A DNA stretch of 64,000 bases from Duncaniella sp. (GTDB lineage Bacteria; Bacteroidota; Bacteroidia; Bacteroidales; Muribaculaceae): NCBI GenBank assembly GCA_029060405.1, contig JAIDUB010000070.1, forward strand, positions 15,372-79,371. Direction: 5' to 3'. Positions 1-64,000 of this stretch are shown piece after piece; within the stretch, counting starts at the first letter, position 1; every line of letters begins with the position of its first letter. Both the position numbers and the translations under genes were made by a program. The notes under the pieces are model-generated. The model was given only the letters and a program-made list of their open reading frames with translations. It was not told the DNA's origin and made no database searches.

Positions 1-26
1 CTCAGGTACTATCATACCTTGATACC

Positions 27-1088
27 ATGCTACGCTTTTCACTGATCGCTGCAGCGGCCTTATGTGCGCTCACAAGTCAGGCTCAGGTGCGCTGGCTTGA
101 AAAGATTCATGATTTCGGAGCTTTCGATGAGGACCTCGGTACCGTGTATTGTGACTTCAAGTTTGTCAACGACGGCACGGAGGCATTAGCTATAGTGGCC
201 GCGAGAGCCAACTGCGGCTGCACCCGTCCGACATTTTCACATGAGCCCGTGGCTCCCGGCGACACGGCTGTGGTGACAGTGGGTTTTGACCCGAAAGGAC
301 GTCCCGGAAAGTTTGAAAAAAATATCTATGTAGAGACCGACGCCGAGCGCTCCCGCACGACCCTGAAGATACGCGGCACAGTGATAGGAGCCGGCAATAC
401 TCTCAAATCACGCTATCCGGTAGAGGCCGGGCCGATGCGTCTGCGCGGCACCACAGTGGCCTATGGACCTGTGATAAAGGATCACTCGGCGGTAAAATCG
501 CTCGAGGGATACAATGCCTCGGCCGATACACTCCGCCCTGTCATAGCCGGAGCGCCTAAGTATATCAACGTGATATGCGAGCCCAAGACCGTTCCCCCCG
601 GTGAGCAGTTTGTGGTGAGCTGTATACTGCACTCCGACCTCAGCAACGACTGGGGACTTACTACCGGCTCATTTACCCTCGCTCCGCAGCCCGGTGCCGA
701 GCCTGTCAATGTAGAGACAGTGGCTATCATAAAGGAAGACTTCTCTACCCTTACACCAGCGCAGATGGACAAGCGCCCTGTGATGACGCTCAGCGAATCG
801 CGCATAGACCTCGGTAAACTCGACCGCACGGAAAAGAAAATCACTCATTCGTTTAAGATTACCAACTCCGGTTCCGATCCGCTGATACTCCGTAGCGTCA
901 CCTGTCAGGATCCTGCCGTGACGCTTGATATCTCTACCACAAAAATCAAGAAAGGTAAGTCGGCGCGAGTCACGGTCACAGTAGATCCGGCTCTTCTCAA
1001 GCCGTCGGCACCTCTTAATACCCGTATTTCCATCATAGCCAACGATCCGGTCAACCCCACCGAAATGATAAGATTGACCGGGGAATAA
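27..1088 (+). CDS. DUF1573 domain-containing secreted protein (Ig-like repeats)
   Basis: Signal peptide; HDFG...FKFVNDG..L.I......CGCT motif typical of DUF1573; further Ig-like repeat at the C-terminus (FKITNSGSDPLIL). Confidence 0.8.
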   Translation: MLRFSLIAAAALCALTSQAQVRWLEKIHDFGAFDEDLGTVYCDFKFVNDGTEALAIVAARANCGCTRPTFSHEPVAPGDTAVVTVGFDPKGRPGKFEKNIYVETDAERSRTTLKIRGTVIGAGNTLKSRYPVEAGPMRLRGTTVAYGPVIKDHSAVKSLEGYNASADTLRPVIAGAPKYINVICEPKTVPPGEQFVVSCILHSDLSNDWGLTTGSFTLAPQPGAEPVNVETVAIIKEDFSTLTPAQMDKRPVMTLSESRIDLGKLDRTEKKITHSFKITNSGSDPLILRSVTCQDPAVTLDISTTKIKKGKSARVTVTVDPALLKPSAPLNTRISIIANDPVNPTEMIRLTGE

Positions 1089-1105
1089 AATTTTCTCGAG
1101 TAATC

Positions 1106-1324
1106 ATGGATAAGAATACCCTTGAATTCGTTACATATTGCATCAGTAAACTTGCTCAACAGCTGAAATTGAGCCAGAGCGATGTTTATGCCCGATTGAA
1201 AAATTCAGGTATTTTATATGATTATATAGTGCCTTCATATGACGTGCTTCATACGTTCAGTTCCCGTTATCTGATGAACGATATTACTGATTTCATGAAA
1301 GAAAAAGGAGTCTTACCCCAATGA
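1106..1324 (+). CDS. DUF3791-like small helical protein
   Basis: 72 aa, EFVTYCI...YDYIVPSYDVLHT pattern; ATGA overlap with next gene; AT-rich. Confidence 0.7.
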   Translation: MDKNTLEFVTYCISKLAQQLKLSQSDVYARLKNSGILYDYIVPSYDVLHTFSSRYLMNDITDFMKEKGVLPQ

Positions 1325-1791
1325 AGCTGTATCATTCTTCGTATATATCGGTCAGCAGACCTGATACTGAACATTCCCGGGATTTTCTTGATTTTGGCAG
1401 GGGATTTTACCTGACATCAATGGAGGAGCAGGCTGTGAGATATGCCCAGCGTTTTCTGCGTCGCAACAAGGTGGCATGGATAAATACTTATGAATTGGAA
1501 TTTGATCCTGCCGAATGGAAAATTCTCGAATTCGATGCCTACGATAAGATTTGGCTTGACTTTGTATCTAAGTGCCGGGCCGGTAAAGATGATACTGACT
1601 ATGATATGGTCATAGGTGGTATCGCCAATGATAAGGTTATTCAAACCCTCGACAGATATTTTGAAGGAGAGTTGTCGGAAAGCGAAACACTCGGATTACT
1701 TAAATATGAAAAGCCTAATAATCAGTATTGCATCCGATCGCAAAAAATGCTGAATGACTGTCTTAAACACATTGAAAGCCGACAACTATGA
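1321..1791 (+). CDS. DUF3990 family protein (putative ADP-ribosyltransferase-like fold)
   Basis: LYHSS...DFGRGFYLT...QA..YA, YD.VIG.IAND, QYCIRS motifs. Confidence 0.75.
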   Translation: MKLYHSSYISVSRPDTEHSRDFLDFGRGFYLTSMEEQAVRYAQRFLRRNKVAWINTYELEFDPAEWKILEFDAYDKIWLDFVSKCRAGKDDTDYDMVIGGIANDKVIQTLDRYFEGELSESETLGLLKYEKPNNQYCIRSQKMLNDCLKHIESRQL

Positions 1792-2009
1792 CCGAGGAAA
1801 GCAGAACAGTGATACGGGCATCAAAAGTGGCAAGAATAATAATGAGTCTGTGTGAACTGTATGGAATTTCGTTAGATGAAGCCACCGATATGTACTATAC
1901 CTCGGTTGTATCTGATATGATAGAGGAAGGGGTATCGGATCTCCAGTGCCGAAGTGAGAAATATCTTGCAACATTGATATGGGAAGAGAATCACGAGGAG
2001 AGGAAATAG
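1788..2009 (+). CDS. second DUF3791-like small protein
   Basis: 73 aa; YGISLDEATDMYYTS...IEEGVSDL..RSEKYLA; ATGA overlap with the DUF3990 gene. Confidence 0.65.
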   Translation: MTEESRTVIRASKVARIIMSLCELYGISLDEATDMYYTSVVSDMIEEGVSDLQCRSEKYLATLIWEENHEERK

Positions 2010-2014
2010 ATTAT

Positions 2015-2045
2015 TTTGACTTTTGTGAGATTTGTGCTAATTTTG
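2015..2045 (+). promoter_or_regulatory. Bacteroidetes housekeeping promoter (-33 TTTG, -7 TAATTTTG) for meaB
   Basis: TTTG at 2015-2018, 19-nt spacer, TAATTTTG at 2038-2045. Confidence 0.6.
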
Positions 2046-2077
2046 TTATCAGATAGTCAAAGCAAAATCTCTACCCG

Positions 2078-3184
2078 ATGGACAATATACAGCATCCTGA
2101 AAATGAGAGCTGCTACCGGTCGCTTAATGTGAATCAGGGACCGGAAAAACAGCCCCCTGTAGTTAATCCCTATCTCACCCGCGTGCGCCGCAAGCCTATC
2201 CCCTCGGCCGGAGAACTTGTGGAAGGTATACTGAAAGGTGACGTGACAGTGCTGTCGCGCGCCGTCACGCTTATCGAAAGCCTCAATCCGCAGCATCAGG
2301 CCGTGGCTCAGGAGGTGATAGAGAAGTGTCTGCCCTACTCGGGCAACTCGCGGCGCATAGGTATCACCGGTGTGCCGGGTGCAGGTAAATCCACATCGAT
2401 TGATGTGTTCGGGCTTCATGTGCTGCGCGACGGCGGCCGGTTGGCGGTACTTGCCATCGACCCGTCGAGCGAGCGCACAAAGGGAAGTATTCTCGGTGAC
2501 AAGACGCGCATGGAGAAGCTGTCGCAGCATCCTTCGGCATTTATACGCCCCAGTCCTTCGGCAGGGTCGCTGGGCGGTGTGGCCCGCAAGACACGCGAAA
2601 CTATAGTGCTCTGCGAGGCTGCGGGTTTCAACAATATTTTCGTCGAGACCGTAGGCGTGGGTCAGAGCGAGACTGCCGTGCACTCTATGGTGGATTTCTT
2701 CCTGCTCATCCAGCTTGCCGGCACGGGCGACGAATTGCAGGGTATAAAGCGCGGCATCATGGAGATGGCCGACGGTATAGTGATCAATAAGGCTGACGGT
2801 GACAATATCGACCGTGCCCGTCTTGCGCAGGCTCAATTCCGCAGTGCGCTGCATCTTTTCCCGCCTACAGCGTCGGGCTGGCAGCCCGAGGTACTCACCT
2901 ACTCCGGCTATTTTGAACTCGGCATTCCCGAGGTGTGGGATATGATCGACCGGTATTTCGCTTTCGTGAAGGCCAACGGATATTTCGAGCGCCGCCGTCT
3001 GGAGCAGGCCCGTTACTGGATGTACGAGACCATCAACGAGAAATTGCGCGACCATTTCTATTCCAATCCCGTGGTGGAAAAGATGCTTGCCGAGAAAGAG
3101 GAACGCGTGCTGGCCAATATGCAGAGCTCGTTTACCGCCGCCCGCGATGTGCTCGACGCCTACTTTAATGAATGGAAAATTTAA
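2078..3184 (+). CDS. meaB: methylmalonyl-CoA mutase-associated GTPase
   Basis: GITGVPGAGKST P-loop, LAIDPSS, GSILGDKTRM, ETVGVGQSE, GDELQGIKRGIMEMAD. Confidence 0.95.
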   Translation: MDNIQHPENESCYRSLNVNQGPEKQPPVVNPYLTRVRRKPIPSAGELVEGILKGDVTVLSRAVTLIESLNPQHQAVAQEVIEKCLPYSGNSRRIGITGVPGAGKSTSIDVFGLHVLRDGGRLAVLAIDPSSERTKGSILGDKTRMEKLSQHPSAFIRPSPSAGSLGGVARKTRETIVLCEAAGFNNIFVETVGVGQSETAVHSMVDFFLLIQLAGTGDELQGIKRGIMEMADGIVINKADGDNIDRARLAQAQFRSALHLFPPTASGWQPEVLTYSGYFELGIPEVWDMIDRYFAFVKANGYFERRRLEQARYWMYETINEKLRDHFYSNPVVEKMLAEKEERVLANMQSSFTAARDVLDAYFNEWKI

Positions 3185-3290
3185 GAATTTAAAAATTTAA
3201 AATGGAGAATTTGGAATTGCTGATCCAATAGCTTATAATTCCAAATTCTCCATTTTCAATTCTCCATTCTCCATTCTAAATTTAAAGAAT
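3176..3290. repeat. AT-rich heptamer-repeat element with 20-bp perfect inverted repeat (probable bidirectional terminator)
   Basis: AAAATGGAGAATTTGGAATT (3199-3218) and AATTCCAAATTCTCCATTTT (3237-3256); flanking ATTCTCC/AATTTAA 7-mers; lies between convergent genes. Confidence 0.8.
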
Positions 3291-3758
3291 GGGAAGGATT
3301 GCTTCCGGAAACGGGGGTGAGAGAAGTGATTGTGCACGGGCGAGGTATTCGGCGGCGAGTGTTGAGAACGCATCGGCACTTGCCGGTGACTCGGGACGCC
3401 ACACGCGCATTATAGAGGCTACCGTGCCGAGCGCTATTATCTGTTCCATTGCCGAAAGCAGCATGTCGGCTTCCACGCTGCCGAAGCCGCGGGGAGTGTT
3501 GAAGCTGAGATTAAACCGGTCAAAAGCCATATCGGCCTGCGGTATCTCGGCTTCGTCGATATATCGCCGGAGATTTATGGTCATTTCGATATAAGACTGG
3601 AGCATGAGTTGCTTCACGAGCGGAAGCCGGAAATCCTCGAGCAGTGGACTCAGGGGATGAGCGCCCTCGCCCTCGCCGTCATTGTCGGCAAGAATCTGCA
3701 TGGCGGCGAGGGAGCGGGCGATCGGGAGAATTTTCTCGGTGTAAAGTGTGTAGTTCAT
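3282..3758 (-). CDS. hypothetical protein, possibly phage head-tail adaptor-like
   Basis: 158-aa intact ORF; C-terminal helical segment (LLSAMEQIIALGTVASIM...AEYLARAQSLL) resembles connector proteins of Bacteroidales prophages from memory; sits in the portal cluster. Confidence 0.5.
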   Translation of the reverse strand: MNYTLYTEKILPIARSLAAMQILADNDGEGEGAHPLSPLLEDFRLPLVKQLMLQSYIEMTINLRRYIDEAEIPQADMAFDRFNLSFNTPRGFGSVEADMLLSAMEQIIALGTVASIMRVWRPESPASADAFSTLAAEYLARAQSLLSPPFPEAILPIL

Positions 3759-3776
3759 AGCATCATGATGTTATTT

Positions 3777-4142
3777 TCAGATTTTCGCGGCGATATGCCG
3801 GGCTGTGACGGGTGAGATGAAGAAGCTCGATGCGGTGGCCGTGCGTAACACAGCCTCTACGGCACGATGGTAACCGTAGCCGCGGGCTTCAAACGAGTCA
3901 ACCTTGCGGCTGATTTCAGCCCACATGGCACGGCGTAGCGGGCTGATTGTCGCGAGCTCTCCGCGGCGGTATTCGCGCACCGTCCGCACGGCCATATCAT
4001 AGCTCACGTAGTAGCACGGGGCCTCGGAGGCAGCCGCCCGTGATGCCAGTGCCGAGAGTGACTCGGGCGCGTGATTGAGTTCCATTATTTCCTTACAGCG
4101 GCGTGAGAAATCGCGGTTACGCCTTTCGATGAGTTCAAGCAT
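3777..4142 (-). CDS. hypothetical phage-associated helical (putative DNA-binding) protein
   Basis: 121 aa, basic; ERRNRDF...APCYYVS...MWAEISRKV...SSFFISP resembles a small protein found beside terminase/portal genes in Bacteroidales prophages (recollection, unverified). Confidence 0.55.
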   Translation of the reverse strand: MLELIERRNRDFSRRCKEIMELNHAPESLSALASRAAASEAPCYYVSYDMAVRTVREYRRGELATISPLRRAMWAEISRKVDSFEARGYGYHRAVEAVLRTATASSFFISPVTARHIAAKI

Positions 4143-4182
4143 ATAGATAAGATTTTGGTGTGGTTATTTACTATTGTTATTG

Positions 4183-4190
4183 CAAAAATA
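4183..4190 (-). promoter_or_regulatory. -7 promoter element TATTTTTG upstream of the 121-aa gene
   Basis: CAAAAATA on + strand, about 40 nt upstream of the ATG at 4142. Confidence 0.45.
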
Positions 4191-4225
4191 CCATGGTATA
4201 TGGGCGTAACAACCACGCTTCACTG

Positions 4226-5536
4226 TTAATTGCTGTTAATTTTACAGATGGTAGCGCATTTTGCAAGCTTTTCATCGCGCACGGTGCGGAAGGTATTGAA
4301 GGTCTCGAAAATATCGAGCAGGGCTATCGCCGAGTTCTGAATCTGGCTTTCAAACATGGTGGCCGACTGGTTGGCGGCCGAAGTCTGTCCCTGAAGTGCT
4401 GCAGAAACTCCTGAGATCTGCCGCATCATGTTCATCTCGATATCGAGCAGTCGGGCCGCATTGTCGGTCGACGCTTCGGAATTGAGCTGTGTGGGAATGC
4501 GACCGGCAGTGCCGTCGATGGGAATCACGCCACCGGGGCGATTCCATAGCGCCACGGCATCGGCTATTGAAAATCCGTCGGGCTGCGACTCGAGCGGATA
4601 CAGAAGCACGCCCTTAGCCGATACTGCCAGCACATGGTCGATCATGGTGATGAGGCGGTTGATGTGGCGCTGCTGCTCCACGATATCCTCTATGAAAGGA
4701 TGCACTTCGCCATCGGTGAGCGGATAGAACTTCACTACAAAGGGATGTGATCCGTCGGCATACGGCGATACCGTGTGGTCGAGCAGCATGCCGCAGGGAG
4801 CATAAAATCGGCAGTGCCATTCCACTTTGTAGGATGTGGAGGAAGCGGCTGAGCGTCGGTTGCCGGTATAATCGAGCGTCCACACCTCGATTACGCGGCA
4901 TTTACCGTCGGCCGACGCACTGAAAAAAGTACCGGGTTGAGGGGTGAAAGCTGTGGAGCAATCGGCCTCGCGGCAGTTGCGGCGCCATGTGTCGCGTATC
5001 ATGCGCACCCGTCGGGCGTTTCCGTGCCCGAATCTCATTATCATCTGCTCGCAGTCCATTTCGTGGAGCATGCCTATAAGTTCTATATCGGTGCCGCGGG
5101 GATCGGTGAAGGGATTACAGAAAAACATGGCCGGTGATACTTTGTCGGCCCATGCGCCGCAACCCTCGGGACGCTTCTCGGCTACCACGCGCTGAATGGC
5201 GCACCCCGATATGAGAAACTCCTCGAGTGTGCGGGCATCCAGTTCGTCGAGGCGGTTGAATACCGGTGCTGTGCTCTGTTGGCGCTTCCCGGCCGCGATA
5301 TTGTAGCGGAATCGCCCCACCACACTCTTGACAAGCGAGCGCAGCAGATTGTTGGTGAGCGGAGTCTTACCCAGCGCGCGCACGGCATCACCCTCGGTGA
5401 TGATACGCCCCGTCGCATCGGCCACGGGCCACGACCATTGGTCGCCGTAGGTGAAATTCTTGAGCCGGGTGCGCGAGCGGCGCAGAGGTGCCATCGCCTC
5501 CCATGCGGCATGGGCGCGTTCAAACGGTGAAGTCAT
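4226..5536 (-). CDS. phage portal-like protein (P22-type), C-terminally short
   Basis: R..LKNFTYGDQW, PLTNNLLRSLVKSVVG.FR, EEFLISG, IEDIVEQQRHINRLIT, RQISGVS.A.QG motifs; likely start MTSPF at 5536 (ORF is open to 5587). Confidence 0.75.
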   Translation of the reverse strand: MTSPFERAHAAWEAMAPLRRSRTRLKNFTYGDQWSWPVADATGRIITEGDAVRALGKTPLTNNLLRSLVKSVVGRFRYNIAAGKRQQSTAPVFNRLDELDARTLEEFLISGCAIQRVVAEKRPEGCGAWADKVSPAMFFCNPFTDPRGTDIELIGMLHEMDCEQMIMRFGHGNARRVRMIRDTWRRNCREADCSTAFTPQPGTFFSASADGKCRVIEVWTLDYTGNRRSAASSTSYKVEWHCRFYAPCGMLLDHTVSPYADGSHPFVVKFYPLTDGEVHPFIEDIVEQQRHINRLITMIDHVLAVSAKGVLLYPLESQPDGFSIADAVALWNRPGGVIPIDGTAGRIPTQLNSEASTDNAARLLDIEMNMMRQISGVSAALQGQTSAANQSATMFESQIQNSAIALLDIFETFNTFRTVRDEKLAKCATICKINSN

Positions 5537-6089
5537 ATTTCGGTTCATCTTCAATAATAGTGGATAAAGCTGAGGAATCAAATTCATAAATGCCGTCGGT
5601 CATCACCACGGCGCGGAAAGTAAGCAGCTCGTCATCGGCTATATAAGGATACAGGCTTATGACATTGGAGTGCATGAGAGCCGTCGGGTCATCGGGACTT
5701 GACATGGTGAACGGGCTTGACTGACGGCGGCGCACGCGGCGTATAGTTCCTTCGGGAAAAGCGTTGTCGTGGAGCAGGCGTGCCGGAGCATTCCAGCCAC
5801 GCATCCTTATCGACAGTATTCTTACGACCTCGGGAGGCACCACTACCTGCGCGCCACCTCGGCCGTCGGGCCGCACTTCGAGCCCGTCTTCAATGTCGCG
5901 CGGCGCAAGCATGTGTTCAGGCGCTGTGAGCAGCAGGTTGAAATACCATTTCTTAACCTCCTCCGTGACTATCATGTCCATGTCGACGCCGTCGTTACGG
6001 CTCACGACCGCCGCGAGCGGCACTGTGTTGAGGCGGCGCAGGGTGAGCCATCGCTCGTTCATCTGCGCTTGAGTGAGTGTGAGTTTCAT
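5520..6089 (-). CDS. hypothetical protein, phage head-completion-like
   Basis: 189 aa; G.AQVVVPPEVVRILSIRMRGW..P motif resembles neck proteins of Bacteroidales prophages (recollection); stop overlaps the portal start. Confidence 0.5.
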   Translation of the reverse strand: MKLTLTQAQMNERWLTLRRLNTVPLAAVVSRNDGVDMDMIVTEEVKKWYFNLLLTAPEHMLAPRDIEDGLEVRPDGRGGAQVVVPPEVVRILSIRMRGWNAPARLLHDNAFPEGTIRRVRRRQSSPFTMSSPDDPTALMHSNVISLYPYIADDELLTFRAVVMTDGIYEFDSSALSTIIEDEPKYDFTV

Positions 6090-6109
6090 AGTATATGCGG
6101 TTTTTAGCG

Positions 6110-6117
6110 CAAAGTTA
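6110..6117 (-). promoter_or_regulatory. -7 promoter element TAACTTTG for the phage-like operon
   Basis: CAAAGTTA on + strand, 20 nt upstream of the ATG at 6089. Confidence 0.6.
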
Positions 6118-6187
6118 CCTCCACGGCGCCCGTGTATATTGCGATAGTAGCCGGGAAGCAGTATATTTGCATCCGAAATTATGATTA

Positions 6188-6748
6188 CTCACTTCGTTCG
6201 TAACACGATGGAGATGATACCAATCCCTACCTGCGGCAGCCTGTAGCGCCGCGCTATAACCGCCGTGCACATCACCACGATTATACCCGCCCCGCCCGAT
6301 ATATGATTACTCTTAAGGTGGCGCCGCACATTCCGGCGCTCCCTACCGTAACAGGCAATCCGGCCACTGTCGATGTGGATTTGTGACGGCTGGATTGATT
6401 GTATTGAAAACGGAGGTGTCCTGATCTCGCCGTTCATTCATCCGGTGGAGAATGATATGAGAAAAACGGCTGTGGAAAGCGGCGGCTCGATAGTGAGAAT
6501 TACCGACAACGGCTTTCCCGAGCGGTTTTCGCCCTCGGGGAGTGAATTTGAAATGTTAGGATCAGGGAGGCTTCTTCTCTTAGGAGAGCTGAATTACAAT
6601 TCACGCAAGCAGAATATGAGCTACCGTTGGGCCGGGCGCCTCAACCGATTGGCCGAGATGCTTGCCTCTCACCCCGAAGGAATGACCATGCGCCTCGCCT
6701 CAAGGTGAAAAAAATTCCTCACTCCGATCGTGGTCCGAACGAAGTGAG
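6188..6748 (+). mobile_element. non-autonomous remnant of a RAYT/IS200-like transposase element bounded by 13-bp inverted repeats
   Basis: CTCACTTCGTTCG (6188-6200) and its reverse complement CGAACGAAGTGAG (6736-6748) flank two transposase-like fragments. Confidence 0.6.
6204..6708 (+). pseudogene. internally deleted Y1/RAYT transposase-DprA-like fusion
   Basis: Frame 3 from 6204 reads RRAHHHDYTRPARYMITL (RAYT-like N-terminus) and stops near 6386; frame 1 from 6373 reads ENGGVLISPFIHPVE...GRLLLL (Rossmann/DprA-like C-terminus); no HUH core in between. Confidence 0.6.
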
Positions 6749-6771
6749 GATTATAAGGATAATAGCTGTTT

Positions 6772-8802
6772 TTAAGCGAGATATTCCTTGACGAGGGCGG
6801 TGACGGCGTCGGTGGTGAAGCCGAATTTTTCGTCGAGCACCTTGTAGGGGGCCGATGCACCGAAGTGGTCGAGACCGAATACCTTGCCGTTGCGACCCAC
6901 TACGCCACGCAGTGTGGAGGGAAGACCGGCGGTGAGACCGAACACCTTCACGTCGGCGGGAATCACGCTCAGGCGGTATTCCTCGGGCTGGATGTCAAAG
7001 AGACCTATCGAGGGAACGGATACCACGCGGGCTTTCTTGCCTTCGGCGGCCAGACGCTCGGCTACCTCTACGAGGAGCGAAACTTCCGAGCCGTTGGCCA
7101 CGAGCACCACATCGGGGTTCTCGGCCTCTACCACCACGTAGCCGCCGCGCTTCATGCCGGCTTCGGCCTCGGCATAGCGGTCAGATGCTACGGCGGGCAG
7201 GTCGGGGAGATTCTGGCGCGAGAGCACGAGTGCGGTGGGGGTGTCGAAGTTTTCCATCGCCATCTTCCATGCCACGGAGGTCTCCACGGCATCGCCGGGA
7301 CGGAGCACGAGCATCGAGGGACGTCCGGCGAAATTCTTGAGTTCTTCCATGAGGCGGAGCTGTGCTTCCTGCTCCACGGGCTCGTGGGTGGGACCGTCCT
7401 CGCCCACGCGGAATGCGTCGTGAGTCCAGATGTATTTCACGGGGAGTTCCATCAGTGCAGCCATGCGCACGGCGGGTTTCATGTAGTCGCTGAACACGAA
7501 GAATGTGCCGCATGCGCCTATCACGCCGCCGTGGAGCACGATACCGTTCATGATGGCGGCCATGGTGAGTTCCGATACACCTGCGTGGAGGAATGCGCCC
7601 GAGAAATCACCGTTGGTGAACGGATGGGTTTTCTTCAGGAATGCGTCGGTCTTGTCGGAGTTGGCGAGGTCGGCCGACGATACTATCATGTTGTTGACCT
7701 TCTCGGCGAGAACTGCGAGCACGTCGGCTGAAGCCTGACGGCTGGCGATGTTGGCCTTGTGAGGTATTGCCTTGTAGTCGATTTCGGGAAGCTTGTTGGC
7801 GAGGAAGTCCTTGAGCTCGCGGGCGAGTTCGGGGTTGGCGAGTTCCCAGTCGGCCTGAGCCTTGCGGCGGGCGGCCACGATGGTGCGGAGCTCGGCGTGA
7901 CGAGCCTCGTAGAGCTTCTTGACATCATCGAAAATCACGAAAGGATTCTCGGGATCGGCGCCGAGGTTGCGCATTGTGGCGGCATAGTCGGCACCGGCTG
8001 CGCTCAGAGGCTGGCCGTGGGTGGAGCACTGACCCTCGAAATTGGAGCCGTCGGCCTTCACCACGCCGCGACCCATTACGGTGTGGCCTATGATGATGGT
8101 GGGGCGCTTGGTCTCGTGCTGAGCGGCGGTGAGAGCCTGAGCTATTTCCTCGGGGTTGGTGCCGTCGATTTCGAGCACGTTCCAGTGCCATGCGCGGTAT
8201 TTTGCGGCTACATCCTCGGTGTCAACGGCGTTGACGTAGGTTGAGAGCTGCACTTTGTTGCTGTCGTAGAACATGATGAGGTTGCTCAGTCCCAGATATC
8301 CTGCTATGCGGCCGGCACCCTGAGATATTTCCTCCTGTATACCGCCGTCGGAGATGAAGGCGTAGGTCTTGTGGCTCATCCACTCGCCGAAGCGTGCGGC
8401 GAGGAAGCGCTCGGCTATGGCGCAACCCACGGCCATGGTGTGGCCCTGACCGAGGGGGCCGGAGGTGTTTTCAACGCCGCGCTCGGGATGAAGCTCGGGG
8501 TGTCCGGGTGTGGGTGAGCCCCACTGGCGGAACTGCGAGAGTTCCTCGGTGGTATAGTGGCCGAAAAGAGCCAGCACGCTGTAGAGCATGGGCGACATGT
8601 GGCCGGGATCGAGGAAGAAGCGGTCGCGGCCGAGCCATGTGGGATCATCGGGGTCGGTCACGAGAAACTGCGAGTAGAGCACATTTACGAAGTCGGCGCC
8701 GCCCATGGCACCGCCGGGATGTCCCGATTTGGCCTTTTCGACCATCGAGGCAGCAAGAGCGCGGATATTGTCGGCCGCGCGGTTGAGAGTCTTGATATCC
8801 AT
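6772..8802 (-). CDS. tkt: transketolase
   Basis: SGHPGGAMG, DRFFLDPGH, SGPLGQG, SDGGIQE, THD..RVGEDGPTHEP. Confidence 0.97.
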   Translation of the reverse strand: MDIKTLNRAADNIRALAASMVEKAKSGHPGGAMGGADFVNVLYSQFLVTDPDDPTWLGRDRFFLDPGHMSPMLYSVLALFGHYTTEELSQFRQWGSPTPGHPELHPERGVENTSGPLGQGHTMAVGCAIAERFLAARFGEWMSHKTYAFISDGGIQEEISQGAGRIAGYLGLSNLIMFYDSNKVQLSTYVNAVDTEDVAAKYRAWHWNVLEIDGTNPEEIAQALTAAQHETKRPTIIIGHTVMGRGVVKADGSNFEGQCSTHGQPLSAAGADYAATMRNLGADPENPFVIFDDVKKLYEARHAELRTIVAARRKAQADWELANPELARELKDFLANKLPEIDYKAIPHKANIASRQASADVLAVLAEKVNNMIVSSADLANSDKTDAFLKKTHPFTNGDFSGAFLHAGVSELTMAAIMNGIVLHGGVIGACGTFFVFSDYMKPAVRMAALMELPVKYIWTHDAFRVGEDGPTHEPVEQEAQLRLMEELKNFAGRPSMLVLRPGDAVETSVAWKMAMENFDTPTALVLSRQNLPDLPAVASDRYAEAEAGMKRGGYVVVEAENPDVVLVANGSEVSLLVEVAERLAAEGKKARVVSVPSIGLFDIQPEEYRLSVIPADVKVFGLTAGLPSTLRGVVGRNGKVFGLDHFGASAPYKVLDEKFGFTTDAVTALVKEYLA

Positions 8803-8934
8803 TTGACAGGTAATATGATTAGTTTTTCTTATTGTGTTTCCGGTCTTTATTTTTCAGGTGTATTGTGCTGAATATCGACACAATATACCGCAAATATAAG
8901 CATTTTTCGCGATAATTCCCGATATTTGCCGTGA

Positions 8935-8982
8935 AAAAACGAGCTGCGGGTGCGCAGGGGAAACTTTTCCCGCGCACCCGCA
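8935..8982 (-). terminator. intrinsic terminator after hpf
   Basis: TGCGGGTGCGC (8945-8955) and GCGCACCCGCA (8972-8982) stem; T-run on the minus strand a few nt further. Confidence 0.7.
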
Positions 8983-9006
8983 ATTATTCGTTACGATGAG
9001 GTGGTG

Positions 9007-9294
9007 TTACTTGTTTTTGATCTTCTCGAGCTGGCGTTCGATTGCTTCGAGGCAGAGGTCAACGGCTTCCTCGAAGGTGTCGGCAGTCTTGTCGGCCACC
9101 ACCTCTTCCTGAGGCAGGAGGACTTTCACGATGGCCTGCTTGTTCATGGCCGTCTCGGGTTTTACTACTTTAAGAGATACGTCGGCGGTGGTGATGGCCG
9201 GATTATGACGGGCGACGCGCTCGAGTTTCTTGTTGATAAACGATGTGAGTTTCTCGGCGATGTCGAAGTGGATGGCTTTGATGTTAATGTCCAT
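9007..9294 (-). CDS. hpf: ribosome hibernation promoting factor / RaiA
   Basis: MDINIKAIHFD...TADTFEEAVDLCLEAIERQL.K.K. Confidence 0.9.
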   Translation of the reverse strand: MDINIKAIHFDIAEKLTSFINKKLERVARHNPAITTADVSLKVVKPETAMNKQAIVKVLLPQEEVVADKTADTFEEAVDLCLEAIERQLEKIKNK

Positions 9295-10213
9295 TTTGTC
9301 CTCCTTTTTTTAGGGCACGGGGGTGTGCTTGTTGATAATTTTGTTGTAGTTCTCTATTACTCAGATGAGTATAAACCTGTGTCGAAGCGAGTGAGGCATG
9401 ACCCAGAAGTTGCTTTACGGTGTTGAGACCGGCGCCGGCGTTGAGCATGTCGGTAGCCATCGAGTGGCGCATCACGTGAGGGCTGCGGCGGGCGGCGTGC
9501 ACATCGGCCGCCTCCATGCAGCGCCGCATTATGCGGTATATGTCGTGTCGCGAGAGCGGAAGCCCGTTGACACTCACAAGCAGCGTGTCGACTTGTACTG
9601 AAGCACCCTCCGGTGCGGGACGCAGTGGCCGGTAACTGTCGATCATCTCCGCCAGCCGCTGACTGATGGGGATGATCCTGTCTTTATTACGCTTGCCGTG
9701 CACTTTTAGTTCACGGCGACGTGTATCGGTGTTGACATCGAGCAGCCCGGTGAGCTCGCTGCAGCGCATCCCGGTATCGTAGAGCAACTCTCCTATAAGA
9801 CGGTCGCGGACGTTCTTGAACTCATTGGCCGAGTCATATACCTCGCTCCCTGCGTCGAGCATGGCGGCCGTCTCGTCGGGGCGCACGTTGAGCGGCAGCC
9901 GCTTGGGGAGCCGGGGTGTGTTGAGCGCGGCGGCGGGATTGGTCTTCATGCCGTGGTTGCGCATCATGAATTTGTAGAATGATTTGAGTGCCTGCACCTT
10001 ACGCTTCAGTGTGGCAACTGATACTCCCTGCCGGCTGAGATGCGACATGTAAAGCCGCAGATCGGAAACGGTGACGTCGGTGACATCGAGCCGCGACATA
10101 TCGCCGTCGGTGGCCCATTCAGCCCATTGCTCGAGGTCGCGGCGGTAGGCAGCCGCGGTGTTGGGCGAATAGTTGAGCTCGAGGCTCAGATAGTCGATGA
10201 AGCGGTCGATCAT
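9284..10213 (-). CDS. xerC: tyrosine recombinase XerC-like
   Basis: YSPNTAAAYRRDL, LLYDTGMRCSEL, VHGKRNKDR, HVMRHSMATDML, LLGHASL.STQVYTH; start MIDRF at 10213; xerC-hpf order is typical of Bacteroidetes. Confidence 0.85.
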   Translation of the reverse strand: MIDRFIDYLSLELNYSPNTAAAYRRDLEQWAEWATDGDMSRLDVTDVTVSDLRLYMSHLSRQGVSVATLKRKVQALKSFYKFMMRNHGMKTNPAAALNTPRLPKRLPLNVRPDETAAMLDAGSEVYDSANEFKNVRDRLIGELLYDTGMRCSELTGLLDVNTDTRRRELKVHGKRNKDRIIPISQRLAEMIDSYRPLRPAPEGASVQVDTLLVSVNGLPLSRHDIYRIMRRCMEAADVHAARRSPHVMRHSMATDMLNAGAGLNTVKQLLGHASLASTQVYTHLSNRELQQNYQQAHPRALKKGGQNGH

Positions 10214-10238
10214 GGCAGTCGCTTTTAAGGGTATAGTG

Positions 10239-10289
10239 CAAATATAATTCAATGATATAAGAAAAGCAAGAAAAAATTCGTTATTTTTG
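10239..10289. promoter_or_regulatory. divergent -7 promoter elements
   Basis: CAAATATA (10239-10246, minus-strand TATATTTG) and TATTTTTG (10282-10289, plus strand). Confidence 0.55.
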
Positions 10290-10308
10290 TAACTCAAACT
10301 TTCAACCG

Positions 10309-11376
10309 ATGCAACAACCATCCGTCACCCCTGCCGGCAGCAAAGGTCGCCGGGTACTCGGCTACCTGCTCAAGTATGGTGTCCCGCTCATTATCACGGT
10401 GGGGCTCTGTTATCTGCTGTTTCACGACATAGATTTCGGCATGATGGTCGAGACCATACGCCGCGACTGCGATTTCCGCTGGATAGGCGCGGCACTGGCC
10501 GTAAGTATACTCAGCCATATATTGCGTGCCGCCCGCTGGCGCATACAGTTGCGTGCCCTCGGTATCGATGCTTCGCTGTGGGAGCTCACGCTGAGCATAT
10601 TCGGCACCTACGCCGTCAATCTTGTATTTCCCCGTCTTGGCGAAGTGTGGCGCACGGGTTTCGTGGCCGAGCGCCGTCAGGCGCCGTTTGCCACCGTGTT
10701 CGGCTCGATGGTAGCCGACCGTCTCGCCGATACCATCACGGTACTTCTCATCACCGGATTCACATTCCTGCTTGCCGGCGCCCAGCTGGTGAGCTATCTT
10801 AGCCAGAACCCCGAGGCTTACGACACCGCCATGACTCTCGCTACATCGCCGTGGCTGTGGCTAACCATAATTATAGTCATCGTAGTGCCGGCGTTTATAC
10901 TCGTGAAGTATCCCGAGGCCAAGGCTGTGGTTAAGATACGCCAAGTGTGGCAGCGCCTATGGGACGGCTTCGCCGTAATCGTGAAGATGCCCGGCAAGGG
11001 TCACTGGCTGCTGCTTACGGCCGGAGTGTGGGGCTGCTATTTCTTCCAGCTCTATCTGGCGTTTTTCTCATTTCCCGTCACCGCGCAGGTGGTGGCCGAG
11101 CATGGCGTGACGGCCGTGCTGGTGTGCTTCGTGCTGTCGAGTATCTCAATGGCAGTGCCGAGCAACGGCGGCATAGGACCGTGGCAGTGGGCCGTGATAT
11201 TCGGACTGAGTCTGTACACGGTGCCCGGCCTGACTACCGACTACGCCACTACATTCGCCAATCTCGTGATGGGCACGCAGACACTTCTGCTCATCCTTCT
11301 GGGTATATTCACTTTCACCGCGATCGCTCTTCAGCGCAACCGCCCCTCATCACCATCATCAGCCTATGAATCTTGA
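10309..11376 (+). CDS. lysylphosphatidylglycerol synthase TM / UPF0104 flippase-like membrane protein
   Basis: Multi-TM; RAARW, YAVNLVFPRLGEVWR, GSMVADR, VPSNGGIGPW. Confidence 0.8.
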   Translation: MQQPSVTPAGSKGRRVLGYLLKYGVPLIITVGLCYLLFHDIDFGMMVETIRRDCDFRWIGAALAVSILSHILRAARWRIQLRALGIDASLWELTLSIFGTYAVNLVFPRLGEVWRTGFVAERRQAPFATVFGSMVADRLADTITVLLITGFTFLLAGAQLVSYLSQNPEAYDTAMTLATSPWLWLTIIIVIVVPAFILVKYPEAKAVVKIRQVWQRLWDGFAVIVKMPGKGHWLLLTAGVWGCYFFQLYLAFFSFPVTAQVVAEHGVTAVLVCFVLSSISMAVPSNGGIGPWQWAVIFGLSLYTVPGLTTDYATTFANLVMGTQTLLLILLGIFTFTAIALQRNRPSSPSSAYES

Positions 11377-11908
11377 CCGAAACGAGGATTATTTCCTTCA
11401 TGATTTCAATAAAAACGACAGTGCCGCCAGCGGTCCCGAAACCACCACTCCCGTGCCCGGTCAGACGGTGGATTTCTCTTCATCCTCACGCGCCGGAGAC
11501 GCGTCGCCGTCACCCGCGGTGAAGAAGCGCGGCGGTTGCAGGAAGGCGTGGATATGGTTTTTCGCAATCATAATAGCGGCTCTGGCCGTGACCGTATCGA
11601 TACGCTACTTCATACCCTATACCACCGACTCGCAGGTGCGCGGCTATGTGGTATCGGTGGAGAGGCGCGGTATAGTGTGCAAGACATTTGAGGGAGAGAT
11701 GGTATCGCACGCCGCCCTCGAGGATTCCACACGCATCTATGCCCGTGAAATCAATTTCTCCATTCCGTCTGATTCCCTCGCCCGCCTGCTTCAGAGCTAT
11801 CAGGGCACCGGGCGTCCCGTCACCGTGACACTCGAGCGCTATTACGGCACTTTACCATGGCGGGGAGCCTATCCTACGGTTGCCGTGGCAGTTGAGCCGG
11901 GATTATAA
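11366..11908 (+). CDS. conserved Bacteroidetes single-TM hypothetical protein
   Basis: One TM followed by RGYVVSVERRGIVCKTFEGEM...YYGTLPWRG. Confidence 0.65.
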   Translation: MNLDRNEDYFLHDFNKNDSAASGPETTTPVPGQTVDFSSSSRAGDASPSPAVKKRGGCRKAWIWFFAIIIAALAVTVSIRYFIPYTTDSQVRGYVVSVERRGIVCKTFEGEMVSHAALEDSTRIYAREINFSIPSDSLARLLQSYQGTGRPVTVTLERYYGTLPWRGAYPTVAVAVEPGL

Positions 11909-12127
11909 AGAAGTTTTTACCAAATTTGCGTTAAAATTCTATTAAAACTATCATTTTGTTAGGAATTGTCGCGGAAATTTACTACTTTTGTATTCCTTTG
12001 CTGAAAAAAGGAGGAAAAATCGTCGGCGCGAGTAGCGTAGACGACGGCAAAGGCAAGTCCCTCCACCTATCTAACTGTTTATAGAAAAGAATAATAACAC
12101 AGACAATCACCCCTATTGAAATTGGAC

Positions 12128-13759
12128 ATGAAGCAAATCTTTTTAGCAATCTTGCTGGCTGTGGGTGCAATAGGCGCCTGGGCCAATCCCGTGTCACAAA
12201 GCCGTGCCGAAGAAGCTGCCAAAATGTGGGTAAAGGCCCGCTCGGGTCAGAACACCACGGTTAAGCAGGTTCTTACCGCTAAAGACCGGTACTATATAGT
12301 TAATCTCGCGCCTGCCGGTTGGGTGATCGTTTCGACCGACGACGCTGTGGATCCCATCATCGGTTACAACCTTGAGGGAAATCTCGACGTGACCGATCTT
12401 CCCGAGAACATGCGCGCCGTCATCGACGAGATCGGCGATGTAAACAAGTATGAGGCGCGAATGCGTTCGACCGTTTCGCCCGCATGGACCTCCATGGCTT
12501 CAGAATTCTCGCGTGCCGACGAAGGCCGCATCGAGCCCCTCATCAAGGTCAACTGGACTCAGGACGGCAACTATAGTAAATATTGCCCGTCAAACGCTTC
12601 GGGCCGTGCGCTCGTAGGTTGCGTGGCGGTGGCAATGGGTCAGGCAATGACCGTGCAGCGCTGGCCCAACAAGGGTCAGGGTTCATTCCGCTACGTTCCT
12701 GCCGGATATTCCGCTCAGGAAGTGAACTGGGACAATCAGAAGCCCTATGACTGGGACGCCATAATAAGCGGCACCAACAGCAACGACGAGGCTGCCCGTC
12801 TGCTCTATCACGCAGGTGTATCGGTATCGATGGGTTACGGTGCCAACGGTTCCGGTATCCCCTCCAACGAGGTGAACCGTATCTCCGACGCTCTCAAGAA
12901 ATATTTCTGCTATCCTTCTGATGTGACCTACGTGTGGCGCGACAGCTACCGTGGCGACTGGGACCGCCTCATCTACAATGAGCTTGCAGCCGGCCGTGCT
13001 GTGATCTACAACGCTATCTCCCACACCAACACCGGTTCGAAGGATGCCGGCCACTCCTTCAACGTCGACGGTTTCGACGGTGCAGGCAAGTACCACCTCA
13101 ACTGGGGTTGGAACGGCTCGGGCAACGGATGGTTCCAGCTCTCCCGCCTCAACGTGAGCGGTTATGAGTACAACTATGATCAGGTGGCTGTAATCGGTAT
13201 CGGTTCGCCCGAACGCGAGCTCCGCTCCATCGAGCTTACTGAAACCACCATCGACGAGAAGCTTCCCGCAGGTACCGTGGTAGGTGAAATCCTCGTCAAC
13301 GGCGAGGCTCCCCAAGCCGGTTATACCCTCAAGGTGCAGGGTTCCTACGATGCTTCACTCAAGGGATTCCCCGAAGTGCCCTTCGCCATCAAGGACGGCA
13401 ATCTCGTGACCACCGCTGTGCTCGACGCCACCAAGCCCACCATAGGCATCGAAATCTCGGCTCAGACCGCCAAGGGCGACCGCCTGACAGCTGAGTTTAC
13501 CATCAATGTGGTAGCTTACCGCAAGATCGAGAAAGCGACTTCACTTGCATATGACCGCAACTCCGGCGAATTCACTCTCAAGACAAAGCACGGTGTAACC
13601 TACACCCTCACCCGTCCTGACGGTTCGCAGGTAGCTACGGCGCTTCTCGAGCCCCTGCCCAAGGTCACCTTCAATAAGTCGCAGCTCGGCGACGGCGAGA
13701 ACACTCTCACCCTCACCACCTCCGACGGTGATACCAAAGTGCTCAAGATAAAGAAATAA
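12128..13759 (+). CDS. secreted C10 (streptopain-family) cysteine protease with Spi-like prodomain and cadherin-like C-terminal domain
   Basis: Signal peptide; YYIVN...GWVIVSTDD...IIGY prodomain; WTQ, GCVAVAMGQ (Cys), GHSFNVDG (His), YHLNWGWNG; start MKQIF at 12128. Confidence 0.9.
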   Translation: MKQIFLAILLAVGAIGAWANPVSQSRAEEAAKMWVKARSGQNTTVKQVLTAKDRYYIVNLAPAGWVIVSTDDAVDPIIGYNLEGNLDVTDLPENMRAVIDEIGDVNKYEARMRSTVSPAWTSMASEFSRADEGRIEPLIKVNWTQDGNYSKYCPSNASGRALVGCVAVAMGQAMTVQRWPNKGQGSFRYVPAGYSAQEVNWDNQKPYDWDAIISGTNSNDEAARLLYHAGVSVSMGYGANGSGIPSNEVNRISDALKKYFCYPSDVTYVWRDSYRGDWDRLIYNELAAGRAVIYNAISHTNTGSKDAGHSFNVDGFDGAGKYHLNWGWNGSGNGWFQLSRLNVSGYEYNYDQVAVIGIGSPERELRSIELTETTIDEKLPAGTVVGEILVNGEAPQAGYTLKVQGSYDASLKGFPEVPFAIKDGNLVTTAVLDATKPTIGIEISAQTAKGDRLTAEFTINVVAYRKIEKATSLAYDRNSGEFTLKTKHGVTYTLTRPDGSQVATALLEPLPKVTFNKSQLGDGENTLTLTTSDGDTKVLKIKK

Positions 13760-13788
13760 TTCAACTTCAATCTGACGAAATTACTCCT

Positions 13789-14943
13789 ATGAAATTCTCG
13801 AAATATCTTTATATAGCAAGCCTCGCGGCTTTTGGCTCTATGGCACTCACCTCCTGCGGTGAAAGCAAGGAGAACGAACCCGGCACCAACCCCGGTACCA
13901 CTCCTTCCGAGAAAGCCCTCAAGATAAGCACCAATGTGCTCACCGAAGCTCAGGTCACCACCGAGCTGGGCGAAGCAGCTACCATGAACGTATTCGTCAA
14001 GACCGGTAGTTCGCTCTCGTCGCAGGACTTCGTGAAAGGTGTCAAAGCTACTTTCCAGAACGGCGCATGGGGTCTCTCGCCCGTAGTGGAGTTTACCACG
14101 CAGAACAATGCCCTCTTTGTCTACGCCGTATCGCCTTTCAAGGCATCGGGCTCGTTTGATCCCCTCCGCTATCCTGTCGACATCACCGAGCAGCAGGATG
14201 TGCTCTACTCCGGTGCGGCCGCCGCAGCCAACTATTCGCAGGGTATCACCACCGCCAAGCTCACCATGAAGCATGCTCTTGCTATGGCTTCGTTCAATAT
14301 ATCGAAGTCGGGCTATGCAGGCGAAGGCAAGCTCACCGGACTCTCCGTCAACGGCGAGACCATTTTCACCGAAGGTGACCTCGATATCTCGACAGGTAAC
14401 ATTACCGGTACAAACCGCAAGGCGTTTACCGTTGACTATGACAAGACCATCGACGCTGCCGGATGGAAAGCCGATCTCCCCTCTATGTGGCTCATTCCCG
14501 CCTCCACCAAGGCTTCTCCCGCCACACTCACGGCTACCATCGACGGAAAGACTTATGATGTGACATTCCCTCAGGTTGATATCCGTGGCGGATTCCAGAC
14601 TATCTTCCACCTCATCCTGTCGCCCAACGGACTCGTGTTCCGTCCTGACCAGACCCAGACCGTCTCGCTCAATCAGGGAACCGATGATCCTCAGCTCGCT
14701 CAGCTCTACGGTCAGCTCGTGTTCAAGGTGAATGCCGCTGAATTCAGCTTCCCCACTTTCTCGGGCGACAACGTATTCGGCAACATCGTAGCCGGCAATA
14801 CCATGCTCAACTATGCTATCGGCGGAAAGGTTATCCTCTCGGCAGGTACTGCAACTGACGTAGTGGTGGAGACATGGAACTCTACAGGCTTCACGCTCGA
14901 CACGCTCGAGGGCGTAGAGTCAGTCGACATCTCGCAGTATTGA
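13789..14943 (+). CDS. fimbrillin-family (type V pilin-like) lipoprotein
   Basis: Lipobox LTSC plus acidic residues; YAVSPF, QQDVLYS, LTMKHALA, W.IPA, GGFQTIFHL. Confidence 0.75.
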   Translation: MKFSKYLYIASLAAFGSMALTSCGESKENEPGTNPGTTPSEKALKISTNVLTEAQVTTELGEAATMNVFVKTGSSLSSQDFVKGVKATFQNGAWGLSPVVEFTTQNNALFVYAVSPFKASGSFDPLRYPVDITEQQDVLYSGAAAAANYSQGITTAKLTMKHALAMASFNISKSGYAGEGKLTGLSVNGETIFTEGDLDISTGNITGTNRKAFTVDYDKTIDAAGWKADLPSMWLIPASTKASPATLTATIDGKTYDVTFPQVDIRGGFQTIFHLILSPNGLVFRPDQTQTVSLNQGTDDPQLAQLYGQLVFKVNAAEFSFPTFSGDNVFGNIVAGNTMLNYAIGGKVILSAGTATDVVVETWNSTGFTLDTLEGVESVDISQY

Positions 14944-14973
14944 TAACGCATATCCTCTTACCATCTATACCCG

Positions 14974-15011
14974 CCCGGGAGCGAAACACCTTCGCTCCCG
15001 GGTTTAGTTTT
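14974..15011 (+). terminator. intrinsic terminator
   Basis: CCCGGGAGCGAA-ACACC-TTCGCTCCCGGG 12-bp stem followed by TTTAGTTTT. Confidence 0.85.
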
Positions 15012-15220
15012 ATGTAGAAGAAACTGACGCTTCGCCGCATTTCCCGGAAATTCGGAATATCACGATATTTGTAGCCGCGCGGGAGCTATCTCGCTCGGCT
15101 ATCCCTCCAATACACCTCTTACCCGGGATATATGTCTGTCGATGAACAACCTCGCACATACCATCGCGGCAACTTTCAAATCAGAGCAAGCGTTATGTAT
15201 TAAAATACACGATAATTTCG

Positions 15221-15228
15221 TAACTTTG
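15221..15228 (+). promoter_or_regulatory. -7 element TAACTTTG
   Basis: Matches TAnnTTTG, 22 nt upstream of ATG 15251. Confidence 0.55.
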
Positions 15229-15250
15229 CTACACTAATTACAGATTAACT

Positions 15251-16102
15251 ATGAAGCTCATAAAAGATACAGAGTTCGGCGGCGAGCGTCCGCTGTTTGC
15301 ATCGAGCGATCTCGCTCTTGAAAACGTAACCATCCACACCGGCGAGTCAGCCCTCAAGCAGTGCCGCAATATCGTGGCACGTGACTGCCGCTTCGAGGGT
15401 AAATATCCTTTCTGGCATGTGGATAACTTCGCTATCGAAAATTGTCTTTTCACGCCCGGAGCACGTGCCGCCCTGTGGTATTCCCGCGACCTGATTATGA
15501 AAGACACCCTCGTGGAGGCGCCCAAGATGTTCCGCGACATGGATCACATCACACTCGAGCGCGTGAAGATTCCCGATGCGCAGGAGACCCTGTGGCACTG
15601 CCGTGACATTCAGTTGCGCGATGTGGAGGTGGCCAACGCCGACTACCTTTTCATGCACTGCGACGATATCGATATTGACCGTTATACCCAGCACGGCAAC
15701 TATTCCTTCCAGTATTGCAACCGCGTGACCATACGCAATGCCGAGATTCATTCCAAGGATGCTTTCTGGAATACCACCGACGTAACAATAATCGACTCGA
15801 CTATTTCCGGTGAATATCTGGGATGGCACTCGCGCCGCCTCAAGCTTGTAAACTGCCACATATCGGGCACTCAGCCTCTTTGCTACTGCCGCGACCTCGT
15901 GGTGGAGAATTGTACGTTTGACGCCGACTGCGACCTTGCGTTTGAGGACTCGTCGATTGATGCCGTAGTCACTTCTCCTATCACGAGCGTCAAGAATCCC
16001 CGCACAGGTTCCATCAAAGCCAAGTCGATAGGCGAGATAATTATCGATGCCAACGTGCTCGCACCCGCCGACTGCAAGATTTCAACCGATGAGCAACTTT
16101 GA
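15251..16102 (+). CDS. DUF3737 family beta-helix protein
   Basis: GERPLF, GESALK, GKYPFWH, ARAALWY, APKMFR, SKDAFW, GEYLGW, GTQPLCY. Confidence 0.9.
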   Translation: MKLIKDTEFGGERPLFASSDLALENVTIHTGESALKQCRNIVARDCRFEGKYPFWHVDNFAIENCLFTPGARAALWYSRDLIMKDTLVEAPKMFRDMDHITLERVKIPDAQETLWHCRDIQLRDVEVANADYLFMHCDDIDIDRYTQHGNYSFQYCNRVTIRNAEIHSKDAFWNTTDVTIIDSTISGEYLGWHSRRLKLVNCHISGTQPLCYCRDLVVENCTFDADCDLAFEDSSIDAVVTSPITSVKNPRTGSIKAKSIGEIIIDANVLAPADCKISTDEQL

Positions 16103-17252
16103 CAATAAGGTCCTGCGCCGCAACACCGGTTCCTACAAGTGGGACACTCCGGAGGCCGACGATATCATACCCATGTGGGTTGCCGATATGGACTTCCGCG
16201 CGCCCGACTGCGTGGTCGACGCCCTGCGCCGCCGCGTGGATCACGGTGTATTCGGCTACACGAAGGTGCGTCCCGAATTTTACACCGCCCTTACCGGCTG
16301 GTTTTCCTCGCGTCACGGCTGGGAAATAAATACTGACAGGCTCATATATACCTCGGGTGTGGTTCCGGCTGTATCGGCCATTATAAAGGCTGTTACGCGC
16401 CCCGGCGACGGCGTGGCGCTGCTCACTCCGGCTTATAACTGTTTCTACTCATCGATACGCAACAACGGGTGCATGCTCCGCAGCGTGCCTATGGTGATGA
16501 CCGAGAGTGGCTATGCCATAGATTTTGACGCGCTCGACACCACGCTGAGCGATCGCCGCACCCCCCTGCTCATATTCTGTAACCCGCAGAATCCCGGCGG
16601 CAGAGTGTGGACCCCCGACGAGACCCGCCGCGTTGCTGAAATAGCGCGCCGCCACTCCACTTTCGTGATCTCCGACGAAATCCACTGCGAACTTACATTC
16701 CCGGGCGTGGACTATACGCCCTATGCCACCGTGGCTGCCGACGATGCCGACCGTTGGGCCGTGTGCGTGTCGCCGAGTAAGGCTTTCAACACGGCCGGAC
16801 TTCAGATTGCATGCATAGTGGCCTCCGACGACGATGCCACGCGCCGCATCGACCGCGCCATCAACGATAACGAGGTGTGTGACGTTAATCCCTTCGGCGT
16901 GGAAGGCCTCATAGCGGCATATACTCCCGCCGGAGCCGAGTGGCTCGATGAGTTGCGCGGGTATCTTCACGGCAATTTCACCCGGCTTGCCGCCTTTATT
17001 GACTCTCACCCCGCATTAGGCTGGAAACTCACACCCATGGAGGGCACTTATCTCGCATGGATCGACGTGAGCGCAAGCGGCATTGACGGCGATGCCACAG
17101 CCCGCAGGCTGCTCGGAGAAGCCCGCATCATGGTGAGCGAAGGCAGCGACTACGGCCCCGGAGGCGAAAACTTCATCCGTATCAATCTCGCCTGTCAGCG
17201 GCACACGCTCGATGAGGCGCTTAACCGCATAGAATCCGCGCTGTTCAAGTGA
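16089..17252 (+). CDS. MalY/PatB family PLP-dependent C-S lyase (cystathionine beta-lyase-like)
   Basis: RRNTGSYKWD, PMWVADMDF, CNPQNPGG, SDEIH, SPSKAFN, EGTYLAWID, FIRINLAC; start MSNFD at 16089. Confidence 0.9.
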   Translation: MSNFDNKVLRRNTGSYKWDTPEADDIIPMWVADMDFRAPDCVVDALRRRVDHGVFGYTKVRPEFYTALTGWFSSRHGWEINTDRLIYTSGVVPAVSAIIKAVTRPGDGVALLTPAYNCFYSSIRNNGCMLRSVPMVMTESGYAIDFDALDTTLSDRRTPLLIFCNPQNPGGRVWTPDETRRVAEIARRHSTFVISDEIHCELTFPGVDYTPYATVAADDADRWAVCVSPSKAFNTAGLQIACIVASDDDATRRIDRAINDNEVCDVNPFGVEGLIAAYTPAGAEWLDELRGYLHGNFTRLAAFIDSHPALGWKLTPMEGTYLAWIDVSASGIDGDATARRLLGEARIMVSEGSDYGPGGENFIRINLACQRHTLDEALNRIESALFK

Positions 17253-18667
17253 AACTCTCGGAGCGACTGCTTGCCAAGATACGTGAGGGCGAGCCGATGA
17301 CATTCGGCGAACGCCTTCACCTGATCGTGTTGCTCAGTATTCCCGCAATACTGGCGCAGGTATCGCTCACGGCAATGTTCTATATCGACGCCTCGATGGT
17401 GGGCTCGCTCGGAGCGGAGGCTGCAGCATCGGTGGGTCTCGTCGAGACTACCACATGGCTGTTTGGCGGACTGTGTTCGGCGGCGGCAACGGCTTTTTCG
17501 GTGCAGGTGGCTCACCGCCTCGGTGCTTCTGACAAGGCCGGCGCGCAGGCTGTGGTGCGACAGGGCACCGTGGCTGTCGCCATATACGGAGCCGTGATCG
17601 CCGCGCTCGGTCTTGCGATAAGCCCTTATCTGCCCGGATGGCTCGGCGGAAACGACGATATCAATCACAATGCGTCGCTGTATTTCGCGATTTTTTCAGC
17701 TTGCCTGCCGGTGTATACGCTCAGCACCCTTGCCGGTGCCGTGCTCCGCTGCTCGGGCAACATGAATACTCCCAGCGCGCTCAACATACTGATGTGTGTG
17801 CTCGACGTGGTGTTTAATTTCTTCCTTATATTTCCATCCCACGACTTCACGGTCGCCGGAATACCGGTGCATCTTCCCGGTGCCGGACTCGGTGTGGTGG
17901 GTGCGGCGATCGGTACCGGTCTGGCCGAACTTATCACGGCGATGCTCATGAACTACGTGTTGTGGCGTCGCTCGCCGCAGATAGATATGCGCCAGTCGGG
18001 AAGCTTTGCGGTGACACGTCCCGTGCTGCGTCGTGCGTTCAAGATAGGCGCCCCTATCGGACTGCAGCAGTGTATCATGTGTGGAGCACAGATAATGTCG
18101 ACCGTCATCGTGGCGCCGCTCGGCACCATTGCCATTGCCGCCAACTCGTTTGCCATAACCGCCGAGAGTCTCTGTTACATGCCCGGATTCGGTGTGAGCG
18201 ATGCCGCCACCACCATCGTGGGCCAGTGTGTGGGTGCGCGCCGCCGCAAGCTCACCCGTGAGCTCGGTTACCTGTGCGTAGGTCTCGGCATGGCCGTGAT
18301 GGCCGTGATGGGCGCGATAATGTGGATAGGCGCCGATGCCATGATAGGGCTTATGACACCATCGGAGGAAATACGCCGTCTCGGTGCATCGATTCTCCGC
18401 ATAGAGGCTTTTGCCGAGCCGATGTTTGCCGCTGCGATAGTGAGCTACGGAGTATTTGTGGGAGCCGGCGACACGCTGATACCGTCGTGCATGAATTTCG
18501 GCAGCATATGGCTCGTGCGACTCACTTTGGCCGCCCTGCTTGTGGGCACGATGGGACTTACCGGCGTGTGGATCGCAATGGCTGTGGAACTCTCGTTCCG
18601 CGGGCTCATTTTCTTGCTCCGTCTCCGCTCCTCGCGCTGGCTGCCCGAGCCTGAAGCGGCCTCTTGA
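17249..18667 (+). CDS. MATE family efflux transporter
   Basis: About 12 TM; IDASMVGSLG, GAVLRCSGNM.TP, LDVVFNFFLIF, GAAIGTGLAE. Confidence 0.9.
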   Translation: MKLSERLLAKIREGEPMTFGERLHLIVLLSIPAILAQVSLTAMFYIDASMVGSLGAEAAASVGLVETTTWLFGGLCSAAATAFSVQVAHRLGASDKAGAQAVVRQGTVAVAIYGAVIAALGLAISPYLPGWLGGNDDINHNASLYFAIFSACLPVYTLSTLAGAVLRCSGNMNTPSALNILMCVLDVVFNFFLIFPSHDFTVAGIPVHLPGAGLGVVGAAIGTGLAELITAMLMNYVLWRRSPQIDMRQSGSFAVTRPVLRRAFKIGAPIGLQQCIMCGAQIMSTVIVAPLGTIAIAANSFAITAESLCYMPGFGVSDAATTIVGQCVGARRRKLTRELGYLCVGLGMAVMAVMGAIMWIGADAMIGLMTPSEEIRRLGASILRIEAFAEPMFAAAIVSYGVFVGAGDTLIPSCMNFGSIWLVRLTLAALLVGTMGLTGVWIAMAVELSFRGLIFLLRLRSSRWLPEPEAAS

Positions 18668-18769
18668 CCGCTGAATGCGGTAGAAATTTTTCAGGGTACG
18701 GGTGTAACTATCCGGCTGTTCTTGCGTCATATGTAATGACCGAGAATTATTCATTTTATTTCCTCTCCA

Positions 18770-19873
18770 ATGAAAAAAGTACTTTCGTTTCTCCTCGCTT
18801 CTTTAGTATTGTTGACTGCAAGTGCCGGTAATGTGGTGACACTCGTTGACGACAGCGACGGCTCTCCCGTGACCGGTGCCGCTGTAGTATCGTCGCGCGG
18901 TGTTATCCTCGGTGTGACCGACGCGCAAGGCCACATTGTAGTAAGCGAAAAAGATTTTCCGCTGTCGCTGCGCAGTCTCGGCTATGAACCCCTTACGGTG
19001 GAGATGCCGGCCGATACGGTTGCGATGTCGCCGGCCACCTATGCCCTCGGTGAGGTGATTGTGACGCCCGTGGATCGCCCTGTGACCCGTGTGCTTACTT
19101 ATGCCCGCGAGTATTGCACGGGTATAGTCAAGGGTGATACCCTGCAGGTCTTTAACGAATATATGCTCGAATTTTTTCTTGCCGATGAGAAGCTGAAGGG
19201 CTACGACAGTTATGATGCAAGCTCGTCGATAAACAGGGTGCGCCGCTACGGACGCATAGCCAATGAGGATGGGCAGGACGTGGTGCTTCGTCCCGACTCG
19301 CACGATGCGCTAAGTTCCCTCTCGTTCAAGGGACTTCTGGCCCGGATACCTTCATTTCCCGTCAAAGTGTCAGGGCGTATAAAGGAAGGAGCGGCTTGCG
19401 ATACGGTCGCCGGAAAGCATTTTCCAAAATATGTGTTCCGCAATTTCAATGACATGTTTATTGTCGAGCATGATCAGCTGGCCGATAAAAAGAAGCACGT
19501 GTGGAGTCCGATGTTTTTCAAGATGCTCGGCTGCACTATGGAAATAAGCGATTACGTGGAGTCACATGCGTTTCATCGCAACGATTCGAGCACCTACGGT
19601 CTGAAAGATTATATTTTCACCACATCCACGCTTCACGTGCTGGTAAAGGGGAAATGGATGAAGAAGATTATGGATACCGATCGTCCCTATGAGGTAGACT
19701 GCTATCTGGAGCAGTATCCCGTGGAAATTACGCATCTCACCGTTGATGAGTATAAGGAGATGAAAAAGAATAGGATACGCCATGAGCCTTTCCGTATGCC
19801 CGATATCGTCCAGCCCTTGCCTGCGGCCGTGGAGCGACTTGTGGAGCGCGTGGAGGAGGAAGAACGCCGTTAG
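18770..19873 (+). CDS. secreted hypothetical protein with CarboxypepD_reg-like N-terminal domain
   Basis: Signal peptide; LVDDSDGSPVTGAAV...GVTDAQG...RSLGYE; downstream RVL.Y.REY. Confidence 0.6.
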   Translation: MKKVLSFLLASLVLLTASAGNVVTLVDDSDGSPVTGAAVVSSRGVILGVTDAQGHIVVSEKDFPLSLRSLGYEPLTVEMPADTVAMSPATYALGEVIVTPVDRPVTRVLTYAREYCTGIVKGDTLQVFNEYMLEFFLADEKLKGYDSYDASSSINRVRRYGRIANEDGQDVVLRPDSHDALSSLSFKGLLARIPSFPVKVSGRIKEGAACDTVAGKHFPKYVFRNFNDMFIVEHDQLADKKKHVWSPMFFKMLGCTMEISDYVESHAFHRNDSSTYGLKDYIFTTSTLHVLVKGKWMKKIMDTDRPYEVDCYLEQYPVEITHLTVDEYKEMKKNRIRHEPFRMPDIVQPLPAAVERLVERVEEEERR

Positions 19874-19909
19874 TGGCATGAATCCCTGAAATCGGTAGCA
19901 TATTATTAT

Positions 19910-19951
19910 CAGGTCACGAAATGGTTGATGCGTCAACCATTTCGTGACCTG
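19910..19951. promoter_or_regulatory. perfect palindrome, probable MarR operator
   Basis: CAGGTCACGAAATGGTTGA-TGCG-TCAACCATTTCGTGACCTG, 19-bp arms, 15 nt upstream of the marR ATG. Confidence 0.7.
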
Positions 19952-19966
19952 TTTTGTTATAATGAT

Positions 19967-20398
19967 ATGAAAACGAAAACTTCAACAGCTTATGCAATGC
20001 CAAATGTAGGGTGCATGATAGGGAAAGTTTATCAGAAGCTCACATCGCAGCTCGAGGCGGCTCTCAAGGAAGCCGGACTTGACATCACTGCATCGGAGTA
20101 TCTGGTGCTTCGTGTGCTCTACAATCGCGACGGATTGCAGCAATGCGAGATTGTCGACACATTAGGCAAGGACAAGGCCTCGGTGTGCCGCACGGTGGCC
20201 GCGCTGGCGCGCAAGGGGCTGGTCGATACCGAACAGGTAAGCCACAAATGCCTGCGTGTGTGGTTATCACTTTTGGGCAGGGATCTGCAACCCGCCATCC
20301 TTGCAGTTGCCTGCGAGCGCCATCAGGCTCTGGTATCGGTTGTGCCGGATGGTGACATGGAGGTTTTCGTAAGAGTGCTCAATCAAATATTGGATTAA
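19967..20398 (+). CDS. MarR family transcriptional regulator (Cys-rich)
   Basis: ITASEYLVLRVLY..DG..Q.EI...DKASVCRTV..L.RKGLV; start MKTK at 19967. Confidence 0.85.
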   Translation: MKTKTSTAYAMPNVGCMIGKVYQKLTSQLEAALKEAGLDITASEYLVLRVLYNRDGLQQCEIVDTLGKDKASVCRTVAALARKGLVDTEQVSHKCLRVWLSLLGRDLQPAILAVACERHQALVSVVPDGDMEVFVRVLNQILD

Positions 20399-20437
20399 TA
20401 ACCTGACATAAAACAAAAAGAAGAAAGGAAACGAATT

Positions 20438-21154
20438 ATGATGACAATTACCGTATGGAGCGATTTCGCCTGTCCTTACTGCTATATAGGTGAGGCTCGT
20501 CTTGAAAAGGCTATTGAAGATCTCGGCATGACCGGTGATGTGAAGATAGATTATCGCGCTTTTGAGCTTGATCCCGGCGCACTGCGCGAAGTCACCACTA
20601 CCACCCCCGAGCGTTTTGCGATGAAGTACCGCCTCAGTGTCCCCGAGGCTGAGGCGCAGATAGAGCATATTTCGGCGCTGGGACGTGAGGAAGGTATCGA
20701 TTTCCGCTATGCCACCACGCGCTACAGCAATACTTTCGACGCCCATCGCCTGATGAAACTCGCCGAGGCTGAATATGACTATGCCACGGTGACGAAATTG
20801 AATCATCTGCTTTTCGATGCCTACTTCACCCGCAATCTCGTGCTGGCTGACCGTGACGTGCTTGTGTCGGTAGCCACTGAGGCAGGTATGGACGAGAAGA
20901 AAGTGAAGGAAGTGCTTGATTCCGACCGCTTTGCCGACGATGTGCGCTTCGACGAGCGCGAGGCTCAGATGCGCGGTGTGCGCGGCGTGCCTTATATGGT
21001 GTTCAACGGCGAGTTTGCCGTGCCCGGAGCATTGTCGGGCGATGCGATGAAAGAGGCTCTGCGCCGTGCCGAGCGCCGCATGAAAGAGGCAGCGGATGCC
21101 GCCCCTGCCGAGGAACGACCCCATGCCTGCGGCCCTGAAGGATGCGTATTGTAA
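20438..21154 (+). CDS. DsbA family oxidoreductase (FrnE-like)
   Basis: WSDFACPYCYIG, AFELDP, NTFDAHRL, GVRGVPY, C-terminal CGPEGC. Confidence 0.9.
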   Translation: MMTITVWSDFACPYCYIGEARLEKAIEDLGMTGDVKIDYRAFELDPGALREVTTTTPERFAMKYRLSVPEAEAQIEHISALGREEGIDFRYATTRYSNTFDAHRLMKLAEAEYDYATVTKLNHLLFDAYFTRNLVLADRDVLVSVATEAGMDEKKVKEVLDSDRFADDVRFDEREAQMRGVRGVPYMVFNGEFAVPGALSGDAMKEALRRAERRMKEAADAAPAEERPHACGPEGCVL

Positions 21155-21167
21155 GGAGGAAAAAGCT

Positions 21168-21794
21168 ATGGTAAGACAGATACAGGTGCAGGGTGTATTC
21201 GCCGAGAACAGCTATCTGTTTATCGACGATCTCACCCGGAGCGGTTTCATTATCGATCCCGGCGCTCAGGCCGGGATCATATATGACGCGGTGGTGCGCG
21301 GCGGGTATACGATAGAGAAAATCCTGCTTACCCACGGCCATTTCGACCACTTCGGTGCCGCTGAAATGCTGCGTGAGAAACTGGTGGCCCCCATATATAT
21401 CTACACTCCCGATGCTCGATACCTCACCGATACGGCTCTGAATCTGAGCGGTGCGGTAGGGCAACCGATCACTGTGCCTCACTATGAGGAGGTGTATGAC
21501 GGCGAGACTATACGGCTCAAGGCCAACAATTCATTTTCGCTCAAAGTCATCGCCACGCCGGGTCACACACCCGGTTCGGTGACCTATTGGTCGGAGGACG
21601 AGAAGGTGGCGTTTGTGGGGGACACGCTATATGAGCATGGCCCCGGTCTGACCCACTTTCCCGGCGGTAACCGCAGCGATCTGGAGCGGTCGATAGTGGA
21701 GCGTATCCTCACCCTGCCGCCCGACACCATGCTGTACTCCGGACACTCTTCCCCCGTCACCGTCGCCACCGAGCGCCGCCTGCTTCTCGGCTAA
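21168..21794 (+). CDS. MBL-fold metallo-hydrolase (glyoxalase II-like)
   Basis: LLTHGHFDHFGA, TPGHTPG, FVGDTL, YSGH; start MVRQ at 21168. Confidence 0.9.
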   Translation: MVRQIQVQGVFAENSYLFIDDLTRSGFIIDPGAQAGIIYDAVVRGGYTIEKILLTHGHFDHFGAAEMLREKLVAPIYIYTPDARYLTDTALNLSGAVGQPITVPHYEEVYDGETIRLKANNSFSLKVIATPGHTPGSVTYWSEDEKVAFVGDTLYEHGPGLTHFPGGNRSDLERSIVERILTLPPDTMLYSGHSSPVTVATERRLLLG

Positions 21795-21802
21795 CCAGCC
21801 CC

Positions 21803-23350
21803 CTATACAGTCGCGCCCCATGAGGAGCGGTCGAGGTTACGGTAGGAGATGGCTTCGTGGAGGTGGGCGGGGAGGATTTCGGTAGAGCCGTCGAGGTCGG
21901 CGATGGTGCGCGCCACCTTAAGGATGCGGTCGTAGGCGCGGGCGCTCATGTCAAACCGCTGCATGGCTTTCTTCAGTATCTCGTTACATTCGGGCGAGAG
22001 CTTTACGTAGAGGTTCAGAAGCCGTGTGGGCATCTGGGCGTTGCAGTGTATGCCGGCGTGGGAGGCGAATCGGCGCGACTGGATTTCGCGGGCGCGTATC
22101 ACACGCTCGCGTATCTGTGCCGAGGTCTCGCCGTCGGTGGGCCCTGAAAGCTGTTCAAAGGGTACGGGGAGTATCTCCACCTGCAGGTCGATGCGGTCGA
22201 GCAGCGGTCCCGATATGCGGCTCAGATATCGTGATACGGCTCCGGGCTGGCATGTGCACCGGCGTGTGGGATGGTTGTAGTATCCGCATGGACACGGATT
22301 CATCGACGCAACGAGCATGAATCCCGCCGGGTAGTCGATGGAATATTTCGCGCGCGAAATAGTGATATGGCGGTCTTCGAGGGGCTGGCGCATCACTTCG
22401 AGCACGGCGCGCGAAAATTCGGGAAATTCGTCGAGAAAAAGCACTCCGTTATGTGCCAGCGATATTTCGCCCGGCATGGGATTGGAGCCTCCGCCTACCA
22501 GCGCCACGGGTGAGATGGTGTGGTGAGGCGCGCGGTAGGGGCGGTGGGAAATCAGCCGCGAGCCGTTTTTGAGTTTCCCGGCCACGGAGTGTATCTTGGT
22601 GGTTTCGAGCGACTCGGTAAGTGTCAGCGGCGGGAGTATCGACGGGATGCGCTTCGACATCATCGACTTTCCGGCTCCCGGAGGACCCACGAGCAGAATG
22701 TTGTGACCGCCGGCGCACGCCACTTCGAGGGCGCGCTTGACGTTTTCCTGACCGCGCACGTCGATAAAATCGGAGTCAAAGCTCATGGCGGCGTTGAAAA
22801 ATTCCTCGCGGGTGTTCACTATCGTGGGCTCAAGCTGCGTGGCGCCGGTGATGAAGTCGATTACCTCGGCCAGCGAGGAGCATCCGTATACGTCAATATC
22901 GTTGACAACGGCCGCCTCCGTGGCATTTGCCGCCGGGAGTATCATGCCTTCGTAGCCGAGCTTGCGGGCGAGAATGGCCATCGGGAGCACACCGCGTATG
23001 GGCAGCAGGGTGCCGTCGAGCGACAGTTCGCCCATTATAAGGTAACGTTTCAGGTCGGCAACCGGTCGAATATTGCCTCCCGCGGTGAGGATTCCTATGG
23101 CGATGGGCAGGTCGTAGGCGGCTCCCTCCTTGCGCACGTCGGCCGGAGCCATGTTGATTACTATGTGGGCCCGGGGGAAAGCGTGACCTGACTGTGTTAT
23201 GGCCGAGAGCACCCGTTGGTAGCTTTCTTTCACGGCTGTGTCAGGCAGGCCCACGATGCAGAACAGCGCGCCCCGTTCCACCGATACTTCTATCGTGACG
23301 GGTATGGCATCGATGCCTTGCACGGCGGCGCCGTTGGTTTTCTGAAGCAT
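21803..23350 (-). CDS. comM: YifB/ComM Mg-chelatase-like AAA ATPase
   Basis: IVGLPDTAVKES, INMAPADVRKEG, GPPGAGKSM, GEISLAHNGVLFLDE, NPCPCG, LLDRID. Confidence 0.93.
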   Translation of the reverse strand: MLQKTNGAAVQGIDAIPVTIEVSVERGALFCIVGLPDTAVKESYQRVLSAITQSGHAFPRAHIVINMAPADVRKEGAAYDLPIAIGILTAGGNIRPVADLKRYLIMGELSLDGTLLPIRGVLPMAILARKLGYEGMILPAANATEAAVVNDIDVYGCSSLAEVIDFITGATQLEPTIVNTREEFFNAAMSFDSDFIDVRGQENVKRALEVACAGGHNILLVGPPGAGKSMMSKRIPSILPPLTLTESLETTKIHSVAGKLKNGSRLISHRPYRAPHHTISPVALVGGGSNPMPGEISLAHNGVLFLDEFPEFSRAVLEVMRQPLEDRHITISRAKYSIDYPAGFMLVASMNPCPCGYYNHPTRRCTCQPGAVSRYLSRISGPLLDRIDLQVEILPVPFEQLSGPTDGETSAQIRERVIRAREIQSRRFASHAGIHCNAQMPTRLLNLYVKLSPECNEILKKAMQRFDMSARAYDRILKVARTIADLDGSTEILPAHLHEAISYRNLDRSSWGATV

Positions 23351-23362
23351 TGTTGCAGGTAT

Positions 23363-24376
23363 TTATTTTATACGGGAGCGGATGATTGAATCGGCCTCGG
23401 CAGGAGAAAAACCGCGGTATATCTGTTTTCCTGTGGAGTCGACGGCTATGAAATATGGTGCCGCGGGGATAGCGAGAAGCGACAGTGTGGGATTGCCGAG
23501 TCCGCCGGGCAGCCATGTCTGCGACCATGTGGCCGTGTCGCTTGAAATGGAGGCTCTCCAGCGCGCCGAGTCGGCTATCACAGAGGTTTCCACTATATTG
23601 AGCTTTTTATCGCTGAAATCGCTCCGCAAGGCGCGCATGATGCGTGCCGATGATGTGTCGGCGGGATGGGTGGTGACGGCCAGCAGCGAGTATTTGTGAC
23701 GGTAGGGTATGAATTCCACCGTGGAATCGGTGCTGACGTGGAAGGTGATGGGACGTACCTCATCGTAGGCTACCGACGCCGACGCTACGGCAAGCGTGCG
23801 CGAGAAATCGCGTATCGAACTGAGGTTGCGCGCGGTCGCGTCGAGGCGGTTGAGGAGCGAATCGGCTTTTACCGGATCGGCGTTGAGGTCGTAGAGGGTC
23901 ATGAGCGCAGCCGTCGCGGCTCGCGAGGTGAGATTGGCCATGATGAATTTCTCTACAGCCGAGTTGAGCTCGGCCGACGGGCCGGCGGCGATAAGATCGG
24001 AATTGTCGGTGCGGAAACGTGACAGAAGTTCCGATTCCTCATTTCCCTCGATTACTGCCGACGAAGGATTGGCAAGCTCCATCTTCACCTTGAGGCGGTC
24101 GCCGTTGACGGCTATTAGTGAAAAAAGGAGTTGTCCCTTGCTGTCCCACACATCAACGAGAGCCGGGATCTCGGTGTTACCGGTGAGTTTCACGCGTGAA
24201 TCGGAGGCATGGGCGGTGACGGCGTTAAGGTGACCGTTGAAGTATATCATGTCGACTTTTCCGGTGTCGAGGCCGCTTATCTCGCAGTCGATTTCAAAGC
24301 GGTCGCCGCTTGAGCATGCCGCGGCTATGGCGAGAAAGGTCGAAATGATTGCAGTGGTGATGTGGTTGCGTAACAT
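23363..24376 (-). CDS. DUF4369-like / redoxin-like lipoprotein (no CxxC)
   Basis: Lipobox AAAC; FEIDCEISG; C-terminal thioredoxin-like I.A.PYFIAVDSTGK. Confidence 0.6.
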   Translation of the reverse strand: MLRNHITTAIISTFLAIAAACSSGDRFEIDCEISGLDTGKVDMIYFNGHLNAVTAHASDSRVKLTGNTEIPALVDVWDSKGQLLFSLIAVNGDRLKVKMELANPSSAVIEGNEESELLSRFRTDNSDLIAAGPSAELNSAVEKFIMANLTSRAATAALMTLYDLNADPVKADSLLNRLDATARNLSSIRDFSRTLAVASASVAYDEVRPITFHVSTDSTVEFIPYRHKYSLLAVTTHPADTSSARIMRALRSDFSDKKLNIVETSVIADSARWRASISSDTATWSQTWLPGGLGNPTLSLLAIPAAPYFIAVDSTGKQIYRGFSPAEADSIIRSRIK

Positions 24377-24412
24377 GGTGTGGCGTGGTTGATGTGACAG
24401 GCGCCGGCGGGT

Positions 24413-25129
24413 TTATTCGTCGAGTTCGTCGGGATGTTTTCTGAAATATTCCTCAAGCAGATTGGATATGTTGAAGTAATATCCTCCCGCCTGCCGCCCT
24501 TGGGTATCGGTGACGGTGATATATTCGTAGCAGGGGTCATAAAACAGATGGTCGTCGACTAAATACCCCATGGCGTTGAGCAGCACGTATTCATGTTGCG
24601 GCTCTATTACGTACCACGCATTTTCTTCATCAAGTCCTGTGCCGGTGGATATTATGGCCATCAGCAGATAGTCGAGCTTGTATTGCCATATTTTGGCAAG
24701 ATTGGTCTTTCCCTTTTCGTTGAGGGCGGCGATGAGGAGTGTCATGCGGCGCAGGTCGAAAGGATTGTCGGCCAGCCCGGCTTCGGCATCGGCGATCACC
24801 GAGTCGCATTCCTGACGGGTGAGCTGGTGGTGGTCTTTTTCACGGATTGCGAAGCGCATCTTGCTCTCCTTGGAGCGGTAGGGCGTGTAATCTTCCTGAA
24901 ACATGTATCCCAGATAGAGGTGACGGTATTTGTCGATTTTCATGAGCGTGTCGTTGCGCATGAATTCCTCCATGAGCCGCGGATAATAGTAGGGCGAGGT
25001 GCGGTCGTTGATTTCGCGCTTGATTTTTTCCATGTCGGGCTTCTCGCGGTTGAGCTGGGGAAGCACCGCGGCCCATGCGGTGGCGAAGCACGCTGCCGCG
25101 GCTATGATGATTGCGAGGATCCGTTTCAT
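24413..25129 (-). CDS. DUF4919 domain-containing protein
   Basis: Start MKRILAII at 25129; PYYYPRLM..F...D.L....YRHLYLGY; IISTGTG...ENAWYVI...HEY. Confidence 0.75.
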   Translation of the reverse strand: MKRILAIIIAAAACFATAWAAVLPQLNREKPDMEKIKREINDRTSPYYYPRLMEEFMRNDTLMKIDKYRHLYLGYMFQEDYTPYRSKESKMRFAIREKDHHQLTRQECDSVIADAEAGLADNPFDLRRMTLLIAALNEKGKTNLAKIWQYKLDYLLMAIISTGTGLDEENAWYVIEPQHEYVLLNAMGYLVDDHLFYDPCYEYITVTDTQGRQAGGYYFNISNLLEEYFRKHPDELDE

Positions 25130-25611
25130 ATCGACATGGTGATGGCGGCAGTCAGTTCGCCTGCGATGCAGAATGTGATTACGATGGGAAAAGCCTTGGC
25201 GCAAAGATAGTTTACAGCCTTGCGTCCCGGGAAGCCGAGGGCGCGTCCCGAGGGAGTGCGGCAGTAGGCTATAGCCCCGAGTATCGCTCCGATGACGGTG
25301 CCTATTATGATGGCGGCGTGGCTGATGCAGATGCCTGTGAACAGTCCGGCCAGCGCGGCGCCGGCTATGTAGGCCACGCCGGTTGTGGAGCGCGCCACGG
25401 TGCGGGGCAGCGTCATGACTATGATGGTTACTATGATTGCCGCTGCCATCCAGAATATTATGGTGGCGCTTGAAATATCGGCTCCTTCGGAGCTTCCTGC
25501 TATTACTAGAGCTATGAATGAGGCTGCCGGCGCCCACGGGCGCGACATGAATGCCGCCGCGATGGCAGCAAGGGCTATGATGCCGGTGATTATGATTATT
25601 ATTGTTGACAT
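25126..25611 (-). CDS. DUF456-like small membrane protein
   Basis: Hydrophobic, four to five TM, Gly-rich IIGTVIGAILGAI. Confidence 0.55.
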   Translation of the reverse strand: MSTIIIIITGIIALAAIAAAFMSRPWAPAASFIALVIAGSSEGADISSATIIFWMAAAIIVTIIVMTLPRTVARSTTGVAYIAGAALAGLFTGICISHAAIIIGTVIGAILGAIAYCRTPSGRALGFPGRKAVNYLCAKAFPIVITFCIAGELTAAITMSI

Positions 25612-25623
25612 TCTTTCGTGTAA

Positions 25624-27717
25624 TTATGCTTTATTGTTATTAACGTCGGCCGACGGCGAGGGTTGAGCGGTTTCTTCGGGATTTTTCTTCAGGTCGGGAT
25701 AAGAAATGCGGGTGTGGTACATGGTGCGGAGGCGCTGCACGAATACATCCTTTATTTCCTGAACGTCGCGGAACGAGATGGGAGAATCGTTGTGGAGTCC
25801 CTCGGCGATTTGGGTGTCGATGATGCGGTTGACAAGATTCTGTATCGCTTCGGGTGAATAATCCTTGAGGGAGCGCGACGATGCCTCTACGGCGTCGGCC
25901 ATCATCAGTATGGAGGTCTCTTTCGACGTGGGGTTGGGGCCGGGATAGCTGAACGGTGCTTTGTCGACGGTCTCGTCGGGGTGTGTATTGCAGTAGGTGG
26001 TGTAGAAGTATCTTGCGGTGCCGCGGCCGTGGTGCTCGGAGATGAATGAGCGTATTATCTGGGGAAGCTTGTTTTTCTCGGCCATCTTCAGGCCTTCGGT
26101 GACGTGTCCGGTGATGACTCGCGCGCTCTGGAGCGGATCGAGTGCATCGTGGGGATTTACGCCGTGCTGGTTTTCGGTATAGAATGCCGGATTCTTGATT
26201 TTGCCTATGTCGTGATACAGGGCTCCGGCTCTCACGAGCTGCACGTTGGCGCCTATGCGTCGGGCGGCTTCAGCCGAGAGATTCGACACCTGCATCGAGT
26301 GCTGGAATGTGCCGGGACATTCTTCTGAAAGCTCGCGGAGCAGCGGATTGTTTATATCGCTCAGCTCCACGAGTGTCACGCGCGATGTGAAGCCGAATAT
26401 GCGCTCGAATATGAATATGAGCACGTAGCAGAACGATACGAGCACGCCGTTGACGGCAAACAAGCCGAACATGCGCGGCTGCAGGTTTTCGATCGAACCG
26501 CTCGTCATGAGCTCGATGGCTACATACGACAGGCAATACGACAGCAGTATCAGCACGGCCGTGCGTATCAGCTGCGAGCGCCGTGCGAGGTCGTTGAGCG
26601 AGTCTATAGCCACCACTCCGGCCACGAACTGCACGAAGATAAATTCGAGGGCAAACGACGGCAATATGGCGCATATGAATATCTCGATAAGAAATGTATA
26701 GAGTGCCGTGCGCGAGTCCATGAATATTTCAGTGATGATAGGCAGGATGGTGAACGGCACGAGGTAGATTCCGTGGCGGAACGTGGCGTCCATCGCAAAC
26801 GCAAACAGCGACAGGGCCGTGATGGCGCTCATGACAAAAAGCATCATGGAGTCGTTGCTGAAATACTGCGGGCGGAAATACAGGAAGTAGCAGTAGAGGA
26901 TGGTGAAGAGGATGATGACGTAGAGCGTCTGTCCGGCTATGGGATAATAACTGCTGGCATCCACTTCAGTAGAGCGGTCGGCAAGCATTTCCTCATAGGT
27001 GTGGAGCACGGTGGCCAGTCGCGGTGTCACCACTTCGCCTTTGTCGATTATGCGTTCTCCGGTCTGGATCACACCCACGGGAGCCATTGCCTTGAGATAG
27101 GCATCGGAGAGCAGGCGCTCGGTCAGTGCTGAGTCGGGACGTATGTTGGGCTCAAGCAGTTCCGACAGATGTATCGCTGCGATAGCAGCGTGGACATGGG
27201 GTGAGCGGAACGATGAGTCAAGTCTCTCGTAGGCGCGGATTACCGACAGGAACTGACCCGTAGGCATCGACATGGATATATTGTCGTGGATGAAGCGCAC
27301 TGCCGGAAGGCGCCCCGAGCGGATTTCGGAATACACGTCGCGCGACACTATGCCGTCGCTGTAGATTTTACGCACTCGGGCTATGATTTCGTTTTTCTCG
27401 GTGGGCGAGATGTTGAGCGTGTCGGTAGAGTTGAGGCGTGAGGATATTTCGCCCACTATGAGCTTCTCGGCATTGGAATCACGTATGAATACCGGCTCGA
27501 ATTTCGAGTCGATGCTGTCTTTTACGTGGCGAGCCGAAAGCGAGTCGAGATGCACGGGTATGTCGAACGGTGCGGTGAGCAGGCCGTAGCTCCACGGGCG
27601 GTTTTCCTCATAGACATATTCGCGCTGGCTCGTTCGCGGCAGGAAATATACTATGGCGGCCACTGCCACCACAAAATATATGGCACGCAGCCACTTGGAT
27701 TTCTTGGATAGTTTCAT
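25624..27717 (-). CDS. 7TM-HD (HDIG) phosphohydrolase, PgpH-like
   Basis: Extracellular domain, 7 TM, LVELSD...PGTFQHS, ALYHDIGK, EHHG, MMADAVEA. Confidence 0.9.
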   Translation of the reverse strand: MKLSKKSKWLRAIYFVVAVAAIVYFLPRTSQREYVYEENRPWSYGLLTAPFDIPVHLDSLSARHVKDSIDSKFEPVFIRDSNAEKLIVGEISSRLNSTDTLNISPTEKNEIIARVRKIYSDGIVSRDVYSEIRSGRLPAVRFIHDNISMSMPTGQFLSVIRAYERLDSSFRSPHVHAAIAAIHLSELLEPNIRPDSALTERLLSDAYLKAMAPVGVIQTGERIIDKGEVVTPRLATVLHTYEEMLADRSTEVDASSYYPIAGQTLYVIILFTILYCYFLYFRPQYFSNDSMMLFVMSAITALSLFAFAMDATFRHGIYLVPFTILPIITEIFMDSRTALYTFLIEIFICAILPSFALEFIFVQFVAGVVAIDSLNDLARRSQLIRTAVLILLSYCLSYVAIELMTSGSIENLQPRMFGLFAVNGVLVSFCYVLIFIFERIFGFTSRVTLVELSDINNPLLRELSEECPGTFQHSMQVSNLSAEAARRIGANVQLVRAGALYHDIGKIKNPAFYTENQHGVNPHDALDPLQSARVITGHVTEGLKMAEKNKLPQIIRSFISEHHGRGTARYFYTTYCNTHPDETVDKAPFSYPGPNPTSKETSILMMADAVEASSRSLKDYSPEAIQNLVNRIIDTQIAEGLHNDSPISFRDVQEIKDVFVQRLRTMYHTRISYPDLKKNPEETAQPSPSADVNNNKA

Positions 27718-27732
27718 AGGCGTATAGTCTTG

Positions 27733-29979
27733 TCAGCGGGCGCGCACGGCGCTCTTCACTCCGTCGATTTTCAGAATGTTTTTGCACAGCAGATTCACCG
27801 TGTCGGTATCGCGTACCAGTACGCCCAGCCGGCATGTGAACACTTCGTCGTGGGCCTCGATGTTGAGACTGCGTATATTGATGTTGAGTTGGGTCGATAT
27901 TAGTCCGGTGAGCTCCTGAAGTATACCGTGACGGTCAATGCCCTCGATACTTATTACGGCGTGGAACGAGCCTGCCACATGCTCCCAGCTCGTGGCCACG
28001 ATGCGCGGCCCGTAGCTTGCCTTGAGCACCTGCGCGCGGGGGCAGGTGAGCTCATGTACTTCCACCTCACCGTTGTCATTGATGAATCCCATCACCTCGT
28101 CGCCGGGTATCGGGCGGCAGCAGTCGGCGAACACGAAGTTGCGTTCGCGGTCGTTGTATTTCAGCACATATTTCTCTTTCGTGTTGATTTTCGGGCGGGC
28201 GGGCTTGGTGTCGGGTTGGGCGTCGGTCTTTTCTTTCTTTTTCTTTCCTCCGCCTAATCCGAGGGAGAATATCTTTGATATCAGTGATCGGGCGCGTGAT
28301 GATGTGCTTTCGTTCAGATAATCGTCAATCGAAATCTCGCCGCTTCCGAGTTTGTAGAATAGCTCCTCGCGGTTGGCCACTTTATATGTGCCGAGAATCT
28401 TTGTCAGCACATTGTTGTTGAGATTGATGTTTTTGTCGGCGAGAAATTTGTCGAATATCTGTTTGCCTTTCTCCATGAGCGGCTGCTGGACGCGGCGCAG
28501 CTCCTTGCGAAGGCGGGTTTTGGCCTTGGCCGACGAGAGGAAGTTTTCCCACTCGGGCTTTGGTGTCTGCGATTGCGAAGTGAGGATTTCGACCTGATCG
28601 CCGCTCTGCAGTCGATGGCTCAGGGGCACGAGTTTATGGTTGACCTTTGCCGCTATGCAGTGTGTTCCTATCTCGGAGTGAAGCGAAAATGCCACGTCGA
28701 GCACAGATGAGTTGGCCGGCAGCGTTAAGATCTCACCCTTGGGTGTGAATACGGCTATTTCCGATGAGAAGAGATTCATTTTCAGGGTGTCGAGGAAGTC
28801 AATAGCGCTTGGCGTGGGATCCTCGAGTATATCCTTGATGGTCGAGAGCCATTCGTTGAGTTCGCTCTCCTCGTCGCTTTCGCCCTGCTTGTATTTCCAG
28901 TGAGCAGCGAATCCCTTTTCGGCTATCTCGTCCATGCGGCGAGAGCGTATCTGCACTTCTATCCAGTGTCCGTCGGGACCCATGAGGGTGACGTGGAGAG
29001 CCTGATATCCGTTGGCTTTGGGATTGGTTATCCAGTCGCGGGTGCGCTCAGGGTGGGGACGGTAGAGGTCGGTGATCGCCGAGTAGATTTTATAGCATGT
29101 CTCCTTTTCCTTGCTCAGGTCAGGGCACTCGAATATGATGCGCATGGCGAAGAGGTCATATACTTCCTCGAAGGGGATGTGTTTCGTCTCCATCTTGCGC
29201 CATATCGAGTAGATGGATTTCAGCCGGTTTCTGGCTTCATACTTTATGCCCATTTCGTTGAGCCGCGTGTGGATGGGAGCGGCAAATTCGGTGTAGAGGG
29301 CGTCGCGGTCCTCCGCCGTGTTTTTAATCAACTGCTCTATGCGGGCATATTCCTTAGGATGCTCATATTTGAAACTCAGATCCTCCAGTTCGGTCTTGAT
29401 TTCAAAAAGGCCTAACCGGTGGGCGAGGGGCGCATATATATATAATGTCTCTCCGGCGATTTTGTATTGCTTGTTAGGAGCCATGGACCCGAGTGTGCGC
29501 ATGTTGTGTAGACGGTCGGCCATCTTGATAAGCACCACCCTGATATCCTCGCTCATAGTCAGGAGCAGCTTGCGGAAGTTCTCGGCCTGAGCCGAAGCCT
29601 TGTCGCCGAATATACCGCCCGATATTTTGGTGAGGCCTTCGACTATCATGGCGATTTTTTTTCCGAAATGCTGCTCGATGTCTTCTACGGTATACTCCGT
29701 ATCCTCCACTACGTCGTGGAGCAATGCCGCGCATATTGAAGTGGAACCGAGACCTATCTCCCGGCTGGCGATTTTGGCCACTGCGATAGGATGAAGTATA
29801 TATGGTTCGCCCGAGCGGCGGCGCACGCCTTTGTGGGCTTCCTTGGCGAAACTGAAAGCGCGCTCGATTATCTCGACTTTCTTTCGGTGGTTGCTGCTTA
29901 GATATCCGTCGAGCAGATCGCGAAACTCACGGTCGACGAGTTGTTCTTCCTGCTCCGGTGTAAGGTTATATTGCTCCAT
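27733..29979 (-). CDS. relA: bifunctional (p)ppGpp synthetase/hydrolase RelA/SpoT
   Basis: RRSGEPYILHP, LLHDVVED, KMADRLHNMRT, NGYQALH, EVQIR, TGS and ACT domains. Confidence 0.95.
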   Translation of the reverse strand: MEQYNLTPEQEEQLVDREFRDLLDGYLSSNHRKKVEIIERAFSFAKEAHKGVRRRSGEPYILHPIAVAKIASREIGLGSTSICAALLHDVVEDTEYTVEDIEQHFGKKIAMIVEGLTKISGGIFGDKASAQAENFRKLLLTMSEDIRVVLIKMADRLHNMRTLGSMAPNKQYKIAGETLYIYAPLAHRLGLFEIKTELEDLSFKYEHPKEYARIEQLIKNTAEDRDALYTEFAAPIHTRLNEMGIKYEARNRLKSIYSIWRKMETKHIPFEEVYDLFAMRIIFECPDLSKEKETCYKIYSAITDLYRPHPERTRDWITNPKANGYQALHVTLMGPDGHWIEVQIRSRRMDEIAEKGFAAHWKYKQGESDEESELNEWLSTIKDILEDPTPSAIDFLDTLKMNLFSSEIAVFTPKGEILTLPANSSVLDVAFSLHSEIGTHCIAAKVNHKLVPLSHRLQSGDQVEILTSQSQTPKPEWENFLSSAKAKTRLRKELRRVQQPLMEKGKQIFDKFLADKNINLNNNVLTKILGTYKVANREELFYKLGSGEISIDDYLNESTSSRARSLISKIFSLGLGGGKKKKEKTDAQPDTKPARPKINTKEKYVLKYNDRERNFVFADCCRPIPGDEVMGFINDNGEVEVHELTCPRAQVLKASYGPRIVATSWEHVAGSFHAVISIEGIDRHGILQELTGLISTQLNINIRSLNIEAHDEVFTCRLGVLVRDTDTVNLLCKNILKIDGVKSAVRAR

Positions 29980-30252
29980 GTCTTTAGGTCTTTAAGAAAT
30001 ACTATTTCTTCATTTTACAAAAATAACAACATTCCCGCAAACGTGCAAAATTCCGCCGCCAGATTTTTTTCTGTCTGCGTGATGCAAGTGGAGCGGTAGT
30101 TTGAGCGTCTCAGAGCGCAATATTTCCTTATTCCTTACCGAATGGATGTTTTCGTTTAATTCTAAAAGGCTGAAATTTGACTTAAGGCATTGAAATACAA
30201 GTCAGAAAGCTGATTTTTTCTTTCTGCGAAATACGAGCGGAAAATTTGCTGC

Positions 30253-30283
30253 TTTGCAGTTTGGATTATTTTTCTTATTTTTG
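30253..30283 (+). promoter_or_regulatory. -33/-7 promoter for ybeY-mnmG
   Basis: TTTG 30253-30256, 19-nt spacer, TATTTTTG 30276-30283. Confidence 0.6.
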
Positions 30284-30301
30284 TGAGTAATATATCTAAT
30301 A

Positions 30302-30763
30302 ATGAGCCCGAATATTGAATGGACCACCGCCGGGTCGGTTGCGATGCCTGATATACAACCTTGCTTTCTTGATGCTTGGATTTCCCTTGTTGCAGGCGAT
30401 CACGGTTTTTCGGTAGGTAAGCTTAGATACATATTTTGTGATGATGAGGAAATACTGCGAATAAACCGAGAATTTCTTCAGCATGATTATTATACCGATA
30501 TTATTACATTCGACTATACCCGCCGCAATCGCGTATCGGGTGAGATGTTTATTTCCCTTGACACTGTGGCGTCAAATGCCGAATCAGTTGGAGCGACTTT
30601 TCAACGCGAACTGCTTCGGGTCATAATTCATGGTGTGCTTCATCTGTGTGGCGTTAATGACAAGGGCCCCGGTGAGCGGGAAATTATGGAAAGGCATGAG
30701 AATGAGGCTCTTGACAGGCTTCAAGCTTTTCTTATCGGTTTGTCAAATGAAAATTCCGACTGA
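30302..30763 (+). CDS. ybeY: rRNA maturation RNase YbeY
   Basis: YIFCDDE, HDYYTDIITFDY, RVIIHGVLHLCG.ND. Confidence 0.93.
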   Translation: MSPNIEWTTAGSVAMPDIQPCFLDAWISLVAGDHGFSVGKLRYIFCDDEEILRINREFLQHDYYTDIITFDYTRRNRVSGEMFISLDTVASNAESVGATFQRELLRVIIHGVLHLCGVNDKGPGEREIMERHENEALDRLQAFLIGLSNENSD

Positions 30764-30769
30764 CAAAAA

Positions 30770-32650
30770 GTGAAATACAGTTATGATGTCATAGTTGTAG
30801 GTGCGGGGCATGCCGGTTGTGAGGCGGCTTCTGCATCGGCGCGTATGGGTTGCGAGACGCTTCTCATAACTATCGATATGAATAAGATTGCCCAGATGAG
30901 TTGTAATCCCGCTGTTGGTGGGATAGCTAAAGGACAGATAGTAAGAGAGATAGATGCGCTTGGAGGCATGATGGGACTTGTTACTGATGAAACGGCGATT
31001 CAGTTCCGCATGCTCAACCGCTCGAAAGGGCCCGCAATGTGGAGCCCTCGTGCCCAAAGCGATCGTATGGCATTTTCCCTGCGATGGCGCTCGATTCTTG
31101 AAAATACTCCTCATCTGTGGATGTGGCAGGATTCTGTGACAAATCTTATCATAGATGACGGACGGGTCGCGGGCGTGAGAACTGCGCTCGGTCTGGAATT
31201 CAGGTCGCGGGCGGTGGTGCTTACCAACGGTACCTTTCTCAACGGACTAATGCATACCGGCAGGGTGCAACTTCCCGGCGGTCGCGTAGCCGAGCCTGCT
31301 TCAACCGGTATCACCGAGCAACTTCGTGAACTCGGTTTCCGTACTGACCGAATGAAAACCGGTACGCCTGTGCGCATTGACGGTAGATCTGTTAAGTGGG
31401 AGCTTACAAACTTGCAGGAAGGTGATAATGATTTTCACAAGTTTTCTTACCTTCCGGAGTCTAAAAGAGTGCTGCGTCAGCGTCCCTGTCATACGGTTTA
31501 TACCAACTCCCTGACTCATGAGATACTGCGCGAGGCACTTCCTGATTCCCCGCTTTACAACGGGCAGATACGGAGTATAGGGCCGCGATATTGCCCGAGT
31601 ATCGAAACGAAGATAGTGACATTCGCCGACAAGAATGAGCATCAACTTTTCCTCGAACCCGAGGGAGAGACCACTACAGAATATTATCTCAACGGATTCT
31701 CGAGTTCGCTTCCGGTCGATGTGCAGTTTCGTGCACTCGCGACCATTCCGGCGCTTGCCGATGTGCAGCTGTTCCGTCCCGGTTATGCCATCGAATATGA
31801 CTTTTTCGATCCCACTCAGCTGTATCATTCGCTGGAAACAAAACTGATATCCGGACTGTTCTTTGCCGGTCAGATTAACGGCACCACAGGATATGAGGAA
31901 GCCGCCGGACAAGGTCTTGTGGCAGGTGTTAACGCCGCTTTATCAACAAAGGGTGACAGCCGTTTCCTCCTTGCCCGCGACGAATCTTATATAGGGGTTC
32001 TTATCGACGACCTCGTTACAAAGGGGGTCGACGAACCTTACCGCATGTTTACCTCGCGCGCTGAGTACAGAATCCTTCTTCGTCAGGACGACGCCGATAT
32101 GCGGTTGACTCCGCGAGGTTATGAAGTGGGAATTGTAGATGAACGACGCTATCAGCTTATGGAGAGTAAAAAGTGGCAGCGCGACGCCATCATTCAATTC
32201 TGTCATGACTACTCGGTAAAAGCTTCGGTAATTAATCCGTATCTCGAGAAGCTCGGATTGCAACCGGTAAAGCAGGGCGTAAAACTGATTAACCTTGTGC
32301 TTCAGCCGTCGCTCAACCTTGGTTTACTCGCCGATGGTTTGCCCGATTTCCATTCTTTTATTGAAGATAATATCGAGACTGAGCGTCGTGAGGAAATTCT
32401 TGAAGCTGCTGAAGTGCTTATGAAGTATGACGGTTATATCAAGCGCGAGCAACTTATTGCCGATAAACTGCGCCGACTCGAAGGGGTGAAGATTCGTGGC
32501 AAACTTGATTACTCGTCGATAAAAGCTCTCTCTACCGAGGCCCGTCAGAAACTTCAGCGAATCGATCCTGAAACGGTAGGTCAGGCATCAAGAATACCCG
32601 GTATATCTCCGGCCGATGTGAATATACTTTTGCTTCTTATGGGAAGATAA
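30770..32650 (+). CDS. mnmG: tRNA uridine-5-carboxymethylaminomethyl modification enzyme
   Basis: VVGAGHAGCEAA, MSCNPAVGG, MKTGTP, GPRYCPSIE, GQINGTTGYEEAAGQG; start is GTG. Confidence 0.97.
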   Translation: MKYSYDVIVVGAGHAGCEAASASARMGCETLLITIDMNKIAQMSCNPAVGGIAKGQIVREIDALGGMMGLVTDETAIQFRMLNRSKGPAMWSPRAQSDRMAFSLRWRSILENTPHLWMWQDSVTNLIIDDGRVAGVRTALGLEFRSRAVVLTNGTFLNGLMHTGRVQLPGGRVAEPASTGITEQLRELGFRTDRMKTGTPVRIDGRSVKWELTNLQEGDNDFHKFSYLPESKRVLRQRPCHTVYTNSLTHEILREALPDSPLYNGQIRSIGPRYCPSIETKIVTFADKNEHQLFLEPEGETTTEYYLNGFSSSLPVDVQFRALATIPALADVQLFRPGYAIEYDFFDPTQLYHSLETKLISGLFFAGQINGTTGYEEAAGQGLVAGVNAALSTKGDSRFLLARDESYIGVLIDDLVTKGVDEPYRMFTSRAEYRILLRQDDADMRLTPRGYEVGIVDERRYQLMESKKWQRDAIIQFCHDYSVKASVINPYLEKLGLQPVKQGVKLINLVLQPSLNLGLLADGLPDFHSFIEDNIETERREEILEAAEVLMKYDGYIKREQLIADKLRRLEGVKIRGKLDYSSIKALSTEARQKLQRIDPETVGQASRIPGISPADVNILLLLMGR

Positions 32651-32672
32651 AATATACGATAAGAAATACTAT

Positions 32673-32688
32673 TGTTCCACGTGAAACA
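32673..32688. promoter_or_regulatory. parS centromere-like site
   Basis: TGTTCCACGTGAAACA matches the parS consensus TGTTNCACGTGAAACA. Confidence 0.85.
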
Positions 32689-32698
32689 TTTTACAGCG

Positions 32699-33244
32699 AT
32701 GAATGAAAATTTAATATCGGAAAATATGGAATATCTGAAATCCAAAATCCGCGATGTAGTTGACTTCCCCAAGAAAGGAATCATCTTCCGCGATCTCACA
32801 ACTCTGTTTAAGGATCCCCGCGGCCTGCATATCATCGGTTGGGATCTTTCGCAACTCTACCGTGACAAGGGCGTGACCAAGGTGGTAGGTATAGAGTCAC
32901 GCGGTTTTATCGGAGGCAGCATACTCGCATTTGAACTCGGTGCGGGTTTCGTGCCTGTGCGTAAGCCCGGCAAACTTCCCGCCGACACCATTCAGGCATC
33001 GTATGACAAAGAGTATGGGAAGGATGTAATCGAAATCCACCGTGATGCCATTACGCCTGACGATGTGGTGGTGCTCCATGACGATATACTCGCTACCGGT
33101 GGCACTATGGCCGCAGCCTACAATCTGGTGAAGTCGATGAATCCGAAGAAAATCTATATAAATTTCATTGCGGAGCTCTCTGAACTCAACGGTCGCGCCG
33201 TACTTCCTGCCGATGCTGAAGTGACATCGCTCATCAAGTTTTGA
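32699..33244 (+). CDS. apt: adenine phosphoribosyltransferase
   Basis: DFPKKGIIFRDLTTL, GIESRGF, VRKPGKLP, LHDDILATGGT; start at 32699 (or 32726). Confidence 0.95.
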   Translation: MNENLISENMEYLKSKIRDVVDFPKKGIIFRDLTTLFKDPRGLHIIGWDLSQLYRDKGVTKVVGIESRGFIGGSILAFELGAGFVPVRKPGKLPADTIQASYDKEYGKDVIEIHRDAITPDDVVVLHDDILATGGTMAAAYNLVKSMNPKKIYINFIAELSELNGRAVLPADAEVTSLIKF

Positions 33245-33334
33245 CAGTAGCGCTTACCGTAATCCTTACTGAATCTATTATTACTTGACGGACGCGCTCT
33301 GTAACGGACGCGTCCGTCGCTATCAACTGAAGCC

Positions 33335-35203
33335 ATGGTGAAAAAGTCGCCCGAACTCGCCGAGAAAATTTCCATACTGCCTGATACCCCCGGAGTATAT
33401 ATGTACTTCGACAAAGAGGGTACGGTGATATATGTGGGTAAGGCGAAGAATCTGAAGCGGCGCGTGTCGAGCTATTTCAACCGGACGCACGACCGCCTGC
33501 GCACGAATCTTCTCGTCAGAGCCATTGCCGACATGAAGTATATCGTGGTGCCTACGGAGCAGGATGCTCTCAATCTCGAGGCGTCGATGATCAAGGCTTA
33601 TCAGCCGCGCTACAATGTGCTGCTTAAGGACGACAAGACATATCCGTGGATCGTGGTGACCAACGAGCATTACCCTCGTGTGTTTCTGACCCGTCAGCTC
33701 ATAAAAGACGGCTCGAAATTCTACGGCCCTTACACCAATACCGCGGTGGCCCGTACGGTGCTTGATCTTATCCGCCGCCTGTATCCGCTGCGTTCATGCC
33801 GCCATGTCATCACGCCCGAATATATCGCCAAGGGCAAAGGGCGTCTCTGTCTTGATTACCATCTCAAGAAATGCTGCGGCCCTTGCGTGGGACTGGTGTC
33901 GGAGGAGGAGTATGGCAGGTATATAGAAAAAGTCAGACTGATACTCCGGGGAGAGACGGGCGAGCTGCTCCGGTATCTGCGCGACGAGATGGAGAAGCTT
34001 TCCGCGGAACTTCGTTTCGAGGAAGCTCAGGAGATAAAGGAGCAGTATGACCTCGTGACCCGCTACCGATCCAAGAGTGTGATCGTGTCTCCTGCGCTCA
34101 CCGATGTGGATGTATTCGGTATCGACCGCGAGGAAGGTTCGGCCGATGTCTTCATCAATTACATGCACGTGCGCGGCGGTGCGGTGGTGAGAAGTGTCAC
34201 GCTCGAATACAAGCAGCGACTTGACGAGAGCTCGGCCGACATGCTCGCTTATGCCATGGCCGAAATCCGGCAGTCGCTCGACGTGGAATTCGAGGAGGTG
34301 ATCGCTGCCGAAGTACCCGATGTGGAATTTCCCGGCGTCACGTTTACCGTGCCTAAAAAAGGCGACAAGCTCAAGCTGCTCGAGATCTCGGCAAGAAATG
34401 CGCGCCAGCAGCGTATCGATAAAATCAAGACCGCCGAGAAGCGTGACCCGTCGCTGCGCACCGACCGAATTCTCCGGCGTATTCAGCAGGACTTTCACTT
34501 ATCGGAGCTCCCGCGCCATATAGAATGTTTCGATAACTCCAATATTCAGGGCACGAATCCCGTGGCCTCGTGTGTGGTGTTCAAAGATGCGGTGCCATCG
34601 AAAAAAGATTACCGCCATTTCAATATCAAGACCGTGGAAGGCCCCGATGATTTTGCCTCGATGAAAGAGGTGCTCACCCGCCGATATTCGCGGCTCATGG
34701 AAGAAGGCGAACCATTGCCGCAGCTGGTGGTGGTGGACGGTGGCAAAGGGCAACTCTCGGCGGCGGTCGAGGCGCTCGACGCTATTGGTCTGCGTGGAAA
34801 AATTGCACTCGTCGGTATCGCCAAGCGACTTGAGGAAATCTATTTTCCCGGCGACTCAATCCCGCTGTATATCGACAAAAACAGCGAGACCCTACGTGTC
34901 ATCCAGCACCTGCGCGACGAGGCTCACCGATTCGGTATCACTCACCACCGCAACCGCCGTTCAAAAACTCAGGCTGTATCGGAACTCGATTCCATAAAGG
35001 GCGTCGGCGAGAAAACACGCATAGCCCTGCTTTCGCATTTCAAAAGCATCAAGCGACTGCGTGAGGCCCGGCTTGAAGAAATAGGCGATGTGGTGGGGCC
35101 GTCGAGAGCATCGATTGTCTACTCGGCTCTCCATGCCTCCGATAATATTGCTGACAGTGATAATCCGGAATCCATTAATTTGGAAGCAAAGCATGATAAT
35201 TAA
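33335..35203 (+). CDS. uvrC: excinuclease ABC subunit C
   Basis: PGVYMY, YVGKAKNLKRRVSSYF, ECFDNSNIQG, DDFASM, VVDGGKGQL, RDEAHRF, HhH. Confidence 0.97.
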   Translation: MVKKSPELAEKISILPDTPGVYMYFDKEGTVIYVGKAKNLKRRVSSYFNRTHDRLRTNLLVRAIADMKYIVVPTEQDALNLEASMIKAYQPRYNVLLKDDKTYPWIVVTNEHYPRVFLTRQLIKDGSKFYGPYTNTAVARTVLDLIRRLYPLRSCRHVITPEYIAKGKGRLCLDYHLKKCCGPCVGLVSEEEYGRYIEKVRLILRGETGELLRYLRDEMEKLSAELRFEEAQEIKEQYDLVTRYRSKSVIVSPALTDVDVFGIDREEGSADVFINYMHVRGGAVVRSVTLEYKQRLDESSADMLAYAMAEIRQSLDVEFEEVIAAEVPDVEFPGVTFTVPKKGDKLKLLEISARNARQQRIDKIKTAEKRDPSLRTDRILRRIQQDFHLSELPRHIECFDNSNIQGTNPVASCVVFKDAVPSKKDYRHFNIKTVEGPDDFASMKEVLTRRYSRLMEEGEPLPQLVVVDGGKGQLSAAVEALDAIGLRGKIALVGIAKRLEEIYFPGDSIPLYIDKNSETLRVIQHLRDEAHRFGITHHRNRRSKTQAVSELDSIKGVGEKTRIALLSHFKSIKRLREARLEEIGDVVGPSRASIVYSALHASDNIADSDNPESINLEAKHDN

Positions 35204-35525
35204 ATGTAAGCTCATCCCCGACGGAATATGCGTGAATCTCTTCGGAACCTGCTGGACCCGTGACACGAGCTGGATTACGGAGAAGGTCATCAACCATGAG
35301 AAAATCCACACAGCCCAGCAGCGCGAATTGCTTTTCGTGCCGTTCTATATCCTATACCTTATAGAGTGGTGTATCAAGAGGTTTCGGTATGACAGTTGGG
35401 AGAAAGCCTACTATAATATATCCTTCGAGCGCGAAGCCTACCGATACGGTCACGACCTCGGATATCTCGACAGACGGAAGTATTACTCATGGATGGGATA
35501 TTTATATAAAAGCGGGGATAAATAA
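35193..35525 (+). CDS. small HExxH putative metallopeptidase-like protein
   Basis: Start MIIKC at 35193, overlapping the uvrC end; INHEKIHTAQ...ISFEREAY. Confidence 0.7.
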   Translation: MIIKCKLIPDGICVNLFGTCWTRDTSWITEKVINHEKIHTAQQRELLFVPFYILYLIEWCIKRFRYDSWEKAYYNISFEREAYRYGHDLGYLDRRKYYSWMGYLYKSGDK

Positions 35526-35751
35526 CAATAAATCAGTGTATTGCGGTGCTGAGTGCCATGCCTGTTGCGACCGCAATATGAAATCAATGCCATCAAAGCC
35601 GCTCAACAAACTATCGCACAAACGCAAAATTCACTTAAAAATCATCCTGAAATTTTTTTAGTTAAGAAAAAGCTATTAATTTTGCAACTCGGAAAAATAT
35701 TGACTATCCGAGCAGTATCACACAGTAACCAATAAAACGAAACATATAGCA

Positions 35752-36435
35752 ATGGCAAATCACAAGCCCCAAGACGAGACCCGCACATCAATCGACGAGG
35801 TCAACGACACCCTCACCGGTATCGGTGAAAAAGTACAGAACAATCCCAAGATCATCCTCTGGTCATGCGTTGGCGTAGCCGCTATTGTGGCCGTGATTCT
35901 GATCTATGTCTACGCATTCCGTCAGCCCGCCAAAGAAGCTGCGTCCAAAGCACTCGGCGAAGCCGATATCGAGCTCCTTATGGGCAATGACTCCACCGCT
36001 CTTGCAAAATATCAGGAAGTAGCCGCCAACCACTCTTTTGAAAGCGGCAACCTTGCCAACCTCAATGCTGCCATCCTTCTTTACAAGAAAGGCGAATATG
36101 AGCAGGCTATCAAATACCTCGATGACTACAAGCCCACCGAAAGCATCATCGGAGCATCATCGCGCTCGCTCATGGGCGATTGCTACGTTAATCTCGAGCA
36201 GTATGAAAAGGCACTCGATTGCTTCAAGAAAGCCGTTAAGATTTCCGACAACAATCCTCACTACACTCCCGCTTTCATGATCAAGGAAGCCACCGTATAC
36301 CGTCATCTCAAAAACTACAAGGCCGAGGCTGAAGTATATTCCGAAATCCTTAAGAAATATCCTCAGTACGGTCAGGAAAACGGTATCGATATCAAGAAAT
36401 ATCTCAAGCGCGCCGAAGCAAGCGTGGCCGAATAA
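35752..36435 (+). CDS. tetratricopeptide repeat protein with N-terminal TM (YfgM-like)
   Basis: Single TM, then TPRs (GNLANLNAAILLYKKGEYEQAIKYL; MGDCYVNLEQYEKAL). Confidence 0.85.
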   Translation: MANHKPQDETRTSIDEVNDTLTGIGEKVQNNPKIILWSCVGVAAIVAVILIYVYAFRQPAKEAASKALGEADIELLMGNDSTALAKYQEVAANHSFESGNLANLNAAILLYKKGEYEQAIKYLDDYKPTESIIGASSRSLMGDCYVNLEQYEKALDCFKKAVKISDNNPHYTPAFMIKEATVYRHLKNYKAEAEVYSEILKKYPQYGQENGIDIKKYLKRAEASVAE

Positions 36436-36465
36436 ACCGACAATTCCATTAATTTCTTCCATAAT

Positions 36466-36498
36466 GCGCCGATGCCCAAGGGTATCGGCGTCTTTGTT
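36466..36498 (+). terminator. intrinsic terminator
   Basis: GCGCCGATGCCC-AA-GGGTATCGGCGT stem followed by CTTTGTT. Confidence 0.7.
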
Positions 36499-36653
36499 TA
36501 TGTAGCGGGAGGGACTTTTACGGTTTGAGTTTTCAAAAATTTACAATCGCAAATTATACTGCCGGCGCACTAAATGGCTTTACGATATATTGTGGTCGGT
36601 TGTAGATAAAAAATTAACAAAAAGAGATATATAGGGAGTTTTAATTTGCAAAT

Positions 36654-36661
36654 TATTTTTG
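36654..36661 (+). promoter_or_regulatory. -7 element for the dcw operon
   Basis: TATTTTTG, 34 nt upstream of the rsmH GTG. Confidence 0.5.
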
Positions 36662-36695
36662 TAACTTTACAGCCTGAAACCCAACACACCAATCC

Positions 36696-37622
36696 GTGAC
36701 CGATCAACCTTATCACATTCCAGCTCTGCTCGGCGCTTCGATCGAAGCCCTCGACATACATCCGGGAGGTACCTACGTAGACGTTACCTACGGCGGCGGC
36801 GGACATTCGCGTGCCATCATGGAGCGGCTCGATGCCTCGCTCGGCGGTCATCTCTACAGCTTCGATCAGGACCGCGACGCAGTGGAGCGGGCCATGACCG
36901 ACGAGCGGTTTACCATCGTATATTCCAATTTCAGGTACATCTCCAATTTTCTCCGCTTCTACGGAGTGGACTCTGTTGACGGTGTGCTGGCCGACCTCGG
37001 AGTGTCGTTTCATCACTTCGATACCCCCGAGCGAGGATTCTCCTTCCGTGCCGACGGCCCTCTTGACATGCGCATGAACCGCAATGCCGGCATGAGCGCC
37101 GCCCGTTTTCTGGAGGAGGCCGACGAAGAACGTATAGCCGACGTGATGTATCTCTACGGCGAGTTGCGGCAGTCGCGTGCCATTGCCCGTGCCATTGCGG
37201 CCGCCCGCCGGCAGGCTCCGGTCGATACCGTAGGTCGGCTGCTTGAGATCATCGCTCCGGTGATAGATCCCCGAAAGGAGAAAAAAGAACTCGCCCAGAT
37301 ATTTCAGGCCCTGCGCATCGAGGTCAACGATGAGATGGCCGCACTTCGCGAGATGCTCCAAGGAGCATGCGACGCCCTGCGCCCCGGCGGCCGTCTGGCT
37401 GTGATAACCTATCACTCCCTCGAGGACCGCATAGTGAAAAATTTCATGAAAACCGGAAATTTCGAAGGCCGTCAGGTCAAGGATTTCTATGGCAGAGTGG
37501 AAGCACCGATGAAAATGCTAAGCTCACGGCCTATAGTGCCCGACGATGACGAGATAGCCCGAAACCCGCGCTCCCGCTCAGCCAAGCTCCGCGTGGCGGT
37601 GAAATTAGATAAAGAAAAGTAA
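36696..37622 (+). CDS. rsmH: 16S rRNA m4C1402 methyltransferase
   Basis: YHIP.L, DVTYGGGGHS, ADLGVSFHHFD..ERGFSF, FQALRIEVN, ITYHSLEDR, NPRSRSAKLR. Confidence 0.97.
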   Translation: MTDQPYHIPALLGASIEALDIHPGGTYVDVTYGGGGHSRAIMERLDASLGGHLYSFDQDRDAVERAMTDERFTIVYSNFRYISNFLRFYGVDSVDGVLADLGVSFHHFDTPERGFSFRADGPLDMRMNRNAGMSAARFLEEADEERIADVMYLYGELRQSRAIARAIAAARRQAPVDTVGRLLEIIAPVIDPRKEKKELAQIFQALRIEVNDEMAALREMLQGACDALRPGGRLAVITYHSLEDRIVKNFMKTGNFEGRQVKDFYGRVEAPMKMLSSRPIVPDDDEIARNPRSRSAKLRVAVKLDKEK

Positions 37623-37668
37623 AGATACCCCGTAATCGCTATATCAACCCCCAATTCTCAATTTTTAA

Positions 37669-37724
37669 AATCATGAATCATGAATCATAAATCATGAATC
37701 ATGAATCATGAATCATAAATCATT
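37669..37724. repeat. tandem heptamer repeat (AATCATD) x8
   Basis: AATCATG x2, AATCATA, AATCATG x3, AATCATA, AATCATT. Confidence 0.95.
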
Positions 37725-37752
37725 AAACCCCTCCCCCACCCTCCTCATCAAA

Positions 37753-38118
37753 ATGGCAAAAACTAACAACGGCACCACCACCTCACCCGACCGCAAGAAC
37801 CGCGGCTCGTTTATAGGGCGCCTTTTCCGCGGCCAGCTGCTGTCGAGCGACTTTTTCGCCCGCAACTGGCTCGCCGTGCTCATCACCATCGTGGTGCTAC
37901 TGCTGTACATTACCAATAAATACACCTCCCTTACCAATCTTGAAAAAATCGACGCTCTTCAGAGCCGTCTTGAGATAATACGCAACGAAAAAGCCCACGA
38001 GCGCAGCCGCTTCATGGGACGCATACGCGAGACCTCGATGCAGCAGGTCGTTGACTCCCTCCATCTCAACCTGAAAGTACAGACACAGCCACCCTATAGA
38101 ATACCCGCCGAAAAATGA
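37753..38118 (+). CDS. ftsL: FtsL-like cell division protein
   Basis: Single TM followed by a coiled coil; lies between rsmH and the PBP gene; likely start MAKTN at 37753 (an in-frame ATG at 37708 lies inside the repeat). Confidence 0.75.
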   Translation: MAKTNNGTTTSPDRKNRGSFIGRLFRGQLLSSDFFARNWLAVLITIVVLLLYITNKYTSLTNLEKIDALQSRLEIIRNEKAHERSRFMGRIRETSMQQVVDSLHLNLKVQTQPPYRIPAEK

Positions 38119-40199
38119 AGAAAGACAACCGCACAAACATACTCTTCCGCTATGGCGTGATCGTGGCTGCGATCCTCGTGCTATCGGCCATGATAGTGTG
38201 GAAACTCGTCGACACCACCGTGGTCAATGCCGAGAAGTGGAATGAAAAAGCCAATGCCGAACTTCAGCGCATCGACACCATCCTGCCCCCGCGCGGCAAC
38301 ATCCTCGCCAGCGACGGCAGCATCCTCGCCACCAACCTGCGGTTCTATACGGTAAGAATCGACTTCCGCGCCGAGAAATTCAACGAGCAGCGCTACCGTG
38401 CCGCCGTCGACACCATCGCCGACTCGATGGCATATTATTTCCCCCGAAAGACACGCGACGAGTGGTACCGTCATCTCGTGGCTCCTCTTGCCAAGCCCGA
38501 CAGTCTGCGTCCGCGAGCCTACCGCCTTATATCCCGCATCACCAATACCGACGTGCAGCGCCTGCGCACCCTGCCGTTTTTCAAGATACGCAACCGTAAC
38601 CGCAACGGTTTCATTACCGAAAGCTACCTCAAGCGCTACAATCCTTACGGCGACATGGCGCGCCGAAGCATAGGCGGCGTGGGTGAAAGTAAGGTGTCCC
38701 GCCAGATTCACGGTATCTCAGGCCTTGAAAAAGCGCTCGATACATTGCTCTACGGCAAAGAAGGTTACGGCAAGATGGTAAACCTTACCCGCAAGATCGC
38801 CTCCCGCACCGACATAGATCCCATACCCGGCTGCGACATCGTCACCACAATCGACATCGCCATGCAGGATATCGTGGAGAACGAGCTCAACAATGTGCTC
38901 GATACCGTGCAGGCCGACTGGGGTGTGGCCGTGCTCATGGAAGTGGCCACCGGTGATATCAAGGCGATATCCAATCTTGAGCGTAACCCCTACGGCCCGG
39001 GCTATGTGGAGGCACTCAACCGCGCCGTGATGGGCTATGAGCCCGGATCGGTGGTAAAGACCCTGTCAATGATGATAGCCGTGGAAGACGGCATAGTGAA
39101 AAATCTCAACGAGGAACTTCCCACCGGCAACGGCTGGGCCTATGCAGGTGGACGGCCTATCACCGACGCTCACTATACATCGTCGATTAAAGTGGGCGAC
39201 GTGCTCGAGCAGTCATCCAACATAGGAATGGCGCGAATCATCACCCGCCGCTACGACAGCATTCCCGGAGCATTTTACTCCCGCGTGAAAGCCACGGGCT
39301 TTCTCGATCCCATGAATACCGGTATTGCAGGCGAGACCCGTCCGCGCTTTGACAGTATCCACAACGACCGCGGCGGCCGTATCGCACTCTCGCGCATGAG
39401 CTACGGATATGCCACCGAGATTCCGCCGCTCTACACCCTCGCGCTCTACAATGCCATTGCCAACGACGGCGGATTCGTCCGTCCCCGTCTGGTCAAGGAG
39501 ATAAGGGGCGGAGGTAAAGACCGCTTGCTGCCAGTCGACAGCATGGGCACAGGCCGCGCATGCTCCCCCGCCACCGCCGCCATATTGCGGCAGATGCTTA
39601 CAAATGTGGTGTGGGGCGAGCACGGAACCGGTAAGTTCCTGCGCAACGATCTGGTGCGCATCGCCGGCAAGACCGGTACATGCTACATGATCGAGAACGG
39701 CTCTTACAATACATCCAAGAAGCGACTCGCATTCTGCGGCTTCTTCCCTGCCGAGAATCCGAAATATTCATGCGTGGTGCTGACGTGCTATCCCAAGCGC
39801 AAGTATGTGGGCGCCGCCACCACATCGGGGCAGGTGGTGAAGAATATCGCCATGAAGCTCTATTCGCGCGGCATGCTCGGCGGCAGTCCCGACTATACCG
39901 CCGGCATCACCTCGCCTGCGGGCGCCACTTTCTTCGCCTCGGCCGTCAAGGGCATAAATCCCGGGCTCAAGACCTCACTCGCCATGCCGGCCGGACGCCG
40001 TGAACTTAAAGCCCCCGTGCAGCGCCACGGCGGTGTGCCCGACGTGCGCGGCTACGGCATACGCGACGCCATTGTGGCTCTTGAGAAGGCGGGGTATGAG
40101 GTCACATTCAATGGCAGCGGGTATGTGGCATCCCAGTCGCCCGCGGCCGGCCACGACTCTCCCCGCGGCACGGTGGTGAATCTTTCGCTCAAGCACTGA
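38115..40199 (+). CDS. ftsI: penicillin-binding transpeptidase with PASTA domain
   Basis: RGNILASDG, EPGSVVK (SxxK), SSNIG (SxN), AGKTGT (KTG), C-terminal PASTA. Confidence 0.93.
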   Translation: MKKDNRTNILFRYGVIVAAILVLSAMIVWKLVDTTVVNAEKWNEKANAELQRIDTILPPRGNILASDGSILATNLRFYTVRIDFRAEKFNEQRYRAAVDTIADSMAYYFPRKTRDEWYRHLVAPLAKPDSLRPRAYRLISRITNTDVQRLRTLPFFKIRNRNRNGFITESYLKRYNPYGDMARRSIGGVGESKVSRQIHGISGLEKALDTLLYGKEGYGKMVNLTRKIASRTDIDPIPGCDIVTTIDIAMQDIVENELNNVLDTVQADWGVAVLMEVATGDIKAISNLERNPYGPGYVEALNRAVMGYEPGSVVKTLSMMIAVEDGIVKNLNEELPTGNGWAYAGGRPITDAHYTSSIKVGDVLEQSSNIGMARIITRRYDSIPGAFYSRVKATGFLDPMNTGIAGETRPRFDSIHNDRGGRIALSRMSYGYATEIPPLYTLALYNAIANDGGFVRPRLVKEIRGGGKDRLLPVDSMGTGRACSPATAAILRQMLTNVVWGEHGTGKFLRNDLVRIAGKTGTCYMIENGSYNTSKKRLAFCGFFPAENPKYSCVVLTCYPKRKYVGAATTSGQVVKNIAMKLYSRGMLGGSPDYTAGITSPAGATFFASAVKGINPGLKTSLAMPAGRRELKAPVQRHGGVPDVRGYGIRDAIVALEKAGYEVTFNGSGYVASQSPAAGHDSPRGTVVNLSLKH

Positions 40200-40235
40200 A
40201 TAATAATATAGCAATCCATATAAACCAAGATACAG

Positions 40236-41720
40236 ATGAAAAAGCTAAGCGACCTTCTTTCGGCAATCGAGATACAACGCACCATAGGTGATTCCGCGGC
40301 TCCGGTGGAAATCACGGCCGTTACTGCCGACTCGCGTCAGGTGGTGCCGGGAGCGCTTTTCGTGGCTGTGCGCGGCACGAGTGTCGACGGTCATCAGTTC
40401 ATACCCCGCGCCGCCGAGCTGGGTGCGGCAGTGATAGTGTGTGAGGAGCTCCCTCCCATCATCGAGACTCAGGTGATTTATGTGGAAGTTCCGTCGTCGG
40501 CTGTGGCTCTCGGACAGATAGCGTCGGCTTGGTGGGACAATCCGTCGTCGAAACTGCGTCTGGTAGGTGTCACCGGTACCAACGGCAAGACCACCACCGC
40601 CACCCTCATATATGAGATGGCCCGTCTGCTGGGTCACAAGGCCGGACTGCTCTCCACCGTAGCCAACTATGTCGACGACGAGCGTATACCCGCCACCCAC
40701 ACCACCCCTGACCCGCTCTCGCTCAACGAGCTCCTTCATCGCATGGTCGAGGCCGGCTGTACCTACGCCGCCATGGAGGTAAGCTCCCACGCCGCACATC
40801 AGCATCGCATTTCAGGTCTGACATTTGCCGGAGGAGTGTTCACCAATCTCACCCGCGACCATCTTGATTACCACAAGACAGTCGAAGCGTATCTCAAGGC
40901 CAAGAAATCATTCTTTGACCGCCTGCCCTCCGCGGCGTTCGCCCTTACTAACGCCGACGATAAGAACGGCGCCGTAATGCTGCAGAATACCCGCGCATCG
41001 CGCTACACCTATTCACTCCAGAGCCCCGATGCCGACTTCCGCGGACGCATCATCGAGAGCCGTCTCGACGGCACGCTTGCGTCGTTCAACGGCACCGAAG
41101 TCGAGCTCCTGTTTACCGGTCGCTTCAACATCTACAATCTCACTGCGGTATATGGCGCGTCGATACTTCTGGGCTGGGACCGCGATGACGTGTTGCGCTG
41201 CATGAGCCGTCTTGTGCCTGTGGCCGGCCGCTTTCAGGCATTCCATTCCCCCAAAGGCTACACCGCAATAGTCGACTATGCCCATACCCCCGATGCTGTT
41301 GTCAATGTGATTCAGGCCATACGCGAGGTGGTGGGCGCAACGGGCCGCATCATCACCGTGGTGGGAGCCGGAGGCAACCGTGACCACGGCAAGCGTCCCA
41401 TTATGGCGCGTGAAGCCGCTTTGCGCTCCGAGCAGCTCATACTTACAAGCGACAACCCCCGAGACGAGAATCCTCAGGATATAATCGACCAGATGGCCGA
41501 GGGACTCGACTCCGAACAGGCCGCACGCACCCTTCAGATACCTGACCGCCGTCAGGCCATACTTACCGCCACCATGCTCGCCACTCCCGGAAGTGTGGTG
41601 CTCATAGCCGGAAAAGGCCATGAGGACTATCAGGAAATAGCCGGAGTGAAGCATCACTTCGACGACCGAGAGGAAATACGCAATATAATATCACGTGAAA
41701 AAGAAACACTGAGCAAATGA
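40236..41720 (+). CDS. murE: UDP-MurNAc-tripeptide synthetase
   Basis: [54 protein letters not shown]. Confidence 0.97.
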
Positions 41721-42970
41721 TTTATTATCTCTTTGACTTGCTGAGCGATTACGACCTGCCCGGCGGACGACTGATGACTTACCTGACTTTCCGGTCGGGC
41801 TGCGCATTCGTGCTTTCACTTCTCATAGCCCTCTTTATCGGGCGCAAGATCATAAACCGTCTGCAACTCATGCAGGTGGGCGAGATCATACGCGATCTCG
41901 GTCTTGAGGGACAGATGAGAAAGACAGGTACCCCCACCATGGGCGGTATCATCATAATCCTCTCCATCCTCGTGCCATGCCTGCTGGTGGGCAATTTGGG
42001 CAACATCTACATGATCCTCATGATAGTGTCGACCGTGTGGCTGGGCATGATAGGTTTCCTCGACGATTATATCAAGGTAGCCAAGCACGACAAGGAGGGA
42101 ATGAACGGCAAGTTCAAGATTATAGGTCAGGTAGGACTGGGTCTTATAGTGGGTGCCACCATGTATCTGAGCCCCGACATCACCATTCGCGAGAATGTGG
42201 AGGAAGTTTCCGATACCGACGGTCAGGTCACGGTCACCTATACACCCGAGGATATCAAGTCGACGCAGACCACCATACCGTTTGTGAAAAACAATAACTT
42301 CGACTATGCGTGGCTCACCGGCTGGATGGGCAAGTACAGTCAGCAGGGAGGATGGGCGCTTTTCATCCTCGTGGTGATTCTTGCCGTGGCCGCCACAAGC
42401 AACGGAGCCAACCTCACCGACGGTCTCGACGGCCTCTGTGCCGGTACATCGGCCATAATCTGCTGTGCGCTGGCGATAATGGCTTATCTGGGGGGTAATA
42501 TCATCTACTCCCACTATCTGAATATCATGTATATACCCGGTTCGGGAGAGCTTGTGGTGTATATGTCGGCCATGATAGGCGCCCTGATAGGATTCCTGTG
42601 GTACAACGCTTTCCCGGCACAGGTATTCATGGGCGACACCGGTTCGCTGACTCTCGGCGGCATCATAGCCGTATTCGCCATACTTATCCACAAGGAATTG
42701 CTTATACCCCTGCTCTGTGCCATATTCTTCGTTGAAGACCTCTCGGTGATGATGCAGGTGGGATATTTCAAGTATACTAAAAAGCGCCATGGCGAGGGCC
42801 GCAGGATATTCAAGATGACACCCCTCCATCACCACTTCCAGAAAGAGGGTATACCGGCGCTTGTAACCCGGCCGCTGCGTGCCATCGCCGAACCCAAGAT
42901 CGTGACACGATTCTGGATCATAGGCATACTGCTGGCCGTAATAACATTTGTAACACTGAAAATCCGATAA
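41717..42970 (+). CDS. mraY: phospho-MurNAc-pentapeptide transferase
   Basis: [42 protein letters not shown]. Confidence 0.97.
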
Positions 42971-42974
42971 CGAA

Positions 42975-44345
42975 ATGAATACCGACAATAAAGAAAAGAA
43001 ACGTCTCGTAGTGCTCGGCGGAGGTGAAAGCGGCGTGGGAGCCGCCATCCTCGGCAAGACCCGCGGCATGGACGTGTTTCTGAGCGACTACGGTACCGTC
43101 GCACCCCGATATGCCCGGATGCTCGATGCCGAAGGCATAGAGTGGGAACAGGGCGGCCACACGATGGCGCGCATTCTGAGCGCCGACGAAGTGGTCAAGA
43201 GCCCCGGAATAGCTCCCACGACTCCCGTGATGAAGGCTATAACCGAGGCGGGTATACCCGTGATTTCGGAAATAGAGTTGGCCGGCCGCTACACCGATGC
43301 CAAGATGGTGTGCATCACCGGCTCCAACGGCAAGACCACCACTACCCTGCTCACCTACCATATACTCCGCAATGCCGGTATCAACGTGGGGCTGGCCGGC
43401 AACGTGGGTCGCAGCATGGCTCTGCAGGTTGCCCGTGAGAAGCATGATGTATACGTGATCGAGCTCTCTAGTTTCCAGCTCGAGAATATGTATGACTTCA
43501 AGGCCAACATCGCCGTGATACTCAACATCACCCCCGACCATCTCGACCGATATGACTATGAGATGCAGAACTATGTCAACGCCAAGTTCCGTATCCTCAA
43601 CAACATGACCGCCACCGATGCGTTTATCTACTGGAAAGATGATCCCGTAATCACCGCCCAGCTTGAGCGCATCTCGGTCGAGGCGCGCCTCATGCCATTT
43701 GCCGAGCATCATGAGGAAGGTACATGCGCGTGGGTGGATGAAAACGAGGATGTGGTGTTTGATACTCCCGTAGAGTCGATGCGCATGCCGCGTGCCGACC
43801 TTTCGCTGAGCGGACTGCACAATCTGTATAATTCCATGGCCGCAGGCCTGTCGGCTTGTCTGCTTGACATAGACAAGGACGAGATACGACGCTCGCTGGC
43901 CGATTTCGAAGGCGTGGAGCACAGGCTCGAATATGTCGCCACCGTAGGCGGGGCTCGCTATATCAACGACTCCAAGGCTACCAACGTCAATTCGTGCTGG
44001 TATGCCCTCGAGACGGTTCCCGCCGGAACGGTGCTCATACTCGGCGGCAAGGACAAGGGCAACGACTACACTGAGATAGAGCCGCTTGTGAAGGAAAAAG
44101 TCAAAGCGATCGTGTGCATGGGCAAGGACAATACCAAGCTGCTCGACTTCTTCACAGGCAAGGTACCCGAGATACGCGACACCCATTCGCTCGACGAAGC
44201 CGTGGCCGCATGCCGCGAGATAGCGGGCGAAGGCGATACCGTGTTACTCTCGCCCTGCTGCGCGAGTTTCGACCTGTTCACTTCCTACGAAGACCGCGGT
44301 CGCCGTTTCAAGGACGCCGTGAAATCACTTCTCAAGACTAACTGA
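42975..44345 (+). CDS. murD: UDP-MurNAc-L-Ala:D-Glu ligase
   Basis: LGGGESG, ITGSNGKTTT, ELSSFQL, NITPDHLDRY, HRLE, NDSKATN, SPCCASFD. Confidence 0.97.
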   Translation: MNTDNKEKKRLVVLGGGESGVGAAILGKTRGMDVFLSDYGTVAPRYARMLDAEGIEWEQGGHTMARILSADEVVKSPGIAPTTPVMKAITEAGIPVISEIELAGRYTDAKMVCITGSNGKTTTTLLTYHILRNAGINVGLAGNVGRSMALQVAREKHDVYVIELSSFQLENMYDFKANIAVILNITPDHLDRYDYEMQNYVNAKFRILNNMTATDAFIYWKDDPVITAQLERISVEARLMPFAEHHEEGTCAWVDENEDVVFDTPVESMRMPRADLSLSGLHNLYNSMAAGLSACLLDIDKDEIRRSLADFEGVEHRLEYVATVGGARYINDSKATNVNSCWYALETVPAGTVLILGGKDKGNDYTEIEPLVKEKVKAIVCMGKDNTKLLDFFTGKVPEIRDTHSLDEAVAACREIAGEGDTVLLSPCCASFDLFTSYEDRGRRFKDAVKSLLKTN

Positions 44346-44357
44346 TAAGTAAATAGA

Positions 44358-45629
44358 ATGGAACCTGCAATCTCCTCCCCCAACCCCGCCGAAGAACTTG
44401 CCGTCTCGGCCAAGCCGCGTGCCGTGGCCTCGGCCGACAAGCATATATGGGGCATATTCATAGCACTCTGCCTTATTTCCGTAATCGAGCTTTACAGCGC
44501 ATCGTCGCGCGAGGTAGGCAGCTCGGCTTTCGGAGTCATGGGCCCTATCGTGCGCCACATCGTCATGCTTGCCGGCGGCTTCGGAATAGTGTGGTTTATC
44601 TCCCGCCGCCATTACAGTTCGCTCATACCGTTTACCATAATTTTCGCCTTTATTTCAGTAGGCATGATGGTGTGGGTGATGTTTTTCGGCGATTTCGTCA
44701 ACGGTGCCCGCCGCTCGCTCACAATCCTCGGCATAGGTATCTATCCGGCCGAGATGGTTAAGATTTCGGCTGTGCTGCTCGTGGCACTCGTGATGACGTG
44801 GAATCAGAATCCCAAGCAGATCGGTATCACCACCCGAGGCGTGGAAATCGCTGCCGGCATAGTGCTTCTGCTTTGCTTCGTTCTTGTCAAGCAGGGACTT
44901 ACCAACACCCTGCTGCTGCTTGCCATCAGCTACTCCATGATGATAGTGAGCGGCGTGAAATTCAAGCATCTGATTATCGTTACCATGGCCTATGCGCTGT
45001 GCGGTCTGGTGTTTGTCTTATTTATAAAAGACAGCAACGGCGAAAACCGCTATGACACGTGGTTGGCGCGCATCGAGCGTCACAGCGAAGGCAACGTGCC
45101 GAAATATGACATGCCTGTCGACGGCAAGAACCGTCAGGAAATGTATTCCTACATGGCTCAGGCCAACGGCGGTATCTACGGCAAAGGCCCCGGAAACTCC
45201 CGCGAGGCTTCGCGCCTGCCGCTGGCGTTTTCCGATTATATCTACGCCATAGTCGTGGAGGAGACCGGACTTGTAGGCGGTGTGGTGGTGCTCGTGCTCT
45301 ACCTGTGGCTGCTCGGAAGAGCGGCGGGTATCGCCTCGCGCTGCAACCGCACCTATCCCGCCCTGCTCGTCACGGGTATGGCCGTCATGATAGCCTTTCA
45401 GGCACTTTTCCACATGGGCATCGTGACGGGAGTGTTCCCTGTATCGGGACAACCGCTGCCGCTCATCTCCAAGGGCGGAACGTCGATACTCGTAACCGCT
45501 ATAGCCTTCGGAATCATGCTGAGCGTGAGCCGCACGGCGACCCGTCAGGGCAACAAAACCCGTGAAATCAAGGAGGAAGGCGAAGCCCTTCCCGAAAATT
45601 TCGACGGAAAGAACCCCATGCAATTATAA
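44358..45629 (+). CDS. ftsW: SEDS family peptidoglycan polymerase
   Basis: Multi-TM; NGARR, PAEMVK, GKGPGNS, DYIYAIV.EE.G, PVSGQPLPLISKGGTS. Confidence 0.93.
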   Translation: MEPAISSPNPAEELAVSAKPRAVASADKHIWGIFIALCLISVIELYSASSREVGSSAFGVMGPIVRHIVMLAGGFGIVWFISRRHYSSLIPFTIIFAFISVGMMVWVMFFGDFVNGARRSLTILGIGIYPAEMVKISAVLLVALVMTWNQNPKQIGITTRGVEIAAGIVLLLCFVLVKQGLTNTLLLLAISYSMMIVSGVKFKHLIIVTMAYALCGLVFVLFIKDSNGENRYDTWLARIERHSEGNVPKYDMPVDGKNRQEMYSYMAQANGGIYGKGPGNSREASRLPLAFSDYIYAIVVEETGLVGGVVVLVLYLWLLGRAAGIASRCNRTYPALLVTGMAVMIAFQALFHMGIVTGVFPVSGQPLPLISKGGTSILVTAIAFGIMLSVSRTATRQGNKTREIKEEGEALPENFDGKNPMQL

Positions 45630-45641
45630 TCTCACACCGTT

Positions 45642-46742
45642 ATGAGCTACAATATACTGATAAGCGGCGGAGGCACAGGCGGTCACATATTTCCCGCCCT
45701 GTCGATAGCCAACGCACTGCGTCGGGTGATGCCCGATGTCAATATACTTTTCGTAGGCGCCGAAAACCGCATGGAGATGGAGCGGGTACCCGCGGCGGGC
45801 TACGATATAGTGGGCCTGCCCGTGGCCGGATTTGACCGCAAGAAACTGTGGCGTAACATACCGGTGCTGTGGAAACTCGCCAAGAGCCTCATAAAGGCCC
45901 GCAGAATCGTGAGCGATTTCCGCCCCGACATGGCAATAGGTGTGGGTGGCTACGCATCGGGCCCTATACTGAAAGAAGCGCAGCGCCGCGGTGTCCCCAC
46001 GCTCATTCAGGAGCAGAACTCCTATGCAGGTGTTACCAATAAGCTCCTCGCAGCCGGTGCCACCCGTATATGTGTGGCCTACGACGGCATGGACCGCTTC
46101 TTCCCTGCCGCCAAAATAGAGATTACCGGCAATCCGGTGCGGAAAGTGCTTGAGGAAAACACAATGGAGCGCGCCGAGGCCAAGAAAGCGCTCGGATTCG
46201 ACCCCTCGAAGCCGCTGCTGTTTGTCACAGGAGGCAGTCTGGGTGCCCGCACCGTCAACGAAGCTGTAGCTGCCGCCCTACCCTCGCTTCGCGAAAATGA
46301 TATACAGCTTCTGTGGCAGACAGGCCGATACGGAGCCGATCATTTTCAGAAAATGGCCGCCGCATATGCCCCTGATGTAAAGGCAACTACATTTGTCGAC
46401 GATATGGCTTTGGCCTACCGTGCCGCCGACCTCGTGGTGGCACGTGCCGGCGCATGCACCATATCGGAGATACAGAATCTCGGCATACCCGCCGTGCTCA
46501 TTCCCTCGCCCAACGTGGCTGAGGATCACCAGCGGCACAATGCCGAGGCCCTTGCGAGCCGCGATGCCGCCGAGATGATTCTCGACGCCGAAGCCGTAGA
46601 GCGTCTGGGTGAAACCGTAACGGCGCTGATGGCTGACCCTGAGCGTCGTGAAAGCATGGGGCGTAATGCCGCCTCGATGGCTCACCGCGGAGCCGACGAC
46701 CGCATAGCTCATATCATAACCGAAATACTCAAGAAACCATGA
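45642..46742 (+). CDS. murG: undecaprenyl-PP-MurNAc-pentapeptide GlcNAc transferase
   Basis: SGGGTGGHIFPA, GGYASGP, EQNSYAG, GNPVR, GGSLGA, RAGA, EDHQ..NA. Confidence 0.97.
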   Translation: MSYNILISGGGTGGHIFPALSIANALRRVMPDVNILFVGAENRMEMERVPAAGYDIVGLPVAGFDRKKLWRNIPVLWKLAKSLIKARRIVSDFRPDMAIGVGGYASGPILKEAQRRGVPTLIQEQNSYAGVTNKLLAAGATRICVAYDGMDRFFPAAKIEITGNPVRKVLEENTMERAEAKKALGFDPSKPLLFVTGGSLGARTVNEAVAAALPSLRENDIQLLWQTGRYGADHFQKMAAAYAPDVKATTFVDDMALAYRAADLVVARAGACTISEIQNLGIPAVLIPSPNVAEDHQRHNAEALASRDAAEMILDAEAVERLGETVTALMADPERRESMGRNAASMAHRGADDRIAHIITEILKKP

Positions 46743-48130
46743 AAATAAACAAAGACGACATCCGCAACATCTATTTCGTGGGAGCCGGAGGCATAGGCAT
46801 GGCGGCCCTCGAACGATATTTTCTCGCCCAAGGCAAAAACGTGGCGGGGTATGACCTGACACCGAGCGAGCTTACAGCCGAGCTTGAGAAAGAGGGCGTG
46901 GCCATGACCTACGACTCTTCAGCCGATACGATACCCGACGCATTCCGCAATCAGGCTTCGACTCTGGTGGTGTACACACCTGCCGTTCCGGCCGATCTGC
47001 CCATATTGCGATGGTTCCGCGAGAATGGATTTGACGTAATCAAGCGTGCCGAACTGCTCGGCGTCGTGACCCGCGGCAGCCGCGGCCTCTGTTTTGCCGG
47101 TACCCACGGCAAGACCACCACTTCATCAATGGCTGCCCACATATTGCAGAGTGGCACCTCGGGGTGCAACGCTTTCCTCGGCGGTATCCTGAAAAACTAC
47201 GACAGCAATTTCCTGCTCTCGCCCTCCTCGCCCTACAGTGTGATCGAGGCCGATGAATTTGACCGGTCATTCCACCACCTCTCCCCTACCGTGGCCGTCA
47301 TCACAGCCACTGATCCCGACCATCTCGACATCTACGGAACCGAGGAAGCATATCTCGAATCATTCGCCCGCTTCACCGAACTTATACAGCCCGGCGGCAG
47401 CCTGATAGTTCATACCGGCCTGAAACTCAAGCCGCGTCCCGGTAAGGATGTGAAGGTATACACCTATTCGCGCGACGAAGGCGATTTTCATGCCTCATAC
47501 ATACGTCGCACTCCGGGCAACATCACTTTCGACATAGTCACACCCCTCGGCACTATCCGCAATATCAACCTCGGAGTACCCGTGGAGGTGAATATCGAAA
47601 ACGCCGTGGCCGCCGTGGCCGCCGTTACCGCAGCCGGATGCTTTGACGTGGAGTCGATACGTCAGGCTCTGAATACCTACGGCGGTATCAAGCGCCGCTT
47701 CGAGACATGGCTCAAGGAACCCGGTGAAAACGGCCGCGTGATTATCGACGATTACGCCCACCACCCGCAGGAAATCGAGGCCTCGATCAAGAGCGTCCGC
47801 TCGCTCTATCCCGGCCGCCGGCTTACGGTGGCATTCCAGCCTCATCTCTACACCCGTACACGCGATTTCGCCCCTGAATTCGGCGCGGCTCTGTCGCAGG
47901 CCGACGAAGTGATACTCGTCGACCTCTACCCTGCCCGCGAGCTTCCCATCGAGGGAATTTCCACCGAAACCATCGCCCGGCACATAAAAAACACTCCCGT
48001 GACGATGATTCCTAAAGAAAATTTGGCAAAGTCGCTCGAAAACCGTAACTTTGACATATTGTTGACCATGGGCGCCGGTGATATGGTCAACGAGCTTCCC
48101 GCTGTGGTCGAAGCCGTGAGCGCCCGCTGA
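46739..48130 (+). CDS. murC: UDP-MurNAc:L-Ala ligase
   Basis: GAGGIGM, AGTHGKTTT, EADEFDRSF, DHLD, DDYAHHP, FQPHLYTRT, MGAGD. Confidence 0.97.
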   Translation: MKINKDDIRNIYFVGAGGIGMAALERYFLAQGKNVAGYDLTPSELTAELEKEGVAMTYDSSADTIPDAFRNQASTLVVYTPAVPADLPILRWFRENGFDVIKRAELLGVVTRGSRGLCFAGTHGKTTTSSMAAHILQSGTSGCNAFLGGILKNYDSNFLLSPSSPYSVIEADEFDRSFHHLSPTVAVITATDPDHLDIYGTEEAYLESFARFTELIQPGGSLIVHTGLKLKPRPGKDVKVYTYSRDEGDFHASYIRRTPGNITFDIVTPLGTIRNINLGVPVEVNIENAVAAVAAVTAAGCFDVESIRQALNTYGGIKRRFETWLKEPGENGRVIIDDYAHHPQEIEASIKSVRSLYPGRRLTVAFQPHLYTRTRDFAPEFGAALSQADEVILVDLYPARELPIEGISTETIARHIKNTPVTMIPKENLAKSLENRNFDILLTMGAGDMVNELPAVVEAVSAR

Positions 48131-48135
48131 AAGTC

Positions 48136-49047
48136 ATGAATCTGAAACGGTATGTGCCCATAGTCCTCTCGGTGATTCTCGCCGCCTATCTGGTGGTGAC
48201 GATCTTCGTTACAGCCCACGCCGGCGACGACGTGAGGTGCACCGGCATGACCGTGACCGTCGACGACAATTCACCCCACCCCTTCGTGACTGCGGGTGAG
48301 CTCATGCGCGAGCTTGACTCGCTGCCGGCGCTTGCCTCGGGAATGTATCTGCGCGAGATCAATCCTCAGGCTGTGAAGCGCACACTCATGGCTATCGACA
48401 AGATCGAGGACGTATCGGTGGAAACCTTTACCGATGGAAAGATCGAGATTAAGGTGACTCCGATTATTCCGGTGGCGCGTGTGTTTGACGGCGACCGTTC
48501 CTACTATATCAACCGCTCGGGCAAGCGCGTCACTGCCACCGCACGCTACCATAAGGACGTGCCAGTCATCGCGGGGCATTTCCCCGAGACCGATACCGTA
48601 TTCACCCCCGAGAGTCTGCTGCCGCTGATCGATTTCATAGCCGCCGACTCGGTATGGAGCCGCTATGTGACCATGATAGAGGCTAATTCGGCCGGTGATA
48701 TAGTGCTCGTGCCGGCCATACGCGACCATGTGGTGCTCCTCGGCTCGGCCGATAACCTGAAAGACAAGTTTCACCGCCTGCGCCGTTTCTATACCGAAGT
48801 GCTAAGCCGCCGCGGTTATGAGACCTACGATACGATCTCGCTCAAGTGGCGCGGACAGATCGTGGCCACCCGACGCAAGAAGAATCTCGATCCCGTAAGA
48901 ACCTTCGGTCAGGACGACGACGAGGCTGTCGACACCACGGTGATGCTCACCGCCGAGAATGTGGCTCCGGGTCGCACACTCCCGGGTCAGAAAGCCCACA
49001 GCGAGAAACCTATTCCTGCCAAAACTTCAAAACAACCCAATCCCTGA
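48136..49047 (+). CDS. ftsQ: cell division protein FtsQ
   Basis: N-terminal TM, POTRA-like region, P.ARVF; position between murC and ftsA. Confidence 0.85.
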   Translation: MNLKRYVPIVLSVILAAYLVVTIFVTAHAGDDVRCTGMTVTVDDNSPHPFVTAGELMRELDSLPALASGMYLREINPQAVKRTLMAIDKIEDVSVETFTDGKIEIKVTPIIPVARVFDGDRSYYINRSGKRVTATARYHKDVPVIAGHFPETDTVFTPESLLPLIDFIAADSVWSRYVTMIEANSAGDIVLVPAIRDHVVLLGSADNLKDKFHRLRRFYTEVLSRRGYETYDTISLKWRGQIVATRRKKNLDPVRTFGQDDDEAVDTTVMLTAENVAPGRTLPGQKAHSEKPIPAKTSKQPNP

Positions 49048-49090
49048 AAAATCCCTCCGTTATACCACATATCCCTGACACACATCAGTT

Positions 49091-50602
49091 ATGGAAGAAA
49101 AACTTATTGTCGCCCTTGAGATAGGCAGCTCGAAAATAAAAGGAGCAATCGGTGAGGTAGAACCCACCGGAGCGCTCACAGTAAAAGCAATCGAAGAGGA
49201 AAAGCTCACCGACAGCGTGCGCTATGGCCTGATACGCAATGTAGCCGAGGTAGCCGAGGCTATAACCACCGTGATCAAGCGCCTCGAAGCCCGCGAGCCT
49301 GACCGCACCATCACCGGTGTGTATCTCTCCGTGGGAGGCCGCTCGCTGATGTCGCAGGTTGTGGATGTGGACCGCCGTCTGCCCGACGAGATGGAAATCA
49401 CCGGAGCGCTTATCGAGGATATCACCCGCGAGGCGCTGCAACAGCCCCTCGAGGACCGCAAGGTAGTGGATGTGACTCCGCGCGAATTCCGTGTCGACAA
49501 TGCGCCCGTGTCGCGTCCGGTAGGCACTTATGGCCATCACCTGCAGGCCAAGCTCAATATAATCTCGCTGCGCAACCAGATATGGCGCAATCTCAATCAT
49601 GTGGTTAAAGAGCGACTGGGACTGCGCATCAACGATTTCTTCGTTCGTCAGATCGCCGAGGCTGATCTGGTGCTCCTTACCGATGAGAAGCGTCTGGGAT
49701 GTGCCTTGGTAGATTTCGGAGCGGAGACCACCACCATATCGATCTACAAGCATGGTGTATTGCAGTATCTCGCCACGCTGCCCATGGGGTCGCGCAACAT
49801 CACCCGCGACATCACAGCCTTGAATCATCTCGAGGAGCGTGCTGAAGAGCTCAAGATTACCGGTGGAAACGCCCAGCCGCTGGCTGACCAGTCGGCTCCC
49901 GGTGCCGCATTCTCAGGCGGCGCGCGCGACTATGCCGACATCAACAATTACGTTTCGGCACGTGCCGGAGAGATTATTGCCAACATTGCCGCCCGTATCA
50001 AGGCGGCAGGTTTCAGCGCCGAACTTCTGCCCGCAGGTATCGTGATAGTGGGACGCGGCGCACGTCTGACCAACTTCAACCAGCGCCTCCAGACCGAGAC
50101 CGGCATGAAAGTGCGTGCCGGTGTCCCCGGAGCCAAAGTGCGCATCAACGACAGCCGCATCACACCCAGCGATGCGGTGGATGTGATATCCATACTCGCG
50201 GCGGCAGCCGCAGCTCCCGAGCAGTGCATGCCGCTCAATGTATCGGAACCCGTATTTGTGGCCGAATCAGCGCCCGTGATAATGCCCGAGCCCGAGAAGC
50301 CCGCAGCCGAGCCGCGCAAACCGGCTCCCGCTCCCGCCGCTCCCTCCCAGCCCTATACCCCGCGCCCGGCTCAGCCACAGCCTGCTCAGCCACAGCCTGT
50401 GCAGAAGCCCGTGCAGGAGCGTCATGAGCAGCCGCAGCCACCCGTGCAACCCGCCACGCAGCCGGCACATAAACCTGCGCCCGAACCTGCCGATGAGCCC
50501 CGCAAGCAGGGATTCGGCTCAAGATTATGGGGAAAATTCACCCAGCGTGTGGCCGACCTGCTGTCGGAGCCTGCCGATGACGATGAGGATGCCGATGAAT
50601 AA
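49091..50602 (+). CDS. ftsA: cell division protein FtsA with long Pro/Gln-rich linker
   Basis: ALEIGSSKI, LVDFGAETTT, GSRNITRDI..AEELK; C-terminal amphipathic helix RLWGKFTQRVADLL. Confidence 0.93.
   Translation: MEEKLIVALEIGSSKIKGAIGEVEPTGALTVKAIEEEKLTDSVRYGLIRNVAEVAEAITTVIKRLEAREPDRTITGVYLSVGGRSLMSQVVDVDRRLPDEMEITGALIEDITREALQQPLEDRKVVDVTPREFRVDNAPVSRPVGTYGHHLQAKLNIISLRNQIWRNLNHVVKERLGLRINDFFVRQIAEADLVLLTDEKRLGCALVDFGAETTTISIYKHGVLQYLATLPMGSRNITRDITALNHLEERAEELKITGGNAQPLADQSAPGAAFSGGARDYADINNYVSARAGEIIANIAARIKAAGFSAELLPAGIVIVGRGARLTNFNQRLQTETGMKVRAGVPGAKVRINDSRITPSDAVDVISILAAAAAAPEQCMPLNVSEPVFVAESAPVIMPEPEKPAAEPRKPAPAPAAPSQPYTPRPAQPQPAQPQPVQKPVQERHEQPQPPVQPATQPAHKPAPEPADEPRKQGFGSRLWGKFTQRVADLLSEPADDDEDADE
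50369..50398 (+). repeat. 15-bp tandem duplication in the ftsA linker
   Basis: GCTCAGCCACAGCCT x2 (AQPQP x2). Confidence 0.9.
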
Positions 50603-50672
50603 CACATGCCTCTCTCTATATATATGATTAACCTACTCAACACAATAACTGAATAATACACCGCATCCTATT

Positions 50673-52052
50673 ATGGACAACGCAAATATAAGCAGCCCTA
50701 TCGACAATCTCGATAACGCTCAGGATTTCTTCACCGAGACCCCGACCCACCGCGTGTATATCAAAGCTATCGGCGTGGGCGGCGGCGGCAACAATGCCGT
50801 CGACCACATGTACAAGACAGGTATACGCGAGGTATCGTTTGTAAACATCAATACTGACCGTCAGGCTCTCCAGAATTCCAAGGTGCCTCTGCGCATGGAG
50901 ATCGGCGACGGACTCGGTGCGGGCGGTGATCCCGAGGTTGCACGCCAGTATGCCGAGGAATGCGCCGACAAGATCTCCACGCTTTTCGACGACGAGACCC
51001 AGATGGTGTTCGTCACCGCCGGTATGGGTGGCGGAACCGGTACGGGAGCAGCTCCCGTGGTGGCCCGTATAGCCCGCGAGAAAGGCATGCTTACAATAGG
51101 TATCGTCACCATCCCGTTCCTGTTTGAGGGACAGTGGAAGATACGTCAGGCTCTTGCCGGTGCCGATGAGATGGCCAAGCACGTCGACTCCCTTCTGGTG
51201 GTCAACAACGAGCGCCTGAGCGATATCTACGGTGATCTCGACTTTATCAACGCTTTCGGTAAGGCCGACGATACGCTTGCCGTGGCCGCACGCTCGCTTT
51301 CCGAAATCATCACTTCGACCGGTCATATCAACCTTGACTTCAAGGATATCAATGCCACCCTCCGCAATGGCGGCGCTGCAATCATATCATCGGGCTATGG
51401 CGAAGGTGAGCACCGCGTTACGCAGGCCATTGAGGATGCCCTCAACTCGCCCCTGCTCAAGGATCGCGACATAATGGGCTCGAAGCGACTGCTGTTCAAT
51501 CTCTTCTTCTCGCGCGAGGCCCAGAATTCGTTCCGCATGTCGGAGGTCAACGAAATCACCGATTTCATCTCATCGATCAATCAGGACGTGAAAGTGATAT
51601 GGGGTGTGGCATTTGACGAGTCGCTTGGCGAAAAGGTGAAGATGACAATTCTCGCCACCGGTTTCGACGTTACCATAAAGGACGGCGAGAAAGACAAGCC
51701 CGCGGCGAATACCGATAAAAATGAACCTGCACGCGGCGGCGACACCATAGTGTTCACTCCTGAAAAGCCTGCCGAACCGAAACCGAAAGCCGAGACAATC
51801 GACGACCACCGTATCACCGAGGAATACGGCAAAGGCAAGCTCGACAATCTGATAGGCGGTAAAGAGCGCGCATCTTATATCATTCTTGCCGACAATCAGC
51901 TCGACGACGATGATATTTGCGACATTCTCGAAAAGACTCCCGCATATCGCCGCGACCGCAAGCTTGTGGAGCAGGTCAAGAACGGCCAGACGGCTTCCAT
52001 GCCCGCACCCGATCCTATGGGCGCGGATAAAGGCCGCACATTCTCGTTCTGA
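50673..52052 (+). CDS. ftsZ: cell division protein FtsZ
   Basis: IGVGGGGNNAV, INTDRQAL, GLGAG, AGMGGGTGTG, NLDFKD. Confidence 0.98.
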   Translation: MDNANISSPIDNLDNAQDFFTETPTHRVYIKAIGVGGGGNNAVDHMYKTGIREVSFVNINTDRQALQNSKVPLRMEIGDGLGAGGDPEVARQYAEECADKISTLFDDETQMVFVTAGMGGGTGTGAAPVVARIAREKGMLTIGIVTIPFLFEGQWKIRQALAGADEMAKHVDSLLVVNNERLSDIYGDLDFINAFGKADDTLAVAARSLSEIITSTGHINLDFKDINATLRNGGAAIISSGYGEGEHRVTQAIEDALNSPLLKDRDIMGSKRLLFNLFFSREAQNSFRMSEVNEITDFISSINQDVKVIWGVAFDESLGEKVKMTILATGFDVTIKDGEKDKPAANTDKNEPARGGDTIVFTPEKPAEPKPKAETIDDHRITEEYGKGKLDNLIGGKERASYIILADNQLDDDDICDILEKTPAYRRDRKLVEQVKNGQTASMPAPDPMGADKGRTFSF

Positions 52053-52070
52053 GCGGTGCTTTAATATTTA

Positions 52071-52115
52071 CGTAGGCTTCCGATGCGATACAGCAGTGGA
52101 AGCCTACGCTCTTTT
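52071..52115. terminator. probable bidirectional terminator
   Basis: CGTAGGCTTCC (52071-52081) and GGAAGCCTACG (52098-52108), then CTCTTTT; lies between convergent genes. Confidence 0.75.
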
Positions 52116-52128
52116 ACTCCTGAGCCGT

Positions 52129-53391
52129 TCAGCGTGGCAATATGAACCGCAGGCCGGCCGTGAGGCTGAAATTGACGGGGTGAGCATGGTAAATGGACGG
52201 CACCCGTGAATGGTTGGACGGATAGTATACCATACTTGGCTCGATGTAGATACCCAAATATTTCACCGGTCGATACTGTAAACCCACACCGGCACTAAGC
52301 GACCATTGCAGAGGCTCATGAGTGTACGATTCACGCGTAGGATCGGGCGCGTCGTCGGCTATGACGGTAATGAATGCGTCACCCTTCACGCATTTCTCCA
52401 CTGCTCCTCCGGCCGATACATAAAAATCCACAGCCCCAGGTGAGGCGATCCTGTATTTAAGAGTCAGGGGGATGCCGATATAATTAAGACGGTATTTTGT
52501 GAGAGTAACACGGTCATCACGGCTCACCCGTTCCTCCGATGACAGACGGGAATACATCAGACCCGTCTCAACAGCAAGGCGATCATTAAAACTGTATTGC
52601 AAGGTAAGTCCCAACCTGAAGGGAACGCCGTAATGGGTTTCGGTAGTTTCTTCCTCCTTTACCGGAGTGTCGGGCACAGGGCCGTTACTGTTACTTCCGG
52701 GAGGAGTCACGCAGTCAGTTCCGGGAGGAATCACGCAGTCAGATTGATTGCCGCCGGGAAAAGTGGAGCCAACTGTACCACCCGACTGCGAGGCGCAGGC
52801 GGTAAGAATTCCTATGGATAATTGTCCCGCTGAGCGTTTGCCATCGGATGGAGCGCCGGCTATGTATCGGTGAGTTGAACCCGAAACCGACGGACGGTAG
52901 ACGGGAACAGTGTCGCCGGATTCCGCGGGAATATTCTGTACCTCATCACTTGCGGGTGCTAATTTTTCGCTGCTGTCAGCGGAGACGCCCATAGGAGTAT
53001 TGTCAGCGGGGCGATGCTGTATAGATGTAATGTGACGGGAGCATACATGAGTATCATTGTCGGCCGGAATGGCAGGTTTTTCGTCGAGAGGATGCGGCGC
53101 GGGAGCTGTGTTCGTTATTTTAATATTTGCGGGAGATTGTGATAAGTCGCCGTCGGTCAAGAACAATAAACCTATACCGGCTGACAATAACAGAGCAATG
53201 CCGGCGACGATTATGCGCCGATAGAAGCGTCGAGGTTGCAATAACGCGATGACATGTTTCCTCGCCGGAGGTGCGGGAGAGTATGCCGGAATTGTTTCCG
53301 CAAGACTTTCCCATAATCCTTCGGGCGGCGCCTGCTCGTAGTCAGAGAGCGCGTTACGCAGTAGGTCGTTCCACTTGTCGTTTGTCATCAT
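52129..53391 (-). CDS. anti-sigma-like protein: cytoplasmic N-terminus, one TM, low-complexity linker, C-terminal outer-membrane beta-barrel (PorT-like)
   Basis: WNDLL...DYEQAPPEGLWESL; TM IIVAGIALLLSAGIGLLFL; FRLGLTLQY, VETGLMYS, LNYIGIPL, WSLSAGVGLQY, LTAGLRF. Confidence 0.8.
   Translation of the reverse strand: MMTNDKWNDLLRNALSDYEQAPPEGLWESLAETIPAYSPAPPARKHVIALLQPRRFYRRIIVAGIALLLSAGIGLLFLTDGDLSQSPANIKITNTAPAPHPLDEKPAIPADNDTHVCSRHITSIQHRPADNTPMGVSADSSEKLAPASDEVQNIPAESGDTVPVYRPSVSGSTHRYIAGAPSDGKRSAGQLSIGILTACASQSGGTVGSTFPGGNQSDCVIPPGTDCVTPPGSNSNGPVPDTPVKEEETTETHYGVPFRLGLTLQYSFNDRLAVETGLMYSRLSSEERVSRDDRVTLTKYRLNYIGIPLTLKYRIASPGAVDFYVSAGGAVEKCVKGDAFITVIADDAPDPTRESYTHEPLQWSLSAGVGLQYRPVKYLGIYIEPSMVYYPSNHSRVPSIYHAHPVNFSLTAGLRFILPR
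52695..52742. repeat. 24-bp tandem duplication inside the anti-sigma gene
   Basis: TTCCGGGAGGA(G/A)TCACGCAGTCAG x2, encoding DCVIPPGT and DCVTPPGS. Confidence 0.9.
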
Positions 53392-53951
53392 CTGTTATGT
53401 TTTGATTGATATTCTCTTATGCTGCGGGCAAGCATGGCTTTGGCACGATGGAATCTTGATGCCGACGAGGATTCCTTTATATTCAGAATCCGGGCTATAT
53501 CGCGGTGGCTGCGGCACTCGAAAACGTAGAGGTTGAGTACCGTGCGGTAGGGGGGCGGAAGAGCACGTATCATTTCATGGAGTGCATCGGCGGGAATCCC
53601 GTCTAATTGAGGTTCTATGTCGGTCTCCGCTATATCATCGGGGAGGGTCTCAAGACAGGATATGTTGTAGTTGCGACGCAGGGTTTTCAATGCTTCGTTG
53701 ACAACAATGCGGGTAAGCCACGCTTTCAGTGAGCCCGCCCCGCGGTATTCAAATGACTGCAGTGCGGTGAATATCTTCAGAAAACTGTCGTGGAGCGTAT
53801 CTTTGACAGCGCAGGTATCAGACAGATAGCGGGTGCATACGCCGGTAAGATAACCTGCGTATGCACGATATACCGCTTCGGGTGCGCCCGGATCGTGTCC
53901 CGATATGAGAGCGACTACGGCAGCTTCCGTGTCGTTACAACTGCGAGTCAA
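53388..53951 (-). CDS. ECF RNA polymerase sigma-70 factor
   Basis: KDTLHDSFLKIF, LKAWLTRIVVNEALKTLR, LPPPYRTVLNLYVFE..SH.DIA..LNI.E.SS.SR..RAK. Confidence 0.92.
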   Translation of the reverse strand: MTRSCNDTEAAVVALISGHDPGAPEAVYRAYAGYLTGVCTRYLSDTCAVKDTLHDSFLKIFTALQSFEYRGAGSLKAWLTRIVVNEALKTLRRNYNISCLETLPDDIAETDIEPQLDGIPADALHEMIRALPPPYRTVLNLYVFECRSHRDIARILNIKESSSASRFHRAKAMLARSIREYQSKHNR

Positions 53952-53957
53952 GGATAA

Positions 53958-55169
53958 TCAGAATTTAGTAACTGCGCCTATGAACAGTATAGTATCGGAT
54001 ATTGTGTCGCGGATTATGTAGATAAACGGATTTTCAAATATGATAAAATTGGGGCAGGCATTTTCCACTCCCACCATTGTCGCACCGGCGGCTTCCGTGC
54101 CTTCTTCGTCAACGATAAGCCTTACACCATGGCGCACCGTGACAATAAAGAATGATTCGTTTTCGCTGATGCCGTTGAAACCTTTGTTGTTCAATCCCAT
54201 CTCATTAAGGCGGTCAAGGAGTTCCAGCGATACACTTGCCTCAAATCGAGGTATACCGATTAATGCCTCGGTGGATTTATACTGTGAGTCGAGATTCCTC
54301 AGCGAGGCTGCCGAAAGCTGCGAGAGCATGGAATCGAAATCTCCTTCGGCCTCCGGCATGATAATGGTCATGGTAAATCGGTCGCCGAGATAGGGGAGGC
54401 GTATGCTTTGGATTCCGTCGGTGGCTGCATAGTCTATCTTGCCTTCGCGGTGCATGTATTGAGCGTCGCTCACGCTTCCGTCGAGATTGCGGAATGAACC
54501 GCGGGCAGTAAGATTCTTGTCAAAAGCTTCTTTCCACGCTCCTTTGAAATAAGTGGTGTTGATCATGGCTACCCTTATATCGAGAGGTGAGGTCAGGAAT
54601 TCCGGAATCAGACCGTGGGTGTGATCGCTTATGTACCTGTTTATTTCCTTCATTCCGTTCATATCGCTCAGAGTTGTCCGGAAGATATCAGCGTCAAATA
54701 TATTTTTAATGTTGGAGGCAAACACAGGATTGATTGCAACATCGGGGCTGTACCAGAGTGAATTGGCATACTCGCAATCGGTCGTACCGTTTAGGGAGCG
54801 TGTCTCGGTAAGGAGAGCGTTGCAGTATATGTTGAGTTCCGAAAGTCCGTCGTGGCCGTAACCGAGTACGTCGAGCACATTATTACGCGCGGCCCCGTTA
54901 TCACCGTTAGCTGACATGGCGAGTGCGGCAAATACGCTCACCGGGGAGAGGCACAGATTCTCAGGCTCGGCGGCAAAACTTTTTTTGAACAGATCTAATG
55001 CAAATCCGTTGGCCTTGTCGATGTTGTGCGCGTCTATCGAGCTGAGTGGAACGGATTCCCATTCTACCGGACACACTGCAGGTAAGGGTGCGGGCTGATT
55101 GTCAACTTCAGAACAAGCCGGGAGAATGATCGCCAGCGAGGAAAGAATTGTAAATGCAGAAATTTTCAT
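53958..55169 (-). CDS. serpin family lipoprotein
   Basis: Lipobox LPAC; NLCLSPVSV, NSLW, IN.YISDHTHGLI, NTTYFKGAW, IPRFE, hinge DEEGTEAAGAT, ENPFIYIIRD...ILFIG.V. Confidence 0.93.
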   Translation of the reverse strand: MKISAFTILSSLAIILPACSEVDNQPAPLPAVCPVEWESVPLSSIDAHNIDKANGFALDLFKKSFAAEPENLCLSPVSVFAALAMSANGDNGAARNNVLDVLGYGHDGLSELNIYCNALLTETRSLNGTTDCEYANSLWYSPDVAINPVFASNIKNIFDADIFRTTLSDMNGMKEINRYISDHTHGLIPEFLTSPLDIRVAMINTTYFKGAWKEAFDKNLTARGSFRNLDGSVSDAQYMHREGKIDYAATDGIQSIRLPYLGDRFTMTIIMPEAEGDFDSMLSQLSAASLRNLDSQYKSTEALIGIPRFEASVSLELLDRLNEMGLNNKGFNGISENESFFIVTVRHGVRLIVDEEGTEAAGATMVGVENACPNFIIFENPFIYIIRDTISDTILFIGAVTKF

Positions 55170-55228
55170 AATGGAAAGGTTTGAGTTTTTGTTTCTATCC
55201 GTTAAATCCTGACACCCGCAGATTCTTG

Positions 55229-55236
55229 CAAAAATA
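55229..55236 (-). promoter_or_regulatory. -7 element upstream of the serpin operon
   Basis: CAAAAATA on + strand (TATTTTTG on -). Confidence 0.45.
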
Positions 55237-55310
55237 AGAAAAAATTTTTTACATTTCTATACTTTTTCCTCTAAAATGTTGATTATAAGGCGATAAAGAG
55301 ACTCTCGGAT

Positions 55311-56774
55311 TCATTCCTTGCGGTCGTCGACCTGAATGGAGGGGTTGAGGAAGTAGAGCTGACGCGTGGCGCGGGAGGCGGCGGTATACAGCCAGCGGTA
55401 GAAATCGAGGCCTAAAGCATCGTCGGCTATGCCGCCCAGATCCACTATCACGTTGCGCCACTGCGCGCCCTGCGCCTTGTGACAGGTGATGGCATAGGAA
55501 TATTTCACCTGAAGGGCATTGAAATATTCGTCGCTGCGCAGCCGCGACAGTCGCGTGGAGTCGGGCGTTCCCGGAGGATTTACCTCGGGATCATTCATGC
55601 GTGCCAAGGCCAGCCGCTCCATCTGTTCGCGTGAGAGCGACGGGTACTCGCTCGTGAGAGTGTCGAGGATAATCTTGCAGTCGATTTCCTTCTCGTGATG
55701 GGTGAGGCGCAGCGTTACGTCGGCAAATCGGAATCCGTAGCGTCGCTCGGTGGAATTGACCTGCGTCACTATCGCCATGTCGCCGTTGGCTATGAAGTCG
55801 AGATCCTTGATTTTGGTGGAGTACATGTAATTGTTGCGGGCCACCATGAGCCGCTCTCCGCGACACAGTTCCTCCTCGCTGTAGAGTATCTGCGAGCGCA
55901 CGGCCAGATTGAATGCCACGGCGCGCTTGTTGGAGCGGGTGATGAGGATGGTCTCGTCGGGCGTGTCGCGGCTGTAGCATTGCGCTATCACGTCTATGAT
56001 ATCTTCGCCTGTTATTACCTTCACATCATCGAGCCCGGCGGTGATGAGGCGCGGGCGGGGCAGGGGATTGGCGAGCATGGCGCGACGCAGCTGGGTGGCG
56101 TTGCGCAATATTCCGGAGTTACGCTGCTGGCGGGCTGTATCGGTGAGCGTGGCGCGCGATACGTGCAGCCCCATTTCCTTAAGCTTTCCGGGGCTCATGG
56201 CAGGGGAGAGGTCGGTGCCCACGGGTGGGAGCTGAGCGGTGTCGCCCGACAGTATCAGTCGGCATCCTTCGCCTGTGAAAATGTGCTGCAGCAGGTCCTC
56301 GAGCAGCCCTGAACCGGGATTACCGTCGGCGTCGGCGGTGGAGTCGCCTATCATCGAGGCCTCGTCGACTATGAATACCGCGCCGGGAGTCTTGTTGTCG
56401 CGCACGGCGCGTGAGTGTTCGAGCAGTCGGCCTGTGGCGCCGTAATATATACGGCGGTGAATTGTCGATGCCGGATATGATGCCGAGGTGCTGAATACCT
56501 TGGCGGCGCGTCCGGTGGGAGCGAGGAGCACCACCGGGATGCGTATAGCAGTCAGAGCCTTGACAAGAGCGCCTATCAGCGACGTCTTGCCCGTGCCGGC
56601 ATATCCGGCGAGTATGAATACCGAGTCGCTGGGCGTTGACGATGAGCAGAATCGTGCCAGCGCCTCAGCCACAAGCCGCTGCTGTGAGTTGGGACGGAAC
56701 GGCAGCCGCTCTATGATCATGGCTGCGAAATCGTCGGTGGAGATGGGTGCGGGACCGGTGGATTCAGAACTCAT
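55311..56774 (-). CDS. RecD-like SF1 helicase / AAA ATPase
   Basis: GYAGTGKTS, LLAPTGRAA, TIHRRIY, VDEASM, GDTAQLPPVG, YAITCHKAQG, WLYTA.SRA. Confidence 0.9.
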   Translation of the reverse strand: MSSESTGPAPISTDDFAAMIIERLPFRPNSQQRLVAEALARFCSSSTPSDSVFILAGYAGTGKTSLIGALVKALTAIRIPVVLLAPTGRAAKVFSTSASYPASTIHRRIYYGATGRLLEHSRAVRDNKTPGAVFIVDEASMIGDSTADADGNPGSGLLEDLLQHIFTGEGCRLILSGDTAQLPPVGTDLSPAMSPGKLKEMGLHVSRATLTDTARQQRNSGILRNATQLRRAMLANPLPRPRLITAGLDDVKVITGEDIIDVIAQCYSRDTPDETILITRSNKRAVAFNLAVRSQILYSEEELCRGERLMVARNNYMYSTKIKDLDFIANGDMAIVTQVNSTERRYGFRFADVTLRLTHHEKEIDCKIILDTLTSEYPSLSREQMERLALARMNDPEVNPPGTPDSTRLSRLRSDEYFNALQVKYSYAITCHKAQGAQWRNVIVDLGGIADDALGLDFYRWLYTAASRATRQLYFLNPSIQVDDRKE

Positions 56775-57996
56775 AGCGGGTTGAAACGGAAAGCAACAAT
56801 GATATGGATGTGCCGCGGGCTGTGGAGTAGCCGGCTATGCCGTATTCAGCCGAGGGCGCGATGTCAAACCTGTAGCGGGATGCCTGTAATCCGGCCGATG
56901 CCGATGCCGACAGGTGGCGCGACAGACGCCATATGCCCGAGGCGCGCAAGCGGGCGAGCGGGGTGGACTTGCCTGCCGACAGTGTACCGTCGGTGCCGTG
57001 GAGTGAGAAATTCATATGCCATCCTGCCGAGACCGAGGCTGCCATGCCGAACCGCTGCGACATGGGAAAGTACACATTGGCCGAGGCTGCGATACCGGCC
57101 GACGTCAACGGGCCTGAAATAAAGCGATTCTCGGGCGTCGCGAGGGCGAGGGGTAAGGATTCCACCTCGGCGGCGGCCGAGAGCGATACAGAGCGTCCTA
57201 CGGGGTGCTCGTAGCCTATGGCTGTGATGAGGGCGGGGCGGCGCTCGACATTTACACCGTGACCGCCGGTGACAGGACCTAAAGTCATGCGGAGGGTGTT
57301 GTCAAGAAACAGTGACGGGGTGAGCATGTCGGGGTATGTAAACTGAGACGCTTGGCGCTCCGTTGCCCGCCGGCCCATGATGAGATCGGCTAAATCATAT
57401 CCCGCGTGAGTGGCGAGAATCCCTATCGATGCTCCGGCGGCCACGTCGGTGGGATAGTGGTGGGCGTCGATTACACGCTCCATCGCGATTGCCGAAGCAA
57501 ATGCGTAGGCTCCCCACGTGTACCATGCCGAGTTCATACCCAGTTCGCGCTCTATCATGGCGGCTCCGGCAAATGCCCAAGCCGAATGTCCCGACGGAAA
57601 CGAGCGCGAATCAGTGCCGTTAGGCCGGGGCGAGTCGACTATATGTTTCAGTCCCCACACCAGAGCGGCATTTATCACGATGCCCGAGCCTTGCGCCACA
57701 CCCATGCGTGCCCACGATGAGCGGGTGGATACTCCCGCGGCTTTAAGAATCCACGGCAAGGCTACAGGGGCATATTGCAGCACTCCCGTGCCGCGTGAAG
57801 TGTGTTTGCCGGGGCGCGTGCTGATAAAGTCACCGTGGGGATACAGGCGACTGACCGAGTAGGCCGCGACTACACCGGCCGCCGGAACGGCGATGCCTGC
57901 CGTGGGAAACCTCGGCGTCGCAACGCTGTCGGGTGTTTCGGCGAGTGCCGTGGCCGACAGTGAAAGCAGTATGAGCAGCGAAAGCAGTCTATTCAT
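56764..57996 (-). CDS. PAP2 family phosphatase with C-terminal beta-rich (barrel-like) extension
   Basis: Signal peptide; K...RP, SFPSGHS, RV...HHY.TDV; amphipathic beta pattern ending ...TRYEF. Confidence 0.75.
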   Translation of the reverse strand: MNRLLSLLILLSLSATALAETPDSVATPRFPTAGIAVPAAGVVAAYSVSRLYPHGDFISTRPGKHTSRGTGVLQYAPVALPWILKAAGVSTRSSWARMGVAQGSGIVINAALVWGLKHIVDSPRPNGTDSRSFPSGHSAWAFAGAAMIERELGMNSAWYTWGAYAFASAIAMERVIDAHHYPTDVAAGASIGILATHAGYDLADLIMGRRATERQASQFTYPDMLTPSLFLDNTLRMTLGPVTGGHGVNVERRPALITAIGYEHPVGRSVSLSAAAEVESLPLALATPENRFISGPLTSAGIAASANVYFPMSQRFGMAASVSAGWHMNFSLHGTDGTLSAGKSTPLARLRASGIWRLSRHLSASASAGLQASRYRFDIAPSAEYGIAGYSTARGTSISLLLSVSTRYEF

Positions 57997-58910
57997 GTGC
58001 GCTGGTATTCCGAGGGTGACATGCCCGTAAGGTGCTTGAAATACTTGCCGAACGATGACTGGTTGGGAAAATTCAGCTCGTAGGCTACCTGCTGGATATT
58101 TTTTCCCGAAAACCGCAGCAGATTCTTGGCTTCGAGTATCACGAATTCATCGATAAGCTCGGCCGCCGACTTGCCGGTGGCCTTCTTGATGACGAGCGAC
58201 AGGTATTTGGGTGAGATGTAGAGCTTGGAGGCATAAAACGATACCGACCGCTGCGAGCGGTGGTGCTGATGGAGCAGGGATATGAAATCGTCGACATACG
58301 TGTTGCGGCGCGGACGTGTTTCTGCCGGAACCGTCTCGGTTTTATCGGCGTCGACTCTGTCGCGCGCCGACTGGATGAGCTGGTAACACAGCGCCGCTAT
58401 GATGCAGCGGGCTATTGAGCGCACGTAGATATCGTCGTGATTGTGGGTGGTGTTGTGGTGCAGCAGCTCGAAATAGTGGCGGAACAGAGCCGCATCCTCG
58501 GGCGAAATCTCTATGCAGGGAATGCGGTGGCCGTCTTTCGGGCGCGGAATCGTCGACAGGATATTGACATCGAGATTAATATCGCGCATGAACTCGCGCG
58601 AGATAAACAGAGTGTAGAAGTCGACCGGACCTGCCGCAACCTCCTTTATTTCAATGATCGATTCGGGATTGGTGAGCAGCAGCATGTTTTTATGGACGGT
58701 GAAGCTTTCGAGATTGACATTTAGAGAAATGTTTCCCTCATAGCACAGCATCCAGCTCAGACCGTCGATTTTTATAGGCCCGGAGGAAAAAGGAGGAAAT
58801 TCGGCCGACGAATGGAAATGGGAGAATATATAATCATCGGCAAGATGCGAGAACTCCTTGGAGTACCGCGATATGTCGACGAGTTGCGAGAGGTTGACTA
58901 TATTATTCAT
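57993..58910 (-). CDS. AraC family transcriptional regulator
   Basis: RSVSFYA.KL.ISPKYLS..IK..TG, IQQVAYELNFPNQSSFGKYFKHLTGMSP. Confidence 0.93.
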   Translation of the reverse strand: MNNIVNLSQLVDISRYSKEFSHLADDYIFSHFHSSAEFPPFSSGPIKIDGLSWMLCYEGNISLNVNLESFTVHKNMLLLTNPESIIEIKEVAAGPVDFYTLFISREFMRDINLDVNILSTIPRPKDGHRIPCIEISPEDAALFRHYFELLHHNTTHNHDDIYVRSIARCIIAALCYQLIQSARDRVDADKTETVPAETRPRRNTYVDDFISLLHQHHRSQRSVSFYASKLYISPKYLSLVIKKATGKSAAELIDEFVILEAKNLLRFSGKNIQQVAYELNFPNQSSFGKYFKHLTGMSPSEYQRT

Positions 58911-59024
58911 AATTGTCTACAAATATAGTGAAATCTCCCAATAATCTATGCTTATCCGTCCAAAAAATTCCCAAAAAGGAGAATCGCACCTCGGCTACTC
59001 ATAAACCGCCCTCTGTCAAGAAAA

Positions 59025-59058
59025 TTATTTCAGGCGGGTGTAGGAGTAGCCGAAGCGG
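59025..59058. repeat. direct repeat copy 1 (duplicate of the CoA-transferase 3' end)
   Basis: TTATTTCAGGCGGGTGTAGGAGTAGCCGAAGCGG; last 30 bp identical to 59899-59928; 33 of 34 identical to 59895-59928. Confidence 0.95.
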
Positions 59059-59116
59059 GAGTGAGCAGATTTTTATTACGGATATTTCCGGATGAAAAAT
59101 ATTGAGTTTTACTTTG

Positions 59117-59152
59117 TATGCATGCATAATAGGAAAACTTTTCTTATTTTTG
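59117..59152 (+). promoter_or_regulatory. TA promoter region with palindrome
   Basis: Palindrome TATGCATGCATA (59117-59128) and -7 element TATTTTTG (59145-59152). Confidence 0.5.
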
Positions 59153-59234
59153 CATGCGAGGTGAGGCGCGGACATGTATTTCTTATATCGGATGTCTCCC
59201 TGAAAAGCATATAGTTACTTTAATCTCCATATCT

Positions 59235-59462
59235 ATGACTCAAATTGTAGTGACTTTAGAAAATAATGCTGATGAAGTTTTTCTTCGGCGCATGATAGAA
59301 AATATGAAAGGAGTGCTGAAAACCTCTTTAACACATAATATCGAAGACAAAGGGGAAGAACGATCGCAACGGCTTGATTCTCTCCATAAGATTAAAGAAT
59401 CTATTGATCCGAGCGTTATCGATAGCTCTGATCCGCGAACCGATTACATAATGTCGAAATGA
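59235..59462 (+). CDS. putative antitoxin
   Basis: 75 aa from MTQIV at 59235; ATGA overlap with the PIN gene. Confidence 0.7.
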   Translation: MTQIVVTLENNADEVFLRRMIENMKGVLKTSLTHNIEDKGEERSQRLDSLHKIKESIDPSVIDSSDPRTDYIMSK

Positions 59463-59869
59463 AACGAGTGTTTCTTGATACGAATTTTATTATCGATTAT
59501 TTCGTAAGAGAAGATTTTGCAGGAGATGCCGAGAAGGTTATGATGTTGGGAGATACCATGAATATGGAGTTTTATATATCATATCTTACCGTTGCAAACT
59601 TCGCATATATCATGCGTAAATCTCCTGCTGATAAGTTAAAGACTTTGATAAGCAGAATATGCGAAGTTTTTACGGTTGTGAGTAATACGGAAAGTCAGAT
59701 ATTGCTTAACCTGCAGGAACAAGTATCGGATTTTGAAGATGGTCTCCAGTATCAGGCTGCTGTGTATGCCGGCTGTGATTGCATGATTACACGCAATAAA
59801 AAAGACTTTCAATTTGCCAAGATTCCAGTTTTTTCTCCGGCCGAATTCCTGACGTACTTTAAAAGATGA
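59459..59869 (+). CDS. PIN-domain (VapC-like) toxin
   Basis: VFLDTNFIIDY, DFEDGLQY..A....D..ITRNKKDF. Confidence 0.9.
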   Translation: MKRVFLDTNFIIDYFVREDFAGDAEKVMMLGDTMNMEFYISYLTVANFAYIMRKSPADKLKTLISRICEVFTVVSNTESQILLNLQEQVSDFEDGLQYQAAVYAGCDCMITRNKKDFQFAKIPVFSPAEFLTYFKR

Positions 59870-59894
59870 AAGCCAATCAGACGACGTAGAGCGG

Positions 59895-59928
59895 TTACTT
59901 CAGGCGGGTGTAGGAGTAGCCGAAGCGG
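59895..59928. repeat. direct repeat copy 2 (3' end of the CoA-transferase gene)
   Basis: TTACTTCAGGCGGGTGTAGGAGTAGCCGAAGCGG. Confidence 0.95.
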
Positions 59929-61196
59929 TCGCGGGCGGCGCGGTCGAGTGCCTCGCGGTCGGCGGGATTGGCTATCGATATCATGAGGCGGGCGCGCTCG
60001 GGGAGTGATTTCCCAAGCAGATTCACGGCGCCGTGCTCGGTGACTACGTAGTTGGTCTGGAAGCGGGTGGTAACCACGCCCGCTCCGGGTGTGAGCACGG
60101 GCTTGATTTTCCCTATTCTTTTTCCGGTGGTCGAGGTCATGGCTATGACCGAGATGCCGCCTTCGCTGCGCGAGGCGCCATAGACGAAGTCGTGCTGGCC
60201 GCCCACACCCGAGAAGATGCGCGTGCCTATCGAGTCGGCGCATATCTGACCGGTAAGGTCGATCTCAAGACATGAGTTTATGGCAGTGACGCGGGGATTG
60301 GCAGCTATGATAAATGGGTCGTTGGTATAAGCTACGTCCTTGAATATCATATCCTTGTTGTAGTCCATCAGGTCATATAGCCTGCGCGAACCGAGCGCGA
60401 GGCAAGCTACCGACTTGCCGGGATATACCTTCTTCATCGAGTTGTCGATCACGCCGTTTTCTATCAGGGGCAATACGCCGTCGGTCATCGCCTCGGTGTG
60501 AAGTCCGAGATGCTTGTGGTCGCTCAGGGCGCGTATCACGGCATTGGGTATCGCTCCCACGCCTATCTGAAGCGTGGCACCGTCGGGTATAAGGGCTGCT
60601 ACGGCATTGCCTATGGCTGTCTCCACCGGGCCCGGCTCGGGGGTGGGTACTTCCACGAGCGGGTCATTCACCTCCACCGCCGCGGTGATTTTCGACATGT
60701 GTATCACGGGATCGCCGTAGCTGAAAGGCATGTGGGGATTGAGCTGGGCTATAACCACGCGGGCGCATTCGGTAGCCGATACTGCGAGGTCGGCGCTCAC
60801 GCCGTAGCTCACGTAGCCGTCAGGGTCGGGCATCGAGCAGTTGAGAAGCACCACGTCCACAGGCCATATGCCGCTGCGGAACAGCTGCGGCACCTCACCG
60901 AGGAAGCGGGGAGTGGTAGCTCCGTAGCCTTCGGCGATCCAGCGGCGCACGTTGCCCGACACGAAGCATGTGTCGACGAGGAATGAGTCCTTGTATTCAG
61001 GCCGGCAATATGGCGCCTCACGGTCAGATACCGAGAAGCCTGAATGAAGCACCACGCCGCGAAGCTCGTCGCCGCGGCGGGTCATGGCTTCTACGAGTGT
61101 TTCAGGTATGGATGTACTTCCCTGAATATATACGTGATCACCGCTCTTTATGAGCTTTACAGCCTCGTCGGCTGTCATGATATTGTTGAAGTTCAT
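59895..61196 (-). CDS. acetyl-CoA hydrolase/transferase family (family I CoA-transferase)
   Basis: GATLQIGVGAIPNA, LGLHTE, INSCLEIDLTGQICADSIG, SGVGGQHDF..GA, VVTEHG. Confidence 0.93.
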   Translation of the reverse strand: MNFNNIMTADEAVKLIKSGDHVYIQGSTSIPETLVEAMTRRGDELRGVVLHSGFSVSDREAPYCRPEYKDSFLVDTCFVSGNVRRWIAEGYGATTPRFLGEVPQLFRSGIWPVDVVLLNCSMPDPDGYVSYGVSADLAVSATECARVVIAQLNPHMPFSYGDPVIHMSKITAAVEVNDPLVEVPTPEPGPVETAIGNAVAALIPDGATLQIGVGAIPNAVIRALSDHKHLGLHTEAMTDGVLPLIENGVIDNSMKKVYPGKSVACLALGSRRLYDLMDYNKDMIFKDVAYTNDPFIIAANPRVTAINSCLEIDLTGQICADSIGTRIFSGVGGQHDFVYGASRSEGGISVIAMTSTTGKRIGKIKPVLTPGAGVVTTRFQTNYVVTEHGAVNLLGKSLPERARLMISIANPADREALDRAARDRFGYSYTRLK

Positions 61197-61206
61197 TGCG
61201 CTGTCG

Positions 61207-62520
61207 TTATGAGACCGGATGGTCGCGGTGGAACATTGAAAGACGCTCGCCGAGGCGGCTGAACGAATCGTCGTCGGAAAGCAGGCTCACGCACACTCTC
61301 ACTCCTTCCTGACGGCTTCCGGTGGAGGGGAGAGAGATGGTGGAGATACCGTAGCGGAGCAGGGCGGCCTGTAGGTCGGCACCCGTCATGCCTGGGTAGC
61401 CCATGGTGAAGAAAAATCCGTCGGAGATGGTGCGGTCGCCGTCGAGGGCATATACAAGATGAAAACCGTTGTCGGTGAAAAGGCGGCGGGCGATGGCTGA
61501 GCGACGGCCGTATTCGCGTGTCTCGGCCACAAAATCGAGCTTGCCTTCCACGGCGGCTCCCAGCATGGCGGCAAAAGCGTGCTGGGCGGAGTGGGAGGTA
61601 CCCGACGATGCGCAGTAAAGCACACCGAACACGTAGGCGTCGACAAACGATTTCATTTCGTAGAACTCCTGAAGATGCGGATATGCACGGTCAGCCACTC
61701 CGGGTGTCATGCACACCATCGCTATGCGCTGTCCGGCATAGCTGAAGATTTTCGATGCCGACACCAGCAGGATGCAGCGGTCAGTCCATTTCGCCACCGT
61801 GGGTACAAAGGGCGCCTTATAGGGCACGCCGTAGCGCGACCTGAAATCCATGCCCAGATAAGCATGATCCTCGATGATGATGACATCGTGTTTCTCGGCC
61901 ATGCGGGCGAGTATTTCGTATTCGGTGTCGGTGAGATTGGTCCACGCGGGATTGTTGGGGTTGTTGTAGAGGAGCGCCGTGATTTTGCCCGATGAAAGTA
62001 TTTCGTCGAGGCGTGCTTCGAGGGCCTCACCGCGGCAATCATACATGTCGAGCGAAATCTGATTCAGCCCGAGCAGTTTCGCCTGATTGTGCTGGGCGGG
62101 AAATCCCGGGTCGAGAAACAGTATCGTGTCGCGTCCGGGCAAGCGCTGACCCAGCAGCAGAAACAGCGTGAAGGTGGCCTGCATCGAGCCTACGGTGGGG
62201 ATGATGCAGCGCGGCGGGATGTCTATGTCGAGAAATGCTTTCAGGAAGCTGCTGCCGTTGTCTTTCAGCGCGGGCATGCCGGCGATGTTGGGGTAGGTGT
62301 TGGCTATTCCGTTGCGCAGGGCTTCGGTCTCGGCCTCTACGCCTACAGCCGAAGCGGGCAGTCCGGGGTTACCCATCTCGAGATGTACGAAAGGCTCGCC
62401 TATTATGCGCTCGAGGCGCGAGGCAAGAGCGGAAATCTGGCGTATGGTAGCCGAGCTTATGTTGGAGATTCCGGTTGCCTTCATTTCGTCGGCAAACAGG
62501 CTTGGTGATATTACGTTCAC
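61207..62520 (-). CDS. class I/II PLP-dependent aminotransferase
   Basis: ATIRQI, EMGNPGL, PTVGSMQ, NPNNPAW, IEDHAY, SASKIFSYAGQR; probable GTG start at 62520 (ORF is open to 62550). Confidence 0.88.
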   Translation of the reverse strand: MNVISPSLFADEMKATGISNISSATIRQISALASRLERIIGEPFVHLEMGNPGLPASAVGVEAETEALRNGIANTYPNIAGMPALKDNGSSFLKAFLDIDIPPRCIIPTVGSMQATFTLFLLLGQRLPGRDTILFLDPGFPAQHNQAKLLGLNQISLDMYDCRGEALEARLDEILSSGKITALLYNNPNNPAWTNLTDTEYEILARMAEKHDVIIIEDHAYLGMDFRSRYGVPYKAPFVPTVAKWTDRCILLVSASKIFSYAGQRIAMVCMTPGVADRAYPHLQEFYEMKSFVDAYVFGVLYCASSGTSHSAQHAFAAMLGAAVEGKLDFVAETREYGRRSAIARRLFTDNGFHLVYALDGDRTISDGFFFTMGYPGMTGADLQAALLRYGISTISLPSTGSRQEGVRVCVSLLSDDDSFSRLGERLSMFHRDHPVS

Positions 62521-62560
62521 GGTTGTAAAGTTCTTAAAGGTAATCAGCAAGATAGGTTCA

Positions 62561-63145
62561 TTATACCGCCGCTTCTCCGGCAGCTTTCAATCCGGCCCGG
62601 AATGCGGCGATATTGCTCTCCACCACATTCTCGCCCTTGGCGGCGAATACGGTGCGTATTCCATCCTCGATTTTTTCAGCCGGAATCTCGATAAAGCGGG
62701 AGGCTGCTCCGAGGAGCACCATATTTGAAGCGCGCGCCGTAGCTACTTTCGAGGCCACCGCATCCATGTCGATCGCTATGGTGTGAGGCCGCTGTTCAAG
62801 TGAGGCCACGAGGGCGGCTGTGTCGGGATAGCCTTTGGTGTTGATTACCGGAACGGTGTTGGTCACGATCCAGCCTCCGGGGGCGAGAAAACTCAGGTAG
62901 CGCAGAGCTTCCATGGGCTCGAGCGACACGATTATATCGGCTTTACCCTGCGGGATGAGGTCTGACGCCACAGGGCGGGAGCTGAGTCGGAGGCATGACA
63001 TCACGTCGCCGCCGCGCTGACTCATGCCGTGAACCTCGGCTTGCTTCAGGTAGAGTCCTTCGGCGAGGGCCGCCGCACCCAGTATCGTAGCTATTGAGAG
63101 TATTCCCTGACCGCCTACACCGGCGAGTATTATATCTGATTTCAT
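62561..63145 (-). CDS. iorB: indolepyruvate:ferredoxin oxidoreductase beta subunit
   Basis: AGVGGQGIL, AEVHGMSQRGG.V, LEPMEALR, NMVLLGA. Confidence 0.95.
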   Translation of the reverse strand: MKSDIILAGVGGQGILSIATILGAAALAEGLYLKQAEVHGMSQRGGDVMSCLRLSSRPVASDLIPQGKADIIVSLEPMEALRYLSFLAPGGWIVTNTVPVINTKGYPDTAALVASLEQRPHTIAIDMDAVASKVATARASNMVLLGAASRFIEIPAEKIEDGIRTVFAAKGENVVESNIAAFRAGLKAAGEAAV

Positions 63146-63167
63146 GGTTGTTGATTGTTGGGAGTTG

Positions 63168-64000
63168 TTATTTTGAGCGGGCGTGACGGCGTGCGGTCTG
63201 TATGCACTCTCGACGCGATATTATCACCGACAGCCCTTCATGTGAGAATTCTCGTGCAAACAGTTCTTTCATCTCCTCTATCTTGCGGGGATGTGCGTCG
63301 ATAGTGTGCAGGCGAGCCGGGTCGACACCTAAGCCGAGGCATATTTCCTCGAGTTTGCCGGTGCCCTGCGAATCCTGTCCGCCGGTCATGCCGGTGGTGA
63401 GATTGTCGGAGATAATCACGGTTATGGGCGAGTTTTCGTTAACGGCGTCGAGCAGTCCGGTCATGCCCGAATGGGTGAAAGTGGAGTCGCCTATTATCGC
63501 CACCGCGGGGCGCTGTCCCGCATCGGCCGCGCCTTTGGCCATGGTGATGGATGCTCCCATGTCCACGCAAGTGTCTATCGCATTGTAAGGCGCCAGCCAG
63601 CCTAATGTATAGCAGCCGATGTCGCCGAATACCTTGGCATTGTCGAAGTCGGCGAGAGCCATGTTGAGGGCGGCGTATACGTCGCGGTGTCCGCAACCCT
63701 GACACAGGGCCGGCGGACGAGGTACCACCATTTCTGATGGAGCCGCCACGTCGGCAAGCAGCCTTGATGCCATGTCGGGATGCAGCTTTGTCAGTCCGGA
63801 AGCCACGCTGTCGGGGGTGAGTTCGCCCGTAAGCGGCAGAATGCCGTCGAGCTTGCCGCGCACCCTCACTCCGCGGTCGAGCACCCCGCGCAGCGAGCGC
63901 TCTATCACGGGTTGACCCTCCTCCACTACAAGGATTTCGTCGCAGCTGTCGGCAAGCTGCTCCACGAGGGCTTTGGGCAGAGGATATTGTGAAATCTTAA
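63168..64000 (-). CDS. iorA: indolepyruvate:ferredoxin oxidoreductase alpha subunit (5' part lies outside the window)
   Basis: VVEEGQP, RPPALCQGCGHRD, GDIGCYTLG, MGASI, IGDSTFTHSG, DNLTTGMTGGQ; frame stays open to the window end. Confidence 0.93.
   Translation of the reverse strand, partial: KISQYPLPKALVEQLADSCDEILVVEEGQPVIERSLRGVLDRGVRVRGKLDGILPLTGELTPDSVASGLTKLHPDMASRLLADVAAPSEMVVPRPPALCQGCGHRDVYAALNMALADFDNAKVFGDIGCYTLGWLAPYNAIDTCVDMGASITMAKGAADAGQRPAVAIIGDSTFTHSGMTGLLDAVNENSPITVIISDNLTTGMTGGQDSQGTGKLEEICLGLGVDPARLHTIDAHPRKIEEMKELFAREFSHEGLSVIISRRECIQTARRHARSK

Follow-up and report, generated by a model that had tools for sequence, protein, structure and literature searches.

The RcGTA of Rhodobacter is a gene transfer agent (GTA) encoded at several loci. 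Capsid-forming satellites (cf-PICIs) take only tails from their helper. Muribaculaceae are among the dominant families of the mouse gut and are also common in other mammals, and little is known of their gene exchange and phage biology. Two published systems come close to the locus examined here: (i) FpGTA of Faecalibacterium, a podovirus-like GTA of a gut commensal that is split into two operons (PMC12946183); and (ii) the Bacteroides phages resembling BS-TP4, BKO1-TP3, and BF1-TP2 (PMC12694917). The locus is a four-gene cassette of Duncaniella sp. (GCA_029060405.1, contig JAIDUB010000070.1), found in the 64-kb stretch from 15,372 to 79,371 of the forward strand that was analyzed as a whole (the window). 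Literature on a Muribaculaceae portal, on DUF5309, and on GTAs in Bacteroidota was searched, and neither a description of this cassette nor a GTA described in Bacteroidota was found; the system appears to be undescribed. Our preferred reading, held with about as much confidence as doubt, is that the cassette represents one locus of a GTA-like podophage head-and-packaging module that is ancient, was domesticated and passed on vertically, and later fragmented.

Layout and expression signals of the cassette

ORF analysis of the window identified four intact ORFs, all on the minus strand, between meaB and tkt: gene A (positions 5520 to 6089; 189 aa), a portal-like gene (4226 to 5536; 436 aa), gene C (3777 to 4142; 121 aa), and the small, fast-evolving gene D (3282 to 3758; 158 aa). 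Position 5536 is the most likely start of the portal-like gene, with the longest ORF opening at 5587. Gene A and the portal gene overlap by 17 nt, and gaps of 83 nt and 18 nt separate the portal gene from C and C from D, respectively. Gene calling done independently on the public contig gave the same four proteins, in agreement with the first-pass annotation of this DNA, which had described four intact, co-oriented, tightly packed ORFs of host-like GC flanked by meaB and tkt. Both flanks were confirmed, meaB by its Pfam MeaB match (2.8e-103) and tkt as a transketolase by the gene calls on the public contig; meaB is convergent with gene D. The GC content of the cassette is 0.565 compared with 0.547 for the window, and its GC3 (0.63 to 0.67) is similar to that of meaB and xerD; the composition is ameliorated to host values. 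When profiles of the capsid, scaffold-like ORF, large terminase (TerL), X, and holin of related lineages were used as queries, no match was found within the 64-kb window, and for these families the earlier statement that the window holds no other phage gene stood. An ORF at 6373 to 6708 (orf111) was considered as a capsid or holin remnant and rejected, being without similarity. The sole recombinase within 10 kb of the cassette is a XerD-type gene that adjoins hpf and has a syntenic counterpart in the nearest relative. At a distance of 1.3 kb from the cassette is PDC-M13, a candidate defence system.

A −7 promoter motif, TAACTTTG (6110 to 6117, minus strand), precedes the start of A by 20 nt, and a second, TATTTTTG (4183 to 4190, minus strand), precedes C by 40 nt. 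Both match TAnnTTTG, which we take to be the Bacteroidetes −7 element and which occurs 30 times in the window versus 19.4 +/- 4.5 expected. Host-type motifs had been noted previously at these two sites, and their positions were found to be conserved in related loci: 34 of 73 have the motif no more than 120 nt ahead of A, and 42 of 55 have it ahead of C, versus a background of 4.7%. The second motif points to separate transcription of A-portal and C-D. A hairpin with a T-rich tract behind it (3204 to 3255, minus strand) lies in the gap between D and the convergent meaB; the RNA fold predicted for 3185 to 3285 of the minus strand had an energy of −33 kcal/mol (z = −6.2), with 0 of 200 shuffles as good, and the modeled hairpin is likely a bidirectional terminator that closes the cassette. 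No RNA sequencing run containing the cassette of the window was found, and the L013 runs labeled 'RNA?' were rejected as expression evidence since their flat depth on 25-kb contigs indicates DNA.

Phage homologues of the four proteins

Homologues of A, the portal, C, and D were all found in one family of Bacteroidales phages, the BS-TP4-like phages of 50 to 68 kb (35 to 68 kb among IMG/VR relatives), and on the basis of this homology A, the portal gene, and C are taken to derive from such phages, as D probably does. The portal-like protein matched Pfam PF16510 P22_portal (8.4e-15; 54.7 bits versus a cutoff of 26.1), phrog_156 (1.7e-29), and, by profile, the PDB portal 8jov (6e-5), and is 29 to 31% identical to the portals of Bacteroides phages BS-TP4 and BF1-TP2. 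Judged by these profiles it is a shortened portal of the P22 type, the type to which it had been assigned from its motifs. The Pfam match stops at model position 432 of 594. Host-type portals are shorter than their phage relatives by 130 to 150 aa at the C terminus and about 40 aa at the N terminus, do not show the full-length phage architecture with its C-terminal region, share a common truncation point, and group in one clade that excludes the phage portals. The removed parts are presumably those that face the capsid interior in P22-like phage portals. In RefSeq, one such portal carries the name 'PAS domain-containing protein'.

The first ORF of the cassette had been called neck-like, an assignment that is corrected here to adaptor. 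Gene A is predicted with high confidence by AF2 (pLDDT 92.2) to consist of three helices and a beta-sandwich, as in podophage head-to-tail adaptor or ring proteins. Foldseek matched the model to ring proteins of phicrAss001 (7qoj_D, 2.5e-4, prob 1.00; 7qoj_E, 8e-4; 7qog_B) and to tail/adaptor chains of SU10 (7z4f_H), Pa223, KHP30, and LME-1, with TM-scores to adaptor or ring structures of only 0.3 to 0.4 at 8 to 13% sequence identity. A profile search against PDB sequences returned nothing significant for A, and nothing was found in Pfam, NCBIfam, or PADLOC. Gene order is consistent with the adaptor assignment: the phage homologue, phrog_22135, is encoded directly upstream of the phage portal (3 nt from its end to the portal start in the phage locus L108) and, in BS-TP4 and BF1-TP2, close to the capsid gene, and A lies upstream of the portal gene in about 76 of 80 genomes. 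Relative to its phage homologues, gene A is missing a C-terminal helix of about 40 aa. With the C-terminal region missing from the portal and this helix missing from A, normal assembly is not assured.

For gene C, hhalign linked the host and phage homologues (99.1%, E 1.2e-18), the latter being phrog_27246, whose gene immediately precedes that of the large terminase in related phages. Its AF2 model (pLDDT 94.1) folds into two tandem three-helix repeats. Foldseek gave no match to this model (best E-values 1.5 in PDB and 0.95 in BFVD), and no Pfam, NCBIfam, PADLOC, or PDB profile matched the protein. The model is confident, yet a small terminase or DNA-binding fold was not recognizable in C, and the earlier DNA-binding-like label finds no support in a structural match. 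The position of the phage gene next to TerL is the sole hint of a small-terminase role. Gene D was linked to phage homologues more weakly (hhalign 93%, E 2.9e-7) and solely from the host side in iterative searches, and is probably related to tandem phage paralogues (phrog_19255); its earlier adaptor-like label is regarded as tentative. No significant profile match to PDB sequences and nothing in Pfam, NCBIfam, or PADLOC was found for D; a match to a designed repeat protein (3e-4) was rejected as low-complexity helical similarity. When C and D were joined as one query, six close D homologues and zero C homologues were retrieved.

The truncations raise the alternative of an anti-phage decoy, in which the crownless portal and shortened adaptor, possibly with C acting on terminase, would co-assemble at or block the portal vertex of infecting BS-TP4-like podophages and so poison their procapsid assembly or DNA packaging, and this role would have replaced any particle-forming role in the clade of the window. 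We regard it as unlikely. Loss of terminal parts from both proteins relative to the phage versions is what would be expected of dominant-negative subunits, related phages are abundant in gut samples, and the neighboring PDC-M13 would fit a defensive setting. On the other hand, identity to known phage portals is only 30 to 40%, which is low for co-assembly, no Muribaculaceae phage with a close portal was found, and none of the four proteins matched PADLOC-DB v2 (E <= 0.1).

Conservation of the cassette and head genes of related lineages

At least 536 species genomes, almost all of them from Muribaculaceae, were found to carry the A-portal pair, and the ORFs are intact across hundreds of species at protein identities of 45 to 95%. 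The four genes are under purifying selection, with dN/dS values of 0.09 (A), 0.038 (portal), 0.10 (C), and 0.065 (D) at an unsaturated dS of about 0.5 to 0.6. The divergence of the portal tracks that of the neighbors LOG, DUF4271, ThiH, and ThiF (r = 0.54 to 0.84); the cassette is inherited vertically, co-diverging with its housekeeping neighbors. Housekeeping genes abut the cassette in every inspected genome, none of which had it inside a prophage or flanked by integrase, replication, repressor, or att features. Thus the cassette displays neither the hallmarks of a prophage (integrase, att sites, phage modules, patchiness, and pseudogenization) nor those of a phage satellite (integrase, replication or primase genes, regulatory genes, and strain-variable presence). 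What was found instead is the configuration typical of a GTA, with chromosome-fixed phage structural genes that are vertically inherited, under purifying selection, and free of lysogeny and replication genes.

These data also bear on the reading that the cassette is a functionless remnant of an old prophage awaiting decay. The locus does correspond to a small piece of a phage genome, its proteins are truncated, and possibly frameshifted portals were seen in 3 of 80 inspected loci (L023, L045, and L078). These three loci come from metagenome-assembled genomes and may be assembly errors, while intact ORFs in so many species, selection on all four genes, conserved promoter motifs, and host-like composition stand against decay; the remnant reading is effectively refuted, and we assign it a negligible probability. 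The first-pass annotation had proposed a domesticated module in place of a decaying prophage, and this proposal withstood examination: the cassette is not patchy with frameshifts, its dN/dS is far from 1, and it is not confined to complete prophages.

Related lineages carry further head and packaging genes. In 31 of 80 genomes, the gene immediately preceding A encodes a capsid of the SU10_MCP family (52 to 65% identity among them), which is more conserved than the portal; the capsids on two large contigs were both in this usual capsid-A-portal arrangement. A scaffold-like ORF (S) was detected in about 24 loci, and the cassette of basal lineages includes both S and the SU10-type capsid gene. 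One contig type (L087/L089) is contiguous for X-TerL-S-MCP-A-portal-C-D, another locus (L167) has A-portal-C-D-holin with X-TerL 9 kb away, and a holin gene sits beside the cassette in some lineages. In addition, about 50 chromosomal X-TerL or TerL loci separate from the cassette were found, on contigs of up to 330 kb, some with flanking genes 72 to 78% identical to Muribaculaceae genes. The chromosomal host-type TerL forms a clade apart from phage TerL and keeps the motifs KARQWGGST, VD[IV]GG, ESN, and HDD; by this reading of the sequences the ATPase and nuclease motifs are intact in many of the separate X-TerL loci. A profile search of X against PDB sequences returned nothing significant. 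Several chromosomal fragments with such genes are deposited in IMG/VR, and in practice the cassette genes prompt false 'viral' calls.

The ancestral order is X-TerL-S-SU10-type capsid-A-portal-C-D, from which parts were lost in a mosaic manner: some lineages have MCP-A-portal and others A-portal-C-D, with A and the portal the only parts retained in every lineage. In genomes of the clade of the window, no capsid, scaffold-like ORF, terminase, X, or holin was found within 10 kb of the cassette; only the portal-neck part occupies this locus, the adjacent holin having been replaced, and none of the best 120 of more than 2,919 capsid-family matches is named Duncaniella. Of the genes for a DNA-packaging particle, capsid, S, TerL, X, and holin are present in relatives, beside the cassette or at other loci, and absent from this window. 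No tail, nozzle, or fibre gene was recognized at any inspected locus of the system.

The survival of the A-portal core after loss of capsid, C-D, and holin from the locus would also be compatible with exaptation apart from capsids, in which a portal-adaptor ring serves as a cellular channel or scaffold and the phage-like partners elsewhere are leftovers; removal of the parts that presumably face the capsid interior would fit as well. We consider this very unlikely, as no signal peptide or membrane segment was apparent by eye in the translations, the capsid gene of relatives is more conserved than the portal, and the catalytic motifs of TerL are kept. Capsid conservation and intact TerL motifs argue for continued selection within the family on a function related to capsids. 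In helper-dependent piracy, which appears quite improbable, a chromosomally fixed, satellite-like cassette would act as an immobile counterpart of cf-PICIs: its portal, adaptor, and C would divert the capsid, terminase, and tails of a resident or infecting helper phage to the packaging of host DNA. The gene content (portal, adaptor, and a terminase-neighbor protein here, with capsid and TerL in relatives) resembles that of capsid-forming satellites, and reliance on a helper would agree with the lack of tail genes at every inspected locus. Counter to this idea, the cassette has none of the integration, replication, repressor, or att features of a mobile element beside it, is family-wide and syntenic rather than strain-variable, and no helper phage was found. 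As to the decoy, retention of A and the portal in every lineage, under strong selection even in a clade with no nearby capsid and with the holin lost, is in its favor. The same truncations, however, occur in lineages whose cassette holds a highly conserved capsid gene, so they are older than any change of function to a decoy. Patchiness and fast turnover are usual for defence genes, whereas this cassette is family-wide and co-diverges with housekeeping genes.

The presence of capsid and TerL genes in relatives, adjacent or at separate loci, points to a domesticated, fragmented head-and-packaging system that is most like a GTA. The split GTA suggested in the first-pass annotation, with the cassette as one of its loci, gains support from the capsid and S genes within the cassette of relatives, the separate X-TerL loci, and the one contiguous contig type. 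Under this GTA-like model, the module would have come from a podophage related to the BS-TP4-like phages, become fixed in an ancestor of Muribaculaceae, and then fragmented. A-portal and C-D would be expressed from host promoters; the shortened portal would form a ring at one capsid vertex, A an adaptor ring on the portal clip, and C and D may be accessory factors of the neck or of packaging. With capsid and terminase supplied from other loci, these products could form phage-like particles, poor in tails, and package DNA much as a GTA does. A system in which all parts are needed would be consistent with the mosaic loss only if the absent ones had relocated. Since the lineage of the window has only the portal-neck part at this locus, either capsid and terminase would be encoded outside the window or the portal-adaptor core would act against, or with, infecting related phages. 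The latter option we advance tentatively, without expecting it to prevail: within what would be the first GTA-like system of Bacteroidota, the pared-down core of this clade (crownless portal, shortened adaptor, C, and D) would make no capsids of its own and would target the portal vertex of related phages during infection, either poisoning their assembly as a defence or serving helper-dependent packaging of host DNA. A head and packaging gene set selected across the family would be a candidate for capsid-mediated DNA transfer, and its mosaic reduction, from the full cluster to capsid-adaptor-portal and to adaptor-portal-C-D, offers a natural series of which phage-head parts a cell can keep and reuse.

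Comparison with described systems

Gene A shares its architecture and its location beside the portal gene with the podophage adaptor or ring proteins (phicrAss001 R1 to R4 and the SU10 adaptor), which at 220 to 240 aa are longer than A. The BS-TP4-like phages have homologues of A, the portal, and C, together with D-like paralogues, an SU10-type capsid, TerL, and X. They differ from the cassette in being complete genomes with an endolysin, very large proteins, and diversity-generating retroelements, in gene order and strands, in the length of their portal (620 to 680 aa compared with 436 aa), and in the C-terminal helix of their A homologue; the host copies are only 30 to 40% identical to them and fall in separate clades. 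The cf-PICIs and other phage satellites likewise carry a partial head module (capsid, portal, connector, and terminase parts) without tail genes, yet the cassette has no integrase, replication or regulatory module, or att sites, and is vertical and syntenic with housekeeping genes instead of strain-variable. Compared with the GTAs FpGTA and RcGTA, the Muribaculaceae system is known here from its genes, has no recognized tail or nozzle gene, has a truncated portal and adaptor, and shows lineage-specific mosaic loss that leaves the clade of the window with the portal-neck part only. It is like these GTAs in (i) its chromosome-fixed phage head and packaging genes free of integration, replication, and lysogeny genes; and (ii) lineage-wide conservation, purifying selection, distribution over more than one locus, and association with lysis genes in some genomes.

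A four-gene cassette between meaB and tkt

The region from meaB (2078-3184, plus strand; Pfam MeaB 2.8e-103) to the transketolase gene tkt (6772-8802) encloses four intact ORFs, all on the minus strand, which confirms the cassette described in the first-pass annotation: gene A (5520-6089, 189 aa), a portal-like gene (4226-5587 as the longest ORF), gene C (3777-4142, 121 aa) and gene D (3282-3758, 158 aa). Since public gene calls on the same contig specify proteins of 189, 436, 121, and 158 aa, the portal start was placed at 5536, giving a 17-nt overlap with the end of A. Databases list the proteins as hypothetical. The GC content of the cassette was 0.565 vs 0.547 for the window, and its GC3 (0.63-0.67) was the same as that of meaB and xerD. 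Both promoter motifs reported earlier are present: TAACTTTG ahead of A (6117-6110, minus strand) and TATTTTTG ahead of C (4190-4183, minus strand). The motif occurs 30 times in the window vs 19.4 expected, such that a single octamer is weak evidence alone. Comparison across related loci, however, placed the motif no more than 120 nt ahead of A in 34 of 73 cases and ahead of C in 42 of 55, against 4.7% of random windows; this recurrence suggests that A-portal and C-D are two transcription units of host type. A strong hairpin (-33 kcal/mol, z = -6.2) with a T-rich tract behind it ends the cassette opposite the convergent meaB. Searches of the 64 kb window with profiles of this system's capsid protein, scaffold-like ORF, terminase, holin, and X (a large ORF that precedes the large terminase gene, TerL, elsewhere) gave no match. 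The nearby tyrosine recombinase is XerD-type, adjoins hpf, and keeps a syntenic position in the closest relative.

Beyond meaB, 1.3 kb from the cassette, PADLOC identified a candidate defence system, PDC-M13, composed of DUF3791, DUF3990, and a 73-aa ORF (1106-2009, plus strand; matches 1.9e-26, 2.1e-52, and 2.7e-20). It is also found in the window's nearest relative (L001) and in L002, and its GC content of only 0.41 vs 0.55 for the window suggests recent acquisition.

In a scan of one genome per species, portal relatives were detected in 536 genomes, the best 80 of which were Muribaculaceae-type and included the complete genome CP061009. Among these 80, A was directly upstream of the portal gene in about 76, with C next in about 59 and D in about 57. 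The flanks are made up of housekeeping genes that vary by lineage: (i) the window and the four genomes closest to it have meaB and tkt; (ii) many Duncaniella-type genomes have thiH/thiF and LOG/DUF4271/hemD/rnpA; and (iii) other lineages have rpsT, ribF, PEPCK, rpsA, and greA. No integrase, replication gene, or other phage module adjoined the cassette in the genomes inspected. Six metagenome-assembled genomes (MAGs; L002, L004, L005, L006, L009, and L027) are labelled Staphylococcus, Lachnoclostridium, or Paenibacillus despite Muribaculaceae-type synteny, and appear mislabelled or mis-binned.

Phage homologues and predicted folds of the cassette proteins

The portal-like protein matched Pfam P22_portal at 54.7 bits (cutoff 26.1) and phrog_156 at 1.7e-29. 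Its closest relatives in cultured phages were the portals of Bacteroides phages BS-TP4, BKO1-TP3, and BF1-TP2 (29-31% identity), and IMG/VR contains a large family of gut phage contigs, 35-68 kb long, whose portals are 31-36% identical. Database searches returned about 2,000 relatives of the protein, 420-490 aa in length, many of them on megabase contigs. The host-type (chromosomal Muribaculaceae) portals all end at one alignment column, lacking 130-150 C-terminal and about 40 N-terminal residues vs phage portals. One homologue in Duncaniella dubosii (P0039) bears the NCBI/UniRef name 'PAS domain-containing protein' and looks misannotated.

A, C, and D had no match in Pfam, NCBIfam, or PADLOC, and iterative profile searches with the ORFs of all retrieved loci identified homologues of all three in BS-TP4-like Bacteroidales phages. 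The phage counterpart of A ends 3 nt before the phage portal gene (phrog_22135), while that of C (phrog_27246) is closely followed by a small ORF and the large terminase gene; both links were reciprocal, and the host-versus-phage profile comparison for C gave 99.1% (E 1.2e-18). D was linked more weakly (93%, E 2.9e-7), and from the host side only, to a tandem set of two or three paralogues (phrog_19255) that follow the endolysin gene. These phage paralogues lie between the endolysin gene and X (e.g., L108:14122-15654, with equivalents in L096-L166), an arrangement reminiscent of crassviruses, which have several paralogous ring proteins.

An AlphaFold model of A built with 95 diverse homologues (pLDDT 92.2) had its best PDB matches to phicrAss001 ring proteins (7qoj_D, 2.5e-4; 7qoj_E, 8e-4; 7qog_B) and also matched tail or adaptor chains of SU10, Pa223, KHP30, and LME-1. 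The phicrAss001 ring proteins combine three helices with a beta-sandwich, and ring 1 sits on the portal clip (PMC10172136). As TM-scores were only 0.3-0.4, the likeness is one of fold; the model, backed by gene order, supports A as a predicted adaptor/ring-protein homologue at that level. A C-terminal helix present in phage A, about 40 aa long, is missing from host A. The confident model of C (pLDDT 94.1) is a tandem pair of three-helix repeats for which neither PDB nor BFVD gave a significant match, leaving the earlier label 'DNA-binding-like' unsupported. The position of its phage counterpart beside TerL is the sole pointer to, and hints at, a small-terminase-like role for C.

Descent, selection, and the larger cluster in relatives

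Compared with the nearest relative (dS ~0.5-0.6), dN/dS was 0.090 for A, 0.038 for portal, 0.101 for C, and 0.065 for D, with 0.006 for tkt. Across 22-26 syntenic genomes, pairwise portal identity correlated with that of neighbouring genes (r = 0.76 for LOG, 0.84 for DUF4271, 0.54 for ThiH, and 0.57 for ThiF), and mean identities were similar (0.56-0.58 for portal vs 0.62-0.66 for neighbours). Host-type portals formed one clade separate from phage portals in a neighbour-joining tree. A possibly interrupted portal was found in only 3 of 80 loci, all MAGs; these split or shortened ORFs (L023:9992-11281, L045:9793-10749, and L078:7816-9157) may be real pseudogenes or assembly errors. Taken together, these data rule out both a decaying prophage and a recently mobile element. 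The main proposal of the first-pass annotation, a domesticated module instead of a decaying prophage, is supported.

Relatives of the cassette were found to carry further head genes. An SU10-type major capsid gene (Pfam SU10_MCP down to 1e-51; copies 52-65% identical to each other) lies immediately upstream of A in 31 of 80 genomes, whose portals are at most 49% identical to that of the window. In about 24 loci the capsid gene is preceded by S, a small conserved ORF of 105-170 aa with weak coiled-coil-like matches (L075:7336-7845, L087:4804-5280, L089:1412-1822, and about 20 other loci), which may encode a scaffolding protein. The capsid-bearing arrangement was basal and paraphyletic in the portal tree, with C-D absent nearby in some of its lineages, while the capsid-less A-portal-C-D order formed derived clades that include the window. 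A Phage_holin_4_1-type holin gene immediately precedes A in four of the window's close relatives (L002, L003, L004, and L006); in the window and L001 it is replaced by 680 bp of unrelated sequence common only to these two (6090-6771, between A and tkt). This spacer contains orf111 (6373-6708, plus strand), which the public record lists as a gene and which had no family match and no homologue among the retrieved loci beyond L001. About 7 kb downstream of a capsid-A-portal-C-D cassette, L253 carries an HRDC-domain ORF followed by a reverse transcriptase (RVT_1; L253:20514-21407).

Scanning metagenomes with TerL yielded about 50 loci, on contigs as long as 330 kb, where TerL lies amid ordinary cellular genes, some of them 72-78% identical to genes in Muribaculaceae loci. 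No portal, capsid, A, or C gene was detected within 10 kb of TerL in these loci. X (~660-820 aa) precedes TerL in 31 of them (e.g., L189:7894-11866 and L194:7704-11767, among metagenome contigs L170-L220); family searches gave X no assignable family, and it is homologous to an 892-aa phage ORF adjoining the D-like paralogues. Chromosomal TerL forms a clade apart from phage and prophage TerL and retains the same conserved P-loop-like motif and acidic nuclease motifs. The conserved X-TerL pair apparently represents a second locus belonging to this domesticated system. On three short IMG/VR contigs with the short host-type portal, the genes run X (695 aa)-TerL-S-capsid-A-portal-C-D on one strand, and on one Muribaculaceae contig A-portal-C-D-holin is followed by nadA, two unrelated genes, and X (779 aa)-TerL. 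The whole set probably entered in a single event, as one contiguous cluster that later broke up and lost some of its parts. Based on the short host-type portal and nesting inside the host clade, several IMG/VR 'viral' contigs (L087-L091 and others) are probably chromosomal fragments of this cluster, and the cassette therefore causes false viral calls. One of these, L091 (IMGVR_UViG_3300035327_000422), consists over 1-10106 of a near-perfect inverted duplication, capsid-A-portal-C-D and then its mirror image, which is probably an assembly artefact.

Proposed function and relation to known systems

Overall, Muribaculaceae chromosomes carry phage-derived head and packaging genes that are monophyletic, vertically inherited, and under selection. 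The best-fitting known kind is the gene transfer agent (GTA), and the sequence data suggest that the cassette is a domesticated phage structural module of this type. In such a particle, portal and adaptor A would supply the special vertex and the neck for a capsid built by the SU10-type protein and filled with DNA by TerL, with C and D as accessory factors and the holin mediating particle release. The unusual point is the reduction to a portal-adaptor core. Should capsid and TerL genes prove absent from the rest of the window's genome, the strongly selected A-portal-C-D core must function without its own capsid, and a decoy or helper piracy would become the leading explanations in place of a GTA. 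In full-text literature searches, neither this cassette nor any GTA-like element was found to be described for Muribaculaceae or Bacteroidota. The closest published analogue of the Muribaculaceae system is FpGTA of Faecalibacterium, which is podovirus-like and encoded by two operons (PMC12946183).

Follow-up and report, generated by a model that had tools for sequence, protein, structure and literature searches.

Organization of the Locus

The window analyzed here is a stretch of 64,000 nucleotides of a Duncaniella contig, and the features of the locus and of the related cassettes are collected in Table 1. A repeat search identified a direct repeat of 34 nt in which the end of an acetyl-CoA hydrolase/transferase family gene recurs at a start-to-start spacing of 870. 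The two copies are identical at 33 of the 34 positions, and the sole mismatch (AAG vs AAA) is synonymous, both codons specifying lysine. The 30-mer core of the repeat occurs exactly twice in the window and not once in 100 shuffled sequences, and the gene-end duplication is the only non-paralogous repeat of such a kind within the 64 kb.

Table 1. Features of the locus in the window and duplications at related cassettes
Feature	Positions	Strand	Description
AraC-family regulator gene	57993-58910	minus	with its upstream region (58911-58983), the other border of the variable spot
Third, inverted, diverged gene-end copy	58984-59012	minus	29-nt arms, 76% complementary; pairs with the distal copy
Distal repeat copy, TTATTTCAGGCGGGTGTAGGAGTAGCCGAAGCGG	59025-59058	minus	displaced, non-coding duplicate of the 34-nt CoA-transferase gene end; terminates in AAATAA
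5' non-coding cassette region	59059-59234	plus	promoter-like -7 motif inside
Antitoxin-like gene, 75 aa	59235-59462	plus	unannotated family
VapC-like PIN_3 toxin gene, 136 aa	59459-59869	plus	Pfam PIN_3, 5e-15
Spacer, 25 nt	59870-59894	none	between the convergent stop codons of the PIN and CoA-transferase genes
Proximal repeat copy, TTACTTCAGGCGGGTGTAGGAGTAGCCGAAGCGG	59895-59928	minus	functional last 34 nt of the CoA-transferase gene, stop included; ends AAGTAA
Acetyl-CoA hydrolase/transferase family gene, 433 aa	59895-61196	minus	intact; target gene; C-terminus ...RFGYSYTRLK*
L092 cassette			duplicated gene end of 46 nt
L093 cassette			duplication of about 135 nt, gene end plus terminator
L112 cassette			duplication of at least 87 nt of the 5' end of a gene
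L122 cassette			further bracketed case

The insert between the repeat copies measures 836 bp and contains only the antitoxin-like gene and the PIN toxin gene. The GC content is 35-40% between the copies vs 55-65% in the flanks, and the insert is a foreign-looking, AT-rich toxin-antitoxin (TA) gene pair. A recombinase is encoded neither by the insert, where these are the only two ORFs, nor by the neighboring genes examined, which specify a PIF1-like helicase, a PAP2 protein, the AraC regulator, the CoA-transferase, and an aminotransferase. Terminal inverted repeats were absent from the insert in an inverted-repeat scan of the window, and no Rfam matches were obtained in the window. A preliminary description of the locus, made from the letters of the DNA, had claimed a duplicated gene end with an 870-bp offset and one synonymous mismatch, enclosing nothing but an AT-rich antitoxin-PIN pair without a recombinase. 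Both claims are borne out by the repeat search, the ORF translations, and the drop in GC content.

The same description had named an assembly artefact as a possible source of the duplication, and this is excluded. The longest exact stretch common to both repeat copies is 30 nt, below the k of 31 used in assembly. An independent Logan contig from SRR14411253 reproduces positions 58000-61200 with 0 differences and a flat depth of 21, and the same architecture is found at the locus in a sister species from other samples. With these observations and the absence of matches in shuffled sequences, the probability that the repeat is a chance match or an artefact is negligible. Only one sample, from one study, covers the source species fully. 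Among the assembled contigs examined, none in any run skips the cassette, as an empty site would, or represents a circle. A 30-mer from a variant contig of run X6 is absent from the window, from the loci, and from the viral contigs.

Toxin and Antitoxin Genes

The insert is a solitary type II TA module in which a predicted VapC-like PIN_3 RNase toxin is preceded by a predicted antitoxin of 75 aa. As in VapBC modules, the two small genes are adjacent and co-directional with the antitoxin first, and the ORFs overlap by 4 nt (ATGA), an arrangement of translational coupling; in 25 distinct loci, the antitoxin-like gene immediately precedes the PIN gene. The toxin likewise has the PIN fold and conserved acidic active-site residues of VapC, as seen in the Pfam match, the structural model, and 35 homologues. 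The AlphaFold2 model of the PIN protein has a pLDDT of 94, and its best matches in the PDB are the VapC toxins 5ecd, 6sd6, and 3zvk with a TM of about 0.7. Residues D7, D91, E93, and D94 are invariant in the 35 homologues and D116 is nearly so (at least 90%); a counterpart of the canonical second acidic PIN residue was not identified among them. The module differs from described VapBC systems in that the toxin belongs to the PIN_3 branch and gave no match in a profile sequence search of the PDB, and in that neither a described family nor a solved fold matches the antitoxin.

Searches of Pfam, NCBIfam, and PADLOC gave no match for the antitoxin-like protein, which has 189 homologues and strong conservation in its N- and C-terminal segments. 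A monomer model (pLDDT 79) consists of three helices, and no match to this fold was found in the PDB. The pN/pS ratios, calculated against sister species L083, are 0.16 for the antitoxin-like gene and 0.18 for the PIN gene. Both genes are under purifying selection, which supports a toxin and an antitoxin function only indirectly.

In the non-coding region upstream of the antitoxin-like gene, the first ~40 nt are unalignable with the sister species and the remainder is about 92% identical. The promoter motif of Bacteroides has the consensus TAnnTTTG. Reading of the region for such motifs predicts a Bacteroidetes-type -7 motif, TATTTTTG, at 59145-59152 on the plus strand. Scans for intrinsic terminators and sigma-70 promoters were also run and are uninformative for Bacteroidetes.

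Target Gene and Its Downstream Hairpin

The product of the target gene is closest to butyryl-CoA:acetate CoA-transferase. The short spacer separating this gene from the PIN gene forms no hairpin (z +0.4) and is about 48% identical to the corresponding spacer of L083, as counted on the alignment. The distal repeat copy forms the 5' arm of a hairpin of ~25 bp whose 3' arm is the inverted gene-end copy. The computed energy of this hairpin is -36.3 kcal/mol on the minus strand (z -5.0) vs -32.8 on the plus strand, and the proximal repeat copy is without a comparable hairpin. The inverted copy is unique to the lineage of the window and absent from the sister species, and it is probably the original terminator-like stem of the CoA-transferase gene. 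On the AraC side of the variable spot, the 73-nt region upstream of the regulator gene is 100% identical to that of L083.

Comparison with Sister Species

A sister species (L083/L084, about 9% diverged from that of the window) carries the cassette at the same locus, in the same orientation, and with the same outer borders. The repeat of the sister species is 43 nt long with 41 of 43 positions identical. The identity between the window and this species is 82-91% in the flanks and 92-95% in the cassette. The insert is not recent, because it is common to species this far diverged, with a 43-nt repeat in the sister species, and the recency implied by the preliminary description does not hold. From these comparisons, the insertion most likely predates the split of the two Duncaniella-like species.

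Both repeat copies of L083 end in ...CTGTATTAA, with a final tyrosine codon, and both copies of the window end in ...CTGAA(A/G)TAA, with a final lysine codon. The distal copies of the window and of L083 differ at 3 of 34 positions, compared with differences of 0.24-0.29 at neutral sites (P = 0.005-0.02). The DNA on both sides of the distal copy is unalignable between the window and L083; the native-side DNA adjoining this copy is 41 nt long in the window and 127 nt long in the sister species and is entirely different. The junction segments contain no repeated element and are unique to each lineage. As judged from these alignments, the repeat copies are shown to have been kept alike since the split, with the non-coding distal copy following the functional copy down to the lineage-specific last codon. 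The distal copy tracks the functional copy, and the repeats would therefore still recombine by gene conversion.

Third codon positions differ at 19 of 197 sites in the cassette vs 170 of 710 in the flanks (P = 4e-6), and 4-fold degenerate sites differ at 12 of 74 vs 111 of 379 (P = 0.02). In the alignment of the cassettes, at least 111 consecutive nt are identical, and reading of the alignment puts this perfect run at about 120 nt (P about 0.005). The 3' end of the PIN gene is about 65% identical to that of L083 and, together with the spacer, is the most diverged part of the cassette. The low silent divergence and the perfect run are better accounted for by a subsequent exchange between the lineages than by vertical descent alone, and base composition may explain part of the contrast.

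Relatives without the TA Pair

Each of 80 related species without the TA pair has a single copy of the gene end; the TA-free relatives with both repeats that would have counted against the preliminary description are thus not seen, and its view of the insert as a minimal TA cassette without a recombinase stands. The nearest TA-free relative is L003, whose functional gene end matches the distal copy of the window at 34 of 34 positions. This relative carries a different insert of 2.8 kb at the same spot, with a caspase-like gene between the same flanking genes. An empty site of exactly this locus was not found, and none of the 80 species is a donor with the TA pair beside the CoA-transferase gene. 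This locus is the only one with PIN relatives of more than 75% identity. The search of the viral contigs with a 22-mer of the repeat returned 0 matches, and no larger element or viral contig with this TA pair or repeat sequence was found.

Related Cassettes at Other Loci

A survey of 121 loci (856 kb) revealed gene-end repeats of this kind almost exclusively around PIN cassettes. The repeats of the L092, L093, L112, and L122 cassettes are unrelated in sequence and length and have no att core in common. The length of the duplication varies from event to event (34/43, 46, 54, about 135, and at least 87 nt), each duplication being derived from the local gene end. Where the brackets enclose a TA pair only, the spacing is 864-965 bp. 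Homology from cassette to cassette is confined to the two coding regions. By our own count, 10 of the 14 differences between copies in coding parts are synonymous (P about 0.02), an excess that is expected if the copies are two functional alleles or are homogenized. The next-closest cassettes, whose antitoxins are 77-80% identical, adjoin DUF1573 genes, and no repeats were found around them. A repeat at L053/L069 was rejected as a cassette bracket; it is a paralogous motif inside methylmalonyl-CoA mutase genes.

A DUF3800 cassette is bracketed by a duplication of 54 nt, and an allele of this site without the cassette exists. Of the two copies, the distal one is similar to the empty allele and the proximal one is a diverged allele that includes an amino-acid change. 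On this comparison of alleles, the gene-proximal copy is a foreign allele that was brought in and not copied from the target. The distinction between a donor-type and a resident-type copy is clear in the DUF3800 pair; in the window it comes down to a single position (AAG vs AAA, the latter as in L003).

Origin of the Insert

The reading that we favor, with a probability of roughly 55%, is a homology-anchored insertion (Campbell-type or one-sided) of TA-carrying DNA with its own copy of the gene end, without a dedicated integrase or att site. The related cassettes would be bracketed by different gene ends of different lengths because no such integrase or site is involved. The incoming DNA would have brought along a gene-end copy of its own, comprising 34-43 nt or more from the end of an orthologous gene. 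Entry would have occurred by a single (Campbell-type) crossover of a circularized fragment, or through homologous recombination on one side and an illegitimate joint on the other. The target gene would thereby keep a complete end, the proximal copy with AAGTAA, and the original end, the distal copy with AAATAA, would be displaced by 870 bp and stay joined to its hairpin partner and to the AraC promoter region. The repeats would continue to exchange sequence by gene conversion, and a crossover between them would delete the cassette precisely. The earlier proposal that recombination between the repeats restores the gene is upheld by the arrangement of the parts: the product would be the intact 433-aa gene rejoined to its original downstream hairpin. 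A stable toxin that counter-selects loss would most simply explain why the cassette has survived in both lineages, and we infer that the TA pair penalizes loss of the cassette. The signs of continued exchange between the repeats, with the cassette kept in both lineages, lend this view indirect support.

Several points against homology-anchored insertion were noted. A homology of 34-43 nt is short for a RecA-dependent crossover. Random illegitimate joints predict more extra donor DNA inside the brackets, and the four TA-only brackets are suspiciously uniform in content. To these are added the missing empty site of the locus, the lack of a donor among the 80 species, and the lower divergence of silent sites in the cassette than in the flanks.

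The preliminary description had proposed that the repeats are the attachment sites of an integrative element, mobilized in trans or left from a larger element. In this explanation, the copies would be attL and attR of an integrase-dependent element, either a CIME-like islet moved by an integrase whose gene lies elsewhere or what is left of a larger integrative element that lost its other genes and kept an addictive TA pair. The direct repeats do derive from the end of the target gene, the stop codon is the exact limit of the duplication in both species, as with elements that rebuild the 3' end of a target gene, and the insert is AT-rich and foreign; TA pairs are, moreover, common cargo of integrative elements. 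The proposal is nevertheless unlikely. The insert is without a recombinase, and the search for a larger element or a viral contig with its sequence was negative, with close PIN relatives at this locus only. Each of the unrelated brackets at four or more other loci would call for its own integrase, the length of the repeat differs between sister species (34 vs 43 nt), and brackets of 864-965 bp that hold only a TA pair are improbable products of independent random internal deletions. The DUF3800 empty allele, in turn, fits homology-driven insertion.

It is also doubtful that the cassette is currently or was recently mobile as a circle of the TA pair plus one repeat copy, having entered the sister lineages separately or having been exchanged after their split by short-homology integration into the gene end of each host. 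Such mobility would explain why silent sites of the TA pair have diverged about half as much as those of the flanks, the perfect run, the lineage-specific last codon in both copies of each species, the differing inner border of the repeat (34 vs 43 nt), and the entirely different native-side DNA beside the distal copy (41 vs 127 nt); both species were found in samples of the same study. The orientation and both outer borders are, however, the same in the two species, and the most diverged parts are the spacer and the 3' end of the PIN gene, both of which the circle would carry along. The silent contrast is weaker when only G/C-ending 4-fold sites of the flanks are used (0.21 vs 0.16), and neither circle nor empty-site contigs appeared in any run. 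Far less probable is that a target-site duplication arose de novo through insertion of a transposase-like or staggered-cut type. The insert is indeed flanked by direct repeats of host sequence whose length varies between loci, but it has neither terminal inverted repeats nor conserved ends, and the homology among cassettes is limited to the two coding regions. To our knowledge, duplications of 34-135 nt are far beyond those made by known transposases. The proximal copy of the DUF3800 pair is a different allele from the empty site, amino-acid change included, and the differences between copies are enriched for synonymous changes. The absence of inverted repeats and the variable duplications of 34-135 nt led to the rejection of a transposon, and an integron gene cassette was rejected as well: reading of the borders revealed no GTTRRRY/RYYYAAC cores, the repeats are coding sequence of the target, and there is no array.

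Comparison with Known Systems

The locus resembles integrative elements that restore the 3' end of the gene into which they insert, and the CIMEs, which are recombinase-less, att-flanked derivatives of such elements, in the direct repeat of a gene end, the intact target, the foreign cargo, and the recombinase-less interior. It differs from them in that there is no common att core, the repeat length varies, and no cognate integrase or parent element was found. In the minimal mobile elements of Neisseria, alternative cargo occupies the interval between the same conserved genes in related genomes; it moves by a double crossover in the flanks, with no duplication left behind. The alternation of a TA pair in the window with a caspase-like gene in the nearest TA-free relative is similar, whereas here the gene end is duplicated. 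The TA cassettes of the Vibrio superintegron are also promoter-bearing pairs that act as minimal cassettes and stabilize their neighborhood, but the repeats here are host coding sequence without the R'/R'' cores of an attC-type site, and there is neither an integron integrase nor an array.

Single-crossover integration of circularized DNA with one homologous segment was described for conjugation in E. coli, where it yields duplications of 109-950 bp (PMC3240628). As in the present case, whatever homologous segment is carried becomes directly duplicated, the length is variable, and no element-encoded functions are required. The duplications here are shorter (34-135 bp) and stem from natural events in Bacteroidales. 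The H47 island of E. coli is likewise small, recombinase-less, and flanked by imperfect direct repeats, and it excises through host functions (PMC5426353). That island differs in its size of 13 kb, its long composite repeats, and an excision demonstrated by PCR; the insert described here measures 0.84 kb.

Implications

How chromosomal TA pairs without mobility genes spread and persist is a long-standing question. This locus and at least four sister loci provide a concrete and testable footprint, which consists of a TA-only insert within a host-derived gene-end duplication of variable length, with signs of continuing sequence exchange between the copies. The recurrence of unrelated gene-end brackets suggests how TA pairs enter chromosomes without mobility genes of their own. 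The junction between the CoA-transferase and AraC genes is a variable spot that holds different defense-like cargo in related gut Muribaculaceae.

As a tentative extension, to which we assign a low probability, the solitary VapBC-like cassettes of Muribaculaceae, and perhaps also single-gene cassettes of a defense-like kind, DUF3800 among them, may be a class of recombinase-free micro-elements. Such elements would loop out through the duplication and re-enter a related genome by a short-homology single crossover at the same gene end, with the toxin penalizing loss. If the repeats do mediate loop-out and re-entry, host recombination and addiction would suffice for a two-gene cassette to be mobile and stable at once, and the duplicated end of the host gene would act as an attachment site that is host-derived and portable.

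Duplicated Gene End and Insert

The repeat search identified a 34-nt direct repeat that is identical at 33 of 34 positions, with a start-to-start spacing of 870 bp. Its exact core of 30 nt has two occurrences in the window and none in 100 shuffles. No further repeats of this kind were detected in the 64 kb, except for paralogous Mur-ligase motifs and short tandem arrays. The right (proximal) copy is the end of a CoA-transferase gene whose product is closest to butyryl-CoA:acetate CoA-transferase. The sole mismatch is AAG in the proximal copy versus AAA in the distal copy, with Lys encoded in both. Two genes that overlap by ATGA lie between the copies, and the GC content is 35–40% inside the insert versus 55–65% outside.

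An assembly artefact was ruled out. No exact stretch common to the copies reaches k = 31, a Logan contig from an independent assembly reproduces positions 58000–61200 with 0 differences and flat depth, and the identical architecture is found in a second species from other samples. The duplicated CoA-transferase gene end around a toxin–antitoxin (TA) pair, as proposed in the preliminary description, is thus genuine. Elsewhere in the window, a tandem AATCATG array (7.9 copies, 93% matches) lies between a 308-aa ORF and the ORF after it, upstream of a Mur-ligase (cell-wall/division) gene cluster, and is a possible slippage-prone tract.

Coordinates of features in the window and at loci from other genomes and contigs
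Feature	Location	Strand	Description
AATCATG array	37669-37723		tandem heptamer
Segment upstream of AraC gene	58911-58983		73 nt
Inverted third copy of gene end	58984-59012		diverged
Match to X6 contig	59006-59093		88 nt
Distal repeat copy	59025-59058		34 nt, non-coding
-7 motif	59145-59152		TATTTTTG
75-aa ORF	59235-59462	plus	between repeat copies
PIN_3 protein gene	59459-59869	plus	136 aa, between repeat copies
Divergent patch	59830-59903		last ~12 PIN codons, 25-nt spacer, last codons of convergent CoA-transferase gene
Proximal repeat copy	59895-59928		34 nt, gene end
CoA-transferase gene	59895-61196	minus	433 aa, acetyl-CoA hydrolase/transferase family, ends ...RFGYSYTRLK*
Caspase insert	L003:5304-8220		2.8 kb
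Third partial copy of L003 bracket repeat	L003:7875-7903
Different PIN/antitoxin pair	L112:509-1597		VapBC-type
DUF3800 site, empty	L130:1560-1800		one gene end
DUF3800 cassette	L131:584-1702, L137:1-1109		PADLOC PDC-M04A
Next-closest cassette type	L140:2086-2720		beside DUF1573 genes

The model of the PIN protein is confident (pLDDT 94); structurally it comes closest to VapC toxins from Shigella, Salmonella, Rickettsia, and Mycobacterium (TM about 0.7). Residues D7, D91, E93, and D94 are invariant among 35 homologues and D116 is nearly so. The 75-aa protein has no match in Pfam, NCBIfam, PADLOC, or the PDB; its 189 homologues are all unnamed, and 25 distinct loci have its gene immediately 5' of the PIN gene. 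From sequence and structural modeling, the pair is read as a putative type II module of the VapBC kind, with an antitoxin from a new family. The pN/pS values between the window and the sister species are 0.16 and 0.18 for the 75-aa and PIN genes, respectively, and purifying selection acts on both. A Bacteroidetes-type -7 motif lies within a stretch conserved in the two species.

The inverted third copy of the gene end pairs with the distal copy, on the CoA-transferase strand, to form a hairpin of about 25 bp (-36.3 kcal/mol, z -5.0). The opposite strand folds slightly less stably, since two G-U pairs are mismatched there. No comparable partner exists for the proximal copy (folding z +0.4). On the simplest reading, the original terminator-like stem of the CoA-transferase gene was displaced along with the original gene end. 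CoA-transferase transcripts would then run antisense through the TA pair before reaching the hairpin.

Relatives and Sister Species

A scan with one genome per species provided 80 loci with an orthologous CoA-transferase gene, from Muribaculaceae or related Bacteroidales (protein identity 74–95%). A PIN or antitoxin gene adjoins the CoA-transferase gene in none of the 80. The check for TA-less relatives that retain both repeats did not refute the preliminary description, since a second copy of the gene end within 4 kb (up to 6 mismatches allowed) was likewise found in 0 of 80. The gene end of L003, a TA-free relative, is identical to the distal copy of the window (34/34, AAATAA), which fits the distal copy being the original gene end. 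Among the TA-free relatives, L003 alone has the AraC gene downstream of the CoA-transferase gene. Its insert, in place of the TA pair, codes for a protein of 785 aa that combines BspA-type LRR and caspase (Peptidase_C14, EACC1-associated type) domains. This marks the CoA-transferase/AraC junction as a variable spot. Useful depth for the window species was reached in one sample. A contig of 195 nt in run X6, from a different sample in the same study, aligns to the window with one mismatch; beyond the match it runs on as unrelated AT-rich sequence (AAGTAAGTTTCAAGAATTAGTTTATATCAA...), which is absent from the window, 139 loci, and viral contigs. The spot may hold other cargo there, or the 88 nt may reside on a second replicon.

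Just one PIN relative exceeds 75% identity (P0001, 93%); it is encoded at the same locus in a sister species (L083 and L084, a Duncaniella-like MAG and a Logan contig of another sample), with the same gene order and orientation. The repeat there is identical at 41 of 43 positions, and both mismatches are synonymous. Nucleotide identities between the two species are 82% for PAP2, 86% for the aminotransferase, 91% for both AraC and CoA-transferase, and 92–95% for the cassette. The insert is thus old on the scale of these species, contrary to the recency implied in the preliminary description. The segment immediately upstream of the AraC gene is 100% identical between the species, beside the 91% identical gene and 41 nt that are unalignable; strong constraint on a promoter or operator, or a recent recombination tract, may account for the identity.

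The cassette could instead have been exchanged between the two lineages after their split. Silent differences at third positions of conserved codons number 19/197 in the TA genes versus 170/710 in AraC plus CoA-transferase (Fisher P = 4e-6), and those at four-fold sites 12/74 versus 111/379 (P = 0.02). Within the PIN gene, at least 111 consecutive nt match perfectly (about 120 nt as read from the alignment; P about 0.005), and samples of one study contain both lineages. However, the G/C-ending four-fold sites of the flanks differ at 0.21, near the TA value of 0.16, and the PIN 3' end and spacer are the most diverged, although they would travel with any circle. The patch covering them, only about 65% identical, lies between the perfectly matching stretch of about 120 nt and sequence of 95% identity.

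Evidence for Exchange between the Repeat Copies

Three features exceed simple vertical descent: the common last codon, the conservation of the distal copy, and its abrupt edge. The window copies both end in ...CTGAA(A/G)TAA (Lys) and the L083 copies both in ...CTGTATTAA (Tyr), so the two copies in each genome have a lineage-specific last codon in common. The non-coding distal copy differs between species at 3 of 34 positions, versus an expected divergence of 0.24–0.29 from third positions of conserved codons and four-fold sites in the flanking genes (P = 0.005–0.02). The DNA on both sides of it is unalignable: the native flank measures 41 nt in the window versus 127 nt in L083, and within the cassette the first ~40 nt fail to align. 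Past the 34 nt, the window distal copy falls abruptly to about 50% identity with the gene; in L083 the identity runs nine bases further. By sequence comparison, the distal copy is being homogenised against the functional copy, with its edge eroding; the alternative is re-creation in each lineage. On both readings the repeats have recombined in the evolutionary past of these species.

As read from the sequence, crossing over between the two copies would delete 870 bp, and the gene would stay intact, with Lys433 and the stop codon followed by the hairpin. This agrees with the earlier proposal of a minimal inserted TA cassette capable of clean excision. The cassette persists in two lineages although the repeats have evidently exchanged sequence, as would be expected if a stable putative toxin, like those of type II modules in general, counter-selected loss.

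Related Cassettes

Further loci with PIN relatives were obtained from metagenome contigs and exact-protein look-ups. The search of every locus used a minimum direct-repeat length of 28 nt (20–24 nt for later loci) and a spacing of 300–6000 bp; the first set comprised 121 loci (856 kb), and later loci were searched in addition. Such repeats occur only around inserted cassettes, apart from a paralogous motif in methylmalonyl-CoA mutase genes that was rejected as a bracket. Most PIN loci have no repeat, and the bracket is a recurrent footprint rather than a rule.

Repeats bracketing cassettes
Locus	Repeat	Spacing (bp)
Window lineage	34 and 43 nt	870 and 872
L092	46 nt including hairpin	898
L093	about 135 nt: last 42 nt of gene, its terminator hairpin, 30 more nt	864
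L112 (different PIN/antitoxin pair)	at least 87 nt, 5' coding part of TetQ/EF-G-like GTPase gene	965
L122 type (about 2.2-kb unit, 340-aa gene plus TA pair)		about 2170-2200
L003 (caspase islet)	73 nt, diverged, including GC-rich hairpin	2834
L131/L137 (DUF3800 cassette)	54 nt, Na/Ca-exchanger gene end	1065

The duplicated sequences at different loci are unrelated to one another, homology among cassettes is confined to coding regions, and the cassettes have no conserved or inverted termini. All 4 mismatches in the L112 bracket are synonymous. The PIN protein of L112 is 30% identical and its 74-aa antitoxin candidate is unrelated; the first bracket copy forms a truncated ORF of 67 aa, and the second is cut off by the contig end. 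In L140 (antitoxin 80% identical), the PIN gene is broken to a 70-aa fragment, an example of toxin gene decay while the antitoxin gene stays intact.

A filled and an empty allele were found for the single-gene DUF3800 cassette, located at the 3' end of the Na/Ca-exchanger gene. The empty allele, from other samples, has a single end (…ILHA*). Of the two copies in the filled allele, the distal one is similar to this empty-site end (…ILHA*) and the gene-proximal one is a diverged allele (…ILQA* and further synonymous changes), with a patch of extra differences reaching about 30 nt upstream into the gene. The proximal copy being the diverged allele, the insert brought its own version of the gene end, and the duplication was not copied from the target. 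This cassette lies directly upstream of another PIN TA pair, two cassettes in tandem. Over all brackets, 10 of 14 coding differences between copies are synonymous by our own count, versus about 40% expected under free decay (P about 0.02). Such an excess favors two functional alleles or ongoing homogenisation.

Origin of the Bracket

Host-derived repeats that vary in length from event to event and end with the homology, a donor-type proximal copy, and no element-encoded functions are properties of homology-anchored insertion, which is favored here with a probability of roughly 0.55. Incoming DNA with one homologous segment would circularise and integrate by a single crossover, duplicating that segment. 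The same product would result from homologous recombination upstream in the gene combined with an illegitimate joint inside the gene end. Conjugation experiments in E. coli gave duplications of 109–950 bp when the incoming DNA had a single stretch of homology, integration being mostly by one crossover after circularisation (PMC3240628); the homology here is short. An island that lacks a recombinase, H47, excises by way of the imperfect repeats on its flanks (PMC5426353). The short homology is one weak point of homology-anchored insertion; no donor turned up among the 80 species scanned, and four brackets are strikingly uniform in holding only the TA pair. The uniform content could reflect selection, all but the addictive pair being losable, or an unrecognised mechanism. 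A dedicated att site, as in the att/integrase reading first put forward, is unlikely: the brackets of related cassettes are unrelated and variable in length, and element-encoded functions are missing.

The feature combines known kinds, a VapBC-like module and a repeat-bracketed islet. Its interest lies mainly in the recurrent, unrelated brackets at sister cassettes and in the signs that the two copies still exchange sequence.
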